Assembly: GCA_051251855.1 (NCBI GenBank)
Contig: JBPOGI010000006.1
Span: 32,001-96,000, forward strand
DNA from: Roseibacillus sp.
Lineage (GTDB): Bacteria; Verrucomicrobiota; Verrucomicrobiia; Verrucomicrobiales; Akkermansiaceae
Reading direction: 5' to 3'
DNA length: 64,000 nucleotides
Of this stretch, positions 1 to 64,000 are shown piece after piece. The notes below the pieces were generated by a model, which was given only the letters and a program-made list of their open reading frames with translations, ran no database searches and was not told the DNA's origin. A program made the translations under genes and the position numbers. Position 1 is the first letter of the stretch; each line of letters starts with the position of its first letter.

Positions 1-1
1 T

Positions 2-781
2 ATCTATCCCTTAATTGGCCCGACGGGGAGCAATGTTACGCGGCACTTTCCATTGAGAAAAGGGGTCGAGGGAGAAGCGACCGATCACCCTCACCATGTT
101 TCGTTTTGGATGGCGCATGGCAGTGTGAACGGTCATGACTTTTGGCATGGCAAGGGGACTCGTATTGAGCATCGCAAGGTGGTGAGTCATGAGGTAAGTC
201 CTGATGGCAGCGAAGCTCTTCTAACGGTCTCGCTGGCGTGGATAGCTGGGGAGAAGAAGGTCTTGTTAGAGGAGCGAAGTTATCGTTTCGATTTTTCCAA
301 AGACGGAGAGACGACGGTGGATACCACTTCGGTGCTGCGCGCTGTGAAAGAGGAGGTTGTCTTTGGGGATACGAAGGAAGGGACCTTCGCGATTCGTCTC
401 ACGCCGACTTTACGACTCAAGGGGGAGGTTGCTGCGGGGCAAATTTTGGATTCGGCGGGTAGGACTAATGCGGGCTGCTGGGGGAAGCGTTCCAAGTGGG
501 TGGCCTATCATGGTCCCGATGCGAAGGGGAATCAGATGGTGGTGACGCTGATGGACCATCGCGAGAACCTGCGACATCCCACGTGGTGGCACGCTCGGGA
601 CTATGGATTGTTAGCGGCTAATCCTTTCGGGCAACACGACTTTGAGGGGAAGAAGGACCAACCGAAGCTGGGCGACTTTACTTTGAAAATGGATCAGATT
701 CTGACTCAGCGCTATCGCCTTGTGCTGCAGGCAGGTGAAGTTGATGGGGAGCGCTTGGAATCAATTTGGAAAGGGTGGTAA
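2..781 (+). CDS. DUF6807 / PmoA-like family protein, 5'-truncated by the window edge
   Basis: The frame is open from base 2 (IYPLIGPTGSNVTRHFP). Motifs DHPHH.SFW.AHG.VNG.DFW, FGDTKEG, HPTWWHARDYGL.AANPFG. Confidence 0.75.
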   Translation: MYPLIGPTGSNVTRHFPLRKGVEGEATDHPHHVSFWMAHGSVNGHDFWHGKGTRIEHRKVVSHEVSPDGSEALLTVSLAWIAGEKKVLLEERSYRFDFSKDGETTVDTTSVLRAVKEEVVFGDTKEGTFAIRLTPTLRLKGEVAAGQILDSAGRTNAGCWGKRSKWVAYHGPDAKGNQMVVTLMDHRENLRHPTWWHARDYGLLAANPFGQHDFEGKKDQPKLGDFTLKMDQILTQRYRLVLQAGEVDGERLESIWKGW

Positions 782-825
782 GTCCGTTTCGGTTGATGGG
801 TCTCGAAGAGGAGGGAGTGGTTATG

Positions 826-1287
826 TTAGAAGAATTTCACTTTCAGGTAAAAACCTATCCAAAGAAGTAAGGGCGCATTCCACAGGAGATTTAAGGTCAA
901 CCATTTTCCATTGCTGAGAAATCGTTTCTCTTCGGCAATTTTTAGATTTTCACCGTTGAAGGAAAAGTCTCTCAGGTCGTCATTGAAGTAGATTCGAAAC
1001 GTTTTTCCTAAGGCTATTTTGGTCGATTTTCCACAAAGATGCTTGGAAGAAGTGCCCAGAGATTTTTCTCCATCGATGAGCCCTTTAATCTTCCACTTAG
1101 GTCTGTCTCGTTTTCCTCTCCCCTTTTGAAAGTAGCAGTCGGTGACAACAAGCTCAGCTTTCTTAAACCCCTGGGAGTTCGCCTGATGAATAGCACGCGG
1201 AACCCATTCGCCAATCCCGAGCAGAAAGCAGGCGAAGCTGATTGCGAAAGAGATGCGGCCAAAGAGAGCTGAAAAAATGAACCCCAC
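826..1287 (-). CDS. Hypothetical membrane protein (2 TM segments)
   Basis: 153-aa ORF directly after yebC on the same strand, with hydrophobic N- and C-terminal segments. Confidence 0.55.
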   Translation of the reverse strand: MGFIFSALFGRISFAISFACFLLGIGEWVPRAIHQANSQGFKKAELVVTDCYFQKGRGKRDRPKWKIKGLIDGEKSLGTSSKHLCGKSTKIALGKTFRIYFNDDLRDFSFNGENLKIAEEKRFLSNGKWLTLNLLWNAPLLLWIGFYLKVKFF

Positions 1288-1289
1288 TC

Positions 1290-1997
1290 TTAGGCAATGT
1301 TCGTGTAGACGGCTTGCACGTCTTCGTCGTCGTCGAGCTTGTCGATGAGGACTTCAGCTTCTTCGATTTGTTCGTCGGTGAACTCAATGGGAGTAGAGGG
1401 AATACGTTGGAGGCCTCCTTTGGTGGTTTCGATGCCGAGCTCTTCAATCTTTTTGGCGAGGGAGCCGAAAGCTTCGAATTCACCGTAGACAAAGACCGTG
1501 TCTTCGATCACCTCCATCTCTTCCAGACCAGCGTCGATGAGCTCGAGTTCGATTTCCTCCAGCTCGTGATCGCCTTTGGGGAATTGGAAGACGGCCTTGC
1601 GATTGAACATGAAACCGAGGGCACCCGACTCGAGGAGTTGGCCATCGTTCTTGTTGAAAATCATGCGCACGTTGGAAAAGGTGCGGGTGTTATTGTCGGT
1701 GGCACATTCGACCCAAATGAGGACGCCGTGGGGGCCCTTGCCCTCGTAGTTGACTTCTTGGAAGTCTGCTGCGTCTTTGCCTTCAGCGCGCTCGATGGCC
1801 TTCTTGACATTGTCTTTGGGCATGTTCTCCGCCTTGGCAGTGGCAATGGCCGAACGGAGCGCAGGATTGGAGTCGGGGTCAGGTCCGCCCGCTTTTGCTG
1901 CCATCGTGATGGTCCGCCCCAGCTTGGGAAAAAGTTTCGACATCTTGTCCCAACGCGCTTCCTTGGAAGCCCTCCGATATTCAAATGCTCTGCCCAT
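1290..1997 (-). CDS. yebC: YebC/PmpR family protein
   Basis: Start moved to ATG 1997 ([12 protein letters not shown]). Motifs [47 protein letters not shown]. Confidence 0.95.
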
Positions 1998-2046
1998 GTG
2001 CAGCGCAGTAAACACAAAGGGGGCCCCTTGCTCAACCCTAGCGATA

Positions 2047-3054
2047 CTAGCAACAGGCAAAAAAGTCGTTCCCTTCGTGATAGCCGGCTTTTTGGGCAAT
2101 AATCCGCACACGTTCGCGACCACCTCGGCCTACGCAACCGAGAAGGAGGGCTTCGCGTTCGCGCATCCCGAGTTCGTCCGGGCTCCAAACGGGAAGGCCC
2201 AAGACGGTGTTGCCGATTTTCTTGGGGGAGATGTCGAAGAACCCTTTGATGGCAACGTTTTCTGCGATGAGGAGCTTGGCCAAGCGTCTCCCGATGGGGC
2301 CGCTTCCAGCTATCACGATACCTTGCTCCTTCGCTTGTCTGAGCCGAGCCAAGTATCGGGCCTTCGTCGCGTTCATGCGCTTCTCAGAATAGTCGTCGTG
2401 GCTGCGGGTGAGTCGGGTAGAGGAGTCGCGCCATTGGAGGAGTGCTCGGGGGGCTTGGAAGAAGCGGGCGCCATTTTCCAGCATTCTCAACCAGAGATCA
2501 TAGTCTTCGGGGCCGTCCTCGATGCGATAGCCTCCCGCTTGGAGGTAGACTTCCTTGGTCATCAAAACCCCCGGTTGAATGACCGGAGATTCCACAAACC
2601 GTTCATTCTGAAAGTCTGGCGGTCGATGTAATGAGTTGGCCCAATGCACGAAGCGGTCGAGCCCATCACCCAGGGAAGTGATCGGAGTCACGCGGCAAGT
2701 CACCAAGTCGGCGTGTTCTTGCTGTAAAGTCTCGAGCTGGCAAGAGAGACGTTGCGGATGCGAGATATCATCGGCATCCATGCGGGCGATCAAGGGGGAG
2801 AGAGCGGCCTCACAGCCCAACTTGGCAGCTTCTGCTACCCCGCCTGCTGGGGAGGAGCTAAGAAGACGGATGCGGACATCTTGAGACGCGAGGGTTTGGG
2901 CAATGCTCTCGGTTCCGTCGGAACAGCCATTAAGAATCAGTAAAATTTCCTGGGGAGGGAGGGTTTGCCGAAGCATCGATTGCACGGAAGCCTGCAGGGT
3001 TTTGTCGGCATCGCGGACTGCGATCACTACTGATATTGGTGAATTTGCTATCAT
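2047..3054 (-). CDS. Glycosyltransferase family 2 with C-terminal Rossmann-like domain
   Basis: [24 protein letters not shown]-terminal IAGSGPIG. Confidence 0.9.
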
Positions 3055-3236
3055 TCCCCGAGGCTCAAAGCCGTTGCGCTGCCTGTTTTGTCGCAGAGGA
3101 TTCGAAAGGGACGGCAGCAGACTTCGCAGTCATAGTCGAACTCGCAGGGGCATTCCGAGGGGGGCGGAATGACGATTTCGAAGTTTTCCCAGCAGGCAGG
3201 ACATTGGATGAAGTCGGTATTGATCTTGCTGAGCAT
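3051..3236 (-). CDS. CPXCG motif cysteine-rich small protein
   Basis: CPACW...DYDCEVCCRP; overlaps the start of the glycosyltransferase by 4 nt. Confidence 0.85.
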   Translation of the reverse strand: MLSKINTDFIQCPACWENFEIVIPPPSECPCEFDYDCEVCCRPFRILCDKTGSATALSLGE

Positions 3237-3368
3237 GAGTGGTAGTTGGCCCTTGATCGAGCCAGAATAGCTTGAAAAATGTGGCTAATGCGCTTCAGTG
3301 GTTGTCTAATAGTGCGATGCGCATCCGTTGGGACAACTTCCGGAGCAAAACAACCACGAACTGAAATT

Positions 3369-3947
3369 ATGAAAAAAATTGGATATTTGACTGCAGCAGT
3401 AGCAACTGGATTGGTTTTCTCTTCTTGTAAGGAAGCCGCAGAAGTCGTTGAAGGAGCAGGAGATGCTGCCGAAAAAGCCGCTGATGCGACCGCAGGTGCG
3501 ATTGAGAAAACAGGCGAAAAGGCTGCAGAAGCAGGTGACGCCGTGAAGGGTGCTGGAGCGAAAGTTGCTGAAGGAGCCGGGAAAGCTGCTGAGAGCGTGA
3601 AAGATGCTACCGGAAACGTCGTCGAAGGAGCTGCTGAAGCAACTGGAAACGCAGTTGAGGGAGCAGGAAACGTTGTCGAAGGAGCTGCCGAAGCTACAGG
3701 AAATGCTGTTGAAGGAGCTGCTGAGGCTACCGGAAACGCTGTTGGTGGCATGAAAGACGCCGCAGCTGAAGCAGTTGAAAACACGAAAGAAGCAGCCGCT
3801 GGAGCCGCTGACGGTGTTAAAGAAGCTGCTGGAGACGCCGTTGAAAACGTAAAAGAAGCCGCTGGCGACGCTGTTGAAGGCACTGCTGATAAGGCTGCTG
3901 AAGCCCTCAAAAAGGCTGGCGAAGGTGTCGACAAAGTCGGCGAGTAA
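3369..3947 (+). CDS. Ala/Gly/Glu-rich repetitive lipoprotein (LEA/hydrophilin-like)
   Basis: MKKIGYL...LVFSSC lipobox; 11-residue repeats of the type VEGAAEATGNA; followed by a terminator. Confidence 0.8.
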   Translation: MKKIGYLTAAVATGLVFSSCKEAAEVVEGAGDAAEKAADATAGAIEKTGEKAAEAGDAVKGAGAKVAEGAGKAAESVKDATGNVVEGAAEATGNAVEGAGNVVEGAAEATGNAVEGAAEATGNAVGGMKDAAAEAVENTKEAAAGAADGVKEAAGDAVENVKEAAGDAVEGTADKAAEALKKAGEGVDKVGE

Positions 3948-3971
3948 TCGCTTATTTTACTTAGAATTTTG

Positions 3972-4009
3972 AAAGCCTCTCTTCTAGCGAAGGGAGGCTT
4001 TTTCTTTTT
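3972..4009 (+). terminator. Rho-independent terminator
   Basis: AAAGCCTCTCTTC-TAGC-GAAGGGAGGCTTT followed by a T-rich run. Confidence 0.85.
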
Positions 4010-4086
4010 GTTCAAATTATGACAAAAGGTTCTTGTTCCAAGGATGAAAAATGGGTAATCTCACGGCGTTCACTTCTTACCCTTTT

Positions 4087-4581
4087 ATGAAGCTTAAAAC
4101 TTTTTCTCTAGCTGCTCTTTTTGCCGGAATCAATTCGGTTAGCGCTTTTTCCTTGGATTTTACAGGCCTAGACCTGGATGGCAGCACAACCTTGAGCGGT
4201 GCGGATGGCGATCAGCTCGTGATTACCGTTCCCGCTTTTGGCGACGTGGCTTTTGGAGTCGCTCAGAAAGACGCTGTTGCGGTTGTTGACGACAACAACG
4301 GTGTGGCCGCGATTGAGTTCGATTCTACCAAGACAATCACGATCGATTTCTTCTCTGGCAGTGATGTCGAGAATGTCGTGGTTGGATTCGTTGGTGTCGA
4401 TGCAGGAGAAACTCCTTCCTACACTGAAGTAGACAGCCGCTCTGGGCTTGTGACTATCCCAGTTGGCGCTGCTGGTATCCAGACCGTCACTTTCGACCGT
4501 ATTGGACCAAAGGTTCCCGAGCCTTCGACTGCTATCTTGGGCTGCTTGGGAGCGATTGCGCTTCTTCGCCGCCGCCGATAG
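4087..4581 (+). CDS. PEP-CTERM sorting-domain protein
   Basis: Signal peptide MKLKTFSLAALFAG...SA; C-terminus VPEPSTAILGCLGAIALLRRRR. Confidence 0.92.
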   Translation: MKLKTFSLAALFAGINSVSAFSLDFTGLDLDGSTTLSGADGDQLVITVPAFGDVAFGVAQKDAVAVVDDNNGVAAIEFDSTKTITIDFFSGSDVENVVVGFVGVDAGETPSYTEVDSRSGLVTIPVGAAGIQTVTFDRIGPKVPEPSTAILGCLGAIALLRRRR

Positions 4582-4615
4582 AAGGTTCTTCCTTCTATAC
4601 ACTTAATTTTTCTTG

Positions 4616-4643
4616 AGAGCTCTCCATCGTGGCGAGCTTTTTT
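4616..4643 (+). terminator. Probable Rho-independent terminator
   Basis: AGAGCTCTCCA-TCG-TGGCGAGCTTT plus a T-run, after the PEP-CTERM gene. Confidence 0.55.
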
Positions 4644-4789
4644 GTGTCTGAATGGGAACTGTTCACCGTTCGCCAAGAAATTTCCTCGTTATTTGAGCGC
4701 GCCTATTTGAGCCGCCCCGCCAGCGAAGATACTCCTACCTTGGAGGGTATAGGAAATGCCTTGATTGATTTGGACCTCTCAAGCCCAAT

Positions 4790-5254
4790 TCATCCTAGAC
4801 CATGAGGAGCGATTTTGTGGATTTGATTGAGTCCGTTCTTTACGAAATCTTCCCAGTAGGTCTTTTGAAGGGGAGCTATAAGCTCGATTTTCTTCTCTTC
4901 TGCTAAACTCAAATAGGAATTCTCCCCAAGTTTACGAACGACATCTCTCTCGGCGAGGCGATAGGAAAGTTCGTCCCAAAAGACCTCGTTTCGCATCTCG
5001 TCAATGCAGTCTTGAACGTAGGACTCGGCCTGGTAGCCAGCGGTTACGCGGTGCTTGCCCGTTTCGGCATCAATTTCGATAATATCGCCGTAGCCTTGCG
5101 CTTTCGCTCGCTCAAGAATCTTGTCTTCCAGATTGGCAAAGGAGGCCTGCTGGTCTTCGGAGCCGGGTTTCTGATTAATGGACGCGACTTCGCCGGCTAG
5201 GCTGACCATGTCGATCAGGGTGGCGAAATCGTCTTCGGTAAGGCGCAGATGCAT
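4790..5254 (-). CDS. Hypothetical protein
   Basis: 154-aa ATG ORF with natural composition (FWDELSYRLAERD) filling the gap. Confidence 0.75.
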   Translation of the reverse strand: MHLRLTEDDFATLIDMVSLAGEVASINQKPGSEDQQASFANLEDKILERAKAQGYGDIIEIDAETGKHRVTAGYQAESYVQDCIDEMRNEVFWDELSYRLAERDVVRKLGENSYLSLAEEKKIELIAPLQKTYWEDFVKNGLNQIHKIAPHGLG

Positions 5255-5320
5255 CTAGGAAAAATATGGGTGAGGAATTCTAAAATATGAATTACGAATT
5301 CTTTGTTTTATAAGTCGGTC

Positions 5321-5665
5321 GTGAAACTACTCAGCTGTCTTTTGGTCTTCTTTGTTTTTGTCTCTTGTGCCAGTGAAGAGAAATATGCCGATCAGCCCAT
5401 CGCCCCATGGACTTATCCCATCTCGAACTACCGCGTTATCAAGACGCTAGCGAGTCGGGTAGGGGATCAGAAGTTGGCTCGCTTAGTGGGTTGGGACGAG
5501 GGATATTATTATTTCGATTGGTCACACGCTGGCGAGGTGATCAGTCGAGGAACGGGTCGAGTCGATAGAGAGCAATTTGATATGGAAAACCAAGGGGCAT
5601 TGACGCTCACAAAAGGACAAATAACAGAGCGCGGAGGAAAGGTGCGCACTCTTATTCTTGAGTAA
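5321..5665 (+). CDS. Hypothetical lipoprotein
   Basis: GTG start; KLLSCLLVFFVFVSC lipoprotein signal. Confidence 0.65.
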   Translation: MKLLSCLLVFFVFVSCASEEKYADQPIAPWTYPISNYRVIKTLASRVGDQKLARLVGWDEGYYYFDWSHAGEVISRGTGRVDREQFDMENQGALTLTKGQITERGGKVRTLILE

Positions 5666-5764
5666 AAGTCACTAATACCCCGATCTGTAAAAAACCCTCT
5701 TGCGCGTTTGGTCTGCCTCCGCTTTGGTGATGGCGAATTGGAATAAAGAAACTATTTTATCATC

Positions 5765-6895
5765 ATGTCAGATTACGCGAGAGGACTAGAGGGAGTAGTA
5801 GCGAATGAATCCGCGCTATCGAATGTGGAAGGTAAAGATGGGCGCTTGTCCTACTTGGGTTATTCAATTGATGAATTAGTAGAGCACACCTCTTTTGAGG
5901 AAGTGACGCACCTTCTCCATCGTGGCAAGTTGCCAAATGCCGCTGAGTTGGCTGAGTTAGAGCAGCAACTCCGCAATGATCGTGAGCTGCCACAAGGCGT
6001 CATCGATTTCTTGAAGTCCGCGCCCAAGGACGCGAATCCAATGGATGTTCTCAGAACGGCTGTCTCAATGCTTGGTCTCTATGATAAGCGGGCCAAAGTC
6101 GGTGAGCCGGATCACGCCGCTAATCGTGCCGTTGCGCTTTCGCTTGTCGCCAAGACTCCAACTATCGTTGCCTACTTCCATCGTGCGCGCCAAGGTCTCG
6201 ATTTGCCGCCCGTGCGTAATGACCTTTCGGAGTCAGCCCACTTTCTCTACCTTATTAATGGCGAAGAGCCTGGAGCCGCAGCCGTGAAGACTTTGGATGT
6301 GGCTTACATCCTCCATGCCGACCATGGCATGAACGCGTCGACCTTCTCTGCTCGAGTCACCATTGCAACCCTCTCTGATTTCTATTCAGCGATGACTTCT
6401 GCAATCGGCACTTTGAAGGGCCCCTTGCATGGTGGCGCTAATGAGGGAGTGATCAAGATGTTGCAGGAGATTGGCTCTTTGGAGAATGTTGATGCCTTCG
6501 TCGAAGACTGTTTGGCGAATAAGAAGAAGATCATGGGAATTGGTCACCGAGTTTACAAGGTTCTCGATCCTCGGGCGCCTCATCTTCAGAAGATGGCGGT
6601 TCAATTGACTAAAGAGCTTGGTGAGTCGAAGTGGATCGACATGTCCGAGCGTATTGCGGAGATGATGCGTGAGCGCAAGGGCCTGAACGCTAACGTGGAT
6701 TTCTATTCGGCAACGGTTTATTACAGCCTCGGAATTCCTACTGATCTTTTCACTCCTATTTTCGCGATTTCACGTATGGCGGGATGGTCGGCTCAGGTTC
6801 TTGAGCAGCTGCAAGATAGTCGCCTCTATCGGCCATTGACCAAATATGTGGGACCAAGCACCTTAGTTCCTGTTCCTCCTATCGAAGAGCGGTAG
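5765..6895 (+). CDS. Citrate synthase / 2-methylcitrate synthase family (short dimeric type)
   Basis: GLEGV, DHGMNASTF, GPLHGGANE, MGIGHRVYK, DPRA, NVDFYS. Confidence 0.95.
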   Translation: MSDYARGLEGVVANESALSNVEGKDGRLSYLGYSIDELVEHTSFEEVTHLLHRGKLPNAAELAELEQQLRNDRELPQGVIDFLKSAPKDANPMDVLRTAVSMLGLYDKRAKVGEPDHAANRAVALSLVAKTPTIVAYFHRARQGLDLPPVRNDLSESAHFLYLINGEEPGAAAVKTLDVAYILHADHGMNASTFSARVTIATLSDFYSAMTSAIGTLKGPLHGGANEGVIKMLQEIGSLENVDAFVEDCLANKKKIMGIGHRVYKVLDPRAPHLQKMAVQLTKELGESKWIDMSERIAEMMRERKGLNANVDFYSATVYYSLGIPTDLFTPIFAISRMAGWSAQVLEQLQDSRLYRPLTKYVGPSTLVPVPPIEER

Positions 6896-6964
6896 AAAAG
6901 ATTCCTCTCATTATGAAACGCTCGGGTCTTGCACGATCGAGCGTGCGGCCGTATTTCCATTGCG

Positions 6965-7105
6965 ATGAAATTCTCAAAATTGATTGCACTCGCTCTTGGC
7001 GTTCTCTTCGCAGGAGCCTTGACCTCCTGCAACACCTTCCTCGGTGTTGGGCGTGACCTCCAGCAGGCCGGCGAAGGAATTGAGAAAACCGTTTATCGAC
7101 GATAA
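6965..7105 (+). CDS. Entericidin A/B family small lipoprotein (46 aa; absent from the ORF track)
   Basis: Hand translation: MKFSKLIALALGVLFAGALTSCNTFLGVGRDLQQAGEGIEKTVYRR*. It has an LTSC lipobox and the CNT..G.G.D....G..I signature. Confidence 0.88.
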   Translation: MKFSKLIALALGVLFAGALTSCNTFLGVGRDLQQAGEGIEKTVYRR

Positions 7106-7177
7106 AGTCGAGTTAACGGAAAACTGTTAGTGAACCGTTTGCCAAAGGGTTCTTGAGGAAAAGGACGTTTTTTTCGG

Positions 7178-7855
7178 CTATTGTCGAATGGGAATGGTCT
7201 TTGTCATTACCCCCTTACCCGTGGATTTGGGGAACATTAGCAAGAGACGGCGCCCTTTTTGAGGGACGGGCCAACGGGTGGCGATCATACGGCGCCATTC
7301 GTCTGTTGATTCTCGTTGGTATTGAAAGCCGACGTCGATCATTTCTCCGGCAGCGTCTTTGAAGACAAAACTTAGAATTTGGCTTGGTTTGAGTGAAACT
7401 TCCTTGCTGCCTATCCGCCCTTTTACAGAGAGAGGGGTGAGGTTCGCCAGGGCCATTGCTCCATCCGGTAGGTCTTTAAGGAGGAGAGAAAAGGCCTCTC
7501 CTTTAAACTTTCTCTGGTCGTCGTCTTCGAGGGTGGACAGGACGACATAAGCTTCTTTCCAACTGGGGTCGCATTTGATCTCCCCTATTGAGGAGTGAGA
7601 GAGCACGCCATTTTCATTCTTCTCAGCGGGACCAAAGATTTGGATGACCCCGTCAGTATTGAGCACGCTCACTGGGTGGGCTGCGGTGGTAGCGCTGAGC
7701 TCGACCTTCACGAAATTCGTGGAAGTATTCTGGAGGTAAATGGGAGAGAGGCTTGCCGTGGTTTGCAAGGCTAAGAGGTGAACATTCTGCTTGGAGCTCT
7801 TGGCTGATAGAGATGAGAGCGAAAAGGTAAAAAGGAGCAGAATCAGATGAGGCAT
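7178..7855 (-). CDS. Secreted hypothetical protein (paralog of 7937..8641)
   Basis: Signal peptide; C-terminal WRRMIATRWPVP..GRRLL..FP...GKG...KTIPIR shared with its neighbour. Confidence 0.8.
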   Translation of the reverse strand: MPHLILLLFTFSLSSLSAKSSKQNVHLLALQTTASLSPIYLQNTSTNFVKVELSATTAAHPVSVLNTDGVIQIFGPAEKNENGVLSHSSIGEIKCDPSWKEAYVVLSTLEDDDQRKFKGEAFSLLLKDLPDGAMALANLTPLSVKGRIGSKEVSLKPSQILSFVFKDAAGEMIDVGFQYQRESTDEWRRMIATRWPVPQKGRRLLLMFPKSTGKGVMTKTIPIRQ

Positions 7856-7936
7856 GATGAAGGGTAAGAAGTTTCCGAGGGCTCATCTTAATCTGCTAGA
7901 ACCGAGGAGAGCTCCCTCTCGGTTAAATATCTGTTC

Positions 7937-8641
7937 TTAGTCAGCCTTAACCACGCGGTCTTTTCGGATGGGGATCGTCTTGGAGCGCATTCCTTTGCCG
8001 CTAGGGTCTGGAAAAATAAAGAGAAGGCGTCGCCCGTCAGCAGGAACAGGCCAGCGGGTGGAAATCATGCGGGACCACTTGTCATCCTTCTGGGTCTTGT
8101 ATTGGAAAATGACATCGATGAGTTCTCCGACAGGGTCATTGAACTTGAGAGTGGAGATTTCACCGGGCCGGAAGGCGGCTTGCTGGGAACCAAGCTTACC
8201 TCTCACAAGGGCGGGCGAGAGGTTGGCGATTTTTAGGCTGCCTTCGGGAAAGTCCTTGTTGGTCATGGGGAAGGCGTGACCTGAGAAGGCGATTTTGCCA
8301 TCGCGTTTGACCGAAGAAAGAATCGCGAAGGCGCGTGGTGAGTTGGGACTGCACTTGATCCGGCATAGACGAGGGTAGATATCTTCCCCCTCCGCATTCT
8401 TAGTGGGTGCGCCAAAGATACCAAAGCCACCCTGCACGTTGACGACGGGCACGGATTCGGTGGTATTTGAGCCAGGGAGTTGCAGCTCGGTAAATTTCCC
8501 GGGACCCGAACGCAGATAGATGATGGTGGGATACTCGACTGTTTGATAGCCGTAGAAGCTCACTCGTTGGATTTTACCTTCTTGTGCAGAAGCGATAGCC
8601 GAGCAGGCGAATATCAAGAGGGTCGTTAGTAAGATTCTCAT
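7937..8641 (-). CDS. Secreted hypothetical protein (paralog of 7178..7855)
   Basis: Start ATG 8641 (MRILLTTLLIFACSAIASA signal peptide); WSRMISTRWPVP..GRRLL..FP...GKG...KTIPIR. Confidence 0.8.
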   Translation of the reverse strand: MRILLTTLLIFACSAIASAQEGKIQRVSFYGYQTVEYPTIIYLRSGPGKFTELQLPGSNTTESVPVVNVQGGFGIFGAPTKNAEGEDIYPRLCRIKCSPNSPRAFAILSSVKRDGKIAFSGHAFPMTNKDFPEGSLKIANLSPALVRGKLGSQQAAFRPGEISTLKFNDPVGELIDVIFQYKTQKDDKWSRMISTRWPVPADGRRLLFIFPDPSGKGMRSKTIPIRKDRVVKAD

Positions 8642-8659
8642 GGAGTGATAGGAAAGCAA

Positions 8660-11600
8660 TTAGGACGATACAACTTCCTCGGAGCCAATCCAGCGGAAAG
8701 AAACCACGCGGAAGCGGCGTCCGAAACGCTCGTTCACTTCTGAAAGGGGAGGGCTGGAGTCCCCACGAGTAGGATGATCCGCGGGCTCGTTCGAATTGGA
8801 ATCGATATACTCGGGGTAGCGTTGGACGGTGGCTTCGCACCATGCCTCGGCAGTGACCCTTCCTTGGGGGTCGGTGCTCGAACCGTAGCTACGAATACGG
8901 AATGTATCTGAGCGTGCGGTAAGTGAGGGGGCCAATGCATGGAGAAGGTCTCCTTGCGTGAGAAAGCCGGGCGTGCCTGCAAGAGAAGAACCGGTAGCGG
9001 CTTCCAAATTTTGATAATCTCCCTGTCCAGCTTCTGAGTCTTCTTCGATGGTCTTGCCATCGTCGGTGAGGACTTCAGTATTAATGCCTGCATTGTCGAT
9101 GGCAGCTTGCAAGGCTCCGGTGGTTCCTAGCTCGGAGTCCTCGGCTCTGCGATTGACGAATTCGGAGAGGGACTGGAAGGGGCCGCGCTTCTTCACTTCT
9201 TCAACAATGTTTGCAGCAAGGGTCTCGATTTGTTCGTTGGTCAATTGCCGATGGCCGGTCCAAGCTGGGCGCTCTTCCTCGCCACCAAATTCATCAAGGT
9301 TACTTCCAAGGGTTTGTTCGATTGGGGTGAGGTAACGAGAGGTAGTGGGAGATTTTGCCTCGTTGTCGATGGTTCCCAAGCCGGGCTCACTGAGGTCGGA
9401 TAGGACGGGAATACTCTCTTGGTTCATAGCAGTGAGGAAGGCTTGCCAAGCGCGAACGGAGGTGGAGTTGACGTTGAAGGCACCGTCTTGCAAAAGATAG
9501 CTCGCCGCTTCTTCATAGGGTTTATCCACCGTGGAAAAGCTGTTGGCTTCGACATCACTGGCGAGACTACGAAGTCGAGGGTTGAGGGGAGCGATCTCGC
9601 CTTTCAAGAATTGCCCAAAGTCAACGCTGGCAGGAGCTCCTGAGAAGAAGGTGCTGTCGAAAAGGGCCTGGTTGGCGAGGAAGGAATGATCCAAGTAGCC
9701 AAGGGTCTCGTCGACGACTTGGTCTGGGGCGAGAAGGGGGTGGGCAAAGGAGTTGGCGAGCACCTGAGCTTGCAGAGGCTGCTTTCCGCTGCTGTTGAGG
9801 GGAGCGTGGCGAAACTGAGCCAATGAGGTGGGAGCGGCTCTGGGAAGCGAGGTGAAGGGGGCGAACACGCGCCCGGAGTCCACTCCAGGGGAAGGTCCAC
9901 CAAATCCTTGGTGACGTTCTCCAGGAGAGAGTTCAGGGAAGCCTCCATTCAGCCAGTCTCCTTGCACGGGTTGATAGGAAAACTCGTACTGCTGCGCAGC
10001 TAGGTCCTCTAATTGGTTCCCGGTTCCTGCTGCGGCGTAGATGGCAGCTGGGTTGTTGTGGATCCATGCTTTGGAAGGGAACTTGGAGCGATACGCTTCA
10101 TCGACTAGAGACTTGAGATGCAAGGTGGCGACGAGGAAAGGTTTCTTCATCACGGTTCCGCTGATCTGTCCTGTGCGACGGTCCACGGCGGTGTGACCGG
10201 TATCGATGGGAGCAGTCGAAATATCGCGAGGCTCGATAGGAAAGGTAGGAATGTCCCTGTCTGCTTGATAGGCTTCTAGGATTTCGGTGATGCGCTCGCC
10301 GTAGTCGAGCTCGATAGCTCCAAAATCTGGGATAGCTTGTTGCTCACTACCAGCGAGAATTTGTGAGTCGGCTGCGTCGGAACCATAACGGAGGTAAAAA
10401 TCGACGGCCTGATTTCCTGCGGTGACGAACCTTCCAATTTCCGATTCAGAGGGGCGAACTGAAATTCGAATGTTGTCTGCATCTTCGACGGGAAGTCCAG
10501 CGGTTCCATGGGGAGTTCCTCGTTTGTCTTTGTACTTGGCAGAGGGCACTCCGCTATCGTCGCGGAAGAGGTTCTCAGTGGAAATGCCTCCTACCTTGAT
10601 GGCATCCCGGCGCCCAGAACCCGGAGGGTACCAACCAGGCCTCATTTGAATGGCTTTACCCTCGTTTTTCGCTAATCCGATCGCCCAAGAACTCTGGTAG
10701 TCTTGAGCAGAAAAGACTCGATGCTCTCCTGGGAGAAGTTCGAAAGAACCTTCTCCTGACTCTGGCAAAATGCGCAAAGGGTAGGCGAAGGTTTCTTCTT
10801 TGTTTGCGCTTGGAGCAATAGCCATCACAAATTCGGTATACTCGGTAGGATTGGTAATCCGGGGGTTATCGGATTCGAAAAGAAAGGTGATGGGGATTCG
10901 ATAAAGAAAAACTCGGAAGGAGCTGACCTCTAGGGGAACGTCATAGGGGTTCCAAAGGGTGATCACGGGGTCGATGATCATGAGGGCTTGGGCATCCCAG
11001 TCGGATTGGTTTTTTCCGCCATCGCGGGCCCAATACCCTGTGCTTCCATTCCTGAGACCTGAGCCTGAGGCGAAAGTGAGAGAGAAGATGAACTGGGCCT
11101 TGGAAATGACGGGCGCGAGCTTCAGGGAATTGTGGTAAGAGTCCTTATCGGTTGGATCTGGGGCTCTGCGGTCAAATCCGTTGGGCCGATTGGGCATGGT
11201 GTTAGGTTCGCGCGAACGCAGTGTGCTGACCTTAAAGTTCACTTTGGGATTCTCTGTCTCGCCTCCAAAGACATCTTCGGGGATACGATGGAACTTGTGC
11301 ATCAAGTGCCACATCGGATCTGGGCTGGGCCAAAGATAGCGATGGCGGTCTCGAGCGGCGGCCTCCATCAGTGGAGTCTCGGCATCGGAATAGACGTGAC
11401 GGTTCTCATATTCCTCAGGGAGATCTCGTTGTCCTAAGAGTTGGCTCAGGTCGGTGCGGAGTCCGCCTAGGGCGGTGTCACTGAGGACACTGGAGGCATA
11501 AGGAGCGAGGTCATGGGAAAATCGCAAAGCCTGGGGAACTCCACCCAAGGTCATGGTGTCCAGGGAGATGAGCTTGCGGCGTTCATCGGGAGTGAGGTCT

Positions 11601-12370
11601 GCCAGTGTGGACCATTCCTTAACATTACCCCACGCGATTTCGCTCTGAGAGGCGAGAACTTCGAGCTCGGAGTATTCGTTGTTTTCAGGGGCGATTCCAT
11701 TGCCGGCCGCTTTTTGACCTTCATCAAGAACAGCCCAAGCAAATTGTCCGCTGGTCTTGCCGTCCGGTTGTCGGAGGGGAACGCGGTCGGCTTTTACTAA
11801 GGTGCTATCTGTTCCCCCTTTGTTAGGTACAAGGGTCACTTGGCTGCTTTGGGCTGCACGAGTGGCAAAGCCGACTTCACTGGCTTCCAATTCGTTTTCA
11901 GTAGAAACTAACCAGCGATAGAAGCCGCCATTGGGTTGCGTGAGATTACTGTTGTCTGGGTCCTCGTTTTCCGAAGGGACGCCGCTCTTGCGTTGGCTGT
12001 AGTCGCCGATGTTTGCGGGGTCTTGTTGCCAAGCGTTCCAAGCCCCCGCGATATGCTTCATGCCTTCGCGGACAGTGCCTTGATTATCCAAAATGGCGGC
12101 GTTGGCTGAGACGCGGGTATCCGGTCCCATCGTTCTTTGTAATTCACCAATAGCGATCTGCAGCCCTAAGCGCGCATTGGCTCGAGCCTTGAGCATATCG
12201 TTGTCGCTTTGCGAACTCCGCAAGACAGTGCTCGAGAGGCCGAGGAGACCAATCGCAATCAATGCTAGAAGCACCATCATAGTGACGGTGACGATCAAGC
12301 TGAAACCCTGATAGGATTCGAAAGTTGCTGTTTTTTTTCGAGTTTGGGTTTGGGTTGCAGAGATTTTCAT
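8660..12370 (-). CDS. Giant PilX/GspK-like prepilin protein (Verru_Chthon cassette A-like), 1236 aa
   Basis: QG|FSLIVTVTMMVLLALIAIGLL prepilin-type N-terminus, then ARANARLGL..AIGELQ...GPD.RV; C-terminal RSDTFRIRSYG...WCEA.VQR...FGRRFRVVSFRW. Confidence 0.8.
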   Translation of the reverse strand: MKISATQTQTRKKTATFESYQGFSLIVTVTMMVLLALIAIGLLGLSSTVLRSSQSDNDMLKARANARLGLQIAIGELQRTMGPDTRVSANAAILDNQGTVREGMKHIAGAWNAWQQDPANIGDYSQRKSGVPSENEDPDNSNLTQPNGGFYRWLVSTENELEASEVGFATRAAQSSQVTLVPNKGGTDSTLVKADRVPLRQPDGKTSGQFAWAVLDEGQKAAGNGIAPENNEYSELEVLASQSEIAWGNVKEWSTLADLTPDERRKLISLDTMTLGGVPQALRFSHDLAPYASSVLSDTALGGLRTDLSQLLGQRDLPEEYENRHVYSDAETPLMEAAARDRHRYLWPSPDPMWHLMHKFHRIPEDVFGGETENPKVNFKVSTLRSREPNTMPNRPNGFDRRAPDPTDKDSYHNSLKLAPVISKAQFIFSLTFASGSGLRNGSTGYWARDGGKNQSDWDAQALMIIDPVITLWNPYDVPLEVSSFRVFLYRIPITFLFESDNPRITNPTEYTEFVMAIAPSANKEETFAYPLRILPESGEGSFELLPGEHRVFSAQDYQSSWAIGLAKNEGKAIQMRPGWYPPGSGRRDAIKVGGISTENLFRDDSGVPSAKYKDKRGTPHGTAGLPVEDADNIRISVRPSESEIGRFVTAGNQAVDFYLRYGSDAADSQILAGSEQQAIPDFGAIELDYGERITEILEAYQADRDIPTFPIEPRDISTAPIDTGHTAVDRRTGQISGTVMKKPFLVATLHLKSLVDEAYRSKFPSKAWIHNNPAAIYAAAGTGNQLEDLAAQQYEFSYQPVQGDWLNGGFPELSPGERHQGFGGPSPGVDSGRVFAPFTSLPRAAPTSLAQFRHAPLNSSGKQPLQAQVLANSFAHPLLAPDQVVDETLGYLDHSFLANQALFDSTFFSGAPASVDFGQFLKGEIAPLNPRLRSLASDVEANSFSTVDKPYEEAASYLLQDGAFNVNSTSVRAWQAFLTAMNQESIPVLSDLSEPGLGTIDNEAKSPTTSRYLTPIEQTLGSNLDEFGGEEERPAWTGHRQLTNEQIETLAANIVEEVKKRGPFQSLSEFVNRRAEDSELGTTGALQAAIDNAGINTEVLTDDGKTIEEDSEAGQGDYQNLEAATGSSLAGTPGFLTQGDLLHALAPSLTARSDTFRIRSYGSSTDPQGRVTAEAWCEATVQRYPEYIDSNSNEPADHPTRGDSSPPLSEVNERFGRRFRVVSFRWIGSEEVVSS

Positions 12371-13013
12371 AGTGAGAATAGACCTTGAAGAGAACTGACT
12401 TCCTTACAGTAAGTGCTGTGAGGGTATGTTGTAAACACATGAATTTTGCCAAAAATGAGTGAGAAGGTGAACCGGCCTCTCTCTATTGAGACTGTAAATA
12501 ACTTTATCTAAGCGGGTTACGTGTTTTCAGGGTCAGGTGAAAATTTACGGATCTTCTTTCGAGAGGTTGAATGAAGGAGATGGCTGGTCTGGAGCAGTTT
12601 TTGGTCAACGGTAGATTTCTCTCTGATCTCCTATTCTCTAGAATCAGATCATGCACCTTAGGGCGCTTCTTCGTCCCGCATTATTAGCAATCCCATTTTT
12701 CTCAGCAGCTTCTCCGAACCCTTCTCGAACGGGCCTCTAGAGAAACGAGTGAACTTTTACCTAAAAATTCCGAGAAGACTGATCGGATGTTTTTTGCCAA
12801 CCTCAAAAAGACCTTAGCCAAAGTCAGGTGTTATGAAAGGAGTGGCGGAATCGGCATGCGAGGAAGTCACCCTTATTGCCAGAGAGGCCATCTTTTTGAT
12901 CACCAATACGGTTTTAGGGGCTCGCTATCTCTTGTTTCGCTAATTGTCTTCCGGATGACAGTGAGAAAATGCCCGACAAGAGAGTGGGCCATGATACGTA
13001 TCTCTCTATCACG

Positions 13014-14525
13014 ATGATGAAATCTATCCCAATCTTTCTGACTATTCTGGTATCGAGCAGTTCTTCCCAAGCGGCCATTGAGTTGCCGACTTTCTTTTCC
13101 GATGGCATGGTTTTGCAGCAGCAAGGACAGGCTAAAGTATGGGGGTGGCTTGAAGGAAAGGGAGAGGTGAAGGTTTCTTTTGGTGGCAAAGACCTGTCGT
13201 CGAAGACGAATGAGGAAGGTCGTTGGGAGGTGAACTTCGAAGGATTAGAGGCTTCGTCCGAAGGGCGAGAGATGACGATTACCGATGGACAGGAAAGCAA
13301 GGTCATCAAGGACGTGCTGGTGGGTGAGGTGTGGATCGCCTCAGGGCAGTCCAATATGGAGTGGACGGTTGACCGGAGCTTGAATCCAGCGGAGGAGAAG
13401 GCGGCTTCGGAAGATCCGCTATTGCGCGTTTATCTTGCTCCCAATGTGGCACAGGTGGAGCCGCAAATTGATTTCTCCGGAAAGTGGACGGCGGCCTCGC
13501 CCGCTACCACCGGGAAGATGACGGCAGTGGGTTACTTTTTTGCGCGCGATCTTCGAAAGGAACTCGGGGTGCCCGTTGGTGTCATTGAGTGCTCGTGGGG
13601 TGGCAAGCCGGTCGAATCTTTTGTGAGTGAGGAAGCGCTGCAGAAGTTGCCAGAGGCCAAAGTGGTGATTGATAAGAAAGCGCAGGCAGTGGCCAATTGG
13701 AACGAGGAGGAGTCGAAAGCGGCCTTCGAGACGCAGCTTGCGAAGTGGGAGGAGAACGGAAAGAAGGGGCGCAAACCACAGATGCGAGTGGAGCCTCTTT
13801 TGAACTCCAGCATGCACTCGACCATCTTCAACGGGATGATTGCGCCCATTGCGGGGTATGGAGCTCGAGGAGCGATTTGGTATCAGGGAGAGTCCAATGC
13901 CAACGGCGGCACTGCGAAAATTTACGAGGAGTTACTGGGTTGTTTGGTGGGCGATTGGCGCAAGCGATGGGGGACGGAGCTCTCCTTTTATTATGTGCAA
14001 TTGGCTAATTATCGTAAGGTGACTACAGAGCCGGGAGTTGAGAGCGATTGGGTGGTGGTTCAAGATGAGATGCGTCGTGCCCTTGATAGCATCAAGCGCA
14101 GTGGGATGGCGGTGGCGAATGATATTGGAGCTGCCAATGATATTCATCCTAAGAACAAGCAAGATGTCGGAAGCCGTCTCGCTCGTTGGGCGCTGGGCCA
14201 AGACTACGGTCGTGAGGATGTCGTGATGAGCGGCCCTCTTTTCCAAAAAGCGACCGAAAAGGACGGGCGCATGATTCTTTCCTTCGAACACAATGCGGGG
14301 ATGAAGTCTCGTGACGGTGGTCCGCTCAAGCGTTTTGAAATCAAAGCGGAGGACGGTGCCTGGATTTGGGCCGAGGCTCAGATTGAGGAGGGGAAGGTCA
14401 TTGTCTGGTCCGACAAGGTCGAGGACCCAGAGGCCGTTCGTTATGCGTGGGCCGAAAACCCCGAAGGAGCAAATCTCGTAAATGGAGACAACTTACCTGC
14501 GAGCTGTTTCACGACTGAGGAGTAG
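13014..14525 (+). CDS. Sialate O-acetylesterase (SASA/SGNH family), secreted
   Basis: LP..FSDGMVLQQ, VGEVWIASGQSNME, WYQGESNA, DIHPKNKQDVG.RLA, VRYAW. Confidence 0.92.
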   Translation: MMKSIPIFLTILVSSSSSQAAIELPTFFSDGMVLQQQGQAKVWGWLEGKGEVKVSFGGKDLSSKTNEEGRWEVNFEGLEASSEGREMTITDGQESKVIKDVLVGEVWIASGQSNMEWTVDRSLNPAEEKAASEDPLLRVYLAPNVAQVEPQIDFSGKWTAASPATTGKMTAVGYFFARDLRKELGVPVGVIECSWGGKPVESFVSEEALQKLPEAKVVIDKKAQAVANWNEEESKAAFETQLAKWEENGKKGRKPQMRVEPLLNSSMHSTIFNGMIAPIAGYGARGAIWYQGESNANGGTAKIYEELLGCLVGDWRKRWGTELSFYYVQLANYRKVTTEPGVESDWVVVQDEMRRALDSIKRSGMAVANDIGAANDIHPKNKQDVGSRLARWALGQDYGREDVVMSGPLFQKATEKDGRMILSFEHNAGMKSRDGGPLKRFEIKAEDGAWIWAEAQIEEGKVIVWSDKVEDPEAVRYAWAENPEGANLVNGDNLPASCFTTEE

Positions 14526-14551
14526 TGCCGCTCAATTGTGAGCTTCGTCTT

Positions 14552-15643
14552 TTAGTTTTGAGACGCCGTCTTGTTCTCAAGAAATAGGAGAAACTCCTTT
14601 TTGAGGGTGGAGGTCAGAAGTTCTGCTGCCAATTCGCCATCCATTGTTGTGGGATGCAATCCTTCCGGAGTGAGGCCGTTGGCATCCCATTGTGATTTGA
14701 CGACACTTCGAACTTTCTCCATTCGCAACTCGTGTGCCGCAGCCTCCTCGTCAGGTCGGACCCAAAAATCGGATGGATAGAGGGCATTGAAGTAATCGTG
14801 GAGTAGGGGCTTCGCCTCTTCGAGGCGCTTGGAGACTTGCAATTCCGATGTGCGGGAGGCCTCAACAAAAGCAACGAACTCGACAAACATTTGATGCTGA
14901 AGATTGGCTAAGAGGGGATGGCTCCGCATGCTGTGGGCTTCGAGGTTGGCGGGGATATAGCCGTTGATGAAAGTCGAGATTTCGTCTGCGGATAGGTCCG
15001 TTTGAAGTTCTTTAAGGACAAGAGTTCGGTCGCCCTCGTCGTTGGGAAAGTTCTGACGCTGGAGGATGCCAGTCGCGCTTTGGACGCGGGAGGTGCAGCC
15101 ATCGGGGGTGGTAAAAATGATGAAATCCCCATCGACGACATAGGTCGTGTCTGCATGGAGTTTTCGATAGAGCCATGGCATCTGAGGCTGGTAGCTAATG
15201 CTGAGTTGGGCTGCCATCGTGTCCTTGGTCATCGACAATGCTGGAGTCCAAGTGCCCAGGGGGCGCTCTTTGCCCCCGAAAAGAACTCCTGCCACTTTGG
15301 CGAGCGGGCCTAGAATAAGAGGAGCGTCTTTTAGGTGGAGTGCATTTTGACCACTCATCACGATGCCGAGTTGAGGGGTGATGGCTTGTAGAGGAGCTGC
15401 CACGATTTTACCATCAATAGAGAACTGAGTATGGACGGAGGCCATTTGGGAAGGACCATGATAGGAGATGGCGGCGGTGACAGTCTTGCCACCAGGAGCT
15501 TTGCCTTCGTAGGCAGCGAAGTAGCTTCCGAGCTTTTGATGACGTGCGAGGAGCTCCTCAAAGACTTCTTCGGTGGAGGGCTCGGCTCCTAGTAATGAAG
15601 TGGCGAGGGAGAGCAAGAGGCTCAGGGGGGCAAGGATCTTCAT
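14552..15643 (-). CDS. Secreted hypothetical protein
   Basis: 363-aa ORF with signal peptide MKILAPLSLLLSLATSLLG. Confidence 0.75.
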   Translation of the reverse strand: MKILAPLSLLLSLATSLLGAEPSTEEVFEELLARHQKLGSYFAAYEGKAPGGKTVTAAISYHGPSQMASVHTQFSIDGKIVAAPLQAITPQLGIVMSGQNALHLKDAPLILGPLAKVAGVLFGGKERPLGTWTPALSMTKDTMAAQLSISYQPQMPWLYRKLHADTTYVVDGDFIIFTTPDGCTSRVQSATGILQRQNFPNDEGDRTLVLKELQTDLSADEISTFINGYIPANLEAHSMRSHPLLANLQHQMFVEFVAFVEASRTSELQVSKRLEEAKPLLHDYFNALYPSDFWVRPDEEAAAHELRMEKVRSVVKSQWDANGLTPEGLHPTTMDGELAAELLTSTLKKEFLLFLENKTASQN

Positions 15644-15735
15644 CCCGCATTAATTAGCAGAGCGGGTAAGAATCACAAGCGAGACAGAGAAGAAGCGTGT
15701 AATCGGGGCTGCTTTCTATCAAAGAGTTGGAGGTA

Positions 15736-16326
15736 ATGAATTTTCCACTCGACTTCCGTTTTAAGATTCTCGCTTTTGCTCCTCAGGCCAACGTGACTGA
15801 TGCCACCGGCGCGCAGGTCTGTTATCTCAAGCAAAAGCTCTTTCGCTTTAAGGAAAAGGTGGAGGTTTACACCGATTCTTCGCGCAGCACTTTGGTGGCG
15901 ACCATTTCGGCAAACAAGATCCTGGATTGGTCGGCGCGCTACACCTTTCACGATGCGCAGGGGAACGAGATTGGTTCGGTGGGACGACGCGGGATGCGTT
16001 CGATTTGGAAGGCGCACTACGATGTCTTCAATCCAGGGGACGATACTCCAGACTTCGAGATTCGAGAAGAAAACCCATGGGCCAAGGTGGGTGACAGTTT
16101 CTTTGGAGAGATTCCTATCTTAGGTTTTCTCACTGGCTACTTGTTTCACCCTTCCTATCTCGCGAGTCGTACTGATGGATCGCCTGCATCTCGCTTGCTG
16201 AAGCAGCCTGCCTTCTTGGAAAGCAAGTTCGTGATCTCCAAGTTGGGCGACCTTTCAGCACAGGAGGAGCTGAACCTCCTTCTTTCTTTCCTGATGCTGA
16301 ATCTGTTGGAGCGACGCCGCGGTTAG
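15736..16326 (+). CDS. LURP-one/scramblase-like protein
   Basis: GGAGG RBS before ATG 15736; YLKQKLFRFKE.VEVYTD, ILDWSARY, GMRSIWKAHY. Confidence 0.7.
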   Translation: MNFPLDFRFKILAFAPQANVTDATGAQVCYLKQKLFRFKEKVEVYTDSSRSTLVATISANKILDWSARYTFHDAQGNEIGSVGRRGMRSIWKAHYDVFNPGDDTPDFEIREENPWAKVGDSFFGEIPILGFLTGYLFHPSYLASRTDGSPASRLLKQPAFLESKFVISKLGDLSAQEELNLLLSFLMLNLLERRRG

Positions 16327-16351
16327 ATCGCGACGTTGCTGGAGTAGCTAG

Positions 16352-17047
16352 CTACTGCTGGCTGGGGACGATGTGAACCTCGACGCGACGGTTTTGCGCT
16401 TTGCCCGCACTGCTGCTGTTGGAAGCGATGGGTTGGGTTTCGCCATAACCACGGGTGATGAGGCGTTGGCCATTGACGCTGCGACTAGCGAGGTAGTTAG
16501 AAACGCGGAGCGCACGTCGCTCGGAGAGGTTTTGGTTATAAGAGTTGCTGCCGTCTGAGTCAGTATGCCCTTCGACGGTGACCATGGTCTTATCAAATTT
16601 ATTCAGCACAAGCGCCACAGAATTGAGTGCGCCGGTCATCTCGGAGCGAAGAGCATCTTGGCCGACATCAAAGGTGATGTCTTGGGGCATATTGAGAATG
16701 ATGTTGTTACCTTCGCGGGTAACACTCACCCCAGTGCCTTCTAGTTGGCGTCGGATGAGGGCTTCTTGTTGGTCCATATATTGACCGATACCTCCGCCTG
16801 CTAACAGTCCAGCTCCTGCTCCAATGAGGGCTCCCCGTCCTGCATCGCCGTCGCCAGTATTGTTGCCAATGATAGCTCCTAAGCCAGCACCGACGAGGGT
16901 TCCGATTCCGGCACCAGCCGCGGTTTTCGAGATTTGCTGCTGACCTGTGTAAGCGTTGGTAGTGGTGCAATTAGACAGTCCAAGGACGGAGGCTGCTGCG
17001 AGGGCAGAGACTTTTAAAAGGCGGTGGGAGGAAAATGCTTTAGTCAT
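16352..17047 (-). CDS. OmpA-family lipoprotein with glycine zipper (YiaD-like)
   Basis: LSNC lipobox, Gly zipper, YMDQQE, EGHTDS.G...YNQ.LSERRA, GKAQNRRVE. Confidence 0.93.
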   Translation of the reverse strand: MTKAFSSHRLLKVSALAAASVLGLSNCTTTNAYTGQQQISKTAAGAGIGTLVGAGLGAIIGNNTGDGDAGRGALIGAGAGLLAGGGIGQYMDQQEALIRRQLEGTGVSVTREGNNIILNMPQDITFDVGQDALRSEMTGALNSVALVLNKFDKTMVTVEGHTDSDGSNSYNQNLSERRALRVSNYLASRSVNGQRLITRGYGETQPIASNSSSAGKAQNRRVEVHIVPSQQ

Positions 17048-17183
17048 CAAGATATTCTATCGGTGGTTCATGAAACGTCAATGGGGGTCCATGTATTCAT
17101 AGGAGATTCAAAATTCAATGACCACGGGATGGCTGGGAGAATTCTCTTTTGACATAGGAACGTGAAAGGTGAGCTTGGGTGTG

Positions 17184-17708
17184 ATGAAAATTCTTTCTTT
17201 GGGAGGTTCAACCAGTTCACAATCGATCAATCGTCAGTTTGCGGCCTATTCCGCTTCGCTTGTTCTTGGAGCTCAAGTTACGGATCTCGATCTCCGCTCT
17301 TTTAACGTCCCTCTCTTTTCAGTCGATGAGGAAGAGTCCCAGGGGATTCCTCAAGCAGCGAAAGATTTTCTGATTCAGATTGATGCCCACGATGCCCTTG
17401 TGGTTTCTCTGGCGGAGCACAATGGAAGCTACACCGCCGCGTTTAAGAATCTCTATGATTGGGCGTCGCGGGAGCGCTACGAGGTCTGGGGAGGAAAACC
17501 CATGATTCTCTTGGCGACTTCTCCCGGAGGCCGAGGCGGAGCCAGCGTTTTGGCGGCGGCGGAAGCGACCTTTCCACGGATGGGTGCTGACTTGAAAGGA
17601 ACCTTCAGTTTGCCCTCTTTTGGGGAAAATTTTTCGAAAGGGAAGGGCATTTTAGAGCAGAGCCTGCGAAGTGAACTTGAGGCGGTGATGGTGTTAATGA
17701 ATTCTTAA
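17184..17708 (+). CDS. NADPH-dependent FMN reductase
   Basis: GGSTSSQSIN, AEHNGSY.AAFKN..DW, ATSPGGRGG. Confidence 0.9.
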   Translation: MKILSLGGSTSSQSINRQFAAYSASLVLGAQVTDLDLRSFNVPLFSVDEEESQGIPQAAKDFLIQIDAHDALVVSLAEHNGSYTAAFKNLYDWASRERYEVWGGKPMILLATSPGGRGGASVLAAAEATFPRMGADLKGTFSLPSFGENFSKGKGILEQSLRSELEAVMVLMNS

Positions 17709-17867
17709 CAAATGCGTTACGGATAATGTTGAAGATGGGAAAAGGGCCGGTCTTTTAAAACGTGAAAAAAATGTCACGAAAAATGTTGCGCCTATCAAAT
17801 AGGCGGTTAGTGTTTTAGGAACGGGGCAGGTAAGTCCCGTTTGACCCAAAGAAAAATAAATAAACTG

Positions 17868-18581
17868 ATGAAAAATGTAACTGTTGTGTTTGCCCTCTGT
17901 GCTGCTGCTCTGACTTTGCCACTTCAGGCGGACACCGCCAATCTGGCTCCCTCTGCAGATGTTCAAAAGACCCTCACTCCTGATGGAGTATTGAAGGATT
18001 TGATGGCGGGCAATAAGCGTTTTGTAGCGGGCGAATTGACTGAGGCTAATGTTGAGGCGCGTATCGAGCAGACTTCAACTGGCCAGTATCCTAAGGCTTA
18101 TATTCTTTCCTGTGTTGATTCTCGTGTTCCTGTTGAGCAAGTCTTCGACCAAGGCATCGGTGATATCTTCGTTGGCCGCGTGGCGGGTAACGTCGAGGGC
18201 GTGGAGCAGTTGGGTTCCATGGAATTTGCATCGGCCGCAGCTGGCGTGAAGCTAGTTATGGTTCTCGGTCACGAGGCCTGTGGCGCGGTGAAGGGGGCTT
18301 GCGACCATGTGAAGTTGGGTAATTTGACTGAACTGTTAGCGGAGATCACTCCTTCCGTCGAGGCCGTGGAAGGCTTTGAAGACGACCAGAAGAATTCGAA
18401 GAATAAAGAGTTCGTAGCTGCTGTCGTCGAAGAAAACGTGCGCCAGACTGTTGCGGACCTGCGAGAGCGTAGCGAAGTGCTCGCTAACCTCGAGAAGGAA
18501 GGAAAAATCAAGATCGTAGGAGGTCTCTACTCTTTACACACTGGAGAGGTTTCTCTTCTTGAAGGCCTTGAGCCTAAGTAA
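17868..18581 (+). CDS. Beta-class carbonic anhydrase with signal peptide
   Basis: GNKRF, LSCVDSRVP, RVAGN, GHEACGAV zinc ligands. Confidence 0.95.
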   Translation: MKNVTVVFALCAAALTLPLQADTANLAPSADVQKTLTPDGVLKDLMAGNKRFVAGELTEANVEARIEQTSTGQYPKAYILSCVDSRVPVEQVFDQGIGDIFVGRVAGNVEGVEQLGSMEFASAAAGVKLVMVLGHEACGAVKGACDHVKLGNLTELLAEITPSVEAVEGFEDDQKNSKNKEFVAAVVEENVRQTVADLRERSEVLANLEKEGKIKIVGGLYSLHTGEVSLLEGLEPK

Positions 18582-18609
18582 TCTCATTATCTGGTAGATA
18601 ATATGGTGG

Positions 18610-18638
18610 AGCCCGAGTCTTAGGACTCGGGCTTTTTT
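18610..18638 (+). terminator. Rho-independent terminator
   Basis: AGCCCGAGTC-TTAG-GACTCGGGCT plus TTTTT. Confidence 0.9.
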
Positions 18639-18692
18639 GTGACGCCGTTCTAGGTTTGTGGTCATGCTCGAAAACAGGCAGAATTTTGAGAG

Positions 18693-20243
18693 ATGATTCT
18701 TTTGGTGATTCGTAACGAAGCAGAAGCAAGCCAGATGTTTGCTTGGGCAAGCCGCTTTGCGGAGGGCAGTCGTTCGTCGTTAGAAATTATCGTTGCAATG
18801 GACGGTAAGGAAGGCGGCACCGTCTCCAAGGAGGAACCAAAGGAAGCCTGGGTGCAGCGGATGCGCGATTCTCTGCCCGACTGGGCTCATCTCTCGTGGT
18901 GCCGCTCGAACAAGCGAATGGACCTTGTCTTGGAGTATCTCGCGAAAGGAGACACCGAATTGCTTGTCGTGGGCAAGCATGAGTCGTCTAACCGAGAAGA
19001 ACCTGATGCCATCTTTTCGCGAGACCTCTTTGAGCAAGCAGGTTGCCCTGTGTTGGTCATGCGCTTGGGAGAAGGAATGCCGGATAGCCGAGAGGTTTTG
19101 GTTCCCTGTTCGGGCGGGCGGCATTCGCGCCGAGCGCTCAAGCTCGCACAGGGTTTCGCGCCTGATCATGTGACAGCTCTTTTCGTCACGGTGGATGCCG
19201 ATGAGGTCTCCCACCTCGTGGGAGATCGGTTTTTGGGGAAGGCGATCGAGCGAGCCGATATTCCGGTTGAGAAAGTGAGGCGCAAGGTGGTTTTGAGCGG
19301 GAACGCCCGTGAGGGAATTCGTAAGGAAGTAGAACAGGGGAAATACGGTCTCGTGATTGTCGGGGCAGGGAGTCAGGGCAAGCTGCGGCGAAAGCTCTTC
19401 GGGATTGTGCCTTCGCGCTTCGTGGAAGCCGAGAAAGGTTTGGCGGTAGCGGTATTGCGCTCACCCAAGCCAGTGAGCCATCGTTTTCGGGAGTGGGTGG
19501 CTGGCCGCATCGCGCTAAGCGTACCTCAACTCTCCCGTGAAGACCGCATTGCCCTGATGGAGGAAATCGAGGGGAAAGCACGCTGGAACTTCGACTTTGC
19601 GGCCCTGATGGCAATGGCTACTATGATTGCTTCCTTGGGATTGTTATCTAATAGTGCAGCAGTGGTGATTGGTGCTATGCTAGTGGCTCCGTTAATGATG
19701 CCTCTCATTGGTAGTGGCCTCGCTCTTGTCCAAGGCAACTGGCCACTTTGGGCCCGGAGTATCAAGGCGGTTGCTCTTGGATTCTTGGCGGCCCTACTAA
19801 TTGGGCTGGCGACTGGATTCTTAGCAAAATGGACCGGCTTCTCGATGACTGATGAGTTGTGGGCACGAGGGAGGCCAACTTTGTTAGATTTAGGGATCGC
19901 CTTTGTCTCAGGGGTGGCGGCGTCTTATTGCCTGGCTCGGCCGAAGTTGAGCGGGGCCCTTGCTGGAGTAGCTATTGCAGCGGCGCTGGTCCCTCCGATC
20001 GCCACCGTTGGAATCGCCTTTGGTTTGGGGAAATACAGTACGGCCACCGGAGCAGCCCTCCTCTTTGGGACCAATGTCGTGACCGTTATTTTGGGCGCAG
20101 CGTTCAACTTCTGGCTTGCTGGTCTTCGCGGGCGGGGAGAAGGCGGAGAGTGGCGCCGACGTATCATTATTATTCTTACCCTCGCAATGGGTGGCTGCGC
20201 GATCCCGCTCACGCTTTATCTGCTAGAGAACCTTAAGAGTTGA
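18693..20243 (+). CDS. Universal-stress-like domains fused to a DUF389 membrane domain
   Basis: N-terminal USP-like motifs (LLVVG, CPVLV, VLVP.SGG); C-terminal IASLGLL.NSAAVVIGAMLVAPLM.P and GVAIAAALVPP. Confidence 0.88.
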   Translation: MILLVIRNEAEASQMFAWASRFAEGSRSSLEIIVAMDGKEGGTVSKEEPKEAWVQRMRDSLPDWAHLSWCRSNKRMDLVLEYLAKGDTELLVVGKHESSNREEPDAIFSRDLFEQAGCPVLVMRLGEGMPDSREVLVPCSGGRHSRRALKLAQGFAPDHVTALFVTVDADEVSHLVGDRFLGKAIERADIPVEKVRRKVVLSGNAREGIRKEVEQGKYGLVIVGAGSQGKLRRKLFGIVPSRFVEAEKGLAVAVLRSPKPVSHRFREWVAGRIALSVPQLSREDRIALMEEIEGKARWNFDFAALMAMATMIASLGLLSNSAAVVIGAMLVAPLMMPLIGSGLALVQGNWPLWARSIKAVALGFLAALLIGLATGFLAKWTGFSMTDELWARGRPTLLDLGIAFVSGVAASYCLARPKLSGALAGVAIAAALVPPIATVGIAFGLGKYSTATGAALLFGTNVVTVILGAAFNFWLAGLRGRGEGGEWRRRIIIILTLAMGGCAIPLTLYLLENLKS

Positions 20244-20276
20244 ACTCGATGACTCTGGGGCACTTCTACTCCTGAA

Positions 20277-21059
20277 TCAAAACACTTTCACGAGGCTCGC
20301 CACTAAACCTATCAAGCCCCCACAGACTCCACCCCAAACCACCAACCACCCCAGATGCTGGCGAATCATTTGCTGGATAATTTCCTTCACCAGCTGAGGT
20401 GTTAATTCTTCCAGACGCTTCTCAACAATAACACTCACTCGATCCAACAGCTCTGAATGGTCCGCACCACTGCCGCCTCCGGTCATGAGCGCTTGCAGTT
20501 TCTCCTGAAAGTCATCTGAAGAGACGATGTTCTTCACTGACCCTCGCATTTCTTCCACGAAGTCAGGCTTAATGGGATCCAGTGCCGTGGCTCCTCCAAA
20601 CATGGAAAGCGTGGCTCCGAATTGCGAATTCATCACCGCCGTCTTCAAAGCCTCAAACGAAGGATCGAGATTCACTGAATCAATAAGAGGGGACAAATCA
20701 ACTCCGGCCTTCCCGCCTCCATCCGGACCCTCAAAAAAACGCGCCACATTCTCCTGCGTGAAAAATTGCTGCATGATGAGCTGGTGAATCCCTACCTTAA
20801 ATTCCTCAAAGCGAGCCGGAATCACCCCAGAGCCGTAGAATCCAGGCACCTTCTCAAAGAGCATATGAATTGCCAACCAGTTCGTTAGCGCCCCCGAGAA
20901 CGCAAATAATCCAATATTCAAAACCGGTCCGCGCTGAGGCTCAGGCAAAAAGAGGCCAACAACTGTCAGTAGAATCGCAATGAGGTTTGTGACCGAGCTT
21001 TTGTTGAAGAGTCGGCCTCTCTCTACTGTAGATTTGGAAGAAGAGTTGTTTGTAATCAC
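20277..21059 (-). CDS. DUF445 family membrane protein
   Basis: GALTNWLAIHMLFEKVPG.YGSGVIP; HLGWLVVWGGV.GGLIG. Exact start uncertain. Confidence 0.88.
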   Translation of the reverse strand: MITNNSSSKSTVERGRLFNKSSVTNLIAILLTVVGLFLPEPQRGPVLNIGLFAFSGALTNWLAIHMLFEKVPGFYGSGVIPARFEEFKVGIHQLIMQQFFTQENVARFFEGPDGGGKAGVDLSPLIDSVNLDPSFEALKTAVMNSQFGATLSMFGGATALDPIKPDFVEEMRGSVKNIVSSDDFQEKLQALMTGGGSGADHSELLDRVSVIVEKRLEELTPQLVKEIIQQMIRQHLGWLVVWGGVCGGLIGLVASLVKVF

Positions 21060-21439
21060 GTCGCTTTAAGAATCAGGTAAGCTCTTCCTGGGGAACTGTC
21101 ACGGCTTCATTAGATTCAAATTTAAGAGAAGGCTCTCTTTGGGCGAATAAGAAATTCAGTTTTCTTGGAAACCTTCGATGTCTTCAATGAGATGTCCGGG
21201 AATACCGGTGATCATGATGGGGCCAGCCTTTGCTTTTTCTTTGTCGGTGGTGGGATCGGCTTGAACTTTGGATTCGCGATTAAGAATCCTCGAGATACAA
21301 GGGGCGTTGGACTCTTCCTTTCGCTGGTTGCAGAGCGGAGAGAATCACTTGTGCGGGCCTTCTTTGCCAAGTTGGTTTCCAAAGTGTGAAGTGAATCAAC
21401 GCTCTCCAAAGGATAGGGCTGTGGTCGGAGGGCTTAGAG

Positions 21440-23149
21440 CTAATCGGCGACTGCGATGCGAAGCAGAGCTCCGGGAACGGTGGTAGGATTGGGTCCGGGT
21501 AGGGTGGCGGTGGAATTAGCCGAGAGCACGGGTGAACCGAAGTCAATGAACTGGTAATTCGTCTCATCGAGAATTTGCAGTTGTAGGGAGAGGCCGTTGG
21601 GGACTTCGCTGATGCTGACCGTTGAGGTATTTGCGGTGACCGTGATGCAGGGGGCCGGCAGGGTGGTTGGGGAAACTGTGGCGGAGATTCCGGCGTCGAA
21701 GAGGGTGAGAACGCGCTCAATGAAATTGTTCTCTTGGATGGTGAAGGTGAAAATGGCGTCGCCATTGTCGTCCAGTTCGGGCCCGAGGTTGACGGGGAGG
21801 ATGATGGTGCCGCTTGGGTGAGAATCACCGAGGTTGGCTAACAAAGTGAGACCGGTCTCAGGATGATAGTGGTAGGGATAATTGATGCTGTTAGAACCGA
21901 GTGCTTGAAAGGCGACGGTCCCGTTGGCGGAGACGTCTTGGAGAGCGATCTCGTCGAGAGTGACCGTGGGGCTTGCGTCTGGGAGGATTTCGTCGCCGAC
22001 GAGAAGGACTTCGGGGCTGCTGTTAGGAGTCCAACGAATGAGAGCGGCACGGTCACTTGTTTCGGGATTTATGATGACGGGGCCACTCACGTAGACCGTT
22101 TCATCGTCCGCGAGGAGAAAAGTGGTGTCGCCCAAGACTCCAAAACTTTCACCGACAAAGGTGGCCGTCTGGTTTGCTAAAGCTCCGCCTGTTAGGATTT
22201 CGTTTTCTCGGATGACTGTTTGCTTGGGGGCTCCACTTGACTGCTGGAAGAAGACACCGTTGCCGAAAGTGGTTTCCTCATTGATGGTGGAGAAAAATGC
22301 AATTGAGCGGAAAGCATTGAGTTGAAAATCGGTGCCGATAGTTCCAAAGACCCCATCAAATGAAGCACTCGAAGTTGGAGCGGATTCTCCTCGCAGAGCT
22401 CGGTTGATGAGAGTGTTGTCACCCACGATGTCGAAGATGCCGGTGGTGAGAAGGCTGGGAGAAGGTTGGCGATAAAGAGCGCCGAGCACGAGTTCGCCTG
22501 AGTCGGTGGCGTCGACGAATCGATTCTGACGAAGAATGTCGCCTCCCGTAATCTCGAAGGGTCTGATGGTGGAGAGACTTTGGCCGATGCCCTCTTGAAA
22601 AATAATCTCCTCGTCCCTCATTGCGGTGAGAGTGACGCTTCCTGTCTGGGAAATACTAACTGGTTTGAGAAAGTCCTCGAATTCGTCGGAACTTCCATCG
22701 GGATAGGGCTTTCCTTCTCGCGCAACGAGTCTCAGTCCTGAGTTTGTATCCCAGGCGAGAACGGTTTTGGGGTCAGAAGTTCCTTGCAGAATATTGGTGA
22801 GTGCGATGTCGCCCTCTTGGCCTAAAATCGGTGCCAATTCGCCGGTGAAGCTCAGTGTTCCGAGAGTGCCCAGTCCATCCGGTGAAGTTTCACCTTCGGT
22901 GATGGCGAGGGTGAGATTGCCTGCGGCATCCGAGACGAAGAGAAACTCATCTTCGGTACTCGGAAGGTCAGAGAGGAACGCGTGGTTCACGAAGAGGAAG
23001 TGTCCATCTCCATTGGCATCGATCATGGTGAATTCGCCGAAAGTGATGTTCTCGTTCGGAAGGGTGAGAGAAGTGCGAGCGATATCGATTCTTTGACCCA
23101 TGAGACAGCCGGATAAGGCAAGGAGGAGAAGATATTTGGTGAGGGCCAT
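21440..23149 (-). CDS. Secreted repeat protein (NxxGxxAF-type tandem repeats, beta-propeller-like)
   Basis: Signal peptide; recurring D/N.xG.(V/I)AF and 'VAREG..PDG' units. Confidence 0.7.
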   Translation of the reverse strand: MALTKYLLLLALSGCLMGQRIDIARTSLTLPNENITFGEFTMIDANGDGHFLFVNHAFLSDLPSTEDEFLFVSDAAGNLTLAITEGETSPDGLGTLGTLSFTGELAPILGQEGDIALTNILQGTSDPKTVLAWDTNSGLRLVAREGKPYPDGSSDEFEDFLKPVSISQTGSVTLTAMRDEEIIFQEGIGQSLSTIRPFEITGGDILRQNRFVDATDSGELVLGALYRQPSPSLLTTGIFDIVGDNTLINRALRGESAPTSSASFDGVFGTIGTDFQLNAFRSIAFFSTINEETTFGNGVFFQQSSGAPKQTVIRENEILTGGALANQTATFVGESFGVLGDTTFLLADDETVYVSGPVIINPETSDRAALIRWTPNSSPEVLLVGDEILPDASPTVTLDEIALQDVSANGTVAFQALGSNSINYPYHYHPETGLTLLANLGDSHPSGTIILPVNLGPELDDNGDAIFTFTIQENNFIERVLTLFDAGISATVSPTTLPAPCITVTANTSTVSISEVPNGLSLQLQILDETNYQFIDFGSPVLSANSTATLPGPNPTTVPGALLRIAVAD

Positions 23150-23221
23150 GGCGGGATGATAAGAGGGTCACTGTTGGGTGTCAAAGGGGGCCTTGAAAAC
23201 GTGGTAGTAGGGAACGGTTCG

Positions 23222-23320
23222 GTGGGGCCGGTTGCAAACCGGCGCTCCCAGTGGAGCAAGGACATTTCTGTCCTTAAGTAGGACCGACCGTAGTTCAGGG
23301 ACAGGAATGTCCCTGCTCCC
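23222..23320. repeat. Cluster of REP-like palindromes: one single unit plus one inverted doublet
   Basis: GCCGG-TTGCAAA-CCGGC-GCTCCC (23227-23249), then GGAGCAAGGACATTTCTGTCC (23253-23273) inverted against GGACAGGAATGTCCCTGCTCC (23299-23319). Confidence 0.8.
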
Positions 23321-23389
23321 TTATTGTCCGATGGGGGCGAGGAGTTGGGAGAAGGGGATCGAAGGCTAGAGAGAATATCGGAAGTTCGC

Positions 23390-24442
23390 CTACTCTGGCG
23401 TGCGAACGATACGATAATTCTGAGAAGGAAGGACAGCTGCGGTGGGGTAGATTTGAGTCGTTCCATCTCCGGGAAATGCAATGCCTTCATCAAGCCAAGT
23501 TTCTAGGTCTTCAGCGGCTTGCATCTGATAGGATTGCCCGAATTCAGTGGGAATGGAAATGAGGTTTCGAGGTGGCTCAGGGTTGATGGTAAGAGTAGGA
23601 ACGGGGACGTCAGTCGCGGCAGTCAGGGTAATGAGATATTGCGCATCTTCGCGGAGGTCAGAACCGCGAAGGGATTCTAGGACCCAGCGTTGGGAGGAAG
23701 TGTCGTAGCGAGACTGAACGCGGGTAAAATGGTCTTGAAGATCGTCATTCTGACGTTCGTGAGCGACTAGGAGAAGAGCCTCGGGGTTTCCATTGAGGCT
23801 AGGATGGTCTAGCGGGCTTGTGAGAGAGTCCGTTGAAACGGTGTGGCGGTAGGTATTCGAATCTGCAGTACGAACGAGAATATTAAAGCGGGCATTGTTG
23901 GGGATCCGCGTAAACTCATCGAAATTATTAACGGCATCGATGAACCACTTACCAGCAGTGCTGTCGTAGCCTATTGTGTTTACAAAGATTGGGTTGTAAA
24001 CACCGTTGGTGCCCCAGTTCTGAGTGAGGAACGGAAAGGCGTTGGGAGAATTATTTAAAGAAGGATGGTCAATGTAGCTGATGCGAAAAGAAGTCTGCTC
24101 GCTATGAAGGTGGGTATGAGTAAAAGCGGTATCTCCGGCTTCTGCGACATAGATTGAAAACTCAAAACGAGGAGGGAGGATTTGCCTGTCTTCCCGAAAG
24201 ATGGCCCATTGAGGGGAGGGATACCAAAGGCCGTAACTGATATTATTATGTTTGTCGGAAAGGGCGCTCTGAGAAGGACTGATGAAGATTTTGGACCCGC
24301 TATTGGGGGTAAGATGTGCTGCGAGACGGGTTGAGTTACTCGGGTTACTTGTCTCTGTTGAGCGGTGAAGAAACCACTCTGCGTGAGCAAAGTGTGGGAA
24401 GAGAATCAATAGGCTAAATACAGAGACAAGTGTCGGTTTCAT
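23390..24442 (-). CDS. Secreted hypothetical protein with internal 'DHPSLN..P.A' repeats
   Basis: Start ATG 24442 (MKPTLVSVFSLLILFPHFAHA signal peptide); IDHPSLNNSPNA and LDHPSLNGNPEA. Confidence 0.75.
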   Translation of the reverse strand: MKPTLVSVFSLLILFPHFAHAEWFLHRSTETSNPSNSTRLAAHLTPNSGSKIFISPSQSALSDKHNNISYGLWYPSPQWAIFREDRQILPPRFEFSIYVAEAGDTAFTHTHLHSEQTSFRISYIDHPSLNNSPNAFPFLTQNWGTNGVYNPIFVNTIGYDSTAGKWFIDAVNNFDEFTRIPNNARFNILVRTADSNTYRHTVSTDSLTSPLDHPSLNGNPEALLLVAHERQNDDLQDHFTRVQSRYDTSSQRWVLESLRGSDLREDAQYLITLTAATDVPVPTLTINPEPPRNLISIPTEFGQSYQMQAAEDLETWLDEGIAFPGDGTTQIYPTAAVLPSQNYRIVRTPE

Positions 24443-24637
24443 GGTGCTTTTTCTGTTAGAAACGCGAGAGTGAAAAACTTTCTCAATCCACTGAATTGAA
24501 GGCGATAAAGATTTTGTGCGCGCTAAATATGCAATCCCTATCATTCATGCGATGGTAGCTCCGTCAATAACTATCAATTCCCACTCCTTGCAGAACGAAA
24601 AAGATGAGATGAGACTGTTGGCGTTTCGTTACCTGCC

Positions 24638-27334
24638 CTAACTGCCGATGGGGGCGAGGAGTTGGGAGAGGGTTTCGGAGTCGGGGACGCCTTGGCTGGC
24701 GGCGGAGAGGATGGAGTCGGCGAGGAGGGCCTTCTGTTGTTGCAGGCGGTGAATGCGGTCTTCGACGGTGTTGGCGCAAAGGAGTTTGTGCACGAAGACG
24801 GGCTTGGTCTGGCCGATGCGGTAGGCGCGGTCGGTGGCCTGGGCTTCGGCGGCGGGGTTCCACCAGGGGTCGTAGTGGATGACGGTGTCGGCGGCGGTGA
24901 GGTTGAGTCCTGTGCCGCCGGCTTTGAGGGAGATGAGAAAGATGGGGATTTCGTTTTCCTGGAACCTTTTGACGAGGCCGCCGCGGTCTTGGGAGGAGCC
25001 GGTGAGCTTGAGGTAGGGGGTCTTGCGGGCGATGAGCTCGTTCTCGATGAGTTGGAGCATCGAGGTGAATTGCGAGAAGAGGAGGACGCGGCGTTTTTCG
25101 GCGAAAAGGATATCTAACAGCTCCATGAGGTAATCGAGTTTCGCGGACTTGGGCTGCTTGGGAACTTGGTCGGGGGGGAGGAAGTCGGTGTTGCTGACGA
25201 GGTCGGGGTGGCAGCAGATTTGGCGCAGCTTGAGAAGGGCGTCGAGGATGGTGATTTGTGATTGCGAGATCCCGCGCTCGGCGATGGCATCGCGCACGCG
25301 CTTGTCCATGGTGACGCGGACGGATTCGTAGAGGTCCTTTTGGACGGTGGTGAGTTCGATGGGGTGAACGAGGATGGTCTTGGGAGGGAGGTCTTTGGCG
25401 ACTTCGTCTTTGGTGCGGCGCAGAATGAGGGGAGAGAGGCGGGCACGCAGGGCGTCGCGGCGTTCGATGTTTTCTTCTTTTTCGATGGGGTTTTGGTAGC
25501 GGGTGCGGAAAGCGCTGAGGTCACCGAGAAACCCGGGGATGAGGAAGTGGAAAAGGGACCAGAGTTCGGTAAGGTTGTTTTCGACGGGAGTGCCGCTGAG
25601 GCAGAGTCGGTGTTGTGCTTTGAGTTCGCGGGCGGCGATGCTGACTTTAGCCTGGGGGTTTTTGATGAGCTGGGCTTCGTCGAGGATAGCGAATTTGAAG
25701 GTGTGCTTCTTGAGTTTTTCAATATCGCGCTGGAGGAGGGCGAATGAAGTGATGACTATATCGGCGTGGGGAATGGAGGGGTAGGCTTTGGCGCGCTTGG
25801 AGCCGGAGAGGGTGAGGACCTTGAGGCTGGGGGCGAACTTTTTGGCTTCGGCAGCCCAGTTGGGGACCACCGAGGTGGGGGCGATGACGAGAGAGGGGGT
25901 GGTTTCGCTGCCTTTGCTGGCGAGAAGAAGGGCAAGGGTCTGGATGGTTTTACCAAGGCCCATATCGTCGGCGAGGATGCCGTGGAGGTCGTTCTCTGCA
26001 AGAGTGGCCATCCATTCGTAGCCGATTTGTTGGTAGGGGCGGAGGTCGGCTTGCAGGCCTTCGGGTTTTTCCTTCTTGGCTGTTTCTTTTTGTTCGGAGA
26101 GGTTTTTGCGGAGTTTCTTGAGAGCGGGGCTGGTGGTCTTGATGTCGAACTCCTCGGCGATGGCTGCGGCGTCGACGGGATGGAGCGGGAAGTCGGGGTC
26201 GAGGACGACGGAAAGGTGGTTGAGGATTTGGCGCAGGCGGTCGACGGGAAGGTGGAGGGCGGCTCCGTTGGGGAGGTAGACGAGGTGTTTGTCGGTGGGA
26301 GCTTTGGTGGCGAGTTGGTCGACAATATCGCTTTCTAACAGCTTGAGAAGGATGGGGAGAAGGTCGAAGGATTCACCATCGACATCGAAGCCGACACTGA
26401 GGGTGAACCAGCCGCCTGGGACTTCGTCGAGGCGGGCATCGAGGTCGCTACTAGAAACGTCGTAGAGGTGGTGGCCGAAGTCTTCATCGACGGTGACGGT
26501 CCAGCCGGCGGCTTCGAGCTTGGGGATGGCGGTGGCACGGAACCAAGGCCAGTAGAGGTCGGGGGTGCTGTGGTAGGGCTCGGGGAAAAAGGCGGATGCT
26601 TCGTCGGGGAGTTGGCCGTCTTTTTGGCCTTTGGCCGCCATCCCGAGCATGAAGCGGAAGGAGGGTTGCGCGGCGATGGAGGTGAGTCCAAGTTTGGTGA
26701 GTTGTTCGAGGGCGCGGCGTTCGAGAGCGAGGTCGCGGGGGAAGGGAGTTTCGTGGGGGAGCTGGGAGAGTGGGGATTCGTTGGGGCCGTATTGGAGGGT
26801 GGGGCGGGCGACGAGCCAGATTTCGCGGTCTTGTTGGCGGAGGGCTTGGAGGAGAAGGCGGGTGACTTTGGAGGCGACGGGCTCGGGGGTGAGGTGGAGG
26901 TGGAAGGTGGGTTTGTGTGGGGTGTTGGACGGGATTTGATCGGGCTGTGTTTGATCAGGCAATGGGGCCGGTCGCAGACCAGCGCTCCCAGTGTCGGGTT
27001 CGGTGGGGGCAGTTTCGCGGAGGAGGCGGGTGAAGGTGTTGGGTTTGGCGGTGAGAAAGAGGACGGCGGCGGCGTGGGGGCAGTTGTGGGCGTGGTCGCA
27101 GCTGCAGGCGGTGTCGAAGTCCCATTGGTTGTTGCCCTCAGGCCAGAGGTTGACTTCGACTTGTTGCTCCTCGCTGGTGGCGGTGAGTTGGACGGAGCCG
27201 TCTTCGGTTTCGTCGAGAGCGAGGTCGGGGAGGAGGGGTTTTTTAGCGAGCTTTTTGCCCATCACAAGGACGTGCTCGTCGAAGCGGTGAAGCCACGATT
27301 GCTCGGCGAGAAAGGGTTGGAGGGATTCGGGCAA
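24638..27334 (-). CDS. SNF2/SWI2-family helicase with N-terminal SWIM zinc finger
   Basis: CSC.....C.H SWIM; LRPYQ, LADDMGLGKT, LDEAQ, LSGTPVEN, FLISLKAGGTGLNLT, DPWWNP, DRAYRIGQ. Confidence 0.95.
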   Translation of the reverse strand: MPESLQPFLAEQSWLHRFDEHVLVMGKKLAKKPLLPDLALDETEDGSVQLTATSEEQQVEVNLWPEGNNQWDFDTACSCDHAHNCPHAAAVLFLTAKPNTFTRLLRETAPTEPDTGSAGLRPAPLPDQTQPDQIPSNTPHKPTFHLHLTPEPVASKVTRLLLQALRQQDREIWLVARPTLQYGPNESPLSQLPHETPFPRDLALERRALEQLTKLGLTSIAAQPSFRFMLGMAAKGQKDGQLPDEASAFFPEPYHSTPDLYWPWFRATAIPKLEAAGWTVTVDEDFGHHLYDVSSSDLDARLDEVPGGWFTLSVGFDVDGESFDLLPILLKLLESDIVDQLATKAPTDKHLVYLPNGAALHLPVDRLRQILNHLSVVLDPDFPLHPVDAAAIAEEFDIKTTSPALKKLRKNLSEQKETAKKEKPEGLQADLRPYQQIGYEWMATLAENDLHGILADDMGLGKTIQTLALLLASKGSETTPSLVIAPTSVVPNWAAEAKKFAPSLKVLTLSGSKRAKAYPSIPHADIVITSFALLQRDIEKLKKHTFKFAILDEAQLIKNPQAKVSIAARELKAQHRLCLSGTPVENNLTELWSLFHFLIPGFLGDLSAFRTRYQNPIEKEENIERRDALRARLSPLILRRTKDEVAKDLPPKTILVHPIELTTVQKDLYESVRVTMDKRVRDAIAERGISQSQITILDALLKLRQICCHPDLVSNTDFLPPDQVPKQPKSAKLDYLMELLDILFAEKRRVLLFSQFTSMLQLIENELIARKTPYLKLTGSSQDRGGLVKRFQENEIPIFLISLKAGGTGLNLTAADTVIHYDPWWNPAAEAQATDRAYRIGQTKPVFVHKLLCANTVEDRIHRLQQQKALLADSILSAASQGVPDSETLSQLLAPIGS

Positions 27335-27385
27335 GGGAGAGGATTTGAACCGCTAAGGCGCAAAGACGCGAAGGTTTTTGGTGTT

Positions 27386-28012
27386 TTAAGTTTGGTTTCG
27401 GGATTGAAGGGCTGCGACTTGGGCTTCGAGGGTAGCGAGGCGGGCTTCCATTTCTTGTTTCCAGTCGTTGTCTTCGGGGGAGGATTCTTCGCTTTCGTTG
27501 CTGGTGTCGTCTTCGGCGAGGAGGTGGCGGAAGGTTTCGACGCGGCGTCCTGCGCCGGAGGGGATGCGCTCGACGAGGGGGCCATGGGGGTAGTCGATGA
27601 AGGTGGTGAGGATTTCTTCGATTTGGTCGAGGGAGTCGAAGTTGTAAAGTCGTTCGGTGCGGGTCTTGAGTTCGCCGGTAGTTTGGGTTCCACGAAGGAG
27701 AAGGACGGTGAGGACGGCCCGCTCTTGGTCGGTGAGGTCGAGGACGTCGGTGAGTTCGTGTTCGTATTTGGGCGAGCGACCGCCAAGAACTTTGGTGACG
27801 AGGTAGTCTTCGGAGAGGAGGCGGATGGCTTCGGAGACGTCGTCAGCGGTATAGTTGGTGACGGGGTGACGGGAGGAGCTTTGGTTGCAGGCAGTGAGGA
27901 GGCTGTTGAGGGTGAGGGGGTAGAGGTCTGGGGTGGTGACTTGTTTTTCTAACAGGCAACCGAGGACTCGGGCGGAGACGGGGGTGAGTTGAAGTTCGGG
28001 GAAGTGTTTCAT
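27386..28012 (-). CDS. YceH / DUF480 family protein
   Basis: Start ATG 28012; ARVLGCLLEKQ.TTPD.YPLTLNSL..ACNQ.SSR.PV, LLLRG.QT.GEL..R.ER. Confidence 0.92.
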   Translation of the reverse strand: MKHFPELQLTPVSARVLGCLLEKQVTTPDLYPLTLNSLLTACNQSSSRHPVTNYTADDVSEAIRLLSEDYLVTKVLGGRSPKYEHELTDVLDLTDQERAVLTVLLLRGTQTTGELKTRTERLYNFDSLDQIEEILTTFIDYPHGPLVERIPSGAGRRVETFRHLLAEDDTSNESEESSPEDNDWKQEMEARLATLEAQVAALQSRNQT

Positions 28013-28084
28013 GGGAAAGTGGTTGAAGGGAGGTTGAACCACGAAGGGCACGAAGACCACGAAGTTTTGATCGGGTAGCATTTT

Positions 28085-28240
28085 TTCGACGCAGAGCCGC
28101 AGAGAGCACAAAGTTGTCGCAGAGACTATAATTTGAGTTTGTTAAAGAGGCATAGAGGTCTCGCTTTGTTTCAAATCTCTTTTTTATCCTAAAGGAAAGT
28201 CTCTGCGTTCACTCCGCGTTGTCTGCGACTCTGCGTTGAA
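28085..28240. repeat. MITE-like element with 42-bp imperfect inverted arms built from CGCAGAG units
   Basis: 28085-28126 versus the reverse complement of 28199-28240: 32/42 identical by hand alignment; AT-rich 72-bp spacer. Confidence 0.7.
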
Positions 28241-28244
28241 GGTT

Positions 28245-29738
28245 CTACAGGAGTGCTTGCTTGAGGTCTTTAATGAAGCTTGCGAGTTGGTTCTCTTTTT
28301 CGGCTGGGTCGGGGAGGCGGAGGAGGTAGCTGGGGTGGATGGTGGCGATGACTTTGGGGGCGAGGTGGGGGAGGGGATCGGGTTGGATGCCGCGTTGTTT
28401 GAGGACTTGGAATTTGGAGTCGATGAGGGCTTGGGCGGGGGTGTTGCCGAGGGTGATGATGACGTCGGGTTGGATTTTGAGGATTTCAGCGAGGACCCAG
28501 GGCTTGCAGTGGTGGACTTCTTCTTTGCTGGCTTTGTCGTGGAGACGGCGCTTACCTTGAGGTTTGAATTTGAAGTGTTTGACGGTGTTGGTGAGGTAGA
28601 GTTCCTCTCGGTTGAGGCCGGCTTCTTGGAGGGCTTGGTCGAGGAGCTTTCCGGCGGGGCCGACGAAGGGGCGGCCGGAGATGTCTTCTTGGTCTCCGGG
28701 TTGTTCGCCGATGATCATGATGCGAGCGTCGGGTGGGCCTTCGCCAAAGACGGTTTGGGTGGCGGCGTCGTAAAGGGGGCAGTGACGGCAGGCGGTGGCG
28801 GCTTCGTCGATTTGTTGCAGGGAGAGGTCTTGGGCTTGGGCGAGGGCTTCGATGGGGGCTAGGCCGAGTTGGTCGGTGTCGGGGTGTTGAGCTCCGAGGG
28901 GGGTGTTGGCGGAGACATGAGCGCGGTCGAGATTGGGGCCTTGCTCGACCATATCGATGGCACGGTGAGAGGCGGTGGAGGTGAGCTCGGCGATGAGGGG
29001 GGCTTCCGGGAGGTTTTTCCAATACTTTTTGGGCATCTCGGATTGCATCGCTTTGAGCTTGAGGCGGGCGGGGTTGAAGATGCTGGCATAATAGGTGCGC
29101 CAGTAGTCTTCGAGTTCGTCGACTTTGGGGGCTTGGGAGGAATCGACGCCTTTGGTGAAGGTGAGCTCTTTTCCGTCCCAATGGGCACAGCGGTCGGGGG
29201 TGAGGATGGACCAGTCGAAGGAGGTAAAGCGTTTGGCGAAGAAGGGGGCGGTGAGCTCGACGATGGAGTGGGTGGGCTCGAACCAAGCCACGAACTGCTC
29301 GCGGCCGGTGTCGGGGTGTTCGCCGATTTTGCGAAAGCGGACAAAGGCTTTCATCTTGTGGCGGTCGCGGGAGATTTCTTTGGCGAGAGATTCGAGGCGC
29401 CGAGTGAGAAAGTGTGTTGAGATGCGGAGGAGGTTTTTTTCGCCGTTGTTGATGCGGTAAATGACTTCGTAGAGCAGGGACCATCGTTCGGGGTCGCGGT
29501 GGCAGGCGACGAGGGTGGCGAGTTCGAGGAAGGCTTTGGGAGTGCGGATTTCGGTGAGGTCGCGGGGGTTGTAGTGGGCTTTGGCTTCTTGAACTGATGC
29601 GAGGGAGTCGTTGAAGAGGGAGTTTGTTTGAGTGCCGTCTTCGAAGAGGACTTTGTGGGGCGGGACACGGCCTCGAAGAAGTTCGCGGGCTTGTTCGCGC
29701 CAGGAAGCGAGGTTGGGTTCGATGGAAGCAGGGTGCAT
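28245..29738 (-). CDS. Fusion of DUF4130 (TIGR03915-type) and UdgX-family uracil-DNA binding protein
   Basis: Start ATG 29738. N-terminal RDRHKMKAFVRF, WFEP.H.IV, PFF..RF...WSILTP, W.TYYASIFNPARL, EMPKKYWKNLPEA. C-terminal CRHCPLY, GEQPGDQED..GRPFVGPAG, VKHFKF...GKRRLH, TIHPSYLLR. Confidence 0.93.
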   Translation of the reverse strand: MHPASIEPNLASWREQARELLRGRVPPHKVLFEDGTQTNSLFNDSLASVQEAKAHYNPRDLTEIRTPKAFLELATLVACHRDPERWSLLYEVIYRINNGEKNLLRISTHFLTRRLESLAKEISRDRHKMKAFVRFRKIGEHPDTGREQFVAWFEPTHSIVELTAPFFAKRFTSFDWSILTPDRCAHWDGKELTFTKGVDSSQAPKVDELEDYWRTYYASIFNPARLKLKAMQSEMPKKYWKNLPEAPLIAELTSTASHRAIDMVEQGPNLDRAHVSANTPLGAQHPDTDQLGLAPIEALAQAQDLSLQQIDEAATACRHCPLYDAATQTVFGEGPPDARIMIIGEQPGDQEDISGRPFVGPAGKLLDQALQEAGLNREELYLTNTVKHFKFKPQGKRRLHDKASKEEVHHCKPWVLAEILKIQPDVIITLGNTPAQALIDSKFQVLKQRGIQPDPLPHLAPKVIATIHPSYLLRLPDPAEKENQLASFIKDLKQALL

Positions 29739-29744
29739 GGAAGA

Positions 29745-29841
29745 GGAGAGCGGCTTTGTAAGCCGCTGAGGGTTGGTGTGAGATATGAAAGGACGTTGTT
29801 TTGATCGGGCAGTGGGGTGGCTTGCAAAGCCACGCTCCCGT
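29745..29841. repeat. 97-bp direct repeat, copy 1 (inverted REP doublet with spacer)
   Basis: GGAGAGCGGCTTTGTAAGCCGC...GTGGCTTGCAAAGCCACGCTCCCGT; 91/97 identical to 30452-30548. Confidence 0.93.
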
Positions 29842-30441
29842 TTATTCTCTTTCGTAGAAGCGGTATTTGGTTGTGGGGAGTCTTTTTGGGTTTCGATGGA
29901 TGTAAGTTTGAGTGGCTTTGAAGTGTGCTTCGTGCCGGATGAGACGGTCCCAGTAGTCAGGTTGCCAGAGAGGGCCTCTTCTCTTTTCCATTTTGTTGAT
30001 TTCTCTGGCGGTGAAGCGTTTCCAAGAATGAATGATATCGGAAAGAGAATGACCTTCGTGGGGTGAGAAAAGAATGTGGATATGGTTCGGCATGACGACA
30101 AAGCTTTGGAGGAGATAGCGCTGGTTGTCGAAGTGGTGTAAAGCGTTAGCTACGATGGCTGAATTTTCAGGTTTTTGCAGAAGGCAGGATCCGTAATTGG
30201 CATCGAGATAAGAATCAATTTTCTCGCTGAAAAGTTGATGGTATTCGGATTCTTGTCTTTCGTTCCTTGGAGGAGGATTGTGGGAAAGCCAGGCTGAGCG
30301 GTGTTCTTGCCATTTGTTCAGTAGTCGGATGGGAAGGGCGTCTGCGAGGCGGAAGGTTACAAAGATCCAGACTTGCTCCTGTTGCCAGTGAGGAAGGTTG
30401 TTCTCGGTTTTTGAGATTGTCTTTTCTGGCTGGTAGAACAT
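29842..30441 (-). mobile_element. REP-associated tyrosine transposase (RAYT, Y1/HUH family)
   Basis: Start ATG 30441; LPHW, FVTFRLADALP, VVMPNHIH (HUH), HSWKRFTAREIN, LWQPDYWDRLIR, YIHRNP (catalytic Tyr). Flanked by palindromic repeats. Confidence 0.92.
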
Positions 30442-30451
30442 GTGACGAAGG

Positions 30452-30548
30452 GGAGAGCGGCTTTGCAAGCCGCTGAGGGTTGGTGTGAGATATGAAAGGA
30501 CGTTGTTTGAATCTGGCAGTGGGGCGGCTTGCAAAGCCGCGCTCCCGT
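30452..30548. repeat. 97-bp direct repeat, copy 2 (inverted REP doublet with spacer)
   Basis: GGAGAGCGGCTTTGCAAGCCGC...GCGGCTTGCAAAGCCGCGCTCCCGT; an extra GCTCCCGT follows at 30553-30560. Confidence 0.93.
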
Positions 30549-30563
30549 GAGGGCTCCCGTTAC

Positions 30564-31877
30564 CTAAATTTCACCGGTGGCGGCGCTGAGGGCGATGGCT
30601 TTGGTGGTTTGGGGTGGGCGGTTTTGGGTGAAGTCGAGTTCGAGTTGAGCGGGGGGTGGCAGGAAGAGTTGGCGCAGTTTGTCGCCCTCTAACAAATTGG
30701 GGGCGGGATGGTAGTCGAGGGTGATGAGGAAGGGGCGGCATTTCTTGAGAGAGACGCCGAGGGTTTGCAGGTCTTGGAGACGGAGGGCGTGATGGCGGCG
30801 GCTTTGTAGAATGCGGCTGACGGAGCGGACGCCAATGCCGGGGATTCGGAGGAGGTCGTCTTTGGAGGCGCGGTTGACGTCGATGGGAAAGGAGGTGCGA
30901 TTGCGGAGGGCCCATGAGAGTTTGGGGTCGAGATCGAGGTCGAGGGTGGGGTGTTGCTCGTTGGCGATTTCGGTGACGGAGTAGCCGTAGAATCGGAGGA
31001 GCCAGTCGGCTTGGTAGAGACGGTGCTCGCGAATGAGGGGTGGAGATTTGGCGGGGAGAATGGGGGAGGAGTCGGGGATGGGGCTGTAGGCGGAGTAATA
31101 GACGCGCCGCATTTTGTAACTACTATAAAGGTCGTTGCTACGGTGGAGGATTTGGTGGTCGTTGGCGTCGTCGGCTCCGATAATCATTTGGGTGGATTGA
31201 CCGGCGGGGGAGAAGGCTTTGGGTTTGGCGGCGCGGGAGACGGTTTTGTTGCGGCGGGCTTCTTTGTTTTCTTCGATTCGCATTCGGATGCCGCCCATGG
31301 CTTGACGCGTGCGGCGGAGGTTCTTTTCGGGGGCGAGAGTGGCGAGACTTTCCTGAGTGGGGAGCTCGATGTTGATGCTGATGCGGTCGGCGTATTTGCC
31401 AGCCTGGTCGATGAGCTCTTGGGAGGCTTCGGGGATGGTTTTGAGGTGGATGTAGCCGCGGAAGTGATGGTCTTCGCGCAGGGAGCGGGCAATCTCGTTG
31501 ACTTGCTCCATGGTGTAGTCGGGGTTGCGAATGATGCCGGAGCTGAGGAAGAGGCCTTCGATGTAGTTACGCTTGTAGAAGTCGAGAGTGAGCTTTACCA
31601 CTTCCTGCGGAGTGAAGCGCGCGCGTGGGGTGTCGCTGGAGCGCCGGTTGATGCAGTAGTGGCAGTCGTAAATACAGGCGTTGGTGAGGAGAACCTTGAG
31701 GAGGGAGATGCAGCGTCCGTCGGGGGCGTAGCTGTGGCAGATTCCTGCTCCGCCGGAGGAGCCGAGGGCTTTAGAATTCTTTCCCGAGGAGTCTCGCTTG
31801 TCGGTGCCGCTACTGGCGCAGGAGGCGTCGTATTTGGCGGCGTCGGCGAGAATAGAGAGCTTTTTTTGGAGGGTCAA
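30564..31877 (-). CDS. Putative DNA modification/repair radical SAM protein (TIGR03916-type) with C-terminal HhH
   Basis: KL.ILADAAKYDASC, GICHSY.PDGRCISLLK.LLTN.CIYDCHYC (CxxxCxxC), REHRLYQADWLLRFYG, LLRIPGIG. Confidence 0.95.
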   Translation of the reverse strand: MTLQKKLSILADAAKYDASCASSGTDKRDSSGKNSKALGSSGGAGICHSYAPDGRCISLLKVLLTNACIYDCHYCINRRSSDTPRARFTPQEVVKLTLDFYKRNYIEGLFLSSGIIRNPDYTMEQVNEIARSLREDHHFRGYIHLKTIPEASQELIDQAGKYADRISINIELPTQESLATLAPEKNLRRTRQAMGGIRMRIEENKEARRNKTVSRAAKPKAFSPAGQSTQMIIGADDANDHQILHRSNDLYSSYKMRRVYYSAYSPIPDSSPILPAKSPPLIREHRLYQADWLLRFYGYSVTEIANEQHPTLDLDLDPKLSWALRNRTSFPIDVNRASKDDLLRIPGIGVRSVSRILQSRRHHALRLQDLQTLGVSLKKCRPFLITLDYHPAPNLLEGDKLRQLFLPPPAQLELDFTQNRPPQTTKAIALSAATGEI

Positions 31878-31890
31878 AAGAAAGGAAAGT

Positions 31891-31904
31891 TGTTACCATG
31901 AACA
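31891..31904. promoter_or_regulatory. LexA (SOS) box, Verrucomicrobia type
   Basis: TGTTA-CCAT-GAACA, one mismatch to TGTTC-N4-GAACA, 13 nt upstream of the radical SAM start. An adjacent TGTTC half-site lies at 31906. Confidence 0.75.
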
Positions 31905-31966
31905 ATGTTCTTTTGAGGTGGGAATGCAAGTCTGAATTCGTTCTGCTTCTTGAAATCAGTGTCTTG

Positions 31967-34348
31967 CTAGGACCGAGGAAGAGCGTAGGAGTGTCGTTGT
32001 GAATCAAATACGAGCGTTTCGAAATGCTGGTGGCTCCAGGCGATGGCATCTTCTCCGCTTTTTTGGTCAACGAGTTCGTCAAGCCATTGATAGTGCTGGG
32101 AAGCTGATGAGGAAGAGGAGAGGACGAGAGAAGTGATCAGCTCTCGGAGCGCTTCTTTGTTTCCTGTTTTGGCGGCGAGGTAGCCTAGTTCTTCGTGATT
32201 GCTGCTTCTTGCGTTGAACCGGAGTAATCGGGCTTCTTCGATGGTCTGAGCCAAAGGAAAGTTGGGGAGAGCTGAGAGAGTTTGGGCAAGGGTGCGGTGC
32301 CGGTATCTGGCTTGAGTGAAGAGCCAAGCGAGGTCGGGGTAGGTTTGGGGGTCTTTGGCAGATGCTACGATGGTGAAGACATTTTGAATGGAGTCCTGAG
32401 GGATGTGGTGGCGGTTTCGAAGCAAGAAGGAGAGCACAGGAGCTGCCTCCTTGGTCCAGCCTTTTTTGGAGAAGAGGGTCGCTAGGGACGGGTCATGCTC
32501 GAGAGCTGTTAGAAGAGAGGGGAGATGGGACTCATCTGCAAATTGAGTGAGAGTCTCCAAGGCGAGCTGTTGTGCAGGAGGGGGAACAGGCAAACGCTTG
32601 ATGAGGGCGGGGAGGTGTCCTTTGCTCAACACGTGGTATTTGCTCCGTGCCAATTTTTTCTCGACTGGGTCGATATCGTCGGCGAGGTCGTAGAGAATGA
32701 GGTCGAGGTAGGCTTCAACTTCTTCCTTCGAGGGATTTTGGGAAAGGTGAGCAATGGACCAGCGAATTTTTTCTTTAGGTTTGGGGGTGGTTTTTTCCTC
32801 ACTACCAAAGGGGATCCAGTTCTCACGCTGGAAGTCTCCAAAGACGGAATCTGTTTGTTGGTAGGTGAAGACGAGGAGTTCCAGCTGAGAGAGAGCTTTT
32901 GTGGAAGAGGAAAGTTCTTGGAGGTAAGTGGCGTCGGCTTTGTCGAGATGGCATCTGAACTGGATCTTTCGAATGGGGCTGCTGGAAAAATTCGTACCCA
33001 TGAATCGGTATTTGCAAGAGAAGAGAGTGTTGCTGGTGGGGTCTCTGAGAAGAAGTCCAATCGGTCTCTTGGTCAGCGAGAGGGCACCAGGACGAAAATA
33101 CATTTCGTGGAGGCGGCTCTCGAGAGAGGTTAACAGTCCCGCAATATGAAAGTTGAAGCTGGCATCTTCTTCGTCAACGGAAAGGATCTTGAAGCGACTG
33201 GTTTTGTCGAAGAGAGAGGAAGCGCCTTCTTGCAGCGGAATGGTGACTGCCAAATGAGGTTCTAACAAGATACCGGAATAGGATCCCCTGATATGGAGTG
33301 GGGATGAAATGTCAGAAGTCCATTCAGGAGGCATGAAGCTATCGTTAGCCGGGATGCGCTCCCTTTCTGCCGAGGGGGGGAGTAGGCGAGTAAGTTGAGG
33401 CGCGAGCTGGAAGCTTTCTCTGAGACGAAAGAATGAGTGGTTTCCTTCAAAGGAGCATTCCATTTCTCTGGGAAAAAGAAGCTGTCCGGCGGGAAGATTG
33501 GCGGTGAGCTGGGGAGTGATGAGGGTTGCGTTCGGTAGTGGTTCTTCACCCTTGGCGAGGACTCTGAGGTCGAGCCTCTTTTGAACGATGGTCTGGGGGC
33601 TGGTCGGCTCGTAGAAGCGATAGTTCCAAAACACTCCGCTGGTTGAGAAGGCGAAGAAAGCGACGAGGGCAAGGTAACTGGCGGGCTTTGGACTACGGAA
33701 GCGCGAGGAAGTATAGCAAGCAATGAGAAGGAGGCCTATCGAGAGAGCGAGGGGAAGAAGGAGAGAACCGTCTATTTGAAAATTGTAAGGTGAAGGGGGA
33801 ATTGCCAAGTGGAAGAGCAATCGTGCCAGTGTCGAAAAAAGGGGCAGGGCAATGAGGATTCCTGCTGTCCAAAGGAGAACGTTTCGAGGTCGCCGAGAGA
33901 GCGCGGAGAGTAGGGTGATCCAGAGAACGATGTGGATTTGGTGGAGCGAAGCAAGGGCGCAAGTCTCCCTGACGAAGGTCCAACTAGGAATGAACAAAAC
34001 GAAGGGCAAGGCGAAGCTGGAGACGAGTGGAACAAGAATAAGGACGAGGATGAGGCTGCTCTTTTCCCAGAAGAGGGTCATCGGTTTGAGGGGAAGAGTT
34101 CGCCAATAGGGGGCCTCGCTCCCGAAGGGCGTGGTGAAGAGAATGCGAGAAGCGAGAAGAGCTCCCAAGAGAGCTAGCGTGAAATTTACAGTGGTGGACC
34201 AAAGAAGAATCAACGGCGAATCGTGAGTGTCGCTCTTGAGTAGGATGGTTCGGCCTAAGGCGACCAGAAGGAGAAGAAGAATCCAAGGAGCCCAGACCGG
34301 AAAGATACGGCGGAAGTCCCACTTCCACTGGTTGAAGAAGGTAGTCAT
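31967..34348 (-). CDS. Large membrane protein, putative ABC permease with big soluble C-terminal region
   Basis: About 7 TM segments at the N-terminus with a W.TLPL....LF.EK loop; last gene of the GntR-ABC operon. Confidence 0.7.
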   Translation of the reverse strand: MTTFFNQWKWDFRRIFPVWAPWILLLLLVALGRTILLKSDTHDSPLILLWSTTVNFTLALLGALLASRILFTTPFGSEAPYWRTLPLKPMTLFWEKSSLILVLILVPLVSSFALPFVLFIPSWTFVRETCALASLHQIHIVLWITLLSALSRRPRNVLLWTAGILIALPLFSTLARLLFHLAIPPSPYNFQIDGSLLLPLALSIGLLLIACYTSSRFRSPKPASYLALVAFFAFSTSGVFWNYRFYEPTSPQTIVQKRLDLRVLAKGEEPLPNATLITPQLTANLPAGQLLFPREMECSFEGNHSFFRLRESFQLAPQLTRLLPPSAERERIPANDSFMPPEWTSDISSPLHIRGSYSGILLEPHLAVTIPLQEGASSLFDKTSRFKILSVDEEDASFNFHIAGLLTSLESRLHEMYFRPGALSLTKRPIGLLLRDPTSNTLFSCKYRFMGTNFSSSPIRKIQFRCHLDKADATYLQELSSSTKALSQLELLVFTYQQTDSVFGDFQRENWIPFGSEEKTTPKPKEKIRWSIAHLSQNPSKEEVEAYLDLILYDLADDIDPVEKKLARSKYHVLSKGHLPALIKRLPVPPPAQQLALETLTQFADESHLPSLLTALEHDPSLATLFSKKGWTKEAAPVLSFLLRNRHHIPQDSIQNVFTIVASAKDPQTYPDLAWLFTQARYRHRTLAQTLSALPNFPLAQTIEEARLLRFNARSSNHEELGYLAAKTGNKEALRELITSLVLSSSSSASQHYQWLDELVDQKSGEDAIAWSHQHFETLVFDSQRHSYALPRS

Positions 34349-34351
34349 TGA

Positions 34352-36889
34352 TTAGTCTTTCGAGTTGTTCGTTTTTGGGACGAAGCGTTCGATGATGGGA
34401 TCGAAGCGGAAGTCGTCAGGCTCATGTTTGGACAGCCGATGTTGGAGTTCTTGAAAATTGAAACGAGGGAAGTGGAAGAATTTGGTCAGAGAGCGTCTGG
34501 GATGATTGTTATGGAAGCGGTATGTGTGCTGGGTGTAGTTCAGAACAAAGAAGAGGTCTTCGAGGGCTTGTTCGTCTCCCAGCTGTAGGGCAAGCGCTCG
34601 CTCGGGTGAAATAGCAGGGAAGTTACTAGACGGGCTGAAGGGGAATATCTGAGGGGCTGGCTCTCCCAACCTTGATTTGATGAGGGCTTGTTTGATTCGG
34701 GGATGCCTCAGTATGATTGGAGTAAGCTCATTTGCGGGGTCTTTCTTTACGAAGGAAACGAGGAGATGATCGTTTTTGGGGTTGTTGCATGCGAGTAGCC
34801 CTTGGACCGCTCTTTGTTGCATGCCCGAATCGGGGTGATTGAGGTGCTTTCGAAAAACTGCTTCTCCTTCTTGTATCCATCCTCGTTCAATAAGGACCGT
34901 CATGAGGAAGGGATAGTCATTGGCGGCAGAGATGAGCTGGTCCTTGTCGTCGCGGCGAATGCCAGAGGAAATGGCTTTGGTAAAGATGGCCGCGAATGAA
35001 CTATTGGGTTCAAAGCGACTGAGATCGGAGAGGAAGAGGGAGAGGTGAGACTCTACAAGGGGAGAGAGTTGTTCTGCTAGGAAGTCCTCTTCAATGTGGA
35101 TGCGGTGGAGGCTTCGAACGAGATGGGAAGTGAAGTTGTAGAGGAAAGTCGCGACTTCGGAGGTTGGTGCGTTGGCCTTCGGTTGGTTTTGGCGCAACCA
35201 AAGTGCGAATTGTCCCGAGTGAAAAATTTCCTCTCCTAGTTGAGTCCCATTTGGAGGCCGCCTGCGGTGAGAGGGAAAAGGGGGATAGTTTTCGCTCTGA
35301 TAGGGAACGACTGCTGAGCCTATTTTGGTTGCTTCGATGAAGACGAGTTGGGCGCCAAGGAGGTTGATGCGACCCTTCTGAGGGCTATCAAAGTGGATGG
35401 AAAGTTCTTCGTGATCTAATAAAATGGAGCTGCTCTGTTTGCCTGCTTTTCTGACTTCGCCGAAGTGAATGAGTTGATGAGAAGGAAGGTAGAGTCCGCA
35501 CAGTCGGTTATCGGGAGAGTCTTCCTCTTCGCTTTTGGAGAAGAGGAGACGGCGAGGTTTTGCTTTGGAAAGAGAGAAATGAAGACCGTCGGAATTCCAA
35601 GCAAGCGGGACAATTCGAACGGTATTATCCTTTGAAGGAGAATTGAGAGGAACTCTATTTTCAATCTTCCACTGGCCAGCCAAGATGCGAATGGAGCCCT
35701 TGAGATGGAAGGGGGTTTGTGGAAGCTTATTACGAAAACTGTCCGAGCTCGGAAGATTCACTTTGTTGGCTTGCCCCCAGCTCCCGTAGGGAACGATAGC
35801 GCGAAGATCGGGAAAAGTTTTCAGCAAGAGTCTTTCGAATCCAGGAGCGAGAGTGCCCGAGGGGAGGTGAATACTGTAGAATTGCGGCTCCCGATAAGAT
35901 GGTCCGTCACTTTCAAAGTGCGCCTCTCCAAGATTCTGAATCTCATAGCGTGAGAACTCGAAGGCGTAGTCGACATCAGGGAAGTGCTGGGTCAATTGGG
36001 CGCGAGACTCTTTGGGTATTGTTATCGTGAGCGCACCCGAATCTCCGATTGAAAAGGTGTTCGGCAGGTGGGTCTGAATGTCAATGGGGTGGTTAGGATT
36101 CGTAAGAATCGAGGTGAGGGTTTTGCGATGGGGGTTGGGCTGGAAGCTCCAGCGGTTGAGCACGTTTGCTACTATGAGGGAGAGGAGAAGCAGTCCTGCG
36201 AGAGAGAGGAAGCGACGAGGGAAGGCAACCTCCTTGCGGCTCTGCGTCTTGAGGAGAAGAAGGAGGCCGCAAGAGAGAAAGAGGGCAGTGATGAAAAGAG
36301 AAAGACGGTGAGGTGATTGATTTTTCCAGAGAATGGAGGGAAGAAACTCGAGTTCATGAAGCATTTGCAGGAAGTTCCAAAAGCTCACTAAAACTAAAAT
36401 CGAAATCAGGCTCGAGAGGATGAGGGAAAGAGGTGATTGCTGATGAAGGGTGAAGCTCGTAATCAAGAGTGCTAGGGCACTGAGAACGAGGAGCCAATCA
36501 AGGGTGGTGAGGGAGAGAGAGGCTGCGACTTCGTTGTGCAGGAGCATCAAGGCGGCATTGAGAGAGAGGATAGGAAGGATGAGGGCGGTGAAGACAAAGA
36601 GTGCTTTCCCTCCATAGAGCGCGAAAGGGGTCAGGGGACGAGTAGTGAGTGGTCGGTCTCGCTTTGAGGGGGAATCGCTGAGGAAGGGAGCGGCCACGAG
36701 GAAGAGAAAGAGTAGCCCCACGGAAGCATTGATGAGAAGGACGAAGGACCAGTTGAGAAGATTGTATCCCCAGTCCGTGGACTCCGATTGAGAGGGAAGA
36801 TGAGCTACGAAAAGGAGAGCCAAGAAGAGGAGGACGAAGACGCGATATTTTCGGAATTCGTGAGCGCATTGATGAAGGAGTAGATTCAT
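34352..36889 (-). CDS. Large membrane protein, putative ABC permease (same architecture as 31967..34348)
   Basis: N-terminal TM bundle with TRPL....LY.GK loop; overlaps the ATPase stop codon. Confidence 0.7.
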   Translation of the reverse strand: MNLLLHQCAHEFRKYRVFVLLFLALLFVAHLPSQSESTDWGYNLLNWSFVLLINASVGLLFLFLVAAPFLSDSPSKRDRPLTTRPLTPFALYGGKALFVFTALILPILSLNAALMLLHNEVAASLSLTTLDWLLVLSALALLITSFTLHQQSPLSLILSSLISILVLVSFWNFLQMLHELEFLPSILWKNQSPHRLSLFITALFLSCGLLLLLKTQSRKEVAFPRRFLSLAGLLLLSLIVANVLNRWSFQPNPHRKTLTSILTNPNHPIDIQTHLPNTFSIGDSGALTITIPKESRAQLTQHFPDVDYAFEFSRYEIQNLGEAHFESDGPSYREPQFYSIHLPSGTLAPGFERLLLKTFPDLRAIVPYGSWGQANKVNLPSSDSFRNKLPQTPFHLKGSIRILAGQWKIENRVPLNSPSKDNTVRIVPLAWNSDGLHFSLSKAKPRRLLFSKSEEEDSPDNRLCGLYLPSHQLIHFGEVRKAGKQSSSILLDHEELSIHFDSPQKGRINLLGAQLVFIEATKIGSAVVPYQSENYPPFPSHRRRPPNGTQLGEEIFHSGQFALWLRQNQPKANAPTSEVATFLYNFTSHLVRSLHRIHIEEDFLAEQLSPLVESHLSLFLSDLSRFEPNSSFAAIFTKAISSGIRRDDKDQLISAANDYPFLMTVLIERGWIQEGEAVFRKHLNHPDSGMQQRAVQGLLACNNPKNDHLLVSFVKKDPANELTPIILRHPRIKQALIKSRLGEPAPQIFPFSPSSNFPAISPERALALQLGDEQALEDLFFVLNYTQHTYRFHNNHPRRSLTKFFHFPRFNFQELQHRLSKHEPDDFRFDPIIERFVPKTNNSKD

Positions 36890-37809
36890 GATTTGCTCGT
36901 TGGGTTGTTAGGAGGGCGGAAGGATTTAGCGAAGACGACGAAGATTTCCCGCAGGCTGAGGGTTTGGATTTCGTTTGATAAGGCGGCGGGAAAGTGCTCT
37001 TTAATGAGGGAAGGAAGAACAGCTTCTTGATGACGGTGGTCGATGAAGCGCACAGTGCGCCCAGAGACTTGGATGTCGCTCCATGTGGCGGGCAGGTCGG
37101 CGGGGAGTTCTTCGGTCTCTGGGAGATGAATGGTGATTCTACGGAATCGTTCGATGAGCTCGTCGGTTGATTCATTGAGTTCGAGGTGGCCGCGATTGAG
37201 AATGGTCACGCGGTCGCAGAGGCGCTGCACTTCGTCGATATCGTGGGAGGAGATAAGGACAGACCAGCCCTCGACTTCGGTGAGTTCTAACAGACCGTGA
37301 AGGAATTCGTCACGCACGAGGGGGTCGAGTCCGGAGAAGGGTTCGTCAAGAATAACCACCTGCGGGCGGTAGGCGAGGCTGGAGAGGAGAGCAGCCTTCA
37401 TTCTTTGCCCTCGGGAAAGGGAGCGGAGTTTGGTCTTCATGGGAATGTTGAATTCACCAAGAAGCTTTTTCTCGAAGTCTCGGTCCCAGTCGGGATACAT
37501 GGGTCGGAGGTAGTCGAGGAGTTGGGTAACGTTCATCCAACCGGGGAGTTCTTGGTTCTCTGAGACGTAGCCGATGCGTTGCAGTTGGTTGGGGCCAAGT
37601 TTGCGGGAGTCACAACCGAGAATCTTGGCGTAACCGGAGTCGGGAATTTGGAGGTTCAGGAGGCACTTAATGGTGGTCGTTTTACCGGCTCCGTTGGGTC
37701 CTAGGAAGGCGGTGACGGCTCCTTGAGGAATGGACAAGGTAAGGTCGTTCACGGCGGGAACCTGGCGGAATGTCTTGGTGAGGTTTTCGAGTTCGATAAT
37801 GGAGCTCAT
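36886..37809 (-). CDS. ABC transporter ATP-binding protein
   Basis: GPNGAGKTT, LSRGQ, ILDEPFSGLDP, SSH. Confidence 0.95.
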   Translation of the reverse strand: MSSIIELENLTKTFRQVPAVNDLTLSIPQGAVTAFLGPNGAGKTTTIKCLLNLQIPDSGYAKILGCDSRKLGPNQLQRIGYVSENQELPGWMNVTQLLDYLRPMYPDWDRDFEKKLLGEFNIPMKTKLRSLSRGQRMKAALLSSLAYRPQVVILDEPFSGLDPLVRDEFLHGLLELTEVEGWSVLISSHDIDEVQRLCDRVTILNRGHLELNESTDELIERFRRITIHLPETEELPADLPATWSDIQVSGRTVRFIDHRHQEAVLPSLIKEHFPAALSNEIQTLSLREIFVVFAKSFRPPNNPTSKS

Positions 37810-38183
37810 GATGATTTGCGGTGATGGTTGCGGAGGGCGGTAAGGACGTCTTCAAGGTCGAGGCCGAGTTCTTGGGCTTGCATTAATAGCTCGTCGCAAG
37901 CGGGAGAAAGGAGGTCGAGGCATTCAGATTTGTTCGGGAGGTCAGGTTCTCCCACGACCATTCCGATCCCGGGGCGAGAGACGAGATAGCCAGCGGACTT
38001 GAGTTGGCTCACCACTTTGTGAGCGGTGGTTGGACTGATTTTGAGTTCCTGACTGATGGCTCGCACGGAGGGAAAGTGGTCTCCCTTGACCAGCTGCCCT
38101 GTGAGCACGGCCTTGCGAACTGCTTGCAGAATTTGGTCAGAGACAGGAATACCGTCTTTGAGCTGGAGAAAGAAAGGGAGCAT
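37806..38183 (-). CDS. GntR family regulator, YtrA subfamily
   Basis: 125 aa; QI...V...GQL..GD.FPSVR....L.ISP.T; precedes the ABC ATPase. Confidence 0.92.
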   Translation of the reverse strand: MLPFFLQLKDGIPVSDQILQAVRKAVLTGQLVKGDHFPSVRAISQELKISPTTAHKVVSQLKSAGYLVSRPGIGMVVGEPDLPNKSECLDLLSPACDELLMQAQELGLDLEDVLTALRNHHRKSS

Positions 38184-38194
38184 CAGAAACTTGA

Positions 38195-38221
38195 AGGTGT
38201 AACAGGAATAGTGTTACACCT
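38195..38221. promoter_or_regulatory. Palindromic operator, probably for the YtrA-type GntR
   Basis: AGGTGTAACA-GGAATAG-TGTTACACCT (perfect 10-bp arms), 11 nt upstream of the gntR start; TTGACG -35-like hexamer on the minus strand at 38228-38233. Confidence 0.75.
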
Positions 38222-38319
38222 GAGACGCGTCAATGGAAAAGTGACTTCACCTTCTTTGTGAGAAACACCGATGTCGGTGTAACCTTTCTCTCAAGGGGTG
38301 GTTAGTCTTGGATGTAACT

Positions 38320-39186
38320 ATGAAAAATACATTACTGACTCTGGGGGCTTTGACGGCTTCGACCTTGGCTTCGCCGATTCAATTTGAGGAAATTCCAGCG
38401 AAGGCGCAGTGGTACTTGCATGCAGATGTGGATGCCATTGGAGAAACTGAAGTGGGCGAACTGCTCAAGGAGATCGTTAAGGAAGATGCGGGTAAGGAGT
38501 TGAAGGCGATGGCGCGGATTTTTGCTTTCGATCCTTTGGAAGACATGGAAGCAATGACTCTCTTTGGGGAGGGGGACAAGGCGGTGGTGCTGATTCGAGG
38601 GGAGTTTGATCGCGAGCACATGGAGGATGTCATTGGGGGCGCGGATGAGCATGAATCCCGAGAGTATGAGGGGATGACGGTTCATAGCTGGGACGATAAG
38701 GGAAAGACTCAGCATGGCGCTTTTATAGAAGATAAATTGATCGCGTTTTCAGAGCATCCGAAGCACCTGAGGTATGCGCTCGATGTCTTGGGTGGACGCA
38801 AGGATGCGATGGAAAAGGAGGAGGCAGACGGTTCTCCGTTGGTCTTTGGCTTAGCGAATCTTGCTGAGATGGACATCGAAGATGAGGACATGAAAGTTCT
38901 CCAACAGGCGAAGTCGATGACGGCGCGGATGGATGAAAATGGGGAAGAGATGGTGGCAACCCTGGAAATCTCAACTGACGACAGGAAGCTCGCGAAACGC
39001 ATGCGCCGGATGGTTGACGGTTTATTCGCGATGGTGGAGACGAGCATCCCTGATATCGACGACTATGAGATCGAAAGCGAAGTCGAGCTTGGGGAAGAAG
39101 AGACCGATATTGTCGCGAAAGTGCAGATGCCTTCCGAGCGGGTATTCGACTTCTTGAAATACTTGGATACTCTCGAAGACGAGTAA
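38320..39186 (+). CDS. Secreted acidic hypothetical protein
   Basis: MKNTLLTLGALTASTLA signal peptide; first gene before the ECF sigma factor. Confidence 0.8.
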   Translation: MKNTLLTLGALTASTLASPIQFEEIPAKAQWYLHADVDAIGETEVGELLKEIVKEDAGKELKAMARIFAFDPLEDMEAMTLFGEGDKAVVLIRGEFDREHMEDVIGGADEHESREYEGMTVHSWDDKGKTQHGAFIEDKLIAFSEHPKHLRYALDVLGGRKDAMEKEEADGSPLVFGLANLAEMDIEDEDMKVLQQAKSMTARMDENGEEMVATLEISTDDRKLAKRMRRMVDGLFAMVETSIPDIDDYEIESEVELGEEETDIVAKVQMPSERVFDFLKYLDTLEDE

Positions 39187-39192
39187 ACTTTT

Positions 39193-39759
39193 GTGACCGA
39201 AGAGAAGTCAGACGAGGAATTGGCCGCGCGTGCTCAGGAGGGAGACCGCGCGGCTTTCAACGTGCTCGTGACTCGACATCACCAGAGGATTTACGCTTTC
39301 CATCGGAGCTCGGGTAATACGATTCAGGACGCGGAGGATTATACTCAGGAAGCGTTTCTGAGGGCCTTTAAATCTCTTTCGCGTTACGATTCTCATCAGC
39401 CTTTTTTGCCTTGGCTCTATACTATTGCGAGACGAGAGGCGATTCGGGCATGGCGAAAGAAAAAGCCGACGGAGCCTTTGCCTTCATCGGAGACGATGGT
39501 GGATGTGGAAATAGATTTACATCTGGCACCTCACCTTTGGTATTTGGCTCGTATTCATCTCAAGCCAGTGGCTTTTACTGCACTCTGGCTGCAATATCGG
39601 GAGGGGTTATCTTTAGCTGATATTGCTGGTTCGCTTAAAAAGTCGGAGTCGGCGACGAAAGTGATTCTTCATCGCGCCCGTGCCACTTTACGAGAGAAAT
39701 TGGATCCGGCGGATCTCAATTCGGAACCTTCCCTTCACCCCCAACCTTTGACCCCATGA
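39193..39759 (+). CDS. ECF sigma-70 factor
   Basis: SDEEL...AQ.GD..AF..LV, DAED.TQEAFLRAF, F.PWLY.IAR, region 4 with GLSL.DIA...K..LHRAR. Confidence 0.92.
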   Translation: MTEEKSDEELAARAQEGDRAAFNVLVTRHHQRIYAFHRSSGNTIQDAEDYTQEAFLRAFKSLSRYDSHQPFLPWLYTIARREAIRAWRKKKPTEPLPSSETMVDVEIDLHLAPHLWYLARIHLKPVAFTALWLQYREGLSLADIAGSLKKSESATKVILHRARATLREKLDPADLNSEPSLHPQPLTP

Positions 39760-40127
39760 ACGATACTGAAATTGAAAAGCTCTTGCGAAAAGAGCACGAC
39801 TTGGAAACTCCTCGCCCCGGCTTGGAGCAGCGGATTCATACGAATTTAGAATCGCCGAGGAGGGGTCTTCCTTTGGGGATGGCAGGGGCGCTTGCGGCGT
39901 TGGTGATTGGGGCGGGTGTGTTGCTCTATCCAAAGAGTCCTTCGGGACCTACCCAGGTGGTGGAAAAGGAACCGGAATCCGAAACGGAGGAAGTTGTTCT
40001 GAGGCCGGTTCGTGTTTCGGTGCCCAATCCTTTGGAAGAAGAAGCGGTGGCCTTGGAAGCGACAGCGAGAAAGACCATGAGCTTTTTACTTTCGCGTTTT
40101 CCTTCGCTGCCTGAGGAAACTTCGTGA
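39756..40127 (+). CDS. Putative single-TM anti-sigma factor
   Basis: Overlaps the sigma stop codon (ATGA); single TM segment. Confidence 0.65.
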   Translation: MNDTEIEKLLRKEHDLETPRPGLEQRIHTNLESPRRGLPLGMAGALAALVIGAGVLLYPKSPSGPTQVVEKEPESETEEVVLRPVRVSVPNPLEEEAVALEATARKTMSFLLSRFPSLPEETS

Positions 40128-40224
40128 GGGGAATTGTTCGTTGAAGCTCAGTTGTCTGTTGAGATAGACGACTTTGGGCGTGCGTGACGTTTGGATAGGG
40201 AGCAAAGTGCTTCTTAGGAAGGGG

Positions 40225-41172
40225 ATGAAGAGTATCAAACAAGTATTGGGTGTCGTGATCGGGGTTGTGATTGGCCTGGTGGGGGGGACTTTGTTTAAGT
40301 CGAGCTTGCCTCCTGAGGAGGGTTCGATGGCAGAGGTGATGGAGGTGCATCGGCATGAGATGAAGTCGACTCGAAATCGGTTGGCGGTCTTGGAGGCGGA
40401 GAGGCGACGGGGTGATGAGGCTGCCAGCCAAGCGGCGCGTGATATCGCGGCGGACATTCGAGCCGGCAAAGAGGTGGATTTGGATGATGTCTATAGTTTG
40501 ACGAAGCCCTTGTTAGCGGATGTCTCTCCCTTACTGGAGAGGATGCGAGTGACGTCGGAGAAGCAGCGGGCGGAGGAGATTGCAGGAGAAATGGCGCGAA
40601 AGTATGACCTCACGAAGGCTCAACAAACTCGTTTGGAAGGCTGGCTGGCGATGGAGGCGGAGGCGAATGCGGAGAGGTTTCGGATGGTTTTGGAAGATGA
40701 GAAAAGCACCTTTCAGGACTTTGTTCAGGCATCAGAGGAGCATGCAGAGTTCGCCAATCTGGATGACTTCATGGAGGGAGAGCTCCGAGGAGAGGAGCTT
40801 GCGGAGTATCAAGAGGACCGGCTTTTTGAGCGCACCGAGAATGTGACGAGTGAAGCGAACCGAAAGTTGCATCGCTTGCATGATGTGGTGGACCTCGATG
40901 AATCGCAGCAGGATGCAGCCTTTCTCCTTTTTGCTCGGGGCTCGAATGATTACGAATCTGGGATGGAGGTTGACGGGATGCAGGGCGCGCAAGCGGGCTT
41001 AGGCATGGAGCAAAGGAATGCGGAGGTGATATCTTTGCTGCGTCCAGACCAGCGGGTGGAGTATGAACGTTATCAAGACGAGCAACAGAGAGAGGTGAAT
41101 GAGGGGTTGCAAGAGATGGGCTTGAAGCTGCCGGCGGACTTCGACCTTTTTGACGACGACTTTTACAATTGA
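40225..41172 (+). CDS. Membrane-anchored helical hypothetical protein
   Basis: ATG 40225; N-terminal TM segment and L(T/D)..QQ helical repeats. Confidence 0.75.
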   Translation: MKSIKQVLGVVIGVVIGLVGGTLFKSSLPPEEGSMAEVMEVHRHEMKSTRNRLAVLEAERRRGDEAASQAARDIAADIRAGKEVDLDDVYSLTKPLLADVSPLLERMRVTSEKQRAEEIAGEMARKYDLTKAQQTRLEGWLAMEAEANAERFRMVLEDEKSTFQDFVQASEEHAEFANLDDFMEGELRGEELAEYQEDRLFERTENVTSEANRKLHRLHDVVDLDESQQDAAFLLFARGSNDYESGMEVDGMQGAQAGLGMEQRNAEVISLLRPDQRVEYERYQDEQQREVNEGLQEMGLKLPADFDLFDDDFYN

Positions 41173-42125
41173 TGTCTGACTATGCACTAGAGGTTCGCGA
41201 CTTGCGGGTGGACTACGGAGACTTTGTGGCGGTGGATGGCTTGAGCCTGAAAATTCCCTACGGGGAAGTGGTGGGGCTGGTGGGACCAAATGGAGCGGGG
41301 AAGACGAGCACCTTTAAAGTCCTTTCGACTCTGATGGAGCCGACCTATGGCGAAGTCACGATGTGTGGCTTAGATGTGTTAGAAGAGACTGCTCAGGTGC
41401 GAAAGCTGTTAGGGTATATGCCAGACTTGGCGCCGGTGCCGTCGGACTTGAAGCTGGGTGAGTTTTTGGAGTTTCATGCTGATACCCATGCATTGGGCGA
41501 TAAGGCGCAGCGGCGCGCTAGAGCGGATGAATGCTTGGCGAAGGTGAACCTAACTGAGAAGCGGAATGCTTGGTGTAAGAAGCTTTCGCGTGGCCAGACA
41601 CAGCGATTGGTGTTGGCGAAAACGCTTTTGCATGAGCCGCAGGTGATGATTCTCGATGAACCGGCGAGTGGGTTGGATCCGCTTTCGCGGCGGGAGATGC
41701 GCTTGACTTTGCAAGCGTTGGCAAGGGAGGGCGTGACGGTGTTAGTGAGCTCGCATATTCTCAGCGAATTGGCGGAGATGTGTGGTTCTATCATTGTGAT
41801 GAATCAAGGAAAGCTGCTGGCCTCTGGGACGGCGGAGGAGGTGAGAACTGAGCTAGGAAGCAACCGGCGGGAAATGACGATGAAGGTTTTGGGTGTGACA
41901 GATGGTTTGGAGGGGTGGCTGGCCGTGAGAGAAGGGGTGAGCGAAGTGCAAGCTGAGGAGGGGGCGGTGAGGTTCGAATTTGTGGGGGATGATGAGGCTC
42001 AGGTAGCTTTGTTAGGCGATGTAGTGCGGGAGGGGTTTGCAGTGAAGAGTCTGGAAGAGAAGAGTGCTTCTTTTGAGGAAATTTTGGTGGAAGTGGCAGA
42101 AGGAAATCGAACTTACGAAGACTGA
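41172..42125 (+). CDS. ABC transporter ATP-binding protein
   Basis: GPNGAGKTS, LSRGQ, ILDEPASGLDP, SSHILSEL. Confidence 0.95.
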   Translation: MSDYALEVRDLRVDYGDFVAVDGLSLKIPYGEVVGLVGPNGAGKTSTFKVLSTLMEPTYGEVTMCGLDVLEETAQVRKLLGYMPDLAPVPSDLKLGEFLEFHADTHALGDKAQRRARADECLAKVNLTEKRNAWCKKLSRGQTQRLVLAKTLLHEPQVMILDEPASGLDPLSRREMRLTLQALAREGVTVLVSSHILSELAEMCGSIIVMNQGKLLASGTAEEVRTELGSNRREMTMKVLGVTDGLEGWLAVREGVSEVQAEEGAVRFEFVGDDEAQVALLGDVVREGFAVKSLEEKSASFEEILVEVAEGNRTYED

Positions 42126-43783
42126 TGAGAGAAGCGTCGAAGCGTAAACAAAAGCCAGTCTGGGCACTGTGGGCGAATCCGATTTTTCGTCGTTATTGTC
42201 GCTCCCGTCTTAGGCCGAAGGGTCTGGCGGTGATGCTGCTGATGACTTTGATTCTAGCAGGGTTTTTCTTTGGTCTCTTCCGTGCCTTGGCGATGCGCGA
42301 TTTCGATCCCGTTGATGCGGAGCGGGCGGCGTTCATGCCCTTGCTCGTGATTCAAGTGCTGATTCTCTTCTTTCTAGGGACGGGGCAGGTCGCGGGAGGA
42401 ATGACGGCAGAAGGAGACGAGGGGGTGGTCGACTATCAGCGCTTGGCTCCCATGTCTCCCTTGGCAAAGACTCTGGGGTATCTCTTTGGGCTGCCAGTGC
42501 GGGAGTATGTTCTCTTTTTGGCGACCTTACCGTTCACGATTTGGTGTGTCTGGAGAGGACAGATCCCAATAGAAATCGTGGCGCAGCTCTATGGGGTGTT
42601 TTTGTCCTCGGTGATTCTCTATCACCTCACGGGTTTGGTGGCAGGAACGGTGATGAAGAACCGGCGCTGGGCGTTTTTGATTTCGATGGGAACGATTTTC
42701 TTTCTTTATACGGCGGTTCCTCAGCTCGCGAAGTTCGGTCTCGTCTACTTCAAGTATCTCACCATCTATCCCGTCTTTGAGGAGTGTCTTCCGCACTTGT
42801 TCCCAGTTGATGCAGGGGCGGCGGTGGAAACTCTCCAAAGGCTCCGGCCACCGGCGCGCTTCTTTAATCTCGATTTTCCGCAGGCCGCTTTCACATTGGT
42901 GTCGCAGGGTGTTTTTTCGCTGGCGGGGATTGTGATGATTTGGAGGCGATGGCGGAGAGATGAATCTCACCTTTTGGGCAAGGTCTGGGCGGTGGCTTTG
43001 TTTGGTTGGGTTCAGCTGGTGTTTTTAGGGAACGCCTTGCCTCTGATTCGTACGGGAGAGCTTTTTCCTTCGAGAAATATCGGGGGGATGTTTGGGCGGA
43101 TGCAGCAGCCGTTGTGGGAGCCCGATGCACGTGAGGCGGTATTGATGGCGGGGGTCTTTGGAGTGGTGACCTTGCTCTTTATGATCATTCTTCTATTAGT
43201 GATTACTCCTGAGTATGAAACCCAAGTGAGGGGCTGGCGCCGTGCACGGAAGTTGGGGCAAAAGAGGTTGCCGCGATTGGGTGATTCGGCTTCGAGCTTT
43301 TGGTGGGCGCTGATGATGATTTTCTTGGGGACGGCTGGTTGGTATCTCTTTACCGAACGCATTATCGAGAGCCGCTGGTTCTTTGGGGAGGTAGGGTTAG
43401 GGAGTGCTTTGGCCTTCGCGCTCCCGCTCGTGATTGGGGGATTGGGTTCTCACGCTCTCTTAGAATGGAAGGGGCGGCGGTTTGCGACCTTGGTATTTAT
43501 TCTAGTGGGGTTGGTTCCGATATTAGTGGGAGTAGTGATGGCGGTGAGTTCGGATTCTCTGCACGTGCCTGCGATTTGGGTGGGGGCTGCTTCGCCTCTG
43601 ACGGGTCCGGTGTTGGCGGCGATTAATGAGGTGACCATCGCGGACTTTCCGCTGGATGTGGAACGAGCCTCACCGTCCGCCTTTTGGTTCTGGCAGGTGA
43701 TTCTCTTCTTTGTTGTGGTTCGCCTGATGCTTGCGAATCGATTGCAGAAGAGAATGCTACGAGTGGCGAGTGATTCAAGCTAG
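42125..43783 (+). CDS. Putative ABC permease
   Basis: NPIF.RY.RSRLR, E..EG..DYQRLAPM loop; many TM segments; coupled to the ATPase gene. Confidence 0.8.
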   Translation: MREASKRKQKPVWALWANPIFRRYCRSRLRPKGLAVMLLMTLILAGFFFGLFRALAMRDFDPVDAERAAFMPLLVIQVLILFFLGTGQVAGGMTAEGDEGVVDYQRLAPMSPLAKTLGYLFGLPVREYVLFLATLPFTIWCVWRGQIPIEIVAQLYGVFLSSVILYHLTGLVAGTVMKNRRWAFLISMGTIFFLYTAVPQLAKFGLVYFKYLTIYPVFEECLPHLFPVDAGAAVETLQRLRPPARFFNLDFPQAAFTLVSQGVFSLAGIVMIWRRWRRDESHLLGKVWAVALFGWVQLVFLGNALPLIRTGELFPSRNIGGMFGRMQQPLWEPDAREAVLMAGVFGVVTLLFMIILLLVITPEYETQVRGWRRARKLGQKRLPRLGDSASSFWWALMMIFLGTAGWYLFTERIIESRWFFGEVGLGSALAFALPLVIGGLGSHALLEWKGRRFATLVFILVGLVPILVGVVMAVSSDSLHVPAIWVGAASPLTGPVLAAINEVTIADFPLDVERASPSAFWFWQVILFFVVVRLMLANRLQKRMLRVASDSS

Positions 43784-43810
43784 TGGCAGCTTTGTGCAAG
43801 GAATAGCTCG

Positions 43811-46800
43811 CTAAGGAACCTGTTTTACATGAGCTCGAAGGAACTGTGTGGGATTTGTCTCTTTGGAATTCGGGAAGCGGTAGACTTCGACAAGCTTGCC
43901 GGTGGAAGAGCTTGAGAAGCTACCGAGAAGCCTGGCTGGGGTCCATGGGGGTCGCAGGTTGGGGCTGGTCTCCATCGTGAACTCGATGTCATCGAGGCCC
44001 TTCACTCGTTCGCAGATCACGGTCAAATATTCGGCGCCTCCGGAGGTGGTTTGTCCAAAGGACATACAAAAACTGCTTTGGGAAGTAGGGTCCGATCCTA
44101 AGCTATACTCGAGGAGATTGGGCAGGTTGTCGCCATCGAAGTCAGCGGTTCCGACGGTATCGTTGAGTGAGTAAATTTCCTGCCAAGCGAGGTAGGAAGG
44201 GGTCTCCTCGGCTCCTGGTAAGCCGCCATCGTTGGTGCTGGCTCTCCAGCTCGAAGGGAGTCCATGGTTGGGATTGTTTTCGGGCGAGACGAGCACTAGC
44301 GCGGGTCCAGAGCCATCGGTGACACTGGGCCAGGGTTCGGCATCATCATAAGTAAAGTCTTTGATGGCGATACCATCGCGATCAAGGAGGGTGATTTGCT
44401 CACCGCCGTTACTTAAAGCCCCACTGTAAGAGCCTGCGATAAGCGAGGTTGAGACGCTTGGGAAAACTGCGGCAAAGTCGGCTTCGTCTCGGACCAAGAG
44501 ACAACGCTCACCGGGTTCTAACAGATATCCTTCGGGGAAATCGAAAGTGAAAATAATACCGTCAGTGAACTGGCAGCCATCGAGGTTGACTCGTTGATTG
44601 GATATGTTCAGGAGCTCCAGATACTCTCCTGATGTAGGGGAGGGCTCATCGATGGGGTGATAGTGAATCTTTGAGATCACGATGTTTGCTAGGGAGGCGG
44701 GGGTGGCCGCGACGATGTAGGTCGCCTCTGTGATCGCGCTCCATTCCGAAGTTGAGTTCTGGTAAGCACGGGCTCTGATGGTAGAGCTTTCGGAGAGAGT
44801 GACAGTAATGGGGGCCGCTCCAGTGAGAGCGGTGAAGGAGGTTCCTCCGCCAATGGCGCGAGGGTCGGTTCCGTCGGTGGTGTAGTAGATGGTGGCACCG
44901 CTATTGCTTTGAGTGATGGTTAGGGCGTGTGCGGCTGGAACGTCGCCTCCCGTTGGACCTGAGAAGAGGGGAGCGGTGAGGGTGGCCGCGAGGGGTTTCG
45001 GGCCCTCATCTTCGTAACCTTGCAATTGTTGCGTGACCAGAAGTTCACGGCTCTGGTCGGGCCAAAGCGTCTCACCTTGTGGCTTGGGGCCTCCAGTGAG
45101 AATGAAGGATAGGACTTCGGCCTTACCGATATTGAGCCAAGTATCTTTGTTGAGATCGTCGTCACCCCATCGTGCGGCTTCGGCATGGATGATGGGATCA
45201 ACTTGAGCCGCGAGGTCGTTGATGCGGGCGACCGAGGCAGACTCGGAGAGGGGGCCGTTGTTGAAAAAGCTCTTCTGCACGCGGTCCATGAAGCGCATGC
45301 GATATTCGGCGCTGTAGGCGAGGGCTTCGTGAAGGTGTTGGGGGTTGAAGCGGTCGAATTTGTGGCGCCTACGATAGGATCCATCTGACCAAGTTTGGCC
45401 CCAATTGTTTCCGTTAGAGTTGGGGTTGCTCCAAGGTCCGACTCGATTGTAGGTCTTGTCGCTCGTTCCCATGCTGTGCTCGTTATCGTGAGCGAAGAAG
45501 AGGAATCCTCGTTCGCCGTCTTTGCGACGGACTCCGAACCAGTTGTTGGTGCCACTTTTGGTGAAGGTGGAAATGGGGCCGTCATGGCCTCCGGTGTAGA
45601 AGAGGTTGAGGATGTAGTCCGCGAGATTATCGACATTCAATAGGACAGGATAGTTGGGGTTACGGCTACCGTCGGGGTTTAATCCTCTCATTTGAAAGTA
45701 GATTGCGGTGCGCTCGGCCTCGGTGGGCTCGGCGGTGATCGCGAGAGTGAGATCGAAGAGTTGTTTCCAAGCGATGTCGTTGCCATCACTGACTTCCATT
45801 TGGAAAAAGCCGCTACTCCCCGAGCTCTTCACGGTATCGTAGTCGTTGTCATCTCCTCCAAATTGATTGGCTGCATAGTCTGCCTCTGTTCTTTCTTGCC
45901 AGTTGAAAATTCCCCAATAGAGGCCGTTGATGTAGAGGTGGAAGTAGCTGCCTCTGCTGTAAGGCTGTCCCTGATCTCCTTGCGCTTTGCGGGCGAACTG
46001 TTCTCGGATGAGGGAGTTCTCATCATCTCTTGCCCGGCTCCAAGAGTGGTTCTGTTCGCAGCGCATATCGATTTGGTCGAAGCGGGTGACGTTTCCTTCC
46101 GATCCAAAGAGAGGATGAATGAGGTCGCCGTCGTAGAGAGAACGGAAGTAGAGATGAAAGGCGTGTTTGGGGTTGGTGGGATCACGGCTGTCTCCGCCTC
46201 GGATACGGATTCCGCAGTCCTTTTGCACGGCGCTCGTGCCATCGGTATTGATGATTTCAAGGGAAGATTCGCGCTCCCAGAATCGGCCTTTCTGTTCTGG
46301 GTTGGAGTAGATTCCTTTCGTGAAATCGTGGAAGTCGGCGGGAGCCAAGTTCATGCAAACCGAGGGAGCCGACTCGAGAGCGGATTTCAGGTCGTTTAAA
46401 TTTCCTCCTCCAGCGGTGACGTTATCGAGGTCGAGGCCGTATTCATAAACCTGACCATTCACTGGGGCTGAGGGCCAACCACGAGAAGTAGCGTAGGAAG
46501 TGTCCTGATTGACGATGTCGTCCACAAAGAGGTAACTGTGCGTCACGGGCTTTGATGTTCTGTAACCAGCGAGAACGGCGGCTGCGCGGAGGGTGGTGGT
46601 CGAATTGATGATTAGGGGAGAGGTGTAGATTTCACCGTGCCCTGCGCTCGGTTCGCTGCCATCCAGAGTGTATCGGATTTCTGCCAAAGGGTTGGGTGAA
46701 GAGAGGGTGAGGCTAAAGGGGCTGTCGTAGCGACCGCGTGGGGTACTGAAGGTCACTTTTTTGAGAAAGTCGGTGTAGCTTATTGCATTGGGTGCCCCGG

Positions 46801-48043
46801 GAGTAGGCGTCTTCATAAAGCCGATGTAACCTTCTTGTTCGGTGCTACCGTAGCTGTCGTTAGCAGGCTGTGCGGGGTAAGGCTCGAATTGGGTGAGGGT
46901 AATGTGGCCATTGTTGGTGCTGGCTTTCTTAAGGGCCAGATAGGAGCCGGAAGCGGGGAGTTTGAAGTTGGTATGAAGTTCGTTCGCTGGATCGTTACGG
47001 TCTTTATTAGAGGCAAAGACGACAAGATACTCGTTAGGAGCAAGAACTCGATTGGGAAGAGCCCATTGTTCGGGAGTTGCAGGATCGGTGCTGAGGAAAT
47101 GGCCGGCAAGGTTGATTGAGCTACTGCTACTATTCCAAAGTTCTATCCAGTCCTGGGTGACTCCGTCTTCATCCTCAAGTTCACTTTCGTTGGCGACAAA
47201 TTCGCTCATGATAAGGCCTCCTCGGACAATGGGAGGAATGGCGGGGACGACATCTAACAGCTCCCAAGTCAGGTCAGGACGAATCCATGCCAGCTCGCAT
47301 GCAGCGGGGCCTGTCACATTGTAGTAGACGAGTTCGAGTTGAGCGGTGGGGTTGGTGAAGGTATGGGAGCCTGACGAGACGGCAGAAAGGTGATTGCCGT
47401 CGTCAACAATGACGTCCTCACCGTCGATACGGAGGCGGCAGCCATCGTCACAATTGATGATGAAAGTATACTTACCGGGTGCGTTGACTTGAACGGTGGC
47501 GGTGATTTCGACAGCAAAGTTATCAACCCATCCGCCAGGCCAGAAGTCTCCTCCCGGGAAGTTTCCGTCTGTGCCGTTAATGAAATCGACGGTCTCATAG
47601 CCATCGGTAGTAAAGCCACTTCCAGTCGCGTTGACTCCGTTAAGCAAGCTATCTGCGCTTTCGAGGTAGCTTTGGTTGGGGAAGGGAAAGTCTATCGAGG
47701 AGTAGCTGGTTCGGATGGTGAATTCATCGGAGGTGACTCCGATGGGAGTGGGAACAGAAATGGTTACGGTGTCTGTCGTTGTGTTCGAGCCATTGCTTGC
47801 GGTGAGAGTGTAAGTCGTTGTTTCGAGAGGTCGCACCGTTCGAGAGCCTGAAGATGGAGCGGAACCGATCTCTGGGTCAATGGAGACTGAGGTGGTGTTG
47901 TTAGTCGTCCAGTTGAGGGTGGTTTCCTTCCCGTAGATGGGGTTGCTGTCCGTTACGCTAAAGTGAGAAATGACGGGGGACTGCGCAGGGGAAATCAGAG
48001 TAGCAGTAAGCAGGGCCGCAATGACGGCTAACAGAACTTTCAT
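43811..48043 (-). CDS. Secreted CotH-kinase family protein with PA14, lamin-tail and FN3-associated domains
   Basis: DDGCRL (PA14); SEFVAN...DWIELWN (LTD); IRYTLDGSEP; GIRIRGG.SR, HLYINGLYWGI...ER (CotH); a second LTD domain. Confidence 0.88.
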   Translation of the reverse strand: MKVLLAVIAALLTATLISPAQSPVISHFSVTDSNPIYGKETTLNWTTNNTTSVSIDPEIGSAPSSGSRTVRPLETTTYTLTASNGSNTTTDTVTISVPTPIGVTSDEFTIRTSYSSIDFPFPNQSYLESADSLLNGVNATGSGFTTDGYETVDFINGTDGNFPGGDFWPGGWVDNFAVEITATVQVNAPGKYTFIINCDDGCRLRIDGEDVIVDDGNHLSAVSSGSHTFTNPTAQLELVYYNVTGPAACELAWIRPDLTWELLDVVPAIPPIVRGGLIMSEFVANESELEDEDGVTQDWIELWNSSSSSINLAGHFLSTDPATPEQWALPNRVLAPNEYLVVFASNKDRNDPANELHTNFKLPASGSYLALKKASTNNGHITLTQFEPYPAQPANDSYGSTEQEGYIGFMKTPTPGAPNAISYTDFLKKVTFSTPRGRYDSPFSLTLSSPNPLAEIRYTLDGSEPSAGHGEIYTSPLIINSTTTLRAAAVLAGYRTSKPVTHSYLFVDDIVNQDTSYATSRGWPSAPVNGQVYEYGLDLDNVTAGGGNLNDLKSALESAPSVCMNLAPADFHDFTKGIYSNPEQKGRFWERESSLEIINTDGTSAVQKDCGIRIRGGDSRDPTNPKHAFHLYFRSLYDGDLIHPLFGSEGNVTRFDQIDMRCEQNHSWSRARDDENSLIREQFARKAQGDQGQPYSRGSYFHLYINGLYWGIFNWQERTEADYAANQFGGDDNDYDTVKSSGSSGFFQMEVSDGNDIAWKQLFDLTLAITAEPTEAERTAIYFQMRGLNPDGSRNPNYPVLLNVDNLADYILNLFYTGGHDGPISTFTKSGTNNWFGVRRKDGERGFLFFAHDNEHSMGTSDKTYNRVGPWSNPNSNGNNWGQTWSDGSYRRRHKFDRFNPQHLHEALAYSAEYRMRFMDRVQKSFFNNGPLSESASVARINDLAAQVDPIIHAEAARWGDDDLNKDTWLNIGKAEVLSFILTGGPKPQGETLWPDQSRELLVTQQLQGYEDEGPKPLAATLTAPLFSGPTGGDVPAAHALTITQSNSGATIYYTTDGTDPRAIGGGTSFTALTGAAPITVTLSESSTIRARAYQNSTSEWSAITEATYIVAATPASLANIVISKIHYHPIDEPSPTSGEYLELLNISNQRVNLDGCQFTDGIIFTFDFPEGYLLEPGERCLLVRDEADFAAVFPSVSTSLIAGSYSGALSNGGEQITLLDRDGIAIKDFTYDDAEPWPSVTDGSGPALVLVSPENNPNHGLPSSWRASTNDGGLPGAEETPSYLAWQEIYSLNDTVGTADFDGDNLPNLLEYSLGSDPTSQSSFCMSFGQTTSGGAEYLTVICERVKGLDDIEFTMETSPNLRPPWTPARLLGSFSSSSTGKLVEVYRFPNSKETNPTQFLRAHVKQVP

Positions 48044-48250
48044 AGATGATTGCAGTCGGGTGCCCTACAGGAGGCTGACATCAAGGGGAAGATGTCGGCT
48101 GAGTGAGGGACAGGAACAAGTTGAGGGGTGAGCAAAGAAGCTGAAACGAGAGACTCGCGAAATCGCTTTGCTGACAAAGATATTACTTGTTTCTTGGCTT
48201 TTTGCCAAGAACTCCTTTTTCGGGTCGTGAAGTGATGCCGAACGGCTTGC

Positions 48251-48282
48251 AAAGAAAAACCCCGCCTTTTGAGGGCGGGGTT
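48251..48282 (-). terminator. Rho-independent terminator of the suf operon
   Basis: AACCCCGCCTT-TTG-AGGGCGGGGTT, followed by TTTCTTT on the minus strand. Confidence 0.85.
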
Positions 48283-48324
48283 AGAAGAGAAATGAGTATT
48301 CGGGGACAAGAATTCCCTGTTCCT

Positions 48325-49584
48325 TTAATCGACGCGGGCGAATTTGGCCTCGATGCGAGTGAGGGCGAAGGCTTCGAGGGCTTCGTCGTCGAATTTTTCG
48401 ATGACGTCGGCGGAGAAGCCTTGCGCGATCATGCGGCGGGCGCTGCGGGGGTCGATGCCTCGACTACAGAGGTAGTAGATCTCTTCGTCACTGACGCGGG
48501 AAGAGGTGCTTCCGTGGGAGCACTTCACCTGGTCGGCGTTGATTTCGAGTCCAGGCATGGAGTTGGCCTCAGCTGCGTCGCTCATGAAGAGGTTGCGGCA
48601 GGTCTGGTAGGCGTCGGTGTAGTGGGCGGCTTCATCGACGAAGATGAGGCCGGAGAAGACGGTCTTTCCTTTTCCGAACAAGGTGTTCTTGAAGAGAAGG
48701 TCGCTGCCGGTGTGAGGAGCTCCGTGGTGTTGGAAAGTGCGCTGGTCGTATTCTTGTCCAGTGGTCGGAATGGCAACGGAGAGAATCTCGGAGTTGCTCT
48801 CGGCACCATCGACGGTGGAGTAGGTTTCCTCGCGAGCCCAAGAAGCGCCGATGTGAACGGAGCCTGTCTTGGTGCGAGTATTTTTTCCAAGTTTGGAGTC
48901 TGCCAAACGGATGAAGTGGCTGTGGTCGTTGAGCTCTTGCGAGACGAGGTAGCGCACTTCGCTGTCATCCATGGCGATGAGGTCGCTGACGGAGACGACG
49001 GTGGCGACATCGGTGTCGTTTGCACTCACGAAACGTTCCAGAACGGTCGCTTTGGAACCGGGCATTCCCACAATGAGAATGTAGGGAAGAGTGGTGATCT
49101 CATTTCCGGTAATGAGGTGAACAATTTCGATGGGTTGTTCACAGTCGATACCGATGTTGATGGCGAATCCACCTTCGCTCTTGGCGCGGTGAAGGGCAGC
49201 CAACTTGGGTGAACCGAGTCGTCCCTGCAGGGGTGGCAGGATGCTCTCGATGCAGTCGCCATGGTCGCGAAGGATGTCGCTCAAGGGGCCTGCAATGACG
49301 CCCTCGGGCACGGTGCCTTCGGTGGCTACGAGTTCGTTGTTACAGAACACAAAGCGAATCGCTTTCTCTAAAGCGGGCTCGGGAAGACCATTGGCTTCGC
49401 CACCATGAACGATGTTGGCATCGTCGAGGTTGGCGTTCTTGTAGGAGCCGAAGCGCCAGTTCTCATCTTTACGAGTTGGCCAAGCCAGCTCCGCATACGT
49501 CGTTTCCGCTTCTTGGCGGAGCTTCTGATACCAGTCGGGAAAAGTAGTCACGGTCGGTTTTTCTTCTGCTAAAACAGCACTCAT
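48325..49584 (-). CDS. sufD: Fe-S cluster assembly protein SufD
   Basis: PTRKDENWRF, Q.H.APHT.S, TDAYQ..RNL, PGLEINADQVKCSHG, YL.SRGI. Confidence 0.93.
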   Translation of the reverse strand: MSAVLAEEKPTVTTFPDWYQKLRQEAETTYAELAWPTRKDENWRFGSYKNANLDDANIVHGGEANGLPEPALEKAIRFVFCNNELVATEGTVPEGVIAGPLSDILRDHGDCIESILPPLQGRLGSPKLAALHRAKSEGGFAINIGIDCEQPIEIVHLITGNEITTLPYILIVGMPGSKATVLERFVSANDTDVATVVSVSDLIAMDDSEVRYLVSQELNDHSHFIRLADSKLGKNTRTKTGSVHIGASWAREETYSTVDGAESNSEILSVAIPTTGQEYDQRTFQHHGAPHTGSDLLFKNTLFGKGKTVFSGLIFVDEAAHYTDAYQTCRNLFMSDAAEANSMPGLEINADQVKCSHGSTSSRVSDEEIYYLCSRGIDPRSARRMIAQGFSADVIEKFDDEALEAFALTRIEAKFARVD

Positions 49585-49630
49585 CAAAATTAATTATTAC
49601 TAGATTGTTAGTCGCTACCTAAGAGGTGGA

Positions 49631-51070
49631 CTAGCCGACACTGCCTTCCATTTCCAATTCGATGAGGCGCTTGAGTTCGACGGAGTACTCCATCGGGAAT
49701 TCGCGGACGAGGTCGTTGATGAACCCGTTGACGGCGAGACTCATGGCCTCTGCTTCACCGATCCCACGCTGCTGCATGTAGAAGAGCATTTCTTCGCTCA
49801 CCTGACTGACGCTGGCCTCGTGCTGAGTGACGTGGTCATTACCGCGCACGGTGATGGCGGGGTAGGTGTCGGTGCGGCTGTTGGAGTTGATAAGCAAAGC
49901 ATCACACTCGGTGTTGTTCTTGCAGCCCTTGAGGTGTTTGGGGATGTGAACCTGACCGCGATAGGTGGAGCGTCCTTCGCCCACGGAAATGGATTTGGAG
50001 ACGACGTTGGAAGTGGTGTTGTTCGCGGCGTGAATCATTTTCGCGCCGGTGTCTTGGTGCTGGCCGTCGTTGGCGAGTGCGATGGAAATCACTTCGCCGC
50101 GAGCGCCTTCGCCCTTCATGACGACTCCAGGATACTTCATGGTGAGACGGCTGCCGATGTTGCAATCAATCCAACGAACCTCTGCGCCTTCGTGAGCCAT
50201 GCCACGCTTAGTGACGAGGTTGAAGACGTTCGAAGACCAGTTCTGAACGGTGATGTATTGCACCTTGGCGTTCTTGAGAGCGACGATTTCGACCACGGCT
50301 GAGTGGAGAGTAGCGGTCTCGAACTTAGGTGCGGTGCAGCCCTCCATGTAGGTGAGCTCGGCGTCTTCATCGACAATGATGAGAGTGCGCTCGAACTGAC
50401 CGAAGTTCTCGGAGTTGATGCGGAAGTAAGCTTGCAGAGGCTGCTTCAATTTGACGCCTTTGGGGACGTAGATGAAGGAACCGCCTGAGAAGACCGCGCT
50501 GTTAAGTGCGGAAAACTTGTTGTCTCCGGTGGGAATCACTTTGCCAAACCAAGGACGGAAGATTTCTTCGTATTCGTTGAGGCCTTCCTTGGAGTTCACG
50601 AAGATAACGCCTTCTTTTTCGAGGCCTTCCTTCATGTTAGAGTAGGCGGCTTCGGAGTCGTATTGAGCTTCGACACCAGCAAGGAACGCGCGCTCTGATT
50701 GAGGAACGCCGAGACGCTCGAAAGTCTCTAACACCTCAGGAGGCACGTCGTCCCAGCTGCGCTTGGGAGCTTGACCATCGGAGAGGTAGTAACGAATCTT
50801 TTGGAAATCGATGTTGTCGAGGTCGTGAGTCGCCCAGTTGGTGGGCATGGGCTTGCTCTCGAAAGTCTCGAGTGCCTTGTGACGGAATTCGCGAATCCAG
50901 TCCGCGTCCTTCTTGACGTCGCAAATGTAGTCGACGGTATCCTTGGACAGCCCCGTTCCAGCGTCGAACTTGTGGTTCTCGGGGAAAGTGAAGTCGCCCT
51001 TAGAACGGTCGATGTCGATCGCCTCTGCGGTATCCGCATCGGGTTCGATGGTTTCGGCGTCGAAACTCAT
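49631..51070 (-). CDS. sufB: Fe-S cluster assembly protein SufB
   Basis: [54 protein letters not shown]. Confidence 0.97.
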
Positions 51071-51816
51071 GCTGCTACCTCCTGCTTTAAAAAGTCGTAA
51101 CCGTTTTTCTCAAGCTCGAGTGCAAGAGACTTGTCGCCGCTCTTCACGATTTTTCCGTCGGACATCACGTGGACGTAGTCGGGCTCGATGTAATCCAACA
51201 AACGCTGGTAGTGGGTGATGACGAGGAAGCCACGGTCAGGGGAGCGCATCGCGTTGACGCCTTTGGCGACCACCTGGAGGGCATCAATGTCGAGGCCGGA
51301 GTCGGTCTCGTCGAGGAGGCAATACTTGGGGTCGAGCATCATCATCTGGAGAATCTCGTTGCGCTTCTTTTCACCGCCAGAGAAGCCTTCGTTCACGGCA
51401 CGGGCGGTGAACTTGCGGTCCATCTCGAGCACGTCCATCTTTTCATACATCTCGTGGTAGAATTTGACGGCGTCGATTTCCTCACCTTTGGGAAGGCGGG
51501 CTTGGCGCGCGGCGCGGAGAAAGTTGGCGTTGGAAACACCGGGAACTTCAGCCGGATATTGGAAAGCGAGGAAAAGTCCGGCGCGAGAGCGTTCGTCCAC
51601 TTCGAGTTCGAAAAGGTCTTCTCCGTCCATGGTGGCTGAGCCGGCGGTGACTTCGTAGTCGTCGTGTCCGGCGAGGACTTTGGAGAGAGTGGATTTGCCG
51701 GAGCCGTTTGGTCCCATAATGGCGTGGACTTCGCCTTTCGGAATTTCGAGGGAAAGGCCCTTGAGGATTTCAGTTCCGTCCACGTTGGCGTGTAAATTTT
51801 CAATAAGGAGACTCAT
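51067..51816 (-). CDS. sufC: Fe-S cluster assembly ATPase SufC
   Basis: [42 protein letters not shown]. Confidence 0.97.
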
Positions 51817-51832
51817 CGTCGGTTCGTTCTTT

Positions 51833-52270
51833 TTACTGGTTGGAGCTCGGCATCATGCCTTTCAGGGTGAGCTCCAGCTCCCTGACCTCGACGCCTTGCG
51901 GCAAATCGAGAAAATCTTCAAGTCTTACTCCCTCTTTAAAGACCACATCGTGAATTTTCCCCGTGGTTTCGTCCTGAAAATGGACGTGTTCAGCCAGATT
52001 GGGGCAATAACGAGAGGGAGAGCGGTCGAAATTGACCTGTTTGACGAGTTTGTGACCAACGAGGGCTTCCAAGCAGTTGTAAACCGTTGCTAGCGAGATA
52101 GATGGCATCCGATCCTTGGCTCGCAGAAAGACGTCTTGGGCAGTGGGATGGTCGCGCTCGTCGAGGAGAACTCCATAGACTTCTTTGCGTTGCTTGGTCA
52201 TGCGTAGACCTCCCAGCTCAGACGGGATCTCTTCTGAGCGGTTGGGTGTTGTAACTGGTTGAATTCCCAT
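51833..52270 (-). CDS. Fur-family regulator (PerR/Irr-like, lacks CxxC zinc motifs)
   Basis: [35 protein letters not shown]. Confidence 0.9.
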
Positions 52271-52314
52271 CGACAGGGGAAACTTAGCTTATTGTCGCCT
52301 AATCTCAAGAAGGA

Positions 52315-52331
52315 ATTGGAATGGTTCTAAA
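52315..52331. promoter_or_regulatory. ICE-like (7-3-7) palindromic operator upstream of fur-sufCBD
   Basis: ATTGGAA-TGG-TTCTAAA; one mismatch to TTTRGAAYNRTTCYAAA. Confidence 0.6.
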
Positions 52332-52504
52332 AATATCATAAGCTATTGATTTTAAGTTAAAAAAGCTCGATTTCTTGCTGAGGTGTTTTCGGTCCTACGA
52401 GCTAGGAGTTTGTTGAAGCGCTCCTTGAGGTCTCGGCCCGTATGTGAGGCGGGCACCTTCAAAAAGGCTCGACTTTGAGGGGTTCGCGCAGGCATAGTCC
52501 GTCC

Positions 52505-52549
52505 GTGACGTTGAACTACGAGCTTCTTTCGCTCCTCCTCCTAGCCTAG
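52505..52549 (+). CDS. Putative leucine-rich leader peptide of leuA (14 aa)
   Basis: GTG ACG TTG AAC TAC GAG CTT CTT TCG CTC CTC CTC CTA GCC TAG = MTLNYELLSLLLLA*, 131 nt upstream of leuA. Confidence 0.75.
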   Translation: MTLNYELLSLLLLA

Positions 52550-52680
52550 TGGCCGGGAGTTGAGATTCTATTTGTTCAGCGTCACGGTCGTTTCTTCCTT
52601 CTTTCGAAGAAAACGACGGCTTTGGCGCTTGGCAAAGGGAATCGGTTCGCCAAGAACTGACTCATTAATAACCAAGCAGC

Positions 52681-54354
52681 ATGAAAACTGAATCGATTGC
52701 CAAGTATCGCGCCTTTCCTAAGGTGGATCTGCCGGACCGAACGTGGCCTGACCACGAAATCACGAGCGCACCGCTCTGGTGTTCGGTCGATCTCCGTGAT
52801 GGCAACCAGTCTCTTCCAGTGCCGATGTCGGTGGAGGAGAAGTTGGAGATGTTCGATATGCTGGTGGGGGTGGGCTTTAAGGAGATTGAAGTCGGCTTCC
52901 CGAGCGCGAGCGATACCGAGTTCCAGTTTCTGCGCCGCTTGATTGAGGAGAATCGGGTGCCGGGCGACGTCACTTTGCAGGTCTTGGTGCAGACGCGAAA
53001 GCATCTCATCGAGCGAACTTTTGCAGCCTTCAAGGGGGCTAAGAATGTGATCGTGCACATCTATAATTCGACGAGCACCTTGCAGCGGCGGGTCACCTTT
53101 TCAGATGCCAGCCAAGAGTCGATTAAGCAGATCGCGCTTGATGGTACGCAATGGGTCAAGGAATTGGTACCAACCGTTCCAGAAACCAAAGTGCGCTTGC
53201 AGTATTCTCCGGAATCGTTCTCGGATACCGAGTTGGACTTTGCCTTGGAAGTTTGTGAAGGGGTGATGGCGATTTGGGAACCGACGAAGGAAGAGCCTAT
53301 TATTTTGAACCTGCCGGCCACGGTAGAGTGGTCGACGCCTAACGTGCATGCGGACCAGATCGAGTGGATTTGTCGCCATTTGACGAATCGGGAGGCGGCT
53401 TTGATTTCGCTGCATACGCATAACGACCGTGGCACCGGAGTGGCGGCGACCGAGTTGGGTTTGATGGCGGGCGCGGACCGCGTGGAGGGAACTTTATTCG
53501 GCAATGGTGAGCGCACCGGAAATTTGGATATTGTGATCGTCGCTTTGAACATGAACTCACATGGCGTCGCGACGGGGTTGGACTTTTCGAACCTCTCACA
53601 ATTGCGCGAAATCTATGAGCGTACCACGCGCATGACCGTTCCTGACCGTCAGCCCTACGCGGGCGAGTTGGTCTTCACAGCGTTTTCGGGAAGCCATCAG
53701 GACGCCATTAAGAAGGGCTTCGACCGACGCGCCAAAGATGGAGCTGACGCCAAGTGGGGTGTCCCCTATATGACGATTGATCCTTTGGACATCGGTCGGA
53801 GTTACGAGTCCATCGTTCGCATCAATTCGCAAAGTGGAAAAGGCGGGGTGGCCTATATTTTGGATAAGGACCACGGCTTTGACCTTCCCAAGACGATGCA
53901 CCCACAAGTGGGAAAGCGTATCTACGACTTGGCGGACCAAGAAGGCCGTGAGCTTTCGGTTGAAGAGGTGGGTGAGTCTTTCAAACGCGAGTTTTTGAAC
54001 GTCCAGACCGAACTGGTGTTAGAGGACTACGAACTCGATCACCATGTCGGCGAGCGAGGTGATGTCGGCTGCGTGGCGAAAGTGATCCGTGGCGGAAAAG
54101 AGTTGGAGTTGAAGGGCGTCGGAAACGGCCCTATCAATGCCTTTGTCCATGCCATGAAGGTGGCTGGGTGGAAGGACTTTGCTCTTACTGACTATCGTTC
54201 CCACGCCGTTCGCGGGGGATCGGGCGCTGATGCCGCAGCCTATGTCCAGCTACGCAAGGACTCGGGCGAAATCGTCTGGGGGGCGGGGGTGGACTCTTCC
54301 ATCGAGATGGCCGGTGTCAAAGCGCTGGTTTGCGCTTGGAACCTTCTGCGGTAG
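52681..54354 (+). CDS. leuA: 2-isopropylmalate synthase (yeast/actinobacterial-type LeuA)
   Basis: WCSVDLRDGNQ, GFKEIEVGFP, QYSPESF, SLHTHNDRG, GNGERTGN, AFSGSHQDAI, RINSQSGKGG, GNGPI.A. Confidence 0.97.
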   Translation: MKTESIAKYRAFPKVDLPDRTWPDHEITSAPLWCSVDLRDGNQSLPVPMSVEEKLEMFDMLVGVGFKEIEVGFPSASDTEFQFLRRLIEENRVPGDVTLQVLVQTRKHLIERTFAAFKGAKNVIVHIYNSTSTLQRRVTFSDASQESIKQIALDGTQWVKELVPTVPETKVRLQYSPESFSDTELDFALEVCEGVMAIWEPTKEEPIILNLPATVEWSTPNVHADQIEWICRHLTNREAALISLHTHNDRGTGVAATELGLMAGADRVEGTLFGNGERTGNLDIVIVALNMNSHGVATGLDFSNLSQLREIYERTTRMTVPDRQPYAGELVFTAFSGSHQDAIKKGFDRRAKDGADAKWGVPYMTIDPLDIGRSYESIVRINSQSGKGGVAYILDKDHGFDLPKTMHPQVGKRIYDLADQEGRELSVEEVGESFKREFLNVQTELVLEDYELDHHVGERGDVGCVAKVIRGGKELELKGVGNGPINAFVHAMKVAGWKDFALTDYRSHAVRGGSGADAAAYVQLRKDSGEIVWGAGVDSSIEMAGVKALVCAWNLLR

Positions 54355-54373
54355 CAAGTAGCTCATCCACCGA

Positions 54374-54492
54374 GTAGCGCATCCCTCCCGGGATGTGAAC
54401 GTGCCGAGGACTTTCTAGTCCTTCGGCATCGGTCCGTCACTGGGAAGACTGGAAAGTCTCCGGCACGATCACATGTCGGAGACATGAGCTAC
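54374..54492. repeat. Nested inverted REP-like element between convergent genes
   Basis: Outer arms GTAGCGCATCCCTCCCGGGATGTGA / TCACATGTCGGAGACATGAGCTAC; inner arms CGTGCCGAGGACTTTCTAGTC / GACTGGAAAGTCTCCGGCACG. Confidence 0.75.
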
Positions 54493-57400
54493 TACTCCGT
54501 TATGAGCTCTTCAATGCGGAAGAACGCTTTCTTAAGCGTGATTGGAGTCTGCGCCCCGTAGGTGCTAATAAAGGAGTCGGCGCTAGGGAAAATCTGAAAC
54601 GGATCACTGACGACTGGGGTGGTTCCACTGCTAAGCTCATACACTCGATTCGGATTGCTCGTGTAGGTGATGAGGGTTTCGTGGTTGCCAGCAACATTGA
54701 TGGTTGTTTTGCAGTCGAGGATTCGGAGGTCGGTATCCTCGGGAAGACCCAGTAATTCAATTTCCGCGATGGCGAGTCCTTCCGTGAAGGGATTGCTATC
54801 TTCTTGGAAGCGCAGGTTAGGGAAGATCAAGCGATAGGAACGATAGGGCTGGGATTGAATCGAACGGTAGAAGAATTGGGGGGTTGTGCGGCTGGCAAAG
54901 GCGGGCACTTCTCCAGAGAAGACAGGGATGTAGTTCCAGTCATCGTTGGTGCCTAAAAGGAGGAAGGTCTTGGGGTCGCGATTGACGGTAAAGGTCTCGT
55001 CCGACACCTGGATGCTTAGTCCAACAATAGAGGCAGCACCGATGCGTGGGGTGATATCGAGGCCCGCATTGATGTTGGCGAAGGTGAAGTGCTTCGCGGA
55101 GGTGTTGTTGATGGTTTGCTCGGGACCTTCGCCCGCAGGGCTGGCGGGAGCATCGGCTGGGAAGGCTTGGATCGAACTGGTGGGGTCTGTGATGTCGGCA
55201 AAAGCGGAAGGAGGGGCGACAACGGTGATGAGCTCGCCCCAATCGGGCTGGGTGGCTCCGATATCGGGATTGCCGAAGCGGGATTCGCCGCGCTGATCGA
55301 GTTGCGGAGTCTCATCAGTGAGCATGCCATTGCCAAGTGCCGGGGAACCAGGGAGGGGGAGGATGGTGGGAGTAGGGCCACCGTTGTTAATCAGGGCTGG
55401 GCCGTTGTCACCGATGTCGCCGACGAGAAGGGGCTCGAGGGGAGTGGTGCCATCACCGACATAGTTGCCATCTGTGTTGGGGCTATCGGCTGGAAAGGCT
55501 GTGGAAGAGCCGGTATTGTCGCGGATGAGATTGGGGGCTGTGAAAGAAGAGGATGTTGCAGCTGAATACCTAATGTCGGGGGTGGAGGCGCCGGTATTGT
55601 GAGCAATCAGGGTATTTCCAATTGTGATCGAACCACCGTTATTACTTAGTCCACCACCACTTCCATTTGAATTATTTCTGACGACTGTGCAGTTATGAAG
55701 GGTCATCGTCGAGGTGGAACCATTGTTCTCGATTCCGCCTGCAAATCCATCGGCTTGATTGTCAAAGATAGTGCAATTGGTAGCCAAGAGCGTACCGCCG
55801 CCAAGATTGATAATTCCGCCTCCGGCATTGGTCGAGGTGTTGCCAAAGATAGTGCAATTGAGAAGAGTCATCGTCGTACCTGCAGTCGAATTGGAAACAC
55901 CGCCGCCATTAGCGGCACGACCACCTGTGATGGAGAATCCATCGAGAGTGATTGTTCCGCCGCTGAAGGAGCTCACGACTCTTCCTGCTTGATTGCCATC
56001 GAGGGTAATTCCTCCAGCTGACTGTGCGTCAAGGATGAGGGTCTTGTTAGGCATGGTGAGTTGCCCAGTGAGAGTGATGGTGTTGTTCTCGCCACCGGTG
56101 AAAAATTCGGAGTCGAAATCAATGTAGGCTGGCGAAGTGGCATCGACGAGGGCTTGCCGGAGACTGCCAGGACCGGAGTCGTTGTTGTTCGCAACTTGGA
56201 CAATGGACGGAGCGGTGAGGGTGACATCGTTTCCGCTCCCTCCGAGATAGCTGATGGCGGCCACATGGGCGCTCGTATTTCCGAAGGAGAGCAATTCTCC
56301 TTCGGGAAGCCCGAGAAAGTTGCCGAGGATGGTATCCGAGGCGTCGTTTTCGATGAGGACGAAGGAATCACCTTCTTGCAAAGGCTCGAAACCAATAGCT
56401 CGCAAACTTGCTTGGGTGAGATCAAGTTCGCCATTAACCACAAGAGGCTGGAGGAGAGTGGGGTCGTCGAAGATTTGCTGAAAGCGACCCTCAATCGCAA
56501 AAGTTTTGCCAACCAAAGAAAGGCTTCCGCCAGAGAAGCTTTGCTGCACATACCCATCGATGGCTGCAACGATGAACCGATCCACTTCGGCAGGTGAGAT
56601 GTCGCCATCAATGGTGATGGTGCCTACTTCGCTTTCGCAAACAAGATTGCTGGTGAAGAAGCGGTCGAGTTCGGCATCGGTAAGATCCAGTCGATCAGAG
56701 GCAGAGAAACCGCCGAGGTGAAGGTTATCAATCGCGTTGGTAGGAGCGAGCGTGACCGAGCCCGAAGGTGCTCCCGCTTCGATGATAGCTGTCGCTGCCA
56801 GCTGAAGTCCGGTGGTTTCGATTCGGATGCTTCCTGCCGTAGAAGGGGTCTGTAAGGAAGAGGTACCGTTCATGACTAAACCTTGTTCTTCCCCTATCTC
56901 GTCGACGGCAACGATTACGAGGTTGCCGCCTCCAGTCTTGATGCGTGCTTCGTCGCCGGCCATTTCGATGCCGTAGTTGGCGTTCGAGCCTAGCGGACCG
57001 CGTCCGATTCCGGTCACGGTGACATCTCCTCCATTGAGGGCCGAAATTTCGGTATTAGGAAAGAGGGCGACTCCAATGCCAAAGTCGACACCCGAGTCAC
57101 CGCCTGTCCCCGTGACGACCACGTCTCCTCCGGTGCTCGAAATTTTGGTGCCGACACCAAACAGGGTGATCCCGCGGTTGACCCGATCTGGGGAGGAGCC
57201 ACCAGTTCCCTCCACGGTCACGACTCCCGAACCCCCGATGATTTGCGCCCCCGAGCTGAGTTGGATGCCTAGTTGGCCGAATCCTGCATTTCCGCCTCGT
57301 CCCGTGATATCGATGTTCCCCGTTCCGGTACTCGTGATCAGAGTTCCACTGGAATTTCCTTCGATGAAAACGCCGGTGAAGGTTCCTGGATTCGGGGTCG

Positions 57401-58346
57401 TGCTAGCGTTCCCTTCAATGCGGATTCTGCCATTGGCGGTGGTGAGGGTTGCTCCGCCACTGACTTTCACCTGTTGGTCGCAACGGAGGGTGATGTCTCC
57501 GTCTCCGGTGGTGGTGATGGCGGCTCCTGCTCCGACGTTGATCTGATCGGCCACGACAAACCCTTCGTTGGTCAGGTTGACGCTCAAATCGCGGTCAATG
57601 GCGAAGTCGATGGTACCGGAGAAGTTGAGAGTGTCGTCACCATCCCCTCCGTTGATGGAAAGGCGAGGAAAGTTGGAGGGAAGGTTTTCGACGTTGATGA
57701 TGTCGTCACCGTCTCTGGCTTGGATTGTGATCGAGGTAATTCCAGAGAGATCCAGATTGCCTGAGGAGCCGGTTATCTGGGGCCCGGTCGTTAAGGCGAA
57801 GGTGCGACCAGGAGCAGAGAATAAGAGCTTCGAGGGGTCGGACGCCGCTGCTGCCACGGTGAGGGTGTCGCTATTGCCGCTTTCATCAGAGATGGTGAGC
57901 GATGATCCGTTCGGAGTGATTTGGTAGTCGGGGAGTTTTTCAACGACAAAGGTCGTGCTCCAAGGGGTTCCCGTTGAAGTTCCTACAATGGCGGAAAGGT
58001 TATAACTTCCTGCTGGTAAGGATGCAGGAAGCGGATTTATTTCGATCGAAAATGAATCAAATGAGTAAGAATAGAGAACGGTATTGGCGAATGAGATGGA
58101 GCGGGATTGAGATAGGAGTCCAGTAGTGCCGATGGAGCCGCTAGCCGAAACAAGTCGATGACCAGCGGGGACCGTCACATTGAGTTGATCTCTGCCGTCA
58201 TTGGGCGTGGATAGATTGCCACTGACCGTATTACTGCCGACATCGAGGGTATAGGGTGTGCCCGGGTTGAAGTTGGAAAAATCCGTGCTTTCGACCAAAT
58301 CGGCTGCAGAGAGAGAGCCCGCAGCTGAGATTCCGATCAAAAGCAA
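54492..58346 (-). CDS. Large secreted adhesin-like protein (Gly-rich beta-helix, choice-of-anchor-Q-like, galactose-binding-like domain); start region ambiguous
   Basis: DSGPGSLRQAL, NNGGPTPT..PLPGSPA...DQRG..R...PDIGA, RDPK.F.L.G.ND...YRSYRL.F. In-frame TGA at 58356-58358 downstream of ATG 58376. Confidence 0.8.
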   Translation of the reverse strand: MLLIGISAAGSLSAADLVESTDFSNFNPGTPYTLDVGSNTVSGNLSTPNDGRDQLNVTVPAGHRLVSASGSIGTTGLLSQSRSISFANTVLYSYSFDSFSIEINPLPASLPAGSYNLSAIVGTSTGTPWSTTFVVEKLPDYQITPNGSSLTISDESGNSDTLTVAAAASDPSKLLFSAPGRTFALTTGPQITGSSGNLDLSGITSITIQARDGDDIINVENLPSNFPRLSINGGDGDDTLNFSGTIDFAIDRDLSVNLTNEGFVVADQINVGAGAAITTTGDGDITLRCDQQVKVSGGATLTTANGRIRIEGNASTTPNPGTFTGVFIEGNSSGTLITSTGTGNIDITGRGGNAGFGQLGIQLSSGAQIIGGSGVVTVEGTGGSSPDRVNRGITLFGVGTKISSTGGDVVVTGTGGDSGVDFGIGVALFPNTEISALNGGDVTVTGIGRGPLGSNANYGIEMAGDEARIKTGGGNLVIVAVDEIGEEQGLVMNGTSSLQTPSTAGSIRIETTGLQLAATAIIEAGAPSGSVTLAPTNAIDNLHLGGFSASDRLDLTDAELDRFFTSNLVCESEVGTITIDGDISPAEVDRFIVAAIDGYVQQSFSGGSLSLVGKTFAIEGRFQQIFDDPTLLQPLVVNGELDLTQASLRAIGFEPLQEGDSFVLIENDASDTILGNFLGLPEGELLSFGNTSAHVAAISYLGGSGNDVTLTAPSIVQVANNNDSGPGSLRQALVDATSPAYIDFDSEFFTGGENNTITLTGQLTMPNKTLILDAQSAGGITLDGNQAGRVVSSFSGGTITLDGFSITGGRAANGGGVSNSTAGTTMTLLNCTIFGNTSTNAGGGIINLGGGTLLATNCTIFDNQADGFAGGIENNGSTSTMTLHNCTVVRNNSNGSGGGLSNNGGSITIGNTLIAHNTGASTPDIRYSAATSSSFTAPNLIRDNTGSSTAFPADSPNTDGNYVGDGTTPLEPLLVGDIGDNGPALINNGGPTPTILPLPGSPALGNGMLTDETPQLDQRGESRFGNPDIGATQPDWGELITVVAPPSAFADITDPTSSIQAFPADAPASPAGEGPEQTINNTSAKHFTFANINAGLDITPRIGAASIVGLSIQVSDETFTVNRDPKTFLLLGTNDDWNYIPVFSGEVPAFASRTTPQFFYRSIQSQPYRSYRLIFPNLRFQEDSNPFTEGLAIAEIELLGLPEDTDLRILDCKTTINVAGNHETLITYTSNPNRVYELSSGTTPVVSDPFQIFPSADSFISTYGAQTPITLKKAFFRIEELITE

Positions 58347-58488
58347 ACACCACTTTCACCCCACTTTATGAGTCATGCTTGGATTGAGGGCTAGAAACGG
58401 AGGGATAGCAACGAAACTCGGGATTTTCGGGTAGACACTCTCTTCTGCGCCTCTTGTGGGAACGGCGTTGAAGTGCTATGGGTTTGCC

Positions 58489-59352
58489 ATGAGTTTCGGA
58501 TATGGCGGTGGTTCTTACGGCTCGGGTGGCGAGAACTGGCAGCAACCTCTCTTTCGCATTGGGCGTCTTCCTATCAATGTCACCGCGTTGGTGATTCTAC
58601 TGCAGGTGGTAGGGATGTTGATTGTGGTGGCGCTTCCTAAGCAGACCTCTTCTTTGGCTGCTTTTGTTCCTGAGGCATTCTTGTCGGGTTCGATCTGGCA
58701 GGCAGTGACTTACCCGTTTTTTGCGATGCCGAGTATCTTCCTGCTGATTGGGATGTATTTTTTCTACAACTTTGGCGGAATGGTGGAAAACGCTTTGGGT
58801 AGAGCTCGCTATGTCCGTTTGCTTCTGGCGGTGATGCTGCTTCCTTCTGTGGTGGTGGTGTTGACGCATCTCTTGAGCGTGCCCGGTTTCTTGGTGGGAT
58901 CGCAACTTCCTCATCTCGCTGTCTTTGTGGCCGCAATCGCGATGATGCCCAATGCGCCGACGATGTTTTTTGGTTTTCCTATCAAGTGGCTCGCGGTTGC
59001 CTTCGTTGCTTTGGGGATGCTGCAGTATCTGATGATGCGGAATTTCGGCGCCTGCCTCGCGTTAGTCTCGGTGGTTTATTTCGCTCTTTGGTGGATGAAG
59101 CAGGCAGGGCATGTGAGTCAATGGGGAGTGGTCGATGATGTTCTGGGGCCACGACCTCAGCGGAAGACTCGCAAGAAGAAGGCGTCCCCAAAACGGAAGC
59201 AGAGCTATGAGAAAAAGTTGAAGCCACGCACCAAGATCGCTTCTTCGAAGAGCAAAGACGTGGATCGCATTTTGGACAAAATTAACGAGCAGGGGCTTCA
59301 CTCCCTGACGGAGGAAGAGCGTCTGATTTTGCAAAAAGAGAGTAAGCGGTAG
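58489..59352 (+). CDS. Rhomboid-family membrane protein with C-terminal DUF6576-like domain
   Basis: IWQAVTYPF, FG..VE..LG; C-terminal VDRILDKI...GL.SLT.EER..L. Confidence 0.85.
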   Translation: MSFGYGGGSYGSGGENWQQPLFRIGRLPINVTALVILLQVVGMLIVVALPKQTSSLAAFVPEAFLSGSIWQAVTYPFFAMPSIFLLIGMYFFYNFGGMVENALGRARYVRLLLAVMLLPSVVVVLTHLLSVPGFLVGSQLPHLAVFVAAIAMMPNAPTMFFGFPIKWLAVAFVALGMLQYLMMRNFGACLALVSVVYFALWWMKQAGHVSQWGVVDDVLGPRPQRKTRKKKASPKRKQSYEKKLKPRTKIASSKSKDVDRILDKINEQGLHSLTEEERLILQKESKR

Positions 59353-59490
59353 CGAGGCGTGGTGGCGCTGGATTCGGTTCCTTTTTGCTCTAAGTAGAAC
59401 GGCCGTTCGCTTAGTTGACTGAAAAGAAAGGCTGATTCCTGAAGTCAACGACTGCGTTAGATGTTGTCGTGGTTAGACCAAACCTGCTGT

Positions 59491-59769
59491 GGACGACTGA
59501 AGTCGAATGGCACTGTGATAGTCGAAAAGTCGGGCCTTTCAAAAGCAGTGGCCGCAGGCTTGAGAGGGTGGCTTTTTAAGCCGCTGGGGAGGCTCTCGCT
59601 CATAAGAGGGCCGACGAATCAGCATAGGAACAGCGGATTCGAGAACGAACAGGCCTACCCTCAACTGACGGCAATATAAGGTGGCGGCTTGGAAAGACCA
59701 CGCTCCCGTTTCCTTGCCTTCGACACTACAAGGTGGCTTAACACAGTGCCATTCGGCTGAAGTCGATCC
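59491..59769. repeat. Nested REP-like structure: outer inverted repeat enclosing a RAYT-family REP doublet
   Basis: Outer arms 59491-59517 / 59742-59769 (CGAATGGCACTGTG is a perfect inverted match). Inner units GAGAGGGTGGCTTTTTAAGCCGC and GCGGCTTGGAAAGACCACGCTCCCGT. Confidence 0.75.
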
Positions 59770-59860
59770 TCCTATCTGGCAGAGCTAGGAATCATCGGTC
59801 TCTTTGGCAGAGAGCTGTAAAAACGTTGTAGACGGGGTGGGTTCCGCTATCACTAGCGCC

Positions 59861-60688
59861 ATGACGGATGAGGAAATGATGAGCTGTGAGGAGAGTGGTC
59901 GCCAAGTTGAGCGATTGCGGGCCATCATGCATCGTTTGCGCGCGCCGAAGGGGTGTCCGTGGGATGCTGAGCAGACGCATGAATCCCTCGTCTCGAATTT
60001 ACTCGAAGAGGCTTATGAGGTGGTGGCTGCCATTCGTTCGGGCGATGGCGAGAATTTGCAAGAAGAGTTAGGGGACCTTTTATTACAGGTGGTCTTTCAC
60101 TCTGAGTTGGCGAGCGAGCGTGGCGCCTTTGACCTCGATGAGGTGGCGCGTGGGATTTCCGAGAAGCTCATTCGTCGTCACCCGCATGTTTATGGCGAGA
60201 GTGCGGCGGGAGATAGCGGTGCGGTGCTGAAACAGTGGGAGGAGATCAAGCGGGCTGAAAAAGGAGACCAAGATGAGCCCTATCTCCATGGAGTGGGGAA
60301 GGGGTTACCGGCCACTTTGCGCGGTTACAAATTGCAGAAGAAGGCGGCGAAGGTGGGATTCGATTGGGCTGAGGCGCAGGGAATTGTGGGTAAGATTGAA
60401 GAAGAGCTAGGAGAAGTGAAGGAGGAGTTGGCTCGAGTGGAAAATGGGGAAGATGCGCGTCTCGAACTTGAGCAAGAGATTGGTGATCTTCTTTTTGTGA
60501 CCGTCAATTTGGCGCGCAAATTGAAAATTGATCCCGAGGTGGCTTTGGAGGGAACCAACGTGAAGTTTGAGAAGCGCTTTGGCTATCTAGAAAAGATTCT
60601 TAAGGATAGAGGCACGAGCTTGGATGAGGCGACCATTGAGGAGATGAACGTTCTCTGGGAAGAGGCGAAGAGTAGAGCAACTGCCTAG
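59861..60688 (+). CDS. mazG: Nucleoside triphosphate pyrophosphohydrolase MazG
   Basis: LR...GCPWD.EQT, EEAYEV, EELGDLLLQVVFH, KLIRRHPHV, VGFDW, EIGDLLF, KF..RF. Confidence 0.95.
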   Translation: MTDEEMMSCEESGRQVERLRAIMHRLRAPKGCPWDAEQTHESLVSNLLEEAYEVVAAIRSGDGENLQEELGDLLLQVVFHSELASERGAFDLDEVARGISEKLIRRHPHVYGESAAGDSGAVLKQWEEIKRAEKGDQDEPYLHGVGKGLPATLRGYKLQKKAAKVGFDWAEAQGIVGKIEEELGEVKEELARVENGEDARLELEQEIGDLLFVTVNLARKLKIDPEVALEGTNVKFEKRFGYLEKILKDRGTSLDEATIEEMNVLWEEAKSRATA

Positions 60689-60829
60689 AGGTTGACTGAA
60701 ATTCTGACAAGAATTCGGCACTATTCTAAACGACTGGGTGAGAAGTCTTTCCTTCTTATGAACAGCTGCGGGACACACTTCTACTTTCTATGAGTTGAAA
60801 AAGTGCTCGTTCAGCTCATCGTCGGGTGA

Positions 60830-61138
60830 GTGAAAGCCATCCTCCTGTTCCTTCTTTTCTCTTTCCTCGCCTGCAGCTGTCATCGTATTCCCGAGGTGAC
60901 TCCAAAAATGGCCAGTGAGTTTGAGGTCGAGGAGAGCCAGCTCCAGCTGGGGCGCGAACTTTATCTTAAGAACTGCAATCGCTGTCATAGCCGTGTCTTC
61001 CCCGGTAATCTTGATGCCGAATATTGGCGTGAGATTGTTCCGCACATGGCCAAGAATGCCGAACTAGAGGAAGGGGACGAACAAGCCATTTTGCTCTACC
61101 TCATGGCCGCTCACAATGAGGTCCATAACATCCACTAG
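60830..61138 (+). CDS. Small monoheme cytochrome c lipoprotein
   Basis: GTG start, FLACSC lipobox, GRELY..NCNRCH heme motif, distal W...VPHM. Confidence 0.8.
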   Translation: MKAILLFLLFSFLACSCHRIPEVTPKMASEFEVEESQLQLGRELYLKNCNRCHSRVFPGNLDAEYWREIVPHMAKNAELEEGDEQAILLYLMAAHNEVHNIH

Positions 61139-61238
61139 CGCACCCAACTCAACCCTGAGGCGAGTCTTTGTTAGAAATTTGGTCTCTGGGAGCTTCTTGT
61201 CTTTCGACTTTGATGAGGATGGTGTGGACCTGCACTCT

Positions 61239-62315
61239 CTAGAGGCTCTGGCTGAAGGAGTCCTTGGGCTTGAGGTCGAGGAGCATGTTCGCCAAGAGTT
61301 GGACGGTCTGGTTGATGTCTCGGCGATGAGCTGTTTCCACCACTGAATGCATGCAGCGGAGGGGGAGGGAAACGAGGGCGGACGGAATGCCATTGTGAAC
61401 GTCGTAGATGGAGTCGGTGTCGGTGCCGGTGAAGCGACCAACCGCTTCGTGTTGAAGAGGGACTTTGACTTTGGTGGCCACCTTTTGCAGGCGCTCGACC
61501 ACCAGTGGGTGGTTAGCTCCTCCGTGGGAGACGGTAGGGCCCTCGCCCAGTTTGACGTCGCCGGTTTTGGCCGGGCTGAGCCCGGGGGTGTCGGTGGCGT
61601 GGGTGACGTCGAGACAGACGCATGCGGTGGGATGAATCCGGTTGGTGGCCATTTTGGCTCCGAAGCCTCCGATTTCCTCCTGCACGGCATTGAGGCAGAC
61701 GAGCGTCCAGGCAGGTTTCTTGTCGGCAGCTGCTACGATCTTCATGGCTTGCGCAATGATGTAGCCACCGATGCGGTTATCGAGAGCGCGACTGACGAGA
61801 AGGTCTTTGCCGAGTTCCATCGGGCCGTCGATGTAAACCGCAGGATGGCCGACTCGCAGACCGAGGGCGGCCACTTCGGCGGGATTGGAGGCACCGACAT
61901 CGACCCAGAGGTCGTGGGTTTGTGGTGCCTTTTCGCTGGCGAGAGAATCGCGGCGAAGGTGGATGGCGGTGTTGCCGATGATTCCTGTCACTTCACCTTT
62001 GTCGCCCAGAATGCGAAGGCGTCGACCGCGCGCTGTGGCGACATCGGAACCACCGACTCGGTCGAGACGCAGGAAGCCGTTTTTCTCAACGTGCTTGATG
62101 ATGAAGCCAATTTCGTCGGCATGGGCCTCGAGCATGAGAACGTTTTTGGAAGTGCCTTTGATGGTGGCCCAGGTGGAACCGTAAGTGTCGCACTCCACTT
62201 CATCTGCGAAGTCTTTCACGTAGTCCGCCCAGACGCGCTGGCCCGGCATTTCCCAACCGGTGGGGCTGGGGGTTTCGAGAAGTTTGAAGAGAAATTTTTG
62301 GTCGGCCTTGGTCAT
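61239..62315 (-). CDS. M42 family aminopeptidase
   Basis: PSPTG.E, AHADEIG, RALDNRIG, VQEEIG, LDVTHA, TGTDTD, LR.MHS. Confidence 0.93.
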   Translation of the reverse strand: MTKADQKFLFKLLETPSPTGWEMPGQRVWADYVKDFADEVECDTYGSTWATIKGTSKNVLMLEAHADEIGFIIKHVEKNGFLRLDRVGGSDVATARGRRLRILGDKGEVTGIIGNTAIHLRRDSLASEKAPQTHDLWVDVGASNPAEVAALGLRVGHPAVYIDGPMELGKDLLVSRALDNRIGGYIIAQAMKIVAAADKKPAWTLVCLNAVQEEIGGFGAKMATNRIHPTACVCLDVTHATDTPGLSPAKTGDVKLGEGPTVSHGGANHPLVVERLQKVATKVKVPLQHEAVGRFTGTDTDSIYDVHNGIPSALVSLPLRCMHSVVETAHRRDINQTVQLLANMLLDLKPKDSFSQSL

Positions 62316-62384
62316 GTCAAAGACTCAAGACGGGTCGCGCCAAGACGCAAGAATTCTTTCTCTCCAGATGGCTACTTTTCTTCT

Positions 62385-63713
62385 TTAACCCAGCCAAGTG
62401 AGGAAGGACTTTTCGTCTGGCTCCATCGCGAGAGCGACTTTGGGCTCGTCGGCGAGACAGGCGAGGCGCTCGGGGACGATGGTGGTGCCGGCACCGAGTT
62501 CCTCTTCCATGGTGGGGAGAAACTTGGAGGGGTGGGCGGTGGCGAGAATGACTTTGGGGCCGGAGGTCTCGATGTCTTTGGCGGCGAGGTAGGCGACGGC
62601 GGTATGGGGGCACATCGCGTAATTGTATTTGTCCCAGACTTCGCGAATGGCTTGGCGAGTGACGGTATCGGTGTAGGCAAGGCCCTCAATGTGTGAGGAC
62701 ATTTCGGTGACGGCGTCAGCTTCGGTGACGCGCTCGGCATCGGGGTTGGCCGGACGAGCGAAGAGGTCGACCATGCGCGCGAAGTTGGAGGGAGCTCCCA
62801 CGTCCATGGCGTTGGAGATGGTGGCAACGCTGGGACGTGGTTGATATTGCCCGTTTTGGAGGTAGCGGGGGACGACGTCGTTGGCATTGGTAGCGGCCAC
62901 GAATTTTTCGATAGGTAAGCCTAGGCGATAAGCGAGGAGCCCTGCGGTGAGGTTGCCGAAGTTTCCGGAGGGGATGATGAAGGTGGGCTTGCTGCCTTCG
63001 GGGAGTTGGCGGGCGGCCTCGAAGTAATAGAAGGACTGGGGAATGAGACGCGAGATATTGATGGAGTTTGCCGAGGTTAGGTTGAGACGCTCGGAGAGGT
63101 CGCGGTCGGCGAAGGCGGCTTTGACGAGGCGTTGGCAGTCGTCGAAGGTGCCGCTAATTTCGAGGGCGGTGATGTTTCCGCCGAGGGTGGTGAGCTGTTT
63201 TTCCTGGAGGTCAGAGACGCCGCCTTTGGGATAAAGGATGATCACTTTGGTGCCGGGAACGTTGTGGAAAGCACTCGCTACCGCGCCGCCGGTGTCGCCG
63301 GACGTGGCCACGAGGACGGTGAGTTCGCGTCCGTCGTCTTTGGTCAAATAGCCCATCAGGCGTGCCATAAAGCGGGCGCCGAAATCTTTGAAGGCGAGAG
63401 TGGGACCGTGGAAAAGCTCGAGGACGGAGAGGTTGTTGGTGAGAGGGTGGAGGGGCGCGGGGAAGTTGATAGCCTCGTGGACGAGCGGCTGGAGATCTTC
63501 ATCGGGGATGGTCCCTTGCAAGATGTGTTTGGTGACTTGAAAGCCGAGTTCGCCGAGAGAGAGGTCGCGCCAGTTTTCCCAAAAGGAGTCCGGCAGAGGG
63601 GTGAGTTCCTCGGGCATGTAGAGGCCACGGTCGGCAGGGAGGGAGCGCAGAACGGCTTCCTTGAGAGGCTGTACGTTCTGGCGATTGTTGGTGGAATAAA
63701 ATTGAGTGGGCAT
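62385..63713 (-). CDS. thrC: Threonine synthase
   Basis: LELFHGPTLAFKDFG, ATSGDTG, SANSIN..R, PSGNFGN, SNAMDV..PSNF.R, TAHP.KF. Confidence 0.97.
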   Translation of the reverse strand: MPTQFYSTNNRQNVQPLKEAVLRSLPADRGLYMPEELTPLPDSFWENWRDLSLGELGFQVTKHILQGTIPDEDLQPLVHEAINFPAPLHPLTNNLSVLELFHGPTLAFKDFGARFMARLMGYLTKDDGRELTVLVATSGDTGGAVASAFHNVPGTKVIILYPKGGVSDLQEKQLTTLGGNITALEISGTFDDCQRLVKAAFADRDLSERLNLTSANSINISRLIPQSFYYFEAARQLPEGSKPTFIIPSGNFGNLTAGLLAYRLGLPIEKFVAATNANDVVPRYLQNGQYQPRPSVATISNAMDVGAPSNFARMVDLFARPANPDAERVTEADAVTEMSSHIEGLAYTDTVTRQAIREVWDKYNYAMCPHTAVAYLAAKDIETSGPKVILATAHPSKFLPTMEEELGAGTTIVPERLACLADEPKVALAMEPDEKSFLTWLG

Positions 63714-63906
63714 GGCTTTCCAGAGACCGGGCGGGGGTAGGCGGTAGCTTCGGATGACGCTTTTGGAGAGAAATTACAAGCGGGAAAGGCCTGTTGAAGG
63801 CTCGACGTTTGGCTTTCAGGGGTTCAATCCGCTTCGAGTAGTCGCCAACAATCTTCCGGGTTCAGGTGGCTTCCTGGCCAATTTTCGGAAAAACTCTGTG
63901 GTGATG

Positions 63907-63948
63907 AAGAAAGAAACCTTCTGCCCCAAGTGGAGCAGAAGGCTTTTT
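63907..63948 (-). terminator. Rho-independent terminator (possibly bidirectional)
   Basis: AAACCTTCTGCCCC-AAGT-GGAGCAGAAGGCTT with A- or T-rich runs on both sides. Confidence 0.8.
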
Positions 63949-63971
63949 GGATTACCGTCGAAACTGTTCTT

Positions 63972-64000
63972 TTATTTTCGGCGATGTCTGAGGAGCAGAA
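63972..64000 (-). CDS. 3' end of a gene entering from the right edge, possibly a PEP-CTERM tail
   Basis: Minus strand reads LLLRHRRK*, followed 24 nt later by a terminator. Only 9 codons are visible. Confidence 0.4.

Follow-up and report, generated by a model that had tools for sequence, protein, structure and literature searches.

The window, by which we mean the whole 64,000-nt stretch of Roseibacillus sp. DNA analyzed here, carries a RAYT gene flanked by two REPINs within a DNA-repair operon. We consider it likely that this REPIN-RAYT-REPIN unit of ~810 bp is a lineage-specific passenger insertion, i.e., a mobile, promoterless REPtron lodged in a repair operon already known to be SOS-regulated. 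On the minus strand, LexA-type boxes are followed by a radical SAM gene, REPIN 1, the RAYT gene, REPIN 2 and a gene for a DUF4130-UdgX fusion (Table 1), and an 825-nt insert parts the radical SAM gene from DUF4130-UdgX. Coordinates and profile scores agree with an earlier note on this DNA as to the order of genes and repeats and the presence of an intact RAYT in a LexA-boxed radical SAM/UdgX operon. The two repeats recorded there are real as well, but both are REPINs, and their length is 102 nt, not 97. Of the two intergenic stretches of 122 and 103 bases, the REPINs take up 102 each, in keeping with the note's view that the intergenic space is nearly filled; its further remark that no room is left for a promoter goes too far, since the ~50-nt spacer could hold one, although a scan found no sigma-70 promoter inside the REPINs on the minus strand. 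Scanning of the REPINs for minus-strand intrinsic terminators likewise returned none.

Table 1. Features of the radical SAM/UdgX operon and its RAYT cassette (window positions).
Feature	Position	Strand	Basis or remark
-35-like hexamer TTGCAT of putative operon promoter	31924..31929	-	by eye
Distal weak LexA-type box, ACCTC-AAAA-GAACA, 3 mismatches	31906..31919	-	tandem spacing as upstream of recA
Proximal LexA-type box, TGTTC-ATGG-TAACA, 1 mismatch to TGTTC-N4-GAACA	31891..31904	-	conserved in family
TIGR03916 putative DNA repair radical SAM protein, 437 aa	30564..31877	-	585 bits vs. cut-off 343.5
REPIN 1, 102 nt	30447..30548	-	REP hairpins 30545-30524 (-) and 30452-30473 (+)
RAYT / TnpA-REP HUH-Y1 transposase, 199 aa, ATG 30441	29842..30441	-	profile scores and motifs
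REPIN 2, direct repeat of REPIN 1	29740..29841	-	REP hairpins 29838-29817 (-) and 29745-29766 (+)
DUF4130 (TIGR03915)-UdgX (TIGR03914) fusion, 497 aa	28245..29738	-	both profiles over cut-off

The LexA-box consensus used here is TGTTC-N4-GAACA, reportedly that of Erill (2016), and the LexA-like box that the earlier note had seen upstream of the radical SAM gene belongs to a conserved footprint: LexA-type matches (≤2 mismatches) lie ≤70 nt upstream of 28 of the 34 radical SAM genes of the family, with 0.9 expected. The window's genome possesses lexA, and its lexA and recA are preceded by similar tandem boxes. Genome-wide, 1-mismatch matches showed no excess (94 vs. 112-133 in shuffles), so it is conservation alone that argues for a LexA-type box. 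Judged by this consensus, a promoter overlain by a conserved box, together with a lexA gene in the same genome, gives the operon the marks of a LexA regulon member. The -35-like hexamer was missed by the promoter scan; TTG-containing hexamers occur at a similar position in close relatives, as judged by eye. The downstream DUF4130-UdgX fusion is intact (motifs GEQPG, KRRLH, and HPSYLLR), and its UdgX domain scored 275 bits against TIGR03914 (cut-off 190) and 192 bits against the UdgX structures 6IOD/6AIL. In UdgX, the loop histidine of KRRxH makes a covalent bond; here the Fe-S cysteines are present and KRRLH aligns to KRRIH of 6IOD. Genes, order and upstream box are those of the COG4277-COG1573 operon (TIGR03916/TIGR03915/TIGR03914), whose association with DUF4130 has been noted (PMC3765255). 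SOS regulation of this UDG-based repair operon was reported in Verrucomicrobia, Alphaproteobacteria, and Bacteroidetes (PMC8565304); SOS control of the radical SAM/UdgX operon is thus already published. Given the conserved footprint, this published regulation and scans that found neither terminator nor internal promoter, it is plausible that the RAYT is co-transcribed with the operon and incidentally induced by DNA damage.

Comparison of the same junction in relatives argues that the cassette is a passenger. Of the 194 radical SAM loci left after de-duplication, some with flanks of only 1.5 kb, a single one has a Y1 transposase match, namely that of the window. DUF4130/UdgX follows the radical SAM gene at 171 of the 194, and in contrast to the 825-nt insert of the window, the gap is usually ≤60 nt (150/171). 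Among the six genus genomes having the radical SAM gene, one carries a RAYT at the junction; three (G005, G006, and G007) have a gap of 7-12 nt, in G001 a single REPIN of a different REP family lies there, and in G004 the site holds other repeats together with a catabolic cluster of 5.7 kb. Besides this catabolic cluster, unrelated inserts at the junction across the loci include cytochrome P460, PIN-domain genes and other repeats, and the cassette is missing there in every relative examined. The earlier note had itself named occurrence in one strain only as the sign of a passenger insertion, and by that measure the synteny comparison speaks against the RAYT-repair system that it envisaged. A search for an excised form or empty site among conspecifics covered 4 of 10 sequencing runs. 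Reads of X3, a run from the possible source study, match the window and contain no joint skipping exactly the cassette; a 213-nt contig of X7, from another study, shows no differences from the RAYT end through REPIN 2 to the start of DUF4130; and in X9, a relative ~90% alike, the cassette is without read cover, with loose ends at that place.

The HUH motif and catalytic tyrosine that the note had read as intact were both found, as NHIH (residues 119-122; H120 and H122) and YIHRNP (180-185; Y180), together with W159-Q160, in invariant alignment columns. The RAYT scored 43.4 bits against PF01797 (cut-off 23) and 79.2 against NF047646, just below the cut-off of 80, and matched at 34 bits the HUH-Y1 fold of the TnpA structures 2XM3/2XMA, presumably those of ISDra2. 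Membership of IS200/IS605 was considered and rejected. The HUH-Y1 fold, hairpin ends and apparent mobility as a unit are common to both, but the window RAYT has Y---NP rather than Y---Q, reaches only 30.5 bits against NF033573 (cut-off 55), and has symmetric REPIN ends; its clade is single-copy in the genome, with no identical copies and no tnpB. The HUH and Y---NP core with WQ is instead shared with REPtrons (E. coli TnpA-REP, PDB 4ER8; class 2, Quentin et al., 2018, PMC6006769), as are the single copy per clade and flanking REPINs of a REP that is scattered through extragenic DNA. By eye, REPtron subclass 2.7 fits best (NHxH, WQ, YI.xNP, long N-terminus; PMC6006769). Unlike known REPtrons, the window RAYT has an N-terminal extension of ~100 aa, its flanking REPINs are locus-specific direct repeats, and the cassette's position varies within the genus, in contrast to the published picture of RAYTs as non-jumping. 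The REP also lacks a conserved 5′ GT[AG]G foot or guide; GGAG is conserved 3 nt before the hairpin stem instead, with variable preceding bases.

Each REPIN consists of two inverted GGAG-tagged hairpins around the spacer, and the RNA folds have z = -4.7 and -2.9. REPIN 1 and REPIN 2 are 93% identical, and the spacer of REPIN 1 is common only to REPIN 2. The REP motif has 46 matches in the window's genome, compared with 0 and 1 in two shuffles, and three of the nine genus genomes contain its exact pattern, namely those with this RAYT clade; the cassette's REP is found almost only in genomes with this clade.

Related cassettes sit at dozens of gene junctions. They usually follow directly on a host gene of the same orientation, are often enclosed by direct-repeat REPINs specific to the locus, and at many unrelated sites are placed exactly behind a stop codon. 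Flanking direct repeats scoring at least 60 were found at 33 of 57 standalone loci (best shuffle, 32), and six genomes each hold one of six RAYTs of 72-84% identity, with different flanks. Upstream neighbors of 61 RAYT loci had a Pfam match in 50 cases, of 38 kinds, and 41 of the 50 were co-oriented. Promoter capture was not taken as proven by co-orientation, since 31 of 38 gives p = 1e-4 against 50% but p = 0.21 against an assumed 72% of ordinary genes. In a careful tree of 25 rows (nearest neighbors and outgroups) drawn from a 99-row tree run in quick mode, the window RAYT is sister to a dapB-folK RAYT (L068; support 98/92), and both group with another dapB-folK RAYT (L079; 89/90). The dapB-folK site is filled in G004 and G002 and reduced to a 12-nt spacer in the window's genome, which suggests that the cassette probably moved to the radical SAM junction. 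On the species tree, which is weak and drawn from two genes, such an origin requires several losses, so two independent insertions at dapB-folK are possible. A candidate excision scar there, CTCTCCTC ahead of the folK ATG, resembles a REPIN end but was discarded for being too short and for its similarity to other pyrimidine-rich leaders. Since the thiC, aconitase and dapB sites are retained across species, movement would be slow.

In published accounts, RAYT genes are domesticated and do not jump, and the spread of REPs has never been reconstituted in vivo (PMC8266576); the literature also states that there is no evidence for their self-mobilization (PMC8266576; bioRxiv 2021.07.10.451892). Within a single genus, the sites that are filled in one genome and empty in the other, in both directions (window's genome vs. 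G004/G002), depart from this description, as a comparison between species set against a statement made at species level; together with the 72-84% identical RAYTs in different flanks, they point to a subfamily that would relocate as a cassette. On this sequence evidence, we lean toward the view that RAYTs of the GGAG-REP subfamily are capable of self-mobility. The RAYT would bind GGAG-tagged hairpins on single-stranded DNA, nick via Tyr180 and spread REPINs, and the whole cassette may occasionally relocate, e.g., as a RAYT-plus-one-REPIN circle of ~707 bp; in E. coli no RAYT circles were seen (bioRxiv 2024.07.17.603846). By settling just 3′ of stop codons, the cassette would break no gene and borrow the host transcript, and expression of REPtrons by upstream read-through has already been proposed (PMC3733652). 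In this lineage, the cassette probably derived from dapB-folK, and its probable damage induction behind a LexA-repressed promoter would be a by-product of position rather than a selected repair function.

The REP number is highest in the window's genome (45, vs. 4 in G004 and 15 in G002, both dapB carriers), which a pure passenger would not predict and which favors the earlier note. One could therefore suppose that the passenger's site matters, LexA-controlled read-through supplying RAYT when single-stranded DNA is abundant and so driving the REP expansion of this lineage, although we regard this as rather unlikely. REPIN 2 adjoins the RAYT stop codon, within the 15 nt that permit REP-mediated regulation in E. 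coli, where a REP ≤15 nt from the stop allows translational down-regulation that is relieved by UV (bioRxiv 2024.07.17.603846). However, the pattern comes from a single genome, and G002, an assembly only 79% complete, has its 15 copies without an SOS link; all four matches of G004 lie at its own cassette. Moreover, 28 of the 46 matches, counted by eye, represent a diverged form of REPIN that is longer and differs in its spacer, and their flank resembles the G004 dapB-folK REPIN, so the REP spread may predate the move. LexA-independent read-through is also possible, since the gene upstream of the radical SAM gene is co-oriented and a scan found no terminator. With similarly low probability for the statement as a whole, the element is a slow autonomous transposon, hidden in host transcription units (at operon junctions, or in frame in essential genes), that passed from dapB-folK to a LexA-repressed promoter, became damage-inducible and expanded its REPs ~tenfold. 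If true, the window copy, placed behind an apparently inducible promoter and between direct repeats, would amount to a natural experiment on how REP spread depends on RAYT expression and on the supply of single-stranded DNA.

A further reading of equally low probability is that the RAYT does not move itself, having arrived by host recombination between REP repeats or by horizontal acquisition, and that it is perhaps poorly expressed or polar on DUF4130-UdgX through strong hairpins. Its GC content (47%, vs. 59-60% in the flanking genes) fits such a history, direct repeats are RecA substrates, and REPIN 1, with a folding energy of -46 kcal/mol, stops 5 nt short of the RAYT ATG; hairpin down-regulation of read-through RAYT transcripts has been proposed (PMC3733652). 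Yet the dS of the RAYT, 1.6 although near saturation, lies inside the host-gene range of 0.8-1.9, the RAYT groups with genus members, REP-length homology hardly explains precise sites behind stop codons, and DUF4130-UdgX is intact.

A second cassette lies directly 3′ of recA (L069), with a remnant in L082, and this copy had suggested a preference for SOS genes. In the larger set it was rejected: recA is the only SOS gene among the 38 upstream kinds and TIGR03916 occurs in none, a frequency compatible with chance (p 0.17-0.69) in a test that covered the nearest upstream ORFs. That the RAYT is a domesticated part of the radical SAM/UdgX operon, nicking hairpins during the SOS response, is thus very improbable: the intact, co-oriented gene under purifying selection (dN/dS about 0.19), the LexA-boxed operon, the cassette behind recA and REP insertions noted earlier in DNA repair genes (PMC3733652) speak for it, but a selfish element would likewise show purifying selection, the junction accepts unrelated inserts, and neither the single occurrence in 194 loci nor the subfamily's lack of SOS bias sustains the SOS-coupled role that the note had proposed. 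As SOS coupling fails as a system, no new repair pathway is added, and the value that is left concerns RAYT biology, in which the apparent relocation of RAYT genes goes against published statements. Apart from this, recG lies divergent and one gene away from the RAYT at locus L297.

The RAYT cassette, REPIN-RAYT-REPIN, is best read as a passenger inside a known SOS operon. The gene order claimed in the earlier note was confirmed, with repeats of 102 nt (see table). Both repeats are REPINs, each an inverted pair of GGAG-tagged hairpins with a spacer of ~50 nt, and the complete unit occurs in the genome only as the two copies flanking the window RAYT. The enzyme is intact, the cassette is placed immediately behind a stop codon, and a scan of the cassette found no promoter or terminator. 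The UdgX half can be aligned to solved UdgX structures and retains the loop histidine; the named radical SAM matches closest to the window's are Roseibacillus records. That the insertion is an assembly artefact is argued against by one contig of a second study (read set X7), which spans the RAYT-REPIN 2-DUF4130 joint without differences. An imperfect inverted repeat with 50-nt arms follows UdgX, with short repeats of the CTTCGTG/CTCTGCG type close by (window 28085-28240, 27340-27375); these resemble the repeats beside GxxExxY genes.

Features of the cassette and its operon, in gene order (window coordinates)
Feature	Position	Strand	Placement
LexA-type site	5' end of operon, ahead of radical SAM gene	-	first in gene order
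Radical SAM gene, TIGR03916	31877-30564	-	downstream of LexA-type site
REPIN 1, 102-nt repeat	30548-30447	-	between radical SAM and RAYT
HUH-Y1 transposase (RAYT), 199 aa	30441-29842	-	between both repeats
REPIN 2, 102-nt repeat, 93% identical to REPIN 1	29841-29740	-	between RAYT and DUF4130-UdgX
DUF4130-UdgX fusion	29738-28245	-	last in order

Pooling of radical SAM loci gave 201 rows less 7 duplicates, or 194, among which a few duplicates may remain. When 49 RAYT matches were made into a Y1 profile and these loci scanned with it, the window alone was hit (1/194), and the RAYT was therefore not borne out as an operon member elsewhere. DUF4130/UdgX was in view at 171 loci (≤60 nt away at 150, 61-400 nt at 12, further at nine) and out of view at 23, chiefly at contig ends. 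The radical SAM gene is present in six of the nine genus genomes compared, and the synteny comparison found the junction in the relatives empty or otherwise filled, the outcome that the earlier note had named as pointing to a passenger insertion rather than a system: the gap is only 7-12 nt in G005, G006, and G007, G001 (91% identical) holds a single REPIN from another REP family, and G004 (L053:3560-9234) holds different repeats plus 5.7 kb of opposite-strand proline racemase, aldehyde dehydrogenase, DAO, and DHDPS-family genes, an arrangement that would separate DUF4130-UdgX from the LexA promoter. The three further long gaps that were scanned contain PIN or cytochrome P460 genes. Insertions of various kinds are tolerated at this junction.

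The LexA consensus, reportedly TGTTC-N4-GAACA in work by Erill and colleagues from 2016, was judged by its conservation upstream of radical SAM genes. A match with ≤2 mismatches precedes 28 of 34 family genes, against 0.9 expected, and the LexA-like box noticed ahead of the operon is thus a conserved site. The lexA gene is present in G000 (the window's genome), where both recA and lexA are preceded by tandem boxes; the genome-wide motif count was not above chance (94 vs. 112-133). SOS regulation of this UDG-based repair operon is already known, being reported in Verrucomicrobia in PMC8565304, and DUF4130 is linked to radical SAM and UDG genes in PMC3765255. Of the proposed SOS-coupled RAYT-repair operon, then, the SOS-regulated operon stands and the RAYT's membership does not. 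Read-through expression has been proposed for RAYTs generally (PMC3733652); here it would probably begin at the LexA-repressed promoter, so that induction of the RAYT by DNA damage is likely, yet accidental. Two large co-oriented, membrane-protein-like genes of 793 and 845 aa, neither with a Pfam or NCBIfam match, lie immediately upstream of the operon (window 31967-36889, minus strand), and read-through from them could bypass LexA.

The SOS idea is favored by G000's high REP number and by a second cassette behind recA. The REP motif has 46 matches in the genome vs. 0 and 1 in two shuffles, and at ≤2 mismatches G000 has 45, G002 15, G004 4, G001 1, and G005 none. However, this excess concerns one genome, and 28 of the 46 matches, counted by eye, come from a longer REPIN type that has diverged and whose spread may predate the cassette's move.

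Phylogeny places the window RAYT as sister to one dapB-folK RAYT (L068; support 98/92), and both cluster with a second dapB-folK RAYT (L079; 89/90). We located dapB in all nine genus genomes; the cassette lies behind it in G004 and G002, a 12-nt spacer is found instead in G000, and the G003 contig stops at dapB. The exact REP pattern occurs in the same three of nine genomes (G000, G004, G002). RAYT dS between the window and L068 (1.6) falls inside the range of dapB, radical SAM, and recA (0.8-1.9; rough values near saturation), and dN/dS is ~0.19, likewise rough with dS near saturation. The data fit vertical descent with a changed address. Six RAYTs 72-84% identical all have different flanks, four with named, differing upstream genes. 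Counting against relocation, the cassette must have been lost several times if dapB-folK is the ancestral site, judged on a tree that is weak and built from two genes, and some RAYT sites are kept across species. On sequence evidence, the subfamily is apparently mobile, and the window cassette is a clear case of it. The two REPINs are 93% identical although synonymous sites of the RAYT and its sister have diverged almost to saturation, which implies recent duplication or gene conversion.

After de-duplication, 168 homologous RAYT loci comprised 110 standalone and 58 fused in frame, a class assigned by a length rule. Hosts checked for the latter include LeuRS, MetH, AlaRS, HsdR, adenosine deaminase, nucleosidase, and FolK; none of G000's three matches is such a fusion. 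In-frame RAYTs of genus members carry translated REP arms (L027, L029, L044, L042, L028, L030, L079, and others). Locus-specific direct repeats flank the RAYT on both sides in 33/57 standalone loci, as in the window. An upstream-ORF scan of 61 loci (58 of the best 60 standalone plus three borderline) found a neighbor with a Pfam match at 50; these neighbors are of 38 kinds, including dapB, aroA, aconitase, thiC, gatB, glyA, ahcY, hprK, and valS; 41 of these 50 share the RAYT's orientation. One neighbor is recA and none is TIGR03916, and one SOS gene in 38 kinds is chance level at assumed backgrounds of 0.5-3%. A cassette lies immediately 3' of recA at L069:3858-4600, a remnant lies behind recA in another genome (L082:3780-4255), and recA of G000 is followed by a second-family REPIN.

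By HUH chemistry (PMC8266576), the RAYT would bind REP hairpins on single-stranded DNA, and Tyr180 would nick before strand transfer, mostly spreading REPINs and seldom moving the whole cassette. RAYT mobility is stated to be without evidence in PMC8266576 and bioRxiv 2021.07.10.451892. According to bioRxiv 119735, RAYTs can be duplicated, lost, and, rarely, transferred horizontally; PMC6006769 sets long fused RAYT proteins aside, and bioRxiv 2024.07.17.603846 did not see RAYT circles in E. coli. A search of titles and the openings of abstracts, covering few subscription journals, found no report of SOS-controlled RAYTs, of a RAYT within this repair operon, or of RAYT relocation in Verrucomicrobia. 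The window cassette resembles a REPtron in catalytic features and REP association and differs in that its REPs carry no GT[AG]G foot and its position is not fixed. The window RAYT is not an IS200.

The longer REPIN type (~145 nt) has a conserved GGCCTACC in its spacer and a variant second arm, and occurs at window 59563 (G000:C10:91563) and 27 other sites. Window-type REP copies lie within long open frames of 844, 780, and 403 aa (G000:C1:493376, C6:732016, C6:778189) and may be translated. A second-family REP sits in frame within an SNF2 helicase gene (24638-27334) at window 26948-26990 (minus strand), reading GSAGLRPAPLPDQT; REPs of its family also border the RAYT at G000:C1:1784308 and occupy the G001 radical SAM junction. 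Two second-family RAYT genes resembling the latter RAYT stand in tandem in G001 (L043/L046, contig C39), a recent local duplication.
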